From Eutreptiella sp. 'Long Island Sound 2002' (lineage: Eukaryota > Protista > Euglenida): a stretch of 64,000 nt of DNA. Shown here in pieces: positions 1 to 64,000 of the stretch (its first letter is position 1; the number at the start of each line of letters is the position of its first letter). Location: positions 11,470,001-11,534,000 of the forward strand of contig OZ038378.1 of NCBI GenBank assembly GCA_964036045.1, written 5' to 3'. A program made the position numbers and the translations under genes. Below the pieces are notes generated by a model. It was not told the origin of the DNA, did no database searches, and was given only the letters and a program-made list of their open reading frames with translations.

Positions 1-3000
1 GACTTCGTTTTCTCAAACGACATGCACATTTCATTTTTGCTTGGCAAGTTGCCACTTGGCACTTGTGCGCCACCCACACGGCATGCGTTGTTGTGGTTGA
101 TTGATTGAGCCGTAATTGAGACACCCACATATTACATCAACATGCTGCCCGTTGAGCCCCCCATCCCCCCCCCCCCCCGATAGTAGACCCACGGGCCTCT
201 TCAAGTGTACATTGCCGAAGCGGGTTTTGTTGAAGTTGAGCCCTGGAACTTGTTTTGACCTTGTACAATGTTTTCAAACTTCATGAAACCATGTGCTCCT
301 AGCGAGCCGGTGTTTTTTGATTTTCATTTTTCCACCGAATAAACTTTTCTTGGTGATGGTGGCATCATTTGGTGACATCAAAATATCACAACAACTGCAT
401 CATGCAAAATTAAGATTCTTGAGGTTTAAGCGGGTTTGGTTTTTATTTTGTGTGTCGCCCATTTCTCGGAATCGTGTGAGAAATTTTCATCCATATTTAA
501 CTTTGAAGTCTCCGGTTCATGGTATCTTGCACATTAGGGCTTGGGGGATCAAGGTTCGCATTTGTTTCTTGACGTGCCCCAACGTGCCTTGAATACTTTG
601 CCGTGAATGCTTGGTGTGTGCCCTTTTGATATGTCTAAGGTTGCATCTTCATCCCACAGACACAGTGATTCTACCCCGTGATTTGTTCGGTTGTAGCATA
701 GATATGTGTTCATGGCATGATATGAGTGTGCTACGCCATCTATCGAAGAGACTCTACCGATGAGCCACACTGCATTCTCCATCACCGCTCAATGGTCGGC
801 ACCGATTGACTGAATGGCCCTTTCAGCCGTTAGTCCAAAGGTGCAACGCTTCGATGCGCTCGTGTGGTGTATGTTACAGCGAGTGGGTAAGGGCGAATAT
901 CATACAAGGCACCACATGGCAGGGCACCATGTGGCGCCAATCAAACCTGCAAAGATTTTCGTTTCGGTGCTTGTACACCTCACCAGCTTCATAGGCTAGA
1001 CCGAAGGATTGCAATCAGGCGATACCATTCGGTATTTTCCAAACCATGACAGTCCCACACTCGCAATTGCAAGTGTGATCTTTGATGCACGATGCATAAT
1101 GGCTAAAAGTGCGGCAATTTGTTGCAATCAACACATGGAGCACAATTGTGACATGGTGATTTTTCTATGATGTGTTGGCATGCTAGCATTTCCTTGTTCT
1201 AAGGATGTCGATGGGGTTCAATCAACTTGCGGAAGGACGGAGTGATGGTACCGGCATGCACGGCTTAAAGGGTGCTACAAGTCGGGGTATTGTCATCCTT
1301 TTCTCATTTACCTAATGCCTCGTGAACGTATATGATGGAAGAGTCAAGGAAGAGGGCAAATGTGCGGTTCAAAAACCAAGAGGTGCGCATAGTCGCAAGC
1401 ACTCGCATGAACACGACAACATTTCTCACATTTGGCTTTCAATCTAAGATGTCTTTAAGCGGTTCCACCCCATAGGTCACACATAGCCTCAAGCTCACTC
1501 ACTTACTCTCACTCTCTATCTCTCTCTATCTCTCTCTGGCTCCTTGTCAGGGTTTGAGGATGACCGTTGTGGATCGCGCTCTCGCTCTGGTGCTGTGGTG
1601 AATTAGTTGTCATCAAAACTAACAAATTGGAAACCATTTTGTAGTTTGCATCCAACGGCAAGGTAGGTGTTCATCATAATTCTTGTGATCTATGAGGAGG
1701 AACGCTTAGGGTGTGTCAGAGGGAGCACGTGGTGAGAGGGTGGCCCGCAAACACGGTGGACACAACCCATGGGTGGCGGCGGGCCAGCAGCATGCAATAC
1801 GTAACCCCCACGCCCACTTAGCCTAGGGGTTGGGGGGTGTCCTAGACTCCGTGCCCGGAGACCATCCCATGGCCTATACGCATGCACCAGGTCTAAGGGG
1901 ACAATGGACATGGTGGCATTCGTGTTGCATGTGCATGGTGACCCAATGCAGCCATTGTGTGCACAGGAAGTGTACTTGTGGGTTGAGATAAAGCACCACA
2001 AAGCAAGGGCGTGTCAAGGGAGGATGCGAGAAGATTCTTCTGGTGTCGTGTGGATCTCTCTCGCATTCGTACCTTTTCATAGCTCATAGCATTTGATAAG
2101 GGTGTTGTGTCCGCCACAAATGGCCGAACGTTATCTTGCTTCGTACTCAAGCTCTGTAGACATGTCGTGGTGAGTGCAGAGGTGGGGGGAGGCAATGGCA
2201 AGGCGGGGGGGAACACGTGGGCTCGCCAAGGGCATTTGGTCGGTTTGATGGGTGGCTAGCCGGGCTAGACATTGCACCCACGTCTCATTAAGCAATTGTA
2301 TGGTGATAACAAGGGCACCCCATTGTTGAATGGTAGGGGGAGCAAGAGGAGTACAAAAACTAATCTTGTTCACAAATGAATTTGAGATGTAGATCTAAAT
2401 GTGATACCGGCAATGGTAAGGTGCTTTATGCCAACTAAGATATGTTGAGGTAGCTATTGTATGGCCAAAGAGGCCTAGGATGAATAGCCTTGGTTGGCGG
2501 CAACTAGAACCCTTGATAACCCCCTTGGGCCATTAAAAAAAAAGGAAAAGAACGGACCTTTCGTTTTGATGGAATGGTTTGTGATTGATGATGAGATTTA
2601 CTTGGATGAATTTTATTTTAACCGAAACACACAACACTACATTTGCATCATTGCGCAAATCACGGAAGAGAGTTTTTTTGTTGTTTTTTGCAACCTGCCC
2701 CTCAAGTCCTCGTAATAGACTTAGCATTGGCCTCCTTTTGTCTGGGTTTTAGTGTCCCGTGGGGGTGCGGGATCAAGCAATGGCATGCATGATGTTAGCT
2801 GGCGCGCATGTGAACAAACTCTTGTGCGAGCAGGACATGGAGGATATTTACGGGAAAGTGCTCAAAGATGGCATGATTCTAATGGGCATTTGTAGTCGTT
2901 AGGCCTTGCGCTGGTACTTTGCATTTTGCTATTGCCAAGGGAAATATTCAAGAATTAGATCGCATTGAAGCGATCATTTCGTTCATGTGACTTCTGAGCG

Positions 3001-6000
3001 GATTGTGAGCTATGTATGTTAGCACTGGGACACCTAGTAATGTTACAAGGCATGAACAGCATCTACATCTGTGGATTCCTGGATAGAGTTATGTGCATAT
3101 GGAAAGGAATACGGGTTCTCTCCCACCTAACAGCGAGAAATGGAGGGGATCTTTTATTGACCCACAAGGAACGGGCCCACAGCAGGTCCTTCCGTAACGT
3201 CAAAAGAATAAAAAAGGCCAGGCCACACTTTAGCCAAAAATGACACACGGGAGGACACTTGACGGGTAACACAACAAGTGACCATTAGCGCCAGGCCAAT
3301 CAACAACGGCGGTTGACCAGTCACATGCAGTAGTCGGCAGTCATGAGACGCGTTGTTAATGCAAAGTTGCATTTCCAAGCACACGGCGACTTCACTATGG
3401 GTTCCACATGTGTCAATGGGGAGCTACGCATGCACAACACGTTGTTGACACACCAACAAGTGCACACAGTAACCAAGTGTGTGGCTGGCATTTACCTCTT
3501 CATGGTTGCTTAGGGACCACTCGCCGTGCCCTCCTTTATCCCTCAATAACATAGTTAGCAATGCTTCTCCGCGGAACAAGAAAGTTGTCTCTCAATTGTA
3601 TGCGGATTTCTCTCCTATGGATTCCCTAATTGTGGAAGTATCACACATGCACCACGTGCATTGCAAGCTCACAAATGCGCAACCCAATTGCCTGTTGTCC
3701 CGTTTCAGAGATAGCATCCACATTGCCCAAATGCATATACCCTGGCACATCCAGAATCCATTGAGGGGGGTGCTTCTAGTTTGGCTAGTTTGACGCCCCC
3801 CCCAGTCCCACACGCAAAGGCTCTTTGTCCTTGAACAATATGCCTGTCCCTCAAGCCAAGATACAATTGAAGTGGCAACACCAAAGCATGCACACCGGTC
3901 AGCCCCAATTACCGGGCATTTGAACAAACTAAGGAAGGAAGGAGCGAACAAAAGAAGGAAGGGCTGAAAGTGCCTAAGGCAGGGGCATTAGTCAATGAGA
4001 ATACCGAATCAATCAATCAATTGGTTCTGTACAATTTAGCCATTAGCATCGCAGCACCCGTCACTCAGGTGGCGTTTGGTTGGCGCCAAAGTAGTGGTAG
4101 TTTGTTGCCAAACGCAAAATGCACTTGTTTTTTTGACATTGTTAGACGAGAGTAGTTCACAAGATTAAAGTGAATAAGGGGTAAGCAAGATCAGTTTCCT
4201 TGGTACCGAGTGGAACATCTATGCAACGTGAAGCGTGCAGGCATCCACCATAGGGTATGGCGTGCAGGGCGAACACAGCAGGCCCCTACTCAGGGCCGTT
4301 GCTTGTTGGCGCCATTGCCGCACAACATGTGCAAACAAGGGTTGCAAGCTGTGCCACCCCTTGGTGCTAAGGCCCCAAGCAAACGGGGAGGGTGAGAGCC
4401 AATGATCTCCGGAGAGACCATGGCCGGTGGGCACTGGAGATTGGGCCACCACCAGATAGACACTGTGTATGGCCAGCCATGGAGGAGCTAGCTCTATACC
4501 AATGTCATGATCTACGTCTTCGCCATACTGTCCTGTTATGCCTCATGGTGACGGAAATAGATGCACGCATACATGTAAGACATAGTGCTAATTTGAGCAA
4601 CACACACACTTGGGGGTGGCGCGCGCACATTTGCTGTTGTTTGTGGGCTTGTATGCTGAGTCCACATGCACACAATTGGTAAGAAATAGAGACGACACAC
4701 ACGTCTGAGGGTGCAGCATGCACACCTACTATTTCAGGGGCTACGACACCATTGGCCTCAGCGACATGGCTGATTTCAGTTGGGTCCCTCCAAATCGTTC
4801 GCAAGGCAGTCACAAAAGGTTTTACATTAGCTGCATCTCCAACCAGAGCCACTTGCACACCCTTAACCAATGCAGGTTTTATGTTGCTACCTCAACGATT
4901 CATGGGTGAGGGATTTCAAGCGGAGGCAGCGCTGGATTTGGAGGTCCACAGACACCGGCCGCCCCCCCAAAGTACATTAGCTGACTTGGTCAAGGACAAC
5001 AAGTACTTTGCACACAACTGATTGTCCACAAGGAACCAAGCGTTGGGGGTTTGACGAAAATTTCCCCTCATGATCTCCCCCCCCCTGTGTCTGATGGCCC
5101 TGCGCCAAAATTGGAGGTGTGGCGAAATTTTCCCCTGATGAAATTTTCCCTGTTGACATTGTCCCCAGGCGAACCCCCCCCCCCCCCTGTAACTGACCAA
5201 TTAGGTTATGCAAAGCACCAATCTACGAACCAGGCACCTCCACTGAATATCCAATTGGCACTCCAGGCTTGAAGCCTACAATATCCACCTTTCCAAATTC
5301 ACGAGCCGCCTGGGAATTATCTTGGGCTGCTGCAGTAGTACCACAGTACCAGTACACACGGTGACCAGATTTAGGGCGGAATCTAGTGTCACGGCTGGAT
5401 CAGCTATCGGGTGCAGCAGCACAGTCCTCAAGTCTGTGTAATAACGGAGATGCCAAAATGGTGCCTTCACAATGCTTGCCCATGGAGGAAAGGTATTCTC
5501 TTCTGTCCAGGCCCAGGATCCGTAGAGCACCATTTCAACCAACACTTCTGCTTGTGCAAAAGATGACTACAGTGTAACATGGATAATTCGCAGTTTGCAC
5601 TTCCTTGTGTTTGCCACTGCCTTTCCCTGACAAAACGCACACAGAGATGCTATGTGGGAAAGGTTGTGCCTGCATACACACTTCAATTGCAGGCACATTT
5701 GGTCCGTGAACATAACCTCCGTAAACAGGCCCCCCAGCCGCCCCCAAACCAACCCAACACAACACAAAGACTCTTCTGCTTGGGCCAAATTTCTGCAGTT
5801 GCGTCACTCGTGGGACAAAGTATTATCATTGTTCGGCAGGGGTGACATGTGGATGATATGGTGAGCTGCCTTCATAAGCTGCTTTCGGCGAGGATTGTCC
5901 ATACCCTGACCCAATTTGCCCTTACCACCGCTGCATCAATTTGGCTCCCCCCTCTCGCATAGAGCGTGTGCCACTATTTTGCTGGCTGATCAGCTTGCAG

Positions 6001-6019
6001 GTGGCCATTGTGTTGCAGA

Positions 6020-25954
<19,935 letters not shown>

Positions 25955-27194
25955 GACCCCCCGGCGTTGTGTGATACTGCGTCATCATTGACTCGAACGC
26001 TGGCAGTTTGAGCCAGTCGTTGACGGCTGCAGTATCCCGCCTGCAAATGATGGGTCGCACAGAGACGGGGGAGCATTCGTTCCTACCGGTAGCATGAAGG
26101 AGGGCTGCTGCCTGTTCCGTGCCCAAGGACAGTGTTGTGTCTAACCTGTGCTGTTTACCTTTTAGACACATCAGGTTCTCTGAGAGGGAAACGTGCATGC
26201 AGTGCACGCGGTGCAATACGCAGTGCGCACCGTAGGAGCACGTGTTTATACTTACATTCATAAACACACTTCTTTGTCGCCAACACAATCCCCTTCAGGG
26301 AACTAGAAAGGTAGTGCAAAGATGTATGAGCTGTGTGGAGTACCCTGCTCTGCCCTTTCTTGTCATTTGTCATATGGGGCTGCATTGCTGGACCGAATGC
26401 AAAACTGCATTGGATGGTGCGTGCTGTGGTGCACATCCAGCAGTTTATGAATGGACGTAACGTCCGATACGAGCCGTGCGGACCGTGGTCGCATTTTCGT
26501 GCAGTCACTTTTGGACAGCCGAAGGCAACCCGCCGCCGTTGTGGAGGCCTCCGTTGTTGTACATGAACCCCTGAAGCCACCACGTCCCTGCCAGCCTGAA
26601 AATCTGCCATAAAATGCGTAAAACAGGTACTCTAAAGGAGCACGCGGTGCGCACGCGGTGTGCGCGTGTTTCCCTCTGAGGCTTGGTGCATTTCTGGAGC
26701 CCCCGGTTGTTAGTCCACTGTCCCTCTCCTGCTTTGTACCGGCGTGCTAGCGTGAAAATCAATGCGCTGTATGCTCATCAGACTCACTGTCTCCCAGGCA
26801 CTGTCCATGATTTGATTCAGGGAATGCCAACCCCACCGCCGTATCCTACTGAGTTGCACGCGGGACACAGCCATAATCTACCGAGTTGCAGGTGCGACAG
26901 GAGCGGGCTTTGACCAAGTGGCAAATGGTGGCGAAACTCAGTTCTCCTGCGCGCGACACCAGTGGCATGTCTGTTGCGCATACGTGAAGCCGAGGAATGG
27001 CTGCCGCCTTCGCACCTTGGGTCTGGGTGCTGCAATGATGAACTGCAATGTGCACAGCATATGCAAGGCACATGCAACCGGATGCTGTGTGCAAGGATGC
27101 TCCATATGTCAAGGGTGGGCGTACCGGCCAACACGTTAGACCAGCTTTCGGCTTTGTGCAGCTTCCACTGGAATGGTGCAGGATGGGAAGAATC

Positions 27195-27222
27195 GGATGA
27201 TGATGATGATGATGATGATGAT

Positions 27223-27276
<54 letters not shown>

Positions 27277-27280
27277 ACAT
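27195..27280. repeat. Compound microsatellite (GAT)n followed by (AC)n
   Basis: Read directly from the sequence. Confidence 0.95.
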
Positions 27281-30200
27281 GGCGCCGAATGCGGCAGCAA
27301 AAAATCCTTTTAGTTCCGGATGCGCCGAGGGACGGGGGGAGATGCGGGGGGTTGGCCCCGAAAGGGGGGGGGGGGGGGCTGGACCGCCTTGCAAAAAAGT
27401 ACTGTTGAAAGCGTCATTGGCTGCGGCTGTGCCCTGGGTTGGCTGGCACTCTCTTCTTCATTGACAGGCAGCTGATCTATGCCCCTGCCCGACCCGCAAG
27501 GGCCGTTTCTCAGCAGAACGGTGAGCCCCCCGGCCCCCCACACGGGGCCCAGACTCCCCCGTCCATTCTAAAGCGTCCGCAGCTTTGGATGGGCAAAGAG
27601 CGAGCCAGTGGACTGTCGCTGGGCCCAGCAGCCCCATGACCGACGGGGCACTCATAGAGCGTGTGGTGGATTGTTGAGCATTGCTCTGCCCATTGGACGG
27701 TGATGATTGCGCTGCACTGACAAGCCCCCATCTTCACGACTCTGCTCCTGCCCGGGAGTTTGTTGAAGGGACACGTCGTTTCCGTTCTTCCAGCAGAGGC
27801 AAGCCCAGGGCCGCAGGTCGGCGGTTGGCGGTCGACCGCCCGCATGTGTGTGTGGGGGAGGCGGGGGGGGGGGGGGGGGGCAACATACCAGTTACGGTGT
27901 GCTACAGGTGTGCTATGTCCACATGCTGCTTGTACCTCTGTGCTGCGTGTACTGAGCGACTGGACCCTTGGTGCAGCGGTTTACCCCTCCAAGAAGTTAG
28001 CGATGTCAGTGAGATTTCACACCAAGGTGCTCGCTAATGGAGAGGGATGACTTGGCTGAACCCAAGTTGTAGTGAGCCCTGAGCACCAGTCGCTGCTGCA
28101 TGGTTCCTGTCTGTGTGTTGCCTGTGCTAGTGTCTTGTCCTGGCTTGCGCTGCAGTTTGCGTTGCAGGACCTGAAGACAGCTCTGATAGCAATGCTCCAA
28201 GTGTACACTCACTGTTTGTACGGTACTGTATGGTATACTACAAGCGTTTGTGTGTGTGTGTGTGTCGTCTGTTTGTTGACAGTTGTGTGTGTGACAACAG
28301 GCATGCTGTCCAACCATACCAACCTCTGTCCCCTCAATCTGATCCTCAATCTCCCCGGGACAAGCAATGCAAACAATCTCCTCCTGAAAACCCAAATCAG
28401 TGCGTACACCCGGAAGTCCCAACCGGCACACACTGCCGCAGCTTTTTTGACCCCCTCCCCCCCCAGATCCGCTACTCATGGGTTCTTTCGCCTCCCATGT
28501 CGTGCTAACCCGCAGTCAACCCCGTCTCCTCTGACCACATCCTTCGACCTCAAAGCACCATCAGCCACTTCAGGCAGTCTTAGTTCTCGTGCTGGTTTTT
28601 CGCCGCAGAATTGCCACAAATGGACAAACCCTTACAATATCACCGGAAGCAACGGTGGGGTTATGGTGGACCAGACCCCCCCGCTGTTCTGTAGCCCTGC
28701 TGTCGAGGGGCCCTCAGGGTTGTCCTGTAGTTCCTCGTAGGAGAGAAAGTTGTGTGCATAGTCCTGTTCTAACCAATCCAGTCGTCTTAGCCTTAGTTGA
28801 TTTTTCTGCCCGGCTTCTGTCTTCATGAGTTTTTTATGAGTCCTCCATGGCTGCCTCATGTGTTGTCCAGGGCCAGGGAGAATGGGACGGACAGAACTTT
28901 GGGAATGAGGTATCATTTTCTTTCTTGTGGTCTCATTAGGATCGACCAACGATTTTCGATGGCAGGGTTGCGGTCAGCCAACGGCGGTGGGTGGTCAACC
29001 GACGATTGTTGCCTGTCAACCGACGCCGGTTGGACCTCAACTGACAGGCGTTGCTGCGATCGAGACGGAGTCCGGCAGAATTGTTTTTCTGCACTGTGAA
29101 CGGCCCTGTGGGCAATGGTGCTGGGCTGGTGTGGAGCTCTACCCTCAGCCCTGTTGGAAATACGAGATTCATGCCTGCCCCGTACAAAAGTCCGTGAGCC
29201 GCAGCCTACCCCTGCTCTCTGCTACGTGGTCTTGCAGGAGTTGCAGATCTTTCTTCTTTTTTTTCTTCTGTATAATGAACACTGCTGGCAGTGGGCAATT
29301 GGTGCGGACGGCAGTTGGCATTGAATTCGCGGCGGCTGGTGGGTCACCAACAGTTATGGGCGGTCAATGGACGATTTTTGCTGGTCGGTTGCATCGGGGT
29401 CCAGGAGCCTGCCTCCTCTGCAGGTTCCTGTGCTTTCGTCATTCCATCTCGTCAGTCTCTCATCTTCGGTGCTCTGCTTGCTGCCAGACGGGCACATCTG
29501 TGGCTGGTCCACTGTTGCCACTCTTGCCCATGCGCCAGTAGTGCAGTCTGGGCCACCACGCCTCCCTGACCATTCCCATCAGCGTGGAGTGCCCTTGTGA
29601 CTCATTGGGCTGCTTGGTCCCTGCAAGCCAACAAACCGCCCTACCTCATTCTTTCAAACCTGTACCTCATTCTTTCAACCTTTGTGGACCTCTTAGTGCA
29701 GAGCTGGGTTGTTTAAAGGCTTTTTTGGGGGGGGCTGTTACATGGGGGTTAGTTTGGTGGCTTTCTTGGGTACGTTATGTTCCAACAGCAGCAGTAGAAA
29801 ATTGTGACCACTGTGGCCCACCCCAACACTGTCCATGGAGCAGGGGTTACGTAGCCACCTCCCCCCTCCCCGCCTCGGGACATCCTTTTCAGCATTTGAC
29901 CAGAATGCACCGCAAACGTTTTCCTTCCTGCGCTGGGAAATTATGATGGGTGAGGGGCACAGTTTTTGTTAACCCAAGACATGCGCCTCAAAAAGATTAG
30001 CTGATGTGGCCATCATTTTTGAGGTATACATGCACGGGCGAGGGGCTGTTCCGCTACCCCCCCCCCCCCCTCCCTTCCCCCGGGTCCCCCACAGACACAC
30101 GGCAGAACACACCATAGGACTACCACAGCAACTGAGAGCCGAAGGAGTGCTTGATCACGGTAGCAGTGGGAGGTAAGACACACAGTATGTAGCATGAAGG

Positions 30201-33200
30201 CAGCACATGCCGATATATAAGTCATCAGGTGAACAAGCACGATAGTTGCAGTTTGATTGTAGATATGGATGCAGTTTTATGACGGATGAATACGTTGTGC
30301 TTCATCTAGATTGTCCATAGCATATCCTCTCGAACACAAGAACTGTTGCAGGTTGAATGATGATTGCGCCTTCCCCCGGGTATCCGGGTCACTGGGACGG
30401 GCGGCTTCGGCTACTCTTAGGCGGTCAGCGTCCTGAAGTGAGTAGCCTTCCCTCCCCCCTGTGCACTGCAGCTACACCACATGCACCCTTCGAGAGTTGA
30501 GTTGAAAAATGACAAATGTTGGGGTCCACCCGCGGGTGTTTCAGGGCTGATGTTATGCTGTTGTGTTTTTGTCTGTGGACTCCAGGGACGCATACAGACA
30601 GCGTCCTGTGTAAACAGCACCACGCCACGAACAGCACGAAGATGTCACAGGCTGTGGCCAGACATGTTCCGTCAAGTTTAGGTCCTTTTACCACTGTTTG
30701 CACAAAGGAGGGGTAGTAGGGTTAGAAGACACTCAGCAACTCAGGCTGGCAGACAGGCATCTGTCAAGTCTGAGCCTTCCTTCATGTCAATGGCTCAAAG
30801 GCTAGACGCTGAGTGGCCATCATCTTGTATACAGCACTATTTTTGCACGTCTTCCCTGCATTCTGCATGGGCCATCTTTGCTTCTCTGTCCAATAATAGG
30901 TTTGTCCAAAGACGGACACCCCATCTGACCGCGCTTTTGTCGAACCACAGATTTTGCGGCGGGCAGGAGACAACAAGTAATGCTGAACATTTCGGATTTC
31001 CACGCTGTAATTTTGTGATAGATGGATATCTTCAATATTTTCCCATGCAGTGGAAGGTGGTAAAGGGATTTTGCTCGAAGTGTGTCCTCCCCGCTGTACA
31101 GTAGCGCACATCGAAGCCAAGCAACATTCCTTTTTTTCCCGTGTTCGGGCATATTTCTTGTTGTCAATTTGCAGGGTGTGCAGGGGTTTCATCTGGGGAT
31201 GCATGCCTGTGATCTGCCACAACGCATGCATCCGTTGCGCAGGCCTGTGTGAGTGCCATGTGCGCGCCGGGTTTGTCTGAAAAAAGACATCCGGTCTGAC
31301 CGCGCTTCTTCTGTACTTCTTCTGCACCCGGCAGGTCTGCGGACAAGGGGAGGGGGGCACATGATCTTGGTCAGAGTGCGCTTCTTCCCCACACAGAGGT
31401 GATAGGATCTTAGGGCCGTATTCTACTCCTGGAGGTAGAGGTCGAGGTAGAGGTGGAAGTAGAGGTAGAGTACCTGGGCAGGTGGCGATCTCCAGCCACC
31501 AGAGACCCAGTACTAGTCCCTTTCGGCTTGCAAGGTCACAGAGGACACCTTAGCGCCCAGGACAGCTTAGTGTTAGCATTTAACCGCCTGTGCCTGTGGT
31601 TCGGTCTCGGCACCGACTGGACAATGTCGTGCACTATGACAACCGAACCAGACAATTGTACGAAAATAGAGGGGAGGCTGCTCGGAACACTTGTGGTATC
31701 TCAGATCATTTGGCTAAAACGCCGGTTGGGCAATCTCGCGGTGTATCTTACTGTACCCAACTGGGAGAGAAAAGGGTTTGCATGAGTACATGGTGAATAG
31801 TGGGCTACGGACGGCGCATCCTCCAAGCATTCTGTGGGGCCTTGTCAGGGCACGGGATCACATTCTGGTTGGTTTTCCGCTCAAATCAGTTGGTTGACAG
31901 TCCTACTGGTGGGCATTGACCGCATGGTTAGGGTGAGGGTAAGAAGCGCAGACGGCAAGGGGAACTTATGCAGTTGGCCAATAGCTATGCTAACCAATGG
32001 TGTGTAATTGGACGTGAGCAACCGCTTTCACTTACGTGTATCCTGCCTTGCCGGGTCGTTTGCAGTGGCAGTCACTGCGACCACACAGTCCTGCGCCAGA
32101 CCCAGGCTGTCATTTGCCCCCCACTTCGCGTACTTGCCCATGGGCACCAGGTGTCAGGCACATTGAAGTAAAGGCACGGAGTTGAGTCCCGTGTGGAATA
32201 GACACCCTTTTTTTTTGGACTGTTGCCCCCCCCCCCTCCCCCCTCCAACAATCGTGGGAACCATTTCATGTTCAGACTGCCGGCGCTGGCAGTGAGTGGA
32301 CGCAACGGAGGCAGAAGCAGCACTTGTCAGCAGAGGGACAGCTGTCCCACTCTCACCGTCAAAATGCGATCTCCCCACCATCTGAGGATAAGATCTGCCT
32401 GACCGCCATTCCAAATTTTGGGCATACCAAGCCCCCCCCCCCCCCCCGCCTGGTAGCAACAAGCGGCCAAAAGCCTCCAGCAACGATTCGGAAGCCTCCA
32501 AGAACATTTGTGGTTAGGGTGCATCGGAAAGGGCCGCCCCCCTCCCCCAACTGGGTGCAGCGCCCTTTCCCGACTGGCGGGCGCTGCACATTCGAATGCC
32601 AATTTGAATCCCTTCTGCGCTGTGAGCATCCAATTCCAGCGGGTTGTGTGTGTGTTCCAGGCTGTGGGGGGACCTCCCGCAGCGCGCACACGACAGCTCC
32701 AGTGACATGTATTCTACATGCATTCTGCTGCACTGCGGGGCAGTGTTCCGTATGTGTGGCTTTGGCGGCTCAGATTCCTGTTTTTTCAGTCGGAAATTCA
32801 CGATTTTTAATCAGTTTGCAGGGAGACTTCGGAAATACTGCTGTCGCGAGTGCGCCGTGCAGGCGCTCCTCCTGCAGGATTCCTCCTGTGGGTGGGGGCT
32901 GTATGCGGGCCTGCACGCCCCTGTTGCTTCTCGCGGTGCTCTGAGCATAGAGACCATACAGGTGCTTGGGGCACGGCTCCGCCTGCTGTATGTGATGGCA
33001 CTTGTAATCGCAGTTGTGGTTGCATTGTGACCGTGAAATGCGATTGCTGTGGCTACTGGAAGCCGTTGAGTGTGCCGGGAAGCGCCCCCTCAATTTTCCA
33101 TTGGACGTCAATCGTGCTTTGCTGTTGTGAAGAGAGGTGATCTGGACGAGAGAGATCGAGGTTTCAGTGTATTACACGACGCCAAATTACACTATACACT

Positions 33201-34401
33201 ACACCACACCACACCACGCCACACACCACACCACGCCACACTACACTTCCTACACTACAGTGCGCTGCGCTCAGGCGCAGCGCGCGGTACAGTACAGAGC
33301 AGCAACTGGCGCCACCCATGGGCAATTTTGTCTCCTTGCATGACAACCATGTAACAACCCAGGCCGGAATTGATACGGCGTAGGTAATACACGAAGGGTA
33401 ACTCAGACGGAGAATGTGAAGGTTGCAGTAATTCCAGCACAACACAACCATGCCCCATGGCTGTCGTTGCTGGAGCACCACACATTTGCCGGTGCCCAGC
33501 AACAAGCACCCATGTGTATCTGTTTTGAAACAGAAGGTGCATGCATGCAGTGTTTCCAGCTTTCTGTCCTCTTTATGGGCCCTGAAATAGACGTTTGTCT
33601 TCCGTTTTTGTTCTGCATTGTCCCTCAAGTTCAAAGTTCGAAGGGGGCCCTGAACCTACGCTGCCCAATATGACCCTCTCCCATTCTGGTGTGATGAGGA
33701 GGGATGATATTAGGACCAATTGCAGGCCATTTATACTCTATTCCAAACCCTTTTATGCCCTGAAAAGCTGATGAACTCGCTATACCCCTTGGGCAATTTT
33801 GGGTTCTCTGCTCAATATTCTGGGCCAATCTGCGCCTTGTGGAGAGATCCATGCACGAGTAGCATTATTAGAGTTTGATCCATCTGTGTAAGGGTGTGCT
33901 GTGGTGCGGTGTGGTGTGGTGTTGTGTGGTGTTGTGTGGTGTGGTGTGGTAGTGTTGTGGTAGTGTTGTTTGGATGGCAGCCGCTGTTCCAATAGCTGTT
34001 CCAGCTTCACTAAGACCAAAGCCCATGATATTGCACAGAATCAGTTGTTACTGCATTTGTGCTTTTGTTATGCATGGGTCTTGGTTTTCTATGGAGCTTG
34101 CATCATGCTCCCCAAAGGAAACAGACGAAAAAAGCATGTGCTTGGTGTTGCTACAAATAAATCATGAGTTCAGCTCTTATTTCGTTTTTCCTTGTTTAGG
34201 AGTTGGGGTAGGTCAGAAACACAAGGAAGTGATACAAACATGGACCATGTTGAAATGGATTTTGGATGCACGAGGTTGCATCCAGTGGGGCGTGCCTGAA
34301 CCCTCACTCAATACCTTTTAATGATGTGAATAGGGTCAACGCAACCTAACAGGCTGACAGGCCTGAGGTGGTGGATGTTGATAGCATGGGTCACAATTGT
34401 A

Positions 34402-34892
34402 CCCCCCCCCCCCCTCTTGTATAAGCTACGCCCTTGTCCAAGCTACAGTAGGCGTAGGGACCATCTTAATTTGGGACCTAATTTTAATTCGGTACCAAAC
34501 GTAGTGCAGCCACATAAGACATGGGTTTGGTGACGGATTTGTGAGTCACATAGAGTCATGGACACATTTGTTGTGAGTGTTTGCCCACTTGAACCCACAT
34601 AGCTCTGATTTTGGGGATGTTTGTGCATTATATGCCCCTTTCTTGCACCAGCTCACCGTGCAATCCTCTCTTTTTGAACCTGGGTGCCCAGTGTTGGTAG
34701 TTGTATGTGTCGCGCGCAAGCTACACCCATGTCCAAGCTACAGTAGTAGTAGTAGTAGCACTGAATGCGAGGGCATAGGTCTGTCGGTGGGGACCTATCG
34801 CTGAACTTTCCACTGTTTATGGCCAAGCTACAATAGGCGTAGGGACCGTATTAATTTGGGACTTTGGCGTGGCTTATACAAGGGGGGGGGGG
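34402..34892. mobile_element. MITE-like element with poly(C)/poly(G)-capped inverted termini of about 30 bp
   Basis: CnTCTTGTATAAGCTACGCC at 34402-34432 versus GGCGTGGCTTATACAAGn at 34866-34892. Internal repeat CCAAGCTACA.TAGGCGTAGGGACC.T.TTAATTTGGGAC at 34438 and 34823. Confidence 0.7.
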
Positions 34893-35179
34893 TGCATTTT
34901 GCATTTTATGTTACATGCTGTTGTTGTTACGGTCCATCACATTTTGAAGCACATATACAGCACAACACAAGGCTGGTGAAAAATTGAAAGTGTGTGTGGG
35001 GGGGCCCTTGGACCCCCCCCCCCCAAGCAGGGGGGGTCTGGAAAAGGGGCTCCGAGGGCAGAAAGGTTGATCTGGGCATTCAGATTGCAAATAGAGGTGG
35101 AAGCTGGAAGTGGTAGACTGATAGTGTATCAACTGCAACCCACTGATTCATCTCAGCCATCAATGTGCACACCACTGTC

Positions 35180-35520
35180 TCGTTCAGCCTACAGCCATGG
35201 TGCCTTATGCACACTGGGAAGCCTACGGGCGTGTCGGTCTCCCACTGCATCACCTGGTTTTGGACTCAGCTAAGCCCCACTTCGTGTCAGATCTGCAACC
35301 ACAGCCACTGTGGGATCATCGTAGCAGTGGACTCGATTGCTTTCGCTGCAACTTCCTTTACGTCCAAAAGAAGCAGTGCCTGCTCTTTTCTCATCAACGG
35401 ATAAGAAGGCCAAGCGGTAAAGCCAAGCACACAGCTCTGAACCTTGATTCTGAGAGGTTGTGGGGAGTACTGTGAAGTGAGCAGGCTACGCCAGCTCACT
35501 TTGGTCTGAGGCACTGGAGG
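35180..35520 (+). mobile_element. Retroelement-like dispersed repeat (longer copy of 41390-41637)
   Basis: Shares CAGCCTACAG...CACACTGGGAAGCCTAC...GGGATCATCGTAGCA and ACAGCTCTGAACCTTGATTCTGAG...GCTACGCCAGCTCA with 41398-41626. Confidence 0.7.
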
Positions 35521-35667
35521 GGGAAGCTGCAAGGTCTTGGCACATGCCACTGGGAATTGGGGTCCTGCTGCACTGTGCCTGCACCTGCACCCCTGAACAA
35601 TTGACTACAGCCGACGAGGTGGCATACCGGCTGCTGCACTGTGCAGGGGGAGGGGGGAATTGAGGTC

Positions 35668-35775
35668 CGCAATTCCCCGCAATTTCCCACAATTCCGCAA
35701 TTTTCCGCAATTCTCCGCAATTTCCCGCAATTTTCCGCAATTTATCGCAATTTTCCGCAATTTTCCCGCAATTTT
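35668..35775. repeat. 10-bp tandem repeat (CGCAATTTTC)n
   Basis: About 10 slightly variable copies, read directly. Confidence 0.9.
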
Positions 35776-35924
35776 TCTGCTTTGCCCTTCTTACCCCCCC
35801 ACCCCCCGGGTATTGGGTTTTTCATGGTTCTGGTGGATGTAGGACAGCTATTCAGGTGTACAGGACAACATTTCATGTGTGTTGCTGCGGGTCCCTCCAT
35901 CAGGGGGGACCCTATCAGTCACTC

Positions 35925-36150
35925 ACAGGCACACATGCCCCTTAAACCCCTCCCCCCCCTCTCTCGACCCCTTCCCCGAAGCAACCAGCCCCTGACAAGG
36001 AAACAAACAAAAGTCAGTTAAACACAGGGGCCACTGACAGCACCTCTTTGCAAATTTTATCTTTTCATTTTTGGCGAACCATCCTTTCTTAGTTAAACAG
36101 GTGCTGTCTGATGGCTGGGTGCCTGGGCAGGCAGGTTTCACCTTCTTGCC
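35925..36150. repeat. Dispersed repeat, copy 2
   Basis: Reverse-complement match to 17400-17650. Confidence 0.8.
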
Positions 36151-36319
36151 CTACTATCTTTGCAGCCCATTGACCAGTCCATCCAGCTGTCCATGCATCC
36201 TTTTGGCCATCCATCCGTCCATCCAACCATGTGGCCATCAATCAATTGGTTGATCCATCCGTCCATCCATCCATCCATCCGGCACATGGCAAAGTATGCA
36301 GATTTGGGCGCCCCCAGAC

Positions 36320-36660
36320 ATAAGGGCTACATCAGACTAAAACTTGAAAATTCCTATTGCAGCCGCAGTGATCATAATGTGTTGGGTTTGACTAGATACA
36401 TGGGCTGCATGAGACTAAAAATTACTAAAAATTAAACATTCGTGTTGCAGCAACAGTGGTCAGAATGGGCGAACGTGAAGACCCCTGGATGCATTGGCCG
36501 CATCAGACTAAAAATTGCAATCTTCCATTGCAGCTGCAGTGGACCCAATGGACAAAAGACCCTTGGATACATGGGCTACAAAATTAGAAAATCTTGGTAC
36601 CATAGCGTTGGTCAAAGTGTGCGAAACTTGAGACATGTGTCAGGCTAAAAATTAATTATT
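36320..36660. repeat. Degenerate tandem repeat, period about 80-95 bp
   Basis: GGC..CAT.AGACTAAAA.TT...TTGCAGC..CAGTG recurs 4-5 times. Confidence 0.6.
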
Positions 36661-39600
36661 TCTTGCACAATAGGATGAGGCTAACATGCTTTCATGAGTG
36701 CAATAGTGAGCCTTGAGTTGCCAAATTCATCATGTTCATAAGGATTTGTCCCATGCCATACACAAAGACGCGTAGAACAAGAGAGTGTGCATTTTTTCAT
36801 CCTGCAAAAGAGGTCTGCCCCCGGAGCCCCCCCTTCAGGGGGGGGGGGGTTGGAAAAGGGGCTCCAAGCCCCCTCCCCCCACAGTTTCATTTTTTCCCGG
36901 GCCCAACGCTACACAAGCTACCGCCTAGCACCACTTAGGTCCAGGACGGGGACAAAGCGGTTCCTCAGAAATAGCAGCACATGGGGAGAAGGATGGAGTA
37001 CTGCATATGCCGCACAATGCAAAAGAAGCATAATTTGCTGGTGCCACACGCAAGGGTTACCTAAGGGAATGTTGTTCACTCAGTGGCACACAGTGTGCAC
37101 ACAATGCAAAGTGTTCTACATTGACAACGATCCAAACCCTAGTTTTGGGAGCGACTAGGTTTGTTGTGTGGAAAATCAGTCTAAATCTGTAGGTGGCACC
37201 TATGTGAAAAAAAGTTGTGCATGAGGGGGCTCTGGAAAGGGTGCTTGGTGGTCGTTGAGGGGTTTGACCCAGGAGGGAGTATTTGCGTGATGTGCGCCTG
37301 TCCCGTGCCCAGCTTTTGTGCCCGATCCTAGCATTGATTAATCACTGGCCGGGTCGCTGGCCGAATGGCAAATTTACACATAAATGCGTAAATTTTACTC
37401 AAACGGCCGCTTTTTGGGGCACGGCGGTGTTTACATGTGTAAATTCGGTGTAAATTGTTGTATATTGCTATGTGTGCACTATTTCATGATGTAATTGAGC
37501 TTCTTTGTCTTGCAAGTTGTGTGCTTTTTGTAATTTTGTTCACATTGTACCTGGTTGTACCTGGTTGTCGAGGTAGGTTTCATGCGCTTGGTCGGGTAGG
37601 GTAATCTATGCACAGAAGAATGGATGTGAGGTCAACTTGGTTCTACAACAGAGTCGGTGATAGGGGTGGCCTCCTCCCCAAACTTGGTGGCACAACAACG
37701 TTGGTTTCAAGGGGTAGGGTAGGGTAAGGAACAATGTATGGAAAGAAGAGAACCTATGACCATAATGGCAGAAACTATTATAGGACAAATTTTAGAGGAG
37801 AACAACGTCGGTCATAGGGGCGGCCGCCTCCCCAAACCTGGCAGCACAACAAGGTTTCTAACAAGGGCCTCCTTCCTTCTCCTGTGTTGTCCTTGGTCTC
37901 GGGGTGGGGTAGGGTAATGAACTATGTCTGGAAAGAAGCCCGGGGGGGGGGGGGAGGGCGACTCCGCGGGTCCTAGGACACCAACTCCCCCCCCCCCCCC
38001 AGGGGCCTTCGGCCAACAGTTAGTTGCCAAAGGTGTTGCCCTCAGGTGTCCATGGGCGCCTAAGGCGCCCGATGCTCCATGAACACCAAAGGTGCCCTAA
38101 GGAAATTTTTGTCCAATTTGCACCCCAGCACTATCCTTTAACCCAACCTTGACTCACGCCCACCCCCAATCCTCAGCCTACTCCTATCCCTACACCTAAC
38201 CCTAACCGTAACCCTAGCCCTAACCCTAGCCCTAGCTCTCACCCTAGGCTAGGGTCAGAGTGAGTGTTGGGGTCCAAAATGGAGAGCAATGATGTGGCAA
38301 CAGCAGCCATGAACGAAATTTGAGGGATCTTGTTCAGTTCAATCAACATGGCTGGCATGGCCATACTAGCTGGCTGCAAAGGTTAGGGTTAGGTTTATGG
38401 TGATGGTATGGTTAGAGGGAGGGCAAGGGGAGGTAAGGGGAGCCTGTGCCCCCTCCCCCACCTGGAACCCCCCCACCACCACCATCCCGAATCGCCCCAC
38501 TTGGACCCCCCCCCCCACCGACTCTCCCGGAGCGCCCCCCTCCTAGACCTCCCCCCCCCCATTCGCCCCTCCCTGACCCCCCCCCCTCCAATGGCGATGA
38601 CAGCTGTGGGGCAGGCGCAGCCAGAGCCAAATGCGGACACTGCAACCTGACCATTTGAGGCCCCCTCCAATGCCCCCCCCCCAAGGGGCCTCCAGCCAAC
38701 AGTTAGTTGGGGGGGTAGTTGGCGTCCAGAACCAAGGGGTCGCTCCCCCCCATGGAAAGAAGAGAACCTATAACCACTAGAAATTATTATTGGACTAATT
38801 CTAGAGTAGAATAAGGTCCGTAGTAGGGGTAGCAGGGAAAATGGTAGATTTCTTTGCAAATTTTTTGAAAAAACGGGGAAAAAACAAAAATTTACACTGA
38901 AATTTACATTCACTGGCCTTAATGCTTGCCCCTATCCCGACCTTCCCCCCAGTTTTGCCTTCACATAGAGAAATCCCCAAAGCATACCAGTATCAACCCT
39001 AAACCAAGACTGAATATTCCGACCAATCTGGTGGGGAAGGGAACATAGTGTACATAACTCAAAGCAGCTTGAGAAGGACCCCTAGGCCCCTGCTAACAGA
39101 CCCCCCCTCCGAGATCCCCTTGAAGATTCTTGGGTGCACTTGTTTGCCTCTGTTTGTGCTTGTACAAGTGCCCATGACAAAGGCTCATATCACAGATTTG
39201 GTTGCCATACATCGAAATTTGGGGGCATGCTCTTTATAAGGAGCAAGGTCCAAGAATTGTAGCTGGAGGTGCCCACTGTGAGGGGACAATACACCAGGCT
39301 GCGCAGTAACAGGGTGTCCATTTGCGTTTGTTTTGAACTTTTGGGGCGTCTGTGTGTGTCCGTTTTAAACAGATGCGAGCGGCATGTATGGCTCGCTACT
39401 GCTCCTGGCGCAGTCTCTCCCCATGGTAATCAGGACCCTACCCTTGGGCAGTCACACTACTGGGACCAATCAAGCGACCACAGAGACTCAAATCAAACTC
39501 ATCAAATGTTGTCTTGTCACAAATTCACTTGGGCCTCAACCCTTCACCTTCCCATTCTCAATGTGCATCAATCCACGTTGAAGTACCTTGCTAAATGCAT

Positions 39601-39937
39601 AATGATTTGCTTTTTTGAGTGTGCATATCCGCTTTGCTTGTTTTGCCTCTATGGCTTACCCTCCAAATAACACTTACGTGCTAAAATCGAGTCTGTAGCG
39701 TCATTTGACAACATCTTCATTTTGTCAACGCCATTGGCACTCAACACACAGAACACAGAATAAAAGCCAGCATGTCTTTATGGTCGTATCAAATGAACAT
39801 TAAGAAATGATTCGGCTGCCTCCCACCAAAAGGACATCAGGCATCAATGAGAAAGAGGAAATTTGGTCTCCCCAGATGGATTGGATCTGCAAGCAAATTG
39901 TGAATCGAATCAACCCCCCCCCCCCTGTCCAACCCCG

Positions 39938-39983
39938 ACACTTTCTGAGTGTCTATTTTTTCCCGTGTCTTTTTCTTTTTTCG
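39938..39983 (+). other. Genomic euglenid spliced-leader exon followed by a truncated relict SL
   Basis: 39940-39965 is ACTTTCTGAGTGTCTATTTTTTCCCG, 24/26 identical to the Euglena SL ACTTTCTGAGTGTCTATTTTTTTTCG as recalled. 39966-39983 is TGTCTTTTTCTTTTTTCG, resembling the SL part 3' of its internal AG. The ATG follows 20 nt later. Confidence 0.88.
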
Positions 39984-40003
39984 GTGAAGTGTGGGTGAGA
40001 TAA

Positions 40004-41221
40004 ATGTTGCGCTTCTTCGCTGTTCTATTGGCCGTTCAACTTGTCCTATCTTCGGATGTGGTCATCCTCAACGAAAAGAACTTCGATGATGTAATCAGCC
40101 AGGAGGAACATATGCTAGTGGAGTTCTATGCTCCTTGGTGCGGCCACTGCCAGTCTTTGGAACCAGAGTATGACAAGGCAGCCAAGGAGCTGAAGGCCAA
40201 GGGGATCAAGATTGCCAAGGTGGATGCCACTGTGGAAGAAAAATTGGCCGAGAAGTACGGTGTTGAAGGTTACCCGTCGCTGAAGCTGTTCAAGAAAGGA
40301 GAGTTTGCGAAGGACTACCAAGGCAAGAGGACCTCCAGTGGAATTGTGAGTTACATGAGTAGTGTTGCTGCAGGGGAAGAACCAGAAGAAGAGGAGGAAG
40401 ATGATTATGGAGGAGGTGAAGATCCTAGTGAAGACGAGTATGGCGAAGAAGGAGGTGGCGCAGGGGCAACGCAGGAGGCAGTGGGCCTCATCAACTTGGA
40501 TTCTTTCACCTTTGACAAAATTGTGGGGACCAATCAGTATGATGTCTTTGTAAAGTTCGACAATTCCTACGCATATGGCGATAAAGAGAACCAGTGGGTC
40601 AAACTGTCTCGCCGCATTGCCAATCTCACCAGCCCCAGGGCACGTGAGTTCCTTTTGGCTGTCGTTGGGGTGGAGGACTATGGGGACAAACTAAATGACG
40701 ATATGAGGGAGAGATTTGGCCTCAAAACAGACGATTTCCCAGTTTTCAAGCTTTTCAAGAGGGACTCCATTGAGCCTGTTGACTACACTGAGGCTGTGGA
40801 AGTTGATGCCATGTCTCATTTTTTGACCCGTGAGTTAGATATGTGGATTGGCCTGCCCGGATGTCTTGAGACATTTGACCGCCTTGCGATTGGTTTTGCA
40901 GCTGTGTCACAGACAGAGCAGCAGGACAGACTTACCAAGGCAAAGGACGAGTTGGCTCGTGTGACAGGTGAGGTTGAAAAGAAGACAGGCCAGTATTATG
41001 TCCGAGTAATGGAAAAGGTGGGTGCTAAGGGCTCAGACTACCCTCAAGCTGAAGCACTGAGAATTGAGAAAATTATGGAGTCCAAGATAACTGAAGATAA
41101 GAAGGCAGAGATGGAGCAACGTCTGCATATTTTGGCGAGTTATGGTGCCAAGCTTACGAAAAAGGAGCCTGAGCCTGAGCCTCAGCCTGAACCTGAGTCT
41201 GAACCTGAGCCAGAGGAGTAA
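40004..41221 (+). CDS. Intronless PDI-family protein: signal peptide, redox-active thioredoxin domain (WCGHC), acidic linker, ERp29/Windbeutel-like b and D domains; 405 aa
   Basis: MLRFFAVLLAVQLVLS signal; VEFYAPWCGHC...IAKVDAT...YGVEGYPSLKLF; ERp29-type LDSFTFDKI..VKFD.SYAYGDK, VGVEDYGDKLN..FPVFKLF, IGLPGCL and YVRVM...RLHILASY. Confidence 0.93.
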   Translation: MLRFFAVLLAVQLVLSSDVVILNEKNFDDVISQEEHMLVEFYAPWCGHCQSLEPEYDKAAKELKAKGIKIAKVDATVEEKLAEKYGVEGYPSLKLFKKGEFAKDYQGKRTSSGIVSYMSSVAAGEEPEEEEEDDYGGGEDPSEDEYGEEGGGAGATQEAVGLINLDSFTFDKIVGTNQYDVFVKFDNSYAYGDKENQWVKLSRRIANLTSPRAREFLLAVVGVEDYGDKLNDDMRERFGLKTDDFPVFKLFKRDSIEPVDYTEAVEVDAMSHFLTRELDMWIGLPGCLETFDRLAIGFAAVSQTEQQDRLTKAKDELARVTGEVEKKTGQYYVRVMEKVGAKGSDYPQAEALRIEKIMESKITEDKKAEMEQRLHILASYGAKLTKKEPEPEPQPEPESEPEPEE

Positions 41222-41389
41222 TTGGGCAGGCCTGATGTCTACTTGTTTTTGAGGTCACACAGTTCATGCATTTTTGTTGGCATGGATTGCACAATGCCAC
41301 AGAGAGCAAACAAGTGGCAGGGAATTCCAGGATTCACACACCCACCCACTTCCGGTGGTGATTCAAATTTAATTCAGGGTTACGGTAGC

Positions 41390-41637
41390 GGTGTTTTCTT
41401 CAGCCTACAGTCATTGTGCATCATGCACACTGGGAAGCCTACAGGCGTGGCAGTCTCCCACTGCATAACCTGGTTTCAGACAGCAAACCCTCACTACGTG
41501 TCAGATCCGCTACGACAGTCATTTGTGGGATCATCGTAGCACTGGACAGCTCTGAACCTTGATTCTGAGGGGTTACCTCGAGTACTGTGAAGTGAGCGGG
41601 CTACGCCAGCTCATCTTGGTCTGAGCCAAAAAAAAAA
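41390..41637 (+). mobile_element. 5'-truncated poly(A)-tailed retro-insertion with 19-bp target-site duplication
   Basis: AATTCAGGGTTAC(G/A)GTAGC at 41371-41389 and 41636-41654; A10 at 41628-41637; body homologous to 35180-35520. Confidence 0.8.
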
Positions 41638-42269
41638 TTCAGGGTTACAGTAGCAGCACAAGACTAGTGCACAACTGCACAAAGGGTTTGGCTTTGATGA
41701 GGAAGTGCTGAAAGTAGCCATACATGGGCAATGCAATCCAATGCAAATCCCTGAATGCTGAAATCGACGCAGTTCCTGACCTGAGCTGATTAGCTCAGTG
41801 TTTGGAGCTCAATCACAAGTTGTGGACAAATTATGAGGTGTTACTTCTGTCAGATCAGAAGTTGCACTGTGGTATACTCAAGGTAGGAATGCAAGTGGCT
41901 CCTTCTTCGTTGACTGCAGCCCCTGTCTTTGTCAGGGGAAGAAGCTATGGTATATTCTGAGAGTGTACTTAGATTCCGAGACTCTCTCGTACTGTTGCAG
42001 AACTGTTGCAGCTTCGTCAAAAAGTCCAACCCCGGCCTGAGGGCGTGGTTCCTTTGCAATTTTGGGAGTAGCTGGCTCCTACTTGGCAGCCAGTGTACTT
42101 AGAGCGCGTGCAGCGTGTGCTGTCACTTTATGGCCCCTCAGAGCCCTATGCAGGGCTGGAGTTCAGGAGGTGGAGACATCTGTTGAGCTCCAAAAACATG
42201 CTGCTGTACATGCCGCACAGGCATCCACATGAGCTGCGACAGCCACCTGAAGTGTGGTGAGCATTTGCA

Positions 42270-43015
42270 AAATTGCGCACCACAACGGGTGGGGGGGAGC
42301 TGTCGCGGGGGGCGCAACGGGTGGGGGGAGCTGTCGCGGGTGGCGTGACGGGTGGGTGGGGGGCAGTGATGTAGTAGAACGGCCGTACACCGTAGGAGGA
42401 GGGTGGGTACCTCCCCTGACCCCCCCCTACCTCCCTCCCCTTGGACCCCCTCCCCCCCTCCCTCCTCCTCTTGCAATGTTTGAGGCTGACAGCCAAAATT
42501 TTGCTTCGGCGCCTTCGGTGCCAAGAGGATTTACGCTTCAAAATTTTTCGGTCCCCCTTCGGTGGGGACCATAGGGGGACCGAAGGAGGAGGGGGGGTCC
42601 GGCCGAACCCTCCCCCCCTTCTATTACTTCCCTGGGGGGGGTGCTGTCGTGGGGGGCTGACGGGTGGCAGGCAGTTGTCGCGGGGGGCGCAAGGGGTGGG
42701 GGGGAGCTGTCGCGGGTGGCGCGACGGGTGGGGCGGAGGTATCGCGGGGCGCGCGATGGGTGGGGCGGAGCTGTTGCGGGGGGCACGACGGGTGGGGGAG
42801 AGCTGTGAGCCACCCCGCGCCCACCCTGCCACCCGCCGCGCCCGCCGCGACAGCTTCACCCCCACCCGTTGCGCCCCCCGCAACAGCTCGGCCCCACCCA
42901 TCGCGCAACCTGCGGTAGCTTCCGCTCCCCCTCACCTGCCGCGTCCCCCGCGACAGCTCCAGCCCCCCCGTCACCCCCCCCCCCCCCGGCGACAGCCCCC
43001 CCGTCGCCCCCCTGG
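42270..43015. repeat. GC-rich repeat of about 30-bp units (GGGGGAGCTGTCGCGGG...) arranged as a foldback
   Basis: Forward units at 42270-42375 and 42650-42806; reverse-complement units at 42808-43015 (42751-42806 pairs with about 42848-42906). Confidence 0.8.
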
Positions 43016-43279
43016 TGACCTGGCACCAGTCTAAAAACCCTCAGGATGGTAGCTAGCGGGACGGATCCCGTATGCACTGCCAACGCGAGAGGACGAGGGT
43101 CAGGGCAGCGAACAGGGAGCCAACCTCGTCCCGCGATGCCCACAGAAAAGTACATCGGGCGCCCTTGGTGCCAGCGCCACGACGAGTGGGCAGAGCGAGG
43201 CAGGACCCGAGGCTGCCAGCACTTGCTGTTGTGCCCTACAGGCGCGGCGTGCCAAGACAAAGCGTGAGAGTGCTAGATC

Positions 43280-43740
43280 CGGCGGACCGACGATCCGAGT
43301 CAGTGACCCTGGTGCCTAGGCGTAACGCCGGCATTTCGACACGAGGGTAGACTCGCGGAGCTTGGGTGTGTGGCCTGCCGCCAGCAATGCGACAGGATGG
43401 CGGACGGGACGTGGCGATCCGTCGTTTAGAGTCAGTGACCCTGGTGCCTTGGCGGATAGCCGGCAATGCGATACGAGGGTAGACTCGAGGAGCCCTAGGT
43501 GCATTGGCCTGGTGCCGGCACCGCGACATGTGGGCTGAGCGATGTGACGACCCGAGTCAGTGACCCTGGTGCTGTGGTGTGTGGCCGGCACTGCGATACA
43601 AGGGTAGACTCGAAGAGCCCTGGGTGCGTTGGCTTGGTGCCGGCACAACGACACATGGGCTGAGCGATGTGACGACCCGAGTCAGTGACCCAGGTGCTTC
43701 AGTGTGTGGCCGGCACTGCGAACAGAGGTAGACTCAGAGT
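43280..43740. repeat. About 125-bp tandem repeat, 4 copies
   Basis: GAGTCAGTGACCC.GGTGC at 43297, 43429, 43554 and 43679. Confidence 0.85.
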
Positions 43741-45545
43741 GCCTGCATGGCACACAGATACGGCCGACAGAGCGCTTGCGTGGCACACAGGGGCGAGTCT
43801 CAGAGCGCCTGCGCGGCACACGGAAACCAGTGACGGAAGCGCCGGCATGGCGCACTAGAACAAAGGACAGAGCGCCTGCGTGTGGTGCACAGAGGCGAGT
43901 CTCAGATCGCCTGCATGGCGCATGGAAACGGACAGAGTGCCTGCATGGCGCACGGGTATGAGTCTCAGAGCGCGTGCATAGCGCACAGAAACGAATGACA
44001 GAGCACCTGCGTGTGGCGCACATAGGGAATGCCATGCACGCAGTGCGCACGCAGTGCAAAGTTTTGGATGTCGGCAAATACTCGAACCCTAGTTTTGGCC
44101 CCTTTTCACAAGTTTTTGGTTCCGTACCAGGGTTTTTTTGGCTTCCCAAGCATTTGGGATGTGGCATATTTGAATTGTCAACCATTTCCCCCTAGAAGAG
44201 GCCCATCGACAAAGTGTACACAGTCGACACGACCCGGATCTCGACGTCGTCATTGTCGACACTGCAGCGAGCCTCGTATCCGTAGAGGCGGTTCGATTCG
44301 CCCTTCAGAGTACTCTTCCGGACAGATAGTACGTGCACCAAAACCTTGGTCGACTTCAAGGTGATTCTCGAACCGAGATGCTCAAGATCATCGATCGGTA
44401 TGGCCACGTCCACAACTGCAAAGAATTCCACGTGGTCATCGTCGCTCGAAGGCTCTCCATCGCCGATACTCGATGGTGGCGAGTCGACACCAGGACCGGA
44501 CAGTTCTTCTTCGACGATGCTGTTGGTTATAACTACAACCAGAAGTATCGATGGACACCTGGCCAACCCTATGGTATTGACACCTTTCAGTCTTCCCCCT
44601 AGTAAACAGGTGACAGGTATTCTTGGGTGAGTATCCTAGCCTCTGCGTGCACAATATGCACGCAGTGCGCACGCAGTGCAAACACTTAGCCATAGGCGAG
44701 TCTCGGAGCGCCTGCATGGCGCACAGAAACACATGATAGAGCGCCTTCGTGTGGCGCAGAGAGGCGAGTCTCAGAGCGCCTGCATGGCACATGGCAACGG
44801 AGAGAGTGCTTGCATGGCGCACAGGGACAAGTCTTAGAGCGCCTGCATGGCGCACATAAACACATGACAGGGCACCTGCGTGTGGTGCACAGAGGCCAGT
44901 CCCAGGGCGCCTGCATGGCGCACAAGATCGAATGGCAAAGCGCCTGCGTGGCACACAAGTATGAGTCCCAGAGCGCCTGCGTGGCGCACAGAAGCGAATC
45001 ACAGAGCGCCTGCGTGTGGCGCACAGAGGCGAGTCTCAGAGCGCCTACATGGCGCACAGAACCGCATGACAGAGCGCTTGCGTGTGGCGCACAGAGGCGA
45101 GTCTCAAAGTGCCTGCATGGCGCACAGGATGGAATGACAAAGCGTGTGCGTGGCGCGCAGAGGCGAGTCTCAGAGCGCCTGCGTGGCGCACAGAAGCGTG
45201 TCTCGGAGCACTTGCGTGGTGCACAGGGGCTAGTCTTAGAGCGCCCGCATGGCGCACAGAAACGAAGGACAGAGCGCCTGCATGGCGCACAGGAACGAAT
45301 GAAAGAGTGCCTGCGTGTGGCGCACGGAGGCGAGTCTCAAAGCGCCTGCATGGCGCACAGAAACGCATGACAGAGTGCCTACGTGTGGCGCACAGAGGCG
45401 AATCTTAGAGCGCCTGCATGGCAACCGGGATGGAATGACAGAGCACGTGCGTGGCGAGTCGCAGAGCGCCTGCATGGCGCCCAGATGCGTATCTCGGAGT
45501 GCCTGCGTGGCGCACAGGGACGAGTCCCAGAGCGCTTGCGTGTAT
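43735..45545. repeat. Satellite with units of about 34 bp (GCGCCTGCATGGCGCACAGAGGCGAGTCTCAGA), interrupted at 44061-44655
   Basis: Dozens of diverged copies. A 27-bp direct repeat ATGCACGCAGTGCGCACGCAGTGCAAA at 44034-44060 and 44656-44682 brackets the interruption. Confidence 0.9.
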
Positions 45546-46530
45546 GCCTGCGTGCCAAGGCGTATTACGCACAAATGCTAGTGCGAAAAGGTGTAGTGAC
45601 GCTGCGTGATCTGCACCAGTGTGATAATGTGCGACTCCCATCGACGTGGACGGGGGTGTATACGCAGAAAATGTCGTGGCTGCAGCGACAACCGGTGCAC
45701 GAGCGACCACCAGTGTGGGCGCACATGGCGTCTAATGCGTTTTTCCATTTCTTGTGGCTGCCGGGGCCGCCGCCTGAGAGGCAAGCGGCGGAGTTGTGGG
45801 CCCTGTTTGAAGCAGTGCAGCTACCAGGCAGAGCCACGGACTACATTAGGCATGCCCTGTGGAGCAAATTGTCAGTGGGGGCGCGCACTGAGCATGTGTA
45901 TCATCGGCCCAAATGTGTGCTATGCGATGTTTTGGAAACCATACGACATGCAGTGGCTTACTGTAAGTTTATGGGCTTTGTGGCTGATGTGGTGCAGGCA
46001 CCACAAGGGGCGGTCATTCCGCAGCGGCAGTGCAAGTTGCCGAAGTGGATTCGATGGGCATCGCTGCTCCTAGACATGCAGGGAGTAATTGAACAGAAAT
46101 TGGATGAAGGATGGGAAATTTGTTATACGGACGGGTTGAGACTTGAGACAAAGGGGGTGGTCCATGCGGTATGCAGGTTGTGGTATGCCCCCGATGACCC
46201 GTGCAACAAACAGATCCCCATACCACCGGGTGAAAAGCAATCCATTGGACATGGAGAACTGTACGGGGTTTTGACAGCGGTGGAAAATAAGACTCCCGGG
46301 GGTGCAGCTGCATGTCCTGACAAACTCAGAAACAGTGTGTGCAGGGTTAAGGGGAAAATGTGCAAAGTGGGAGCACCATGGGTGGGTGGGATCGAGGGGG
46401 CCTCTGGCGCACAAAGACCTGTTGGTAAAGCTCTGGAGCAGCTGGTAGTTGCTGGGTGAGTCGGTGTCGGTGCAGTGGGTACCGTCACATGCCGGGGTGC
46501 GGGGAAACGAACAGGCGGATAAATGTGCCC
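45545..46530 (+). pseudogene. Decayed non-LTR retrotransposon 3' fragment: zf-RVT-like zinc knuckle plus RNase H
   Basis: LWSKL..R...CVLCDVLETIRHAVAYC, then CYTDG...GELYGVL. After frameshifts: LHVLTNSE..GL.G...KWEHHGW..HKDL and WVPSHAGVRGNEQADKCA (from 46476). Confidence 0.85.
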
Positions 46531-48058
46531 AGCAGGGTGCGTTGGCGGCGTTGCCGCAGGTGCGAGAGGACAGGGCAGCGCGTGATGTGGCAGGAGCTGG
46601 GCATGGAGGAAATGTCAGACTGTGATGAGGACCCAGCGACTGTGTGGGATGAGGTAGATAGTGGGGGTCAGAGGACAGTCGGTCAGAGAGCCCAGAGTGT
46701 GACAGCACAATGCTGGATGGGGATGGGCATTGATGAGCGATGACCTATGGCCTGTGTCACTGGGGCCATATGGTAGCTAAGTATCCGTTGTTTCACAGCC
46801 CCACCTTGGGAGACCATCACTTAGCGGCTATCTCCCCTCCCCCCACACCCTGTCATCTTGTATTCCTGTTCACGGTCACACAGTCACACTGAGACAAAAA
46901 CACAGACCGTCCCTCTTCTATCGGTGCTCCATAGATAGGCCGTTCAGCACCAGCTAACCTTGCATCAGCCACATCAACTTGCTCCGAGTATCATTCCTCG
47001 GATATGCAGTAGCATTACACAGCCGTTGTTTGTGCATTTAGTAGTACGAACAATTCAGCTCTTTTATAATGTTTGTGTCAACCACCATCATATGATTATA
47101 ATGAGAAAGTCTTTTGTGTGCAGGTGATGGACGTCTCATTTCATCAAAGCATATGATGCACCTCCTAATGTGAGATGATGTGATTTTCTACAGGAATGGT
47201 TTTTAGGACAAGAAGCATGAACGACAAGAAAATGCAACAACAGTGATTCATTCACATTGCAGATTTTGAAATGTACAACATGGGGGGGCTGGCTCTTTAC
47301 GTGCTTCTTGCGGGACCAGAGATGCTCATCACATTGTTTGAAGTCTATGGGCGAGCCAATTTTGTTTGGTTGCTCCGTATGCCACTGACCAGTCCCGCTA
47401 GTCCCCTCTCCCGCACCATCCTCAACGACGACAAATGAGTCATCTTGTGTAACGCCGTGGAAACCCTTCAATTGTGGTGGCAATTTTCATGAAAGTACCA
47501 CCAACGCTTGGTTAGGAGGGTTGTTGAACGTGGCCTCAGTTCTCCGTTGGTTCCGAAGCCTCCGAAAAACCTGAATCATGGCACCATAATAACATCATGC
47601 CTGAGGGAAAAGTTAAATGTGGAGAAGTGTCATGGCCTCACCTTTTTCCACTTCAATGCCAAAGTGAATTGTAAGTGCCTGCACAGAGCCACTGCTGTGT
47701 TGGGAAGAAAGGTGCCATGACTGAGGCCACTGATTCAGAACAGCTGGTCTCCTCCTCCCCGCTGCCATACAATCACGGTATTGCCTGATATGTTCTTCAG
47801 CCTCAGGTGTGGACATGGAATTGGCCGCTAGCTACACAGTCCCTGCACTGTATCTCACTGTACTGCCGAGAGGGAACAAAAAGTATGGTTACAAGCTATT
47901 TTAGTGGACCACCGACTCTCATGCCCCATTGCATTCAGACACTCCTGGGCTATGTTCATGCGTCTCACTCTTGTGTGACTCGCGTCCGACTGTTGGGATG
48001 TGAGCAGCTCGCGACGTGGCGCACTCCGTCGTGACATGAGCCCTTGAGCCTCTAAGCA

Positions 48059-51000
48059 ATGCCGCTCCCTGCACAGCTGACGCCGCGGCTGTCGTGGGGG
48101 GATGCCGCCTCGCCAGCGACGATGTCCAGCGGCAGCTCGGGCATGCGGCCCCTGGCCATGGGCCCACTGCTTAAGCGGGTGGAGCACAAGACCGCCCAAG
48201 AGAAATTTGCTGAGAGGTATGCGCTGCAGCACCGGTCCCTGTTCCTGTTCTCTGGTGACAATCCTGTGCGGCTCTATGTGGCCAACCTCGTCAGCACAAC
48301 GGCCTTCAGCGGCGGCATCCTGCTACTGATCCTCGTCAACGCGGCCATTCTGATGCTGCAGTCCAAGACGCTGATCCTGCCCGAGCTCATGCTTTCGGTG
48401 CTGCATTACACTGAGATAGCCATCACCGGCATCTTCGCCGTTGAGGTGGTTATGCGGGCTATGGCCATGGGCCTTATCCTGCACCCAGGGGCCTACCTGC
48501 GCAGGTGTCCAACCGCTCTGAAACCCCTGCCCCAATCTGGCGGTTCCTTGTCTGCAGCCCATCCGTTTTCCCTCCACAGCCTCCACACCGCTCCGCCTTG
48601 GACAGCCCCTTGACAGCTGGTGTCCACTCCCCAACCGCCGCCCCCCTCAGAAAGAGGGGCTGTGGAGGGGAGTGGAGAGTATGTGGGGGGGTGAGTGAGG
48701 GCAGTGAGGGGTGTGTGGAGGTGCAGTAGAGGGGTCTTGGAAGGGGAGTGGAGGGGCCATGGCCAACTGGGTCCGGTCTCTGTGTCCAGAGAGGGCGTTC
48801 TTTTTTTTAGGTAACACAAGTCCACTGTCCAACGCCACATGTTGGCAAAGCGGGTTAGCCCATCATATATGAGTACGCACATCAGTCAGGTGGCAGGTTA
48901 GGTCGTGGATGTATGCGAAGACAAAGGAAGAAAAATGTACAAAGGCGTACTGATGCACGCATGATCGCCCCCTGTCCAGCCCCCGGGGGGACAAGGGTAC
49001 GGGCACACCGCTGACTTCGTGCGGAAAGAGGTACACAACAAGAAAAGGGGAAGCGAAAAGCATCACAGAGCTGAGCGATGGCGCACTGAGGGGTGGCTGC
49101 CCAGAAAGGGCTCAAGCCACGGGAGGGCCAACCTGCCAAGAGAAACAATAGTGAGGGTCGTGCTACCAACTATTCAGGTCAGTGAAGGTGACTCAGGGGA
49201 CAATCTGGCGGCTTCAGGAAGGTCGCTCAGGCTGGTTGCCATGTCCCCGTCAAGGATGATCAGTCCATGGGGGAACAGGAGCTGCGGGGAAGGGCAGGAC
49301 ACACTTGTTTTTGTTGATCGCTCCCAAGTGAGGCGCGGGAGGGGAGGCAGGCCAGTGCAGGGGTGCAAGCAACCGCAAGGGGTTCGGCAAGAGACACTTG
49401 TGCTTGTGGATCGCACCCAAGCGAGGTGCGGGAGGGGCAGCGGGGCCAGTGTAGTAGTGCAGGCAAGCATCAGTGGGCTGGCAGGGCAGAACCTGCGCAT
49501 TCGCGTCAGTCACTAACGTGCCTCTGGGCAGTGCCCGCCACAAGGAGGTGTGAAACAGGAAACAAAGGGGTTGCAGTCAAACGTAGGGGGATGACTTGCA
49601 AACAGGCACCCAGGGATCAGGTGCAGGCCATCCTTTCCTTCTTGCATCCAACCACTGTGCGGGACAAAATATCAGGATTCAGTGAAAGACAAATCGCCAA
49701 TCAACTTGCCTTGAACACGCGCATTTGCACAACAGATGGCTGCACGACTGCCTTGGAGGCACCACGGAAACCCCTCACTGGCCCATGATCGTTGACCGTA
49801 CCGCAACCCCACACCAGTACATCACTTCGGCCTCCAACAGGGACAAACACACCGCTTGCATCCGCCCGGCGGCATTGGCAACAGCCGCAGGGCTCTTCAC
49901 AACAGACCAGTTGCCCTTCATAGCGCCAGCAGCAATCGAGGGTCCTGAATGCATCAGACGCGGGGCGGGGGGCCAACAGTCCTGCAACCCCCCCCCCAAA
50001 TGCTGCGCACCACTGATGTGCAACACTTGGTAATCTGAACTATGGCCCGGAGTTGTGTTTCCCACATCAGTGGCGGTGAGCACTCTCCAAACTTCACTGA
50101 TATGGGAAAGACTAAAAGCAAAGCATTGCTGGCGCAACGTGGGGGGGAGGCCAAGGGTCAGAAACAGCACCGGTGAGCACAGGGACAACTGTCCCACTCT
50201 CACGCACCAACAATAATTTCCCCCAGTGGCTTGGGAAAAAGCAATGATGACAATTTCCTCCAAACTCACATGAGGTGCGTCCAGCTGGAAATACCAACCG
50301 GCTGGAAATTCGACCACAGGAAGGACATATGGATTTCTGGATCGCGCCCAAGCGAGGGGTGGGCGCAGGGCTATGGGAAGGTGGGGGCACACTTGCACTT
50401 TTGGATGGCGCCCAAGCGAAGCGCAGGGGGAGGAGGCTGGGCCAGCAGAGGGGTGGTGACAAAAGCAAGCACAGACGTTGGTTGACGGGTGACCAGGCAG
50501 GGCCTATAGTGGGGCCGAACCTCAGCACCATGGGGTGGCAGGGCCCAGAGGGCCGAACCAAAGGGAACACAACGTGGCGTAGGCAATCATTGTACTCTAC
50601 ACTGGAGGATGGCCAGCAGGTAGGCACGCAGAGACCAGGTGAAAGCCTTCCTTTCCCTCTACTTTCTTGCATCCGACCATTTGAAGGACAGGGTAACAGC
50701 ATCCTGCTGGAATTCACCCACCCAAGATGGTGAAGAGATATCAGAGCGAAAATGGTTACAGGAGAATCCGAATGGAACAATGGCCCTGCACAGGTGCTGT
50801 CGAAGCCGGTGGTACATCACCCATCCATCACCCTCCCTCCGTTCCTCCGTCCGTCCGTCTCTCCCTCCCTCTGCTGCATACCCGTGACAATGAGTACCAG
50901 TTATGGTCAGTACTTGGGGGGGAGGAAAAAAAAAGGTTTTGGGGGGGGGGGGGGGGCTCAAAGGAGCCTACTGGTTGAGCTTGGGCATTTCAGTAAATTG

Positions 51001-54000
51001 GTCATGGCCCAAAATTTGAGGGCTTCCGGTCCAGGGACTCGATTAACGGGACCAAGGACGAGCCGTTGTGAAATGGTTGCGGGGTAAAACATGGGATCAA
51101 AAAACACCCTTTTTTCATCGCACAGAAGGTTACTTTTCTGAATCCCCCCGCAGCCCCTCTTCGGTGTCCGCACTGCCCCTACACCGCGCTTCACGGTCCG
51201 TCGACTGTACCTGTCCAGCACTTCCACCACCCCTCCGCACCCCCCCCCCCCCTGCCTCTCTGACGTCCCCTTCGGGGCCCCTTGCCAGCCCCTCGTACCT
51301 GGGCTGCAGCTACTGGAACCTCTTCGACTTCTGCATCGTGCTCGCCGGGGTCCTGGACATCTTCTTCTCCTCGTCCCCCATCGTCCTCCGCACGCTCCGC
51401 ATCCTGCGGCCCCTGCGCTCCATCACCGCCCTCCCCGACCTCAAGGCCCTGGTTTGCGCCGTCACCGCCTCCGCCACCGATCTCCTCTGCATCTGCGCTT
51501 TCGTGGGCTTCGTCACGATCACCTTCGCGACCATCGGTGTGTCCTTTTGGAAGGGGCAATTCCGCCTACGCTGCCTTGACGAGGCGACTGGGGGGCTGGC
51601 GGGCGGCGTGGAGGAGTTCTGCAGTCTGTCCCCGGGGCCGCTGACCCACAGCTGCTCCCGGGGCGCGTGTGGGCCCTGGCACAGCAACCCCAACTACAAC
51701 TTCACGTCCTTCGACAACCTTGGGGCTGCGGCGCTGGTCATTGTGCAGGTGTGTGTGAGTGCCAGCCCCCACCCGGTGCCCGTCCCCAGTGCACGTCCGC
51801 CTGCAAACGAAATGCAGCAAACCATCACAAAGGCACACACTGAAGGGCGGGTCCAGACCATTGCAGAGTGACGACAAACCTCCCCCTCAGGGGGTGGGTG
51901 GTAATGAGGTCCATGAGCCCTTGCAATGAATCCGGGGGTGATCCTTCGGGGGGGGCATACCACTTTGACTTGGTCGAGCGCTTCAATTCGGGAAGTCCAC
52001 ATTCACTTGTTTTCATCCTCCGGAAAGTCCAATGGTGCCGGTGGTCTCTTGGGCGAAGGCTTCCACAAACTGAGCAGTGCGGGACAAGGGCAATGGGGTA
52101 CGGAAGGCTGGGCAATGGGGCATGGGGGGCTGATTTGCACACGGGCAAACCTGGTCACTCAACTGTGGATATCCCCCTTCGGCCTTCCTTCCGAAGTGTT
52201 GTCCCTTCGCGCCTGCAAACTACAGAACTCCCGCCCTCGGCCGCTAATCATCGGCCCCTCGCCCCACCCACATCAGATCGCATTCCTCACGGGGGAAATG
52301 GAAGTTACGAAAGGGGCTGGAACTTCACGGCCAACTGTTTGCACGCACACGTTTTCCGTTTCACCGCGCACTATTGCACCTTTGCACGGCGGACAGGGGC
52401 TCCAAACGACGCAATTGCCTTGTTCCTGCAGCCTGTCCCCCGGGCCTCCGACCGACAGCTGCCTGCAATAACCCGGGCTGTAGGACAGAGCTGGCCCCCA
52501 GAAGTTTTGCAGGGCGCGGGGGGGGGGGGCGGCGTGTGGACAGCAAAAACAGTCAAACGACCCCGGCAACAACCAGCACATCCTCAATACGCCAATTATT
52601 GGGCGCCGCTGACGCGCAAACGGCGCACCATGCCACATTCAGCACAGCCCCAACACACCAACTACTGGGCTCCGCGAACGCGGAAACGACACCAGCAAGA
52701 GCACCGGCCGCAGCGGCTGACAGAAAGCAGCAACCCGACGCAACATGCGAAGGGAAGAACGGGTGACTGTCCAGGGCCCTGTAAAGGAGCAACAACCAGA
52801 CGGGATGTCACACAGGGGGGGGAGGTCAGAGCATGTATGTCGCCTGTTGCGGCAAAGTGCGTGCTCAAAACCGCAGCTGTGTGACATGATCCTGTTGCTC
52901 GTGACCCCTAGACCCCCCATGTCACGCCGCGCGGGTTGGGTCTGGAATCTCACCGCAGCCCGCCCCCCCTCCCCCGATGCCGGCGGTTGCAATCCAGTAG
53001 CTCTCGGTAAGTGCCCGTGTTAAACGGGGTTAGTCCAGCAAAGGCTCCACCTACACCTTCGCTTCGCTCACCTTGATTAGGTCTCCCCCCCCCTGCACCG
53101 CCAGACCCCTGCTTGGGCGAGTGCAATGCCACCACCTCTCGCCAAAAGCCGTCAACTGCCTTCGATTCACCGAGTCGGTTGGGTGACCGCCTGCCCAGAC
53201 ACTGAAATGTTCTATTTGTCATGTTGGGAAACCCCCATTTATGACGGGGAGGGGGTGAGATCGTGTGGAACACATGAACCAGGGCTGTCCTTCAGGAATG
53301 AAATCAACTGTTTTTTTTGCCCGTTCCGCTAAGGGCGGCCTGAGGTCCGGATGCCAAGATTGTGCTTCATCGACGGTCATTGGCCAACCGACTTCGATGG
53401 GTAACCGACAGCCTTTGCTGGCCGGCCGGTGCGCTTGTGAGGCCCAGGCGTACCGGAGCCCAGCAAGTGTTGCTTGTGCGGCCGTCAGGGCGGCCCTGAC
53501 CCGAACGCCTTCCCCCCCCTCCCCCCGTCCTCCACAGGTCCTCTGCCTGGACGGCTGGCCCATGCCCATGTACATCACGATGGACACCTCCGGCGTGTTC
53601 TCGTGCCTGTTCTTCATCGTCCTCGTGCTCGTCAGCAACGCCGTCATCAACAACTTCGTGCTCGCCGTGATCGTCCACCAGTACAACCGGCGCTGCTGCG
53701 AGGCCCTGGCCGAGAAGCGCCAGGCGGGCGCCACCGTCGGGATGTGCGCGGCGGAGGCCGCGGCCGGGGGCCTGATGAAGGACGAGCTCAGCCACACGGA
53801 CAGCGACTTGACCACGACCGCCGGCGACACAAGCCCGCGATTCGACTTGGAACAGCAGCCCAAAGCCTTCGGCCCCGACATGGGCGTCAGGTCCGCTTGT
53901 CGATCGCCCCCTTCTCAACGGGGGGGACTAGGGGGTGCGTGTCCCACTGCGCCCCCGCCAACCCCCTGAGGGACCTTCGAAGTCTTTGCCTGTCCCCATG

Positions 54001-57000
54001 CCGCCGTCCGCTCAAGCTCCACCGCATTCGGGCCCACAGGCCTCAACGGGGCACCGTCCTGTATGGCCTGCCCAGGGCAGGGGACGGCCCATTCCTGAAA
54101 GGCCGCCCTGCCAAGACCCGTAGGAAATGGGCCAACAGGCTCTTGGCCCCTGGACGGCTCGAGGGCGCGGGTCGCCGTCTGTCATACCACCTCGCGGGTG
54201 TTCGGTGCACCGCCAACATCACATGATCGCCTTTGTCGCAGTGGGTCTACCCCCTCTCCCCCCCTTTCCCCGGTGGATGCAGGCGCTAAAGCTGAGACCC
54301 CGAAGCCAGCCGCCAACCTCTAGCCCCATTCAGGGAGGGGAGGGAGCAGCACAATGGTGAAGACCTGGCGAAAACCCCAGACACAACTGATGAGAAGGTG
54401 AAGGCTGTGTGAAGGCAGGCGTGGCTGGGGCTAAGTGGCAGGTCCACACCTGACCTTTTGAGTCCCGGCTGTTGGGATTGGCCACGCGGAGGATTCCCTC
54501 CTCAAAAGGGGAACAAGTACGTACCTCCGGAAGTACCAACCGGCATACCCCCTCAGCCTTGATGGCACACACCCTTTTTCCCAACTACCTCAACCAGCAA
54601 AAGCAGGTCCACACACACAACATGGCTCCGGTTGTACTACACGGTACCCAATGGGATCGTTGAAGCTTGGCATACAACCAACACATCCTCAATACGCCAA
54701 TTGTTGGGCGCCGCTGACGCGCAAACGGCGCACCATGCCACATTCAGCACAGCCCCAACACACCAACTGCTGGGCTCCGCAAACGCGGAAACGACACCAG
54801 CAGGAGCACCGGCCGCAGCGGCCGACAGAAAGAAGCAACGAAGCAAGAAGCAAGCAAGAATGTCACACAGGGGGGTCAGGGGGCAGAATGAGGCGAGAGA
54901 TACCCCTGATGCAGTAAAATTTTCCGTCACCACCAAAAGGATAGGGGTGGGAGTGTTGCATGTGGACGGGGTGGGGGGGGTGGATGGTCCATACAGGCTG
55001 GTGGTGTGGAAGGGGTGTACAAACGCTAGCTGGGTCTCTGTGGCCCCGCAGTCAGTCGACGATCCGGCTGGTGCTAATGCACACTCTGCAGGTGCCTTGC
55101 TTTTCCATGCGGCCACGCTGTATTGCCCTGCAGCTGTCTTGCACTGCCTCTGTGCGACGCTGTGATGCCCTGCAACAGCTTCTGCTACTGTGTGCAGCAC
55201 CTGTGTGTAGCACCTATATCCTGCCACTATGCAGCATTGCGCTGCCTTGCACCAGCTTTCCTCTGCTACTGCACACTGCGACACCTAATTCCCCCATTGT
55301 GCTGCCTCACTGCAGCCTTCTCCTGCCACTGTGCAGCATTGTGCTGCACTGCAGCGGTGTCCTGTGCTGCAGCAGCTTGCTGTTCCAATCTGCAGCTTGC
55401 GCATTGGGTTTGTTCTGCCACTGTGCAGCGTCATGCAGCCCTGCAGTGCCTTGCGACAGCTTGGCTCAGCATCCTGTGCAGCGTAGTGCTGCCTTGCCGC
55501 AGCTTTATTGTACGGCCCTGCAGCAGCCCTACTGCCGGCACCTAAGTCTCCCGCACACCCCAATTGTGCAGCACAGGCCCAGGGTTAGAGGGCTTTCGTG
55601 CGGGCCCGTCGACAGAGGGCATACAATTCAGCCCAGCATCAAAGGGCACAGCACGGTGCTCATGCAACACGACTAGCCAAAGGAGTGCATGGGGCGCACG
55701 GGCGGGGGCGGCGCAATTGATGGGAATAGGTGCGGAGAACCTGGTGGTTGTTGAAACCCGAAGGGTGTTTGCTGCTGAGACGGTGTGGTCTCCGAAGGGA
55801 AGTCTTCGTAGGTCCCGCGAAAATCCCCTAATCAATGTGTGCGAGGCAGAACACCGACGGTCTGCCTTGGGAAGCTCACGTGCTGCCCCCAGGTCAAGTG
55901 AACAGCTGCATGCTGTGTCCCCGATCCTCCTCCTCTTCCTCCTCCTGTGGTTGGGTATTTGTTGTCATTTTTTTCTTGAACGTACAACGCGTTGTGGTGG
56001 ACGGGTCCATTGAGCCGTCCGGTTGTGTGCATTGGGACTCGCAGGCTGCTGACAGTGAGAGCTGGCCTGGGACGGTGGTTTTCATCGTGGAACATGCCAT
56101 GGCTTGCCCCACGGATTCCAAGGAATGTGGCACAACACGTCTCATGGGGGTTGTTGTTGTTGTCGTCGTTGGCGGCGGCGTCGTCGCGGTCGTGGTCGTG
56201 GTCGTGATCGTCGTTGTCGTTTCCGAAGTTTGCATTGTTTCCGATTAAATTCGACGCCATTGGCCACCATTTGCATTTGCCCCCTACATTTCCATCCATG
56301 GTATTCCCTCCTCCGTTCACTCGATCCTGCACAGATCGGCATCCAAAGTCAAGCAACAGTTGGAGCGGTTCCTCCCGCAACAGCCGAACCGCACGGAGGA
56401 GGTGGACTCCTCCGTGGAGTTCCAGTCACTGATGAAGCGCAACAGCGGGGACTCGTCCACGCCGTCCACGTGCACCCCCCCTCCGAACTCGAGACCCATT
56501 GACCCCGAGGCCGAGGGCACCACGTCCGATGACCGTGCGGCACCTAGCGCCTGCCCGCCGCCCGCACCCGCCACCCCCAATGCCGCGTCCGTCACCGGGA
56601 CTGCCGTGGAGGCATCGGACTCCCCCGACCCCGACGCGCAGGACGAGGACCGGCCCTCGGCCCCGGCCCCGGCGTCGGAGCCGCCACCGGGACCGGGCCC
56701 GGGACCGGGGGCCGGTGCTCCGCCCGCAGATGCGCCGGAGGACATAGGGCTGCGGGACAGCCCGAAGGTGGACAGCCCCACCGGGGGCTTCCCCGTGGCC
56801 CTGCCCTCCATGGTCCCTCCCCCAAGCCCCCCGGGCCTGCGAAGTCGCGACGGTCTGCCGGCGTCTCGCTTTGCCGGCCAGTCCCGGCCGCCGACGGAAC
56901 CGGCGCCCCCGTTCCCTCTGGAGCACCTGCCCCTCGGGCGCCGGATGACGATGCCCGAGACGCGGCAGGCGTGGCAGGCGCTGGCAGACACGGGCGTCGC

Positions 57001-60000
57001 CCGGCGGCGCCGGTCGGCCGCGGAGTCCTTCGGGACGGTCGCCGAAACGTCCCACAACAGCAACGACACCTCCAACGGCTCCAATGGGGGGTCCGGGCTG
57101 CCGATGCAGAGCGCCGCCGGGGGGGACGGCGCGGGCCACGCGGGGCTGACGGTGGTGGACCTCGGCCCCCCGGTGACGGGGGTGGGGGAGCCGCCCGGGG
57201 GAGAGGGGCCGCTGTGCGAGCCCAACGATGCGGCCAGCAGCCCCCACGTCCCCGAGCTGGCGCTGCCCTCCGGGCGTCGGTGCGGCGCCCTGGGGAGGGT
57301 GTACGTGTGGCTGGCGGCCCAGGCCGAGCGCGTGGTGTTCCACGTGGCCTTCCTCTACTTCATCATGCTGTGCATCGTGTGCAACACCGTCGTCTTGGCC
57401 ATGGCCCACCACAACATGCCGCACCGCATGGTACGCCCGTGCACCGCATGCGTACTCCCCGTGCCGCAGGGAGGCGGGGGACAGGCTGCCGAGGGGGAGT
57501 TTCAAGGGGTTGCCAAAGCGGTGACGGGGGGTTGGAAAGGCGGTTTTGGGGGCCGAGGGGTTGGGGCGGAATAAACGATCGCCCCGGTGAAAGCTGGACG
57601 CTGCCGGGTGTGACGAGGATCCCCCGGTATATGGAGTGACAAGCCGGTGAGGCAACGCCCCTGGCGGCCCTACCAACCAATGGAATGCGCCCCCCAAGAA
57701 GGGGTAAGGCTCGGGCATCTTGGCCCCTGCCTTAGCGATGCCAGTGGCGCAACCTGGGGGCTGAGCATGAGAACTCAAAGCCTCACGACAAGAACGACTC
57801 AGAAGTCAAGGTCGGAAGGCCACCGAGATATGGGTGGATTCTGAGCACATGAATTAAGAGATAAACTTCATGCAGGCAGGGGGGGGAGGGGGGACCCTCA
57901 AGTCCACCTTCCCCATCAAGTTTCAGATCTGCGGTACTAGGCATCCCAGAGTAAAGGGCACAAAGATGAATGAGCCGGTTCACTCGGCGGTACATTTCTG
58001 TGGCACAAGGTTTTTTGCATCTTGCACCCTCCAGGGTGCCATCACTACAGGGAGGGGAACCCCGACTCCCACACCCAGAACCCAGCATGACTGTCGGACA
58101 CCCAGGGACAACAGCCCAGCAGCCCAGCAGGGACAACAACCCTTTCCCTGCGGCGCTTGCGGCGCGCCTGCGGCGCGCAGGAAGCGTTCCCACTTGCTAG
58201 GGCCCGATGCCTCTGCGCTGCTCATGCCCCAGGAGGAGGCCCTCGACATCGCGAACGTGGTCCTCACGTCGGTGTTCACGGTGGAGCTGCTGCTGAAGCT
58301 GTGCGCCCTCGGCAGCCAGTTCCACCACGACCCCTTCAACATCCTCGACGCCTTCATCGTCGCCACGTCGCTGCTCGAGTTCCTGTTCACGGGGCGTGGG
58401 GCGCTGACGGTGTTCCGCTCGCTGCGGCTGCTGCGGGTCCTCAAGATGATCAACAGCTTTTCCACGCTCAGGTCATGCCCGATGCATTGGAAGCAGAGGG
58501 ATCCCGGCTCGGAGGGTCTCGGAGACGGTTTCAGGCGGTTGCCAAAACGGTGGGGACAGTTACAAATGCCGTTTGGAAGGGGGCGGTCAGGCCGAGACCT
58601 GCTGCGCCGCCCGCGGCCAATCCTGAAATCAAAGATTTATCCCACTCCCCCACCCCCAGTCTCTTCCTGTACCCAAGCCTTCGACCACCACAACACAACT
58701 CATGCAAACCCCATTCAATTTTAAAGACTGCAGCACCAGCGGTCATCACACATTTGCTTCACGTGGTGGCCCCCGAGGGGGGAGGGTGAGAAGTTGACCT
58801 GCCCCACCCCCAATGCAGTGCTGGTCCTGCAGTGGGTGTAGAGCCCGGCTACCGAAAGGCTGGGGCGGTGTGGCATGTTAAGCACAAAGCAACTCATTGC
58901 TCTTCAAAGGCTCATCGTGGAGGTCATTCTGAAGGCCACGTTGAAGACTGGCTACCTCAGTCTGTTGCTGCTGTTGCTCCTCTTCATCTGGGCCCTACTC
59001 GGCATGAGCTTCTTCGAGGGCATCTTCGGGGAGGGGGACGGGCGCAAGCCAACACTCAGCCGCTCCTCATTCGACGGTTTCTACTGGAGCTTCATCACGG
59101 TGTTCACGATCCTAACGCGGGACGACTGGCAGATCGTGATGTGGGACACCATGCACTACAGCCATCCTGCCGCCTGCACCTACTTCATCACCCTCGTCAT
59201 CCTCGGGGACTGGGTGCTCGTCAGCCTTTTCCTGGCGGTGGTCATCCAAGGCTTCAATGAGCAGTACCGCCAGCCCACCAAACGCGCTTCCAGTTCCTCT
59301 TCCCGCTTCCACTCACTCTTCAGGTGTGTGTCATGCGGCTTAATCACAGCCTGGTATCGTGATAGGATGTGTCTGCACGAGTGTTATGGGAGGTGAAGAT
59401 TTTCGCCGTGCAGGGGATGTGGTTCGTTGATAGCCAAGAGGGGAACTCTCCATGGTGACGAGTGCAACCTCCCCTCAGCATCCTCGACCTCATCCGGTCG
59501 CTTGGCCACCTTCTTCTGCCTGGTCACCACCATTGTCATGCGTGGCAGAGCTTCTCACAGATTCCCTCCTCCTCCTCCTCCTCCTCCTCCTTCGGGGCCT
59601 TCCGTTCCTTCTTCACTGGGCTTGCATGTCCCCCAACGCGTTCTGAGCCCTCTCAGCCATGAATAGCGAGGGGTGGCCCCCATTCCCTGAGAGGTGGAGG
59701 GGGGTGCGCACCTAGTACTGTTGCACCGTGCCAATGAGGAACACCAATCCACAACGATAGAAGGTGCAAGAGCACCACTATTTGCATGGATTCTGTCTAC
59801 ACGACCGCATGTTGTTGTTGCTGCGTTCAGTGGGATACTCCGGCGGTTGCTGTTGTTGCGGTTCCGATTTAGCAGGGGTTAAGTAACCACGGTGCTCCTC
59901 TCCGCTTTGGAGACCCCCATATGCTAAGGGTTCTGTGCCCACGTCACTCCTCTCCGCCTGGGAGACCCCCATACGGCAGGGTGCCGCCAGGTGCCACAAG

Positions 60001-62368
60001 GCACAGGAACCACACAAGCACAGTGGCAACCAACCATAGTGTAAATGAGACCTCACATAGACATGCACTTGTACGCAGTGCCTGATCAATGGAATCAGAC
60101 AAGAAGCCGCATCGGGGCGCTTGCTTGTGACTGAGGGAGGAGGAACACCCCTCCTCCTCAGTAGAAGAGCCGCAGTAGAGAGCTTGTGTGGCACTGGGAA
60201 ACATGAAGTTGCGCCGTTTTGAAGTTTTGCAGCGACAAGAGCGAGTGTTGGAAACACAGTTCAATTTGAGGTGTAGTGCGGCAACTCAGGGCTACAAGTT
60301 TGATCTTGCATTCGAATGTACACGCAGACTGATCTGAAGCCTGCAAACTTGACAAGTACCGGATCGAAGAATTGTGGAGCCCGTGCTTTACTGGAAATGC
60401 GACGTGCTTCACTCACATTGTAGTCTGGGGAACAGGGGCCTGTTGACACCGAGCCAATGGGTGGAGCCCGTTGACGTGCTTTCCTCCCCTCTGCCACCCC
60501 CTCTTCAGCATCAAGTCCTCGCCGCTGCCGGAGATGACGTCGTGCCTGATGGTCCGCAGCCCCGCGGCGCAGTACATGCGCGTGAAGTGGGTGGGCTTTG
60601 TGTTCCCGGTGCCGGTACCGTACCCCCCCTCCGCGCTGCATTACAAGCTGGAGACCAAGGCGCAGGGCCTCCCCACGTGCCGGACCCGGCGCATGACCCT
60701 GTCCCAGGTCGGGGACCTGGTGCTGGAGTGCGAGGACGGGCTGAAGCGGCGCTTCAGCAACCCCCTGATCCCCCGCACGCTGCAGCTCGGGGGCATTGGG
60801 CTGGAGCCGGTGGGCGGTGCCTCGCTGGTCACGGCCTACTGCTCCGCGTACGTCGGGCTCTACCGCACAATCTACGTCAACGGGGGGCGGTCGCTGTGCG
60901 TATTCGGCCCCTGCAACCCCTTCCGCATCTTCTGTGTGAGCCTCGCGCAGCACCGCTGGACGCAGCACGTGATCCTTTTCGCGATCCTCACGTCGTCGGT
61001 GCTGCTGGCGTTCCCGGTGGAGAGCGACAAGCCGGGGCGCACGCTGAACCAGCGCGGGGTGACGCTGCCCCTGTCCCTTGCGTGGACCACCGACCTGTTC
61101 TTTGCGGGGTTCTTTCTGTTGGAGATGATGATGAACATCGTGGCCTATGGCCTGCTTTTTAACGAAGGCGCGCACCCGGAGTACCCCGCCTACCTCCGCA
61201 ACCACTGGAATCTACTGGATTTTGTGGTAACCCTCCGACACCATCCACAAACCTCGCTGACCCAGCACAAGCTTTGCCTTCAACAGCCGTCCACATCCTT
61301 GGCTGCAGCCTTCAACCCAACTAGTTCCTCTTTGGCCCTCACCAATGGTGGCTAACCCTGCAACCCTCTGGAACCCTCTGCAACCCTCTACAATGCTCTG
61401 CAACCCTTCACAAGGAACCCTCCACAAAACCCTCCGCGCCCCTCTACAACCCTCTAATGTGTGAGGTACAGAGAGGTAGAGGGATGCAGAGGGTACAAAA
61501 ACATGTAAAGGCTTGCAGCGGGTAGTTCAAATCAGAAATGTGCAGAGGGTCGTCGAGGGCTGTGGAGATTTGTGGGGGTTTGTGGAGGATTGAACGCGTC
61601 GCTAAATTGTAAAGGGTTGTTGAGGGCTGTAAATGGTGCATAAATGTAGAGATTTGTAGTATGTGTGCGCCCTGTGCAACCATTTACAACCCTCCTCAAC
61701 CTCCCCAAGCCTCCCTACGTCCCTCTACAATCGTCACCATCAGACACTGCACCTCTCTGCAGGTCGTGATGATGTCGGCTGTCTCCGTGATGCCCTTCAC
61801 TGGCGTGAATGCAAGCTACCTCCGCATCTTCCGCGTGCTCCGCTGCATGCGGCCACTGCGGCTGCTCCGGCGGTTTCAGGGGCTTCGGGTTGTGGTGCAC
61901 GCGCTGCTGGAGTCCGTGCCGCACGTCATAGACCTGGTGGTCATCTCAAGCCTCTTCATGTTGATGTTCGGGATTCTCGGCGTTGAACTGTTCGGAGGCA
62001 AGCTCTACCACTGCACTGACCCCCTTGTCACACACCACGCGGGGTGCGTGGGCAATTTCTCCAGCCCCATCACGCACGACGTGACCGAGCGCCAGTGGGT
62101 GAACAAGTACCCGCAGCATTACGACAACGTCTTCAGCAGCACGCTGACGGTGTTTGAAGTCACAACGCGGGCCATGTGGAAGGACATCATGTACCACACC
62201 ATCGAGGGCATTTCGAACGACGAGGCCCCCCGATACGACGACCAGGCGGCGCGGCGCTACGGCTGCATCTACTTCATCTTCGTGACGATCATCTGTGGGG
62301 TGTTCACCACCAGCCTCTTCGCGGGGCTGGTGATCGTCGATTTCGCTGTTGTGAAAATGGAAACGCAA
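48059..62368 (+). CDS. Four-domain voltage-gated Ca2+/Na+ channel alpha subunit (repeats I-III in window; 3' partial)
   Basis: join(48059..48504,51310..51748,53538..53890,56335..57430,58233..58471,58910..59323,60509..61226,61763..62368). All introns are GT-AG and phases are consistent (4311 nt). S4 segments: LRTLRILRPLRSI, FRSLRLLRVLKM, LRIFRVLRCMRPLRLLRR. P-loops follow FDN/FDG/YDN. The true 5' end is uncertain (possible acceptor at 48076). Confidence 0.9.
52518..52820. repeat. Dispersed G-run-bounded repeat (MITE-like), copy 1
   Basis: CACATCCTCAATACGCCAATT.TTGGGCGCCGCTGACGCGCAAACGGCGCACCATGCCACATTCAGCACAGCCCCAACACACC...GTCACACAGGGGG also occurs at 54675-54875. Confidence 0.85.
54675..54875. 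repeat. Dispersed repeat, copy 2 (internally deleted)
   Basis: Direct match to 52575-52820. Confidence 0.85.
55120..55520. repeat. Degenerate CTGCA/CTGTG-rich tandem repeat in a channel intron
   Basis: Short-period repetition, read directly. Confidence 0.6.
61333..61730. repeat. CAACCCTC(T/C)-family simple repeat in both orientations within one intron
   Basis: Forward at 61333-61457 and 61672-61730; reverse (AGAGGGT/GAGGGTTG) at 61460-61650. Confidence 0.75.
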
Positions 62369-62379
62369 GTACGACTCTG

Positions 62380-62545
62380 CACTCCACAACCCTCTACCGC
62401 ACCTCCACACCTCCGCAGACTCCACAACCCTCCACAACCCTCCACAATCCTCCACAACCCTCCACAATCCTCCACAATCCTCCACAACCCTCCACATCTG
62501 TACACGCCAACACGTTTCCACATCTCCACAGTCCTGCACAAACCC
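62380..62545. repeat. (CCACAA(C/T)CCT)n repeat at the start of a channel intron
   Basis: Read directly; same family as 61333-61730. Confidence 0.85.
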
Positions 62546-64000
62546 TCCGAGAAATCCATTCCTAGCATTACCTACCAGGGCAGCATAGGAAAGGGCAAGG
62601 ACCAATCCTTCTCCTTTTATTACAATTGTCTTCAGTGCCGTGGCACGACAAATGGCCAACAGAGCGGACGGGATTTCGGGAAAATTCCAAAACAAATGGG
62701 GCTGGGGCTGGGGCTGGTGCTCGACTGAGGGCAAGGGCACGGGTAGCCAACCCTGCAATACCCAATACGGCTGGTATAGAGAAGGGGTCTAAAGGGCAGA
62801 AGTGTTGTTGGCGGCTCCGGCCGAGTGCGTTGCCGAGTACGAGGCTAGAGATTCCAGTGCACTTATGGGAACAAGTAGATTGCACGTTATGAAGGGTTAT
62901 CCAACGTATTGCGATGTCTGTCCCAGTATCTGGTGGTTGCCCGACAGTTGAGGGTTTGGGGGGGTAAGCTTCGCTTCACATTGGCATGCAAAGACGTGAT
63001 CTGCAACACACAGAGCGAAGTGGCCACCGACTGGGATGCAGATTTGGGGGCAGTGGTCAGAAAATCGTTCCAAATTGTGTGGTATGGTGTGCACACACGT
63101 CATTATGGTGTGGGTTGCTGGAAGGGTACAAATAGGTGGAGGGTACGAACAACTGGGGACATCATTTTCGGGGGGAAGCGGTTTATAACCTGTGTTTTGC
63201 ATGGTGTATATATGGGTCATATACCTGGCAGTGGCACAGGGAAGCGGTTCAAGGGATGGACTAAATGGGGACACTGGGGTTGGTAGGTAACACCACCGGG
63301 GGTGATGCGGCAGAAACACAAAGGATCCTCGATGTGGTCTTGGCACCCTCTCTGTGTTAGGGCATCCAGGCAGTCGGAAAAGTTTGAAATGTATTGTAAG
63401 CTTCAATTCATTGTGAGGGACAAATAGAGGTGCATGCAGGCACAGGCGTAAAGGCATGCGTGGATATGAAGTTGCTGGGATCCAAGGTGACCTGTGATGA
63501 CACTAATCAGGAGCACCTCCACAAGATCTGCGGAAGTGAACCAAAGTTGTAAAGGGTAGGTAACCTGAGAATCCAATTGTTTGCACCCTTGTATCACCAC
63601 TGCCCTTCAAGCCAAGCCAAACTCAGTCACCAAATTGGTGCCCAAGAAAAAGTTTTACGTGGCAATGAAGAATTCGCTGACCATTTTCAGACAGTACTTG
63701 GAGAACAAAAGGTCTTTGCTCAATTTGAAAAATTTTGAATTTCGGCTTTGCGAAGTGTGGAAGAGAATGGATACACATTGGGAACTGTGCTCAGAATCTT
63801 TTCATGTGCCAATTTTAGATGATGGTGAGGATTACCTACCACGTGATTCCAAAATTATTCACAACAAACAACTACACGAGGAAGCAGGCTTGGATTGAGA
63901 AGGTTGTCAGGATATTGCTATTTTTTGGTCGCAATTTAGAGGACTACTGCACAATGCAGTTGGACCTTTTTGGTCATTGCCATTGGTCTCTGTTGCTGCT

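Follow-up and report, generated by a model that had tools for sequence, protein, structure and literature searches.

Within the 64-kb stretch of euglenid DNA that was analysed (hereafter, the window), an intronless ORF is headed by a complete spliced leader (SL), a shorter relict of a second leader and a 20-nt 5'UTR, and the unit made up of these parts and a 3'UTR lies between two copies of a short direct repeat (Table 1). The complete leader reads ACAC TTTCTGAG TGTCTATTTTTTCCCG, that is, AC followed by ACTTTCTGAGTGTCTATTTTTTCCCG; the canonical 26-nt SL occupies 39940-39965, and the AC in front of it is also encoded by the genome's own SL-RNA genes. The leader is thus present in full, its two additional 5' bases included, and it departs from the canonical sequence by two T>C changes close to the 3' end. 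The relict, TGTCTTTTTCTTTTTTCG, abuts the full SL directly and corresponds to SL positions 11-26, the part that follows the internal AG of the leader, with an edit distance of 3. This layout of a full SL joined to a stacked relict, then 20 nt and an intronless ORF of 1218 nt was confirmed exactly as the original prediction had described it, including the start of the relict immediately after the internal AG. The 18-nt SL core was found once in the window, compared with an expectation of 0 from 100 shuffles, and Rfam and tRNA scans of 39400-42400 gave no match.

Table 1. Features of the insert and its immediate surroundings, in window positions; TSD, target-site duplication.
Feature	Position	Length	Strand	Remarks
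C12 homopolymer run in target DNA	39914-39925		+	1 nt before upstream TSD copy
TSD GTCCAACCCCG, upstream copy	39927-39937	11 nt	+	adjoins leader
Complete SL, assigned to the second round	39938-39965	28 nt	+	edit distance 2 to the SL as encoded in the SL-RNA genes
Relict SL TGTCTTTTTCTTTTTTCG, putatively first-round	39966-39983	18 nt	+	homologous to 3' part of the C13 SL-like unit
Original 5'UTR	39984-40003	20 nt	+	19/20 bases identical to C13
Intronless ORF	40004-41221	1218 nt (405 aa)	+	uninterrupted frame, Pfam domains
3'UTR of the retroposed mRNA	41222-42023		+	homology to C13; two nested elements inside
SINE-like element, very high copy, A10 tail, later insertion	41390-41637	~248 bp	+	absent from C13
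Inherited upstream copy of the TSD of the C13 3'-element insertion	41830-41850	~21 nt	+	downstream copy only in C13
Dispersed SINE-like retroposon, 5'-truncated, inherited from C13	41851-42023	173 nt	+	family matches elsewhere
TSD GTCCAACCCCG, downstream copy	42024-42034	11 nt	+	directly after A5

Three Pfam domains were recognized in the encoded protein, all of them above their cut-offs: thioredoxin (PF00085, 118.7 bits), ERp29_N (PF07912, 115 bits) and the ERp29 C-terminal domain (PF07749, 69.5 bits). The protein carries the thioredoxin motif CGHC and an acidic linker before ERp29_N, and its N-terminus is hydrophobic and, judged by eye, resembles a signal peptide. The predicted product of the gene is a PDI/ERp29-type protein-folding protein.

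A six-frame search of the 2.28-Gb genome returned a sole close relative of this protein, G000:C13:39357394-39358626 (hereafter, C13), which shares 95% amino acid identity and is likewise a single open frame. No intron-bearing parent gene was found in the same search, the next paralogs being partial and at most 52% identical; where the original prediction had asked for an intron-containing parental paralog, the one close paralog turned out to be intronless too. By blastn, window positions 39967-42023 are homologous to C13 positions 39357357-39359164. The homology begins at the first base of the relict, ends at an A-run and has a single interruption, a 248-bp insertion that C13 lacks. The flanks of the two loci are unrelated, and those of the window insert are single-copy.

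The structure of the window insert conforms to that of a retroposed transcript. The TSD GTCCAACCCCG is exact and occurs twice in the 64-kb window, both copies flanking the insert at 39938-42023; for any one pair of offsets, the chance of such an exact 11-nt duplication is, by inference, some 1 in 4 million. The A-tail of the window copy is A5 (42019-42023; A8 in C13), which is short and is the same as the tail of the element embedded at the 3' end. Neither an empty target site nor an allelic contig was present in the assembly. The C12 run upstream is not part of the TSD and at this site therefore belongs to the target as it was before the insertion; C/G runs of a similar kind stand 5' of approximately 40% of the SL retro-insertions sampled. 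As read from the DNA, a unit extending from SL to A-tail between duplicated target sites supports the retro-insertion of a full-length mRNA by target-primed reverse transcription (TPRT) of the LINE type, and a TSD, a 3' A-tail and source homology limited to the mature transcript are all found in the window copy. The TSD and the A-tail together implicate a LINE-type mechanism, and the retroposition that produced the window copy, the second round in the scheme developed below, can be regarded as close to certain.

The direction of copying is given by elements nested in the 3'UTR. In C13, the 3' element is 5'-truncated and lies within a direct repeat of ~21 nt that differs by two transitions, the first repeat copy lying within the 3'UTR and the second just after A8. 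The window holds the first repeat copy only, and its homologous sequence stops at the A-tail of the element. Since the ~21-nt TSD is complete only in C13, the element must have inserted there first, and a C13-derived transcript was retroposed afterwards; on this evidence the direction appears fixed as C13 to window. The element belongs to a dispersed SINE-like family: when 40 of 884 first-look candidates were scored, 41 matches were obtained, 39 of them elsewhere in the genome at 85-93% identity. Family members have a conserved tail followed by A-runs, the lengths they share reach ~400 nt, and other copies have TSDs of their own. The two copies of the element differ at 14 positions, which the family consensus polarises as eight changes on the C13 lineage, five on the window lineage and one on neither. 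A chimeric 3' element, formed by a template switch to another SINE RNA, was considered and rejected, as the higher divergence of this part (8.3%) splits 8:5 and ordinary divergence suffices. The 248-bp element private to the window is flanked by its own 17-nt TSD (41373-41389 and 41638-41654), and its contig depth of ~34,000-160,000 compares with ~30 for single-copy DNA.

What lies upstream of the shared 5'UTR in C13 bears on the origin of that locus itself. Its DNA reads …CACTTCTGC ACTTTCTTAG CGTCGTTTTCTTTCTTCG GTGAAGTG…, with the boundary of homology to the window between ACTTTCTTAG and CGTCGTTTTCTTTCTTCG; these two blocks form an SL-like unit, after which the shared 5'UTR follows. The unit is a degenerate but full-length leader, at an edit distance of 6 from the 26-nt SL: one mismatch falls in the first 8 nt of the SL, and for the 3' part the edit distance is 5. 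The homology with the window begins precisely behind the internal AG of this unit. C13 thus has one SL unit, a degenerate one, and the window has two, so that the source carries fewer than the daughter. As a background for SL-likeness, 13,546 AG sites in ~115 kb of sequence not chosen for the SL were scored by the same two criteria, every AG being counted and not only true acceptors. Three of these sites matched the SL as well as C13 does; all three proved to be real relict SLs before paralogous genes (two tandem ERp29-like paralogs on contig C24 and one locus on contig C2), which leaves 0 chance matches. The first 10 nt of the SL resemble a generic polypyrimidine-AG acceptor. The upstream half of the C13 match is consequently weaker than the numbers suggest, and weight is placed on the 3' part and on the register.

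Furthermore, the window relict and the C13 unit have derived states in common relative to the SL, namely a length of 18 nt rather than 16, an internal C and, at the sixth base, an A>T change. These shared states indicate that the relict was copied from genomic DNA that had already mutated, and not from a fresh SL. Within the relict the two loci differ at three sites, and the window keeps the SL state at all three. Because the DNA of C13 holds a worn but full SL before its 5'UTR, and because the locus has no introns, we infer that C13 is itself probably an older retrocopy. A search for the TSD or poly(A) of this copy, in which the upstream 80 nt were compared with 4 kb downstream, gave no exact repeat of at least 10 nt. 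The first-generation retrocopy with a relict leader that had been postulated from the window alone finds its match in C13, where the homology starts right after the AG. Of the two rounds of mRNA retroposition originally proposed, the second is borne out by TSD, A-tail and direction of copying, and the first is drawn from the intronless state of C13 and its worn leader.

A reading with one round only would make C13 an original gene without introns, whose polypyrimidine-AG acceptor and T-rich 5'UTR happen to look like an SL; the window copy would then consist of an SL placed before an ordinary 5'UTR. The failure to find an intron-bearing ancestor, a TSD or a poly(A) for C13 would be expected under it, and the motif ACTTTCT-AG is indeed near the generic consensus of a 3' splice site. 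Chance resemblance, however, would have to account for a whole 26-nt SL matched in register and ending exactly where the shared 5'UTR begins, when no chance match as good exists among some 13,500 background AG sites, and for three of three window/C13 differences that polarise towards the SL. It would also place an intronless gene in a genome with a mean of 8 exons per gene, and in a family in which other paralogs are preceded by relict SLs as well. A single round is accordingly considered improbable.

The explanation preferred here is that window positions 39938-42023 represent the retro-insertion of an SL-capped mRNA from C13, itself a retrocopy, so that two rounds of retroposition occurred; a probability of roughly 0.8 is assigned to this reading. 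The template would have been a complete, SL-capped and A-tailed mRNA of the PDI/ERp29-type gene, transcribed from the intronless C13 paralog or from a direct ancestor of that locus. The pre-mRNA of C13 would have received its leader by trans-splicing at the AG within the relict SL, an acceptor proposed from the DNA, whereby the first 10 nt of the relict are removed and a fresh SL is placed before the remaining 16-18 nt. The predicted C13 mRNA is then SL + CGTCGTTTTC…, with the junction right after ACTTTCTTAG. At the other end, the transcript may have ended at, or been primed on, the A-tail of the SINE-like retroposon in the C13 3'UTR. The resulting cDNA would have been integrated on contig C1 by target-primed reverse transcription, presumably through a LINE-type reverse transcriptase, leaving the 11-nt TSD.

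Leaders embedded in DNA are frequent in this genome. Exact SL cores number 5,684 genome-wide versus 0 in the control, and 748 of them stand in the context of an SL-RNA gene, in which …GGTAC-AC-TTTCTGAGTGTCTATTTTTTTTCG is followed by an intron starting GGTATATAC; roughly 4,900 cores lie outside SL-RNA genes. Among the first 30 SL loci, 10 are SL-RNA genes and 20 lie outside that context, most of the latter joined to diverse sequences. The search for stacked relicts that had been recommended as a check yielded 126 exact stacks under a strict pattern, with up to four units each, compared with 0 in the control. Many stacked-SL loci head multi-copy families, and their long ORFs are mostly without a Pfam match, although a few have host-like domains; Pfam searches of the ORFs that follow the leader at ten further SL or stacked-SL loci gave no match for most of them. 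The window locus is therefore one well-resolved instance of a process that is widespread in this genome. Among the matches listed, some two thirds of the stacked SLs have been truncated right behind the internal AG, approximately one third retain the AG (…CG/AGTGTCT, the slash marking the junction) and a few consist of one full SL joined to another.

The AG-retaining and full-to-full junctions are not explained by a simple model in which the internal AG serves as acceptor, and they lend some weight to the idea that a stack could arise in a single event, through a template switch of reverse transcriptase between SL-bearing RNAs or through aberrant double SL addition to one mRNA, with no genomic intermediate. 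At the window locus such an origin is very unlikely. The relict there is not canonical; it has the length change and the substitutions that are present in C13 DNA, and a relict with these C13-type changes must have been templated by a transcript of the mutated C13 locus.

An artefact, in which cDNA contamination or misassembly joined mRNA-derived sequence to contig C1, was likewise weighed, given that the insert is colinear with a mature mRNA. Read support was drawn from assembled contigs (Logan), which break at SL k-mers and show presence and copy identity. In run X1, flanks and gene alike are covered at an even depth of 23-30, which marks it as a DNA-like run. Two X1 contigs at single-copy depth cross the junctions with 0 differences, one of 1,380 nt bridging 39700-40093 at the 5' side and one of 399 nt bridging 41995-42200 at the 3' side, which argues against both misassembly and cDNA contamination. 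Both loci are also present in the contig-level ENA record ERZ25074135, where they are 100% and 99.97% identical over 7.2 kb, although this record probably reflects the same underlying assembly; the X1 and ENA contigs may derive from the assembly's own sample and may thus not be independent. With an exact 11-nt TSD, a private 248-bp SINE-like element with its own TSD inside the copy, and 4-5% divergence from C13 in addition to these contigs, an artefact is scarcely credible. Equally negligible is a chance position beside the ORF of an SL-RNA gene or pseudogene, of which the genome has hundreds: the leader in the window is accompanied by neither the upstream box (…GGTAC) nor the SL intron (GGTATATACTCGC after the SL), so that the motif does not belong to an SL-RNA gene array, a possibility the original prediction had named as potentially fatal, and the TSD stands 2 nt before the canonical SL, with the unit running on to an A-tail 2.1 kb downstream.

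Several known systems can be compared with the retroposition of an SL-capped mRNA proposed here. The trypanosomatid elements SLACS, CZAR and CRE are euglenozoan retrotransposons linked to the SL, inserting site-specifically into SL-RNA genes. A physical link between euglenozoan retroelements and SL sequences is common to that case and this one, whereas in the window the leader was carried in on a retroposed mRNA, as its 5' end, and the site of insertion is single-copy and unrelated. The closest parallel comes from dinoflagellates, in which genes are preceded by stacked relict DinoSLs truncated at the internal AG, with fewer relicts in a parent than in its daughter (PMC5585692). Genomic SLs before genes, AG-truncated tandem relicts, a parent with fewer SL units, retrogenes that are intact and expressed, and the genome-wide extent of the phenomenon are features common to both. 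In contrast to dinoflagellates, the lineage is Euglenozoa rather than Alveolata and the SLs are unrelated; the event described here is reconstructed end to end (TSD, A-tail and intermediate locus) and is tied to a SINE-like 3' tail, and many stacked SLs in this genome head multi-copy families. For the dinoflagellate relict, a role as promoter (TTTT/G motif) has been proposed.

In animals, LINE-mediated processed retrocopies, 5' transduction and 3'UTR-embedded SINEs that favour the formation of processed pseudogenes have been described (PMC7692494; PMC5199112). The window copy resembles animal LINE retrocopies in its lack of introns, its A-tail and its 11-nt TSD (17-21 nt for the nested elements), and further in the 5'-truncated SINE-like copies and in a host mRNA whose 3' end is the tail of an embedded retroposon. 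Animal retrocopies carry no trans-spliced tag, so that repeated rounds leave no countable mark, whereas the window copy is tagged. In Paulinella, where there are candidates for gene recycling, SL trans-splicing has been discussed as aiding the expression of newly inserted or retroposed genes (PMC6053224, PMC9311404); within the term-searched text of one of these (PMC6053224), no stacked relict SL or parent-daughter pair was found.

Concerning euglenids, neither SL relicts in the genome nor retrogenes were found to be described in the openly accessible full-text literature searched, which is consistent with the earlier impression that such recycling had not been described for this group. The papers on the Euglena genome, transcriptome and introns, as far as term searches of their accessible text extend, make no mention of genomic leaders or retrogenes. 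The phenomenon is therefore best viewed as one known from dinoflagellates and now met in a new lineage, a euglenid; in the papers searched, mRNA recycling was reported for dinoflagellates only. A broader proposal, held with somewhat better than even confidence, is that this genome has independently undergone a dinoflagellate-like, genome-wide recycling of mRNA, in which SL-capped RNAs of host genes as well as of mobile families would have been rewritten into DNA in their thousands, with the embedded SL serving as a ready-made acceptor and the retroposon tails in 3'UTRs selecting the host mRNAs to be mobilised.

If this proposal holds, an embedded SL would allow a copy to be expressed and recycled again, and SL stacks would count generations of retroposition. 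Euglenozoans and dinoflagellates acquired SL trans-splicing independently. Were the outcome the same in both, with mature mRNAs written back into DNA, expressed anew by way of the relict leader and then copied once more, a general rule would be suggested: the acceptor that comes with a trans-spliced leader renders retrocopies self-sufficient. Such a rule could help to explain the very large, repeat-rich and paralog-rich genome of Euglena. In addition, annotators could use the SL as a simple tag by which retrogenes are recognized and the rounds of retroposition behind them counted. The window locus is an unusually clean case: the daughter copy and the intermediate have both been preserved, a nested insertion fixes the direction, and the organism can be cultured and edited.

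Both copies of the gene appear to be transcribed. In RNA run X3, a 614-nt contig (39989-40602) has the window state at 8/8 diagnostic sites, and depth is nil in the upstream flank and almost nil beyond 41968. For C13, the indication comes from run X8, in which all six variant letters in 40108-40404 are C13 states; the label of this run, 'RNA?', is a guess, and the run may be DNA. Strain differences were considered as the source of the variant letters in runs X6 and X8 and were rejected, since 15/15 are C13 states and the contigs accordingly come from the paralog. Between the ORFs of the window and C13, both of which retain intact frames, dN/dS is 0.25 at a dS of 0.10, values consistent with both copies having been kept intact under purifying selection since the window insertion.

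About one third of the exact stacked spliced-leader (SL) junctions genome-wide, where a full SL directly precedes a relict one, were found to read …TTTTCG joined to AGTGTCTA. At these junctions the relict retains the AG and the cut falls 3' of ACTTTCTG, an arrangement that is not explained by use of the AG as an acceptor. Both junction types can occur with one and the same downstream family (locus L054 vs. locus L072). Many of the stacked-SL loci (L045-L074) group into multi-copy families with common sequence 3' of the stack, and these families run straight into ORFs whose lengths range from 280 to over 480 aa. Within this set, Pfam returned no match for most of the ORFs behind stacked SLs, while C-type lectin, 2OG-Fe(II) oxygenase or cyclophilin domains were recognized in a few.

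Coordinates of SL-associated and SINE-like features (L numbers, individual loci in genome G000; TSD, target-site duplication)
Feature	Location	Remarks
A-tailed SINE-like insertion, 248 bp	window 41390-41637	TSD 41373-41389 and 41638-41654
Second SINE-like family member	window 41851-42023; also L077-L086	conserved tail and A-runs
C/G run 5' of SL	window 39914-39925; L014, L018, L048, L053, L062-L066, L070, L072, L073	
Stacked SLs, …TTTTCG joined to AGTGTCTA	L053, L063, L066, L070-L072	
Tandem ERp29-like paralogs L033 and L034	G000:C24, about 5.52 Mb	worn full SL
Locus L042	G000:C2, about 16.66 Mb	worn SL

The ERp29-like gene family seems to have undergone recurrent retroposition. Two tandem paralogs carry the worn full SL ACTCTCTGAGTATCTATTTTCTTTTCG 13 nt 5' of the ATG. 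At the intronless close relative on G000:C13, the proposed source of the window retrocopy, two additional tandem 8-mers, CACTTCTG CACTTCTG, lie ahead of CACTTTCTTAG (locus L043, 7320-7345), a short way upstream of the SL-like unit. These 8-mers resemble a repeated SL 5' end, and slippage may have produced them.

In approximately 40% of the sampled SL retro-insertions, a homopolymer of 7-15 C or G precedes the SL by no more than 45 nt. Such runs may reflect either a target preference or untemplated addition. The C run in the window is target DNA, since it lies outside the TSD; runs of at least nine C are common genome-wide (about 30 per 64 kb).

With regard to the SL-RNA genes themselves, five SL starts with the upstream context of such genes are spaced exactly 69 nt apart on the minus strand at G000:C1:147229513-147229813, a spacing insufficient for complete gene units. 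In other regions of C1 and in C2, SL-RNA genes recur every ~17-40 kb, as though they were part of a larger repeat.

The 248-bp insertion in the window copy is flanked by a 17-nt TSD and is missing from the C13 paralog. Its contig depth in public runs was 1,000-5,000 times single-copy depth, which marks it as a SINE-like element of very high abundance; in the published repeat annotation, SINEs make up only 0.11% of the genome. Copies of the second SINE-like family are frequently truncated at the 5' end, and individual copies have their own TSDs. Furthermore, in a contig (public runs X1 and X6) the SL is joined to an element of this second family immediately 3' of the CAG at 41932-41934; the RNA of this element was therefore itself trans-spliced and then retroposed at other sites.
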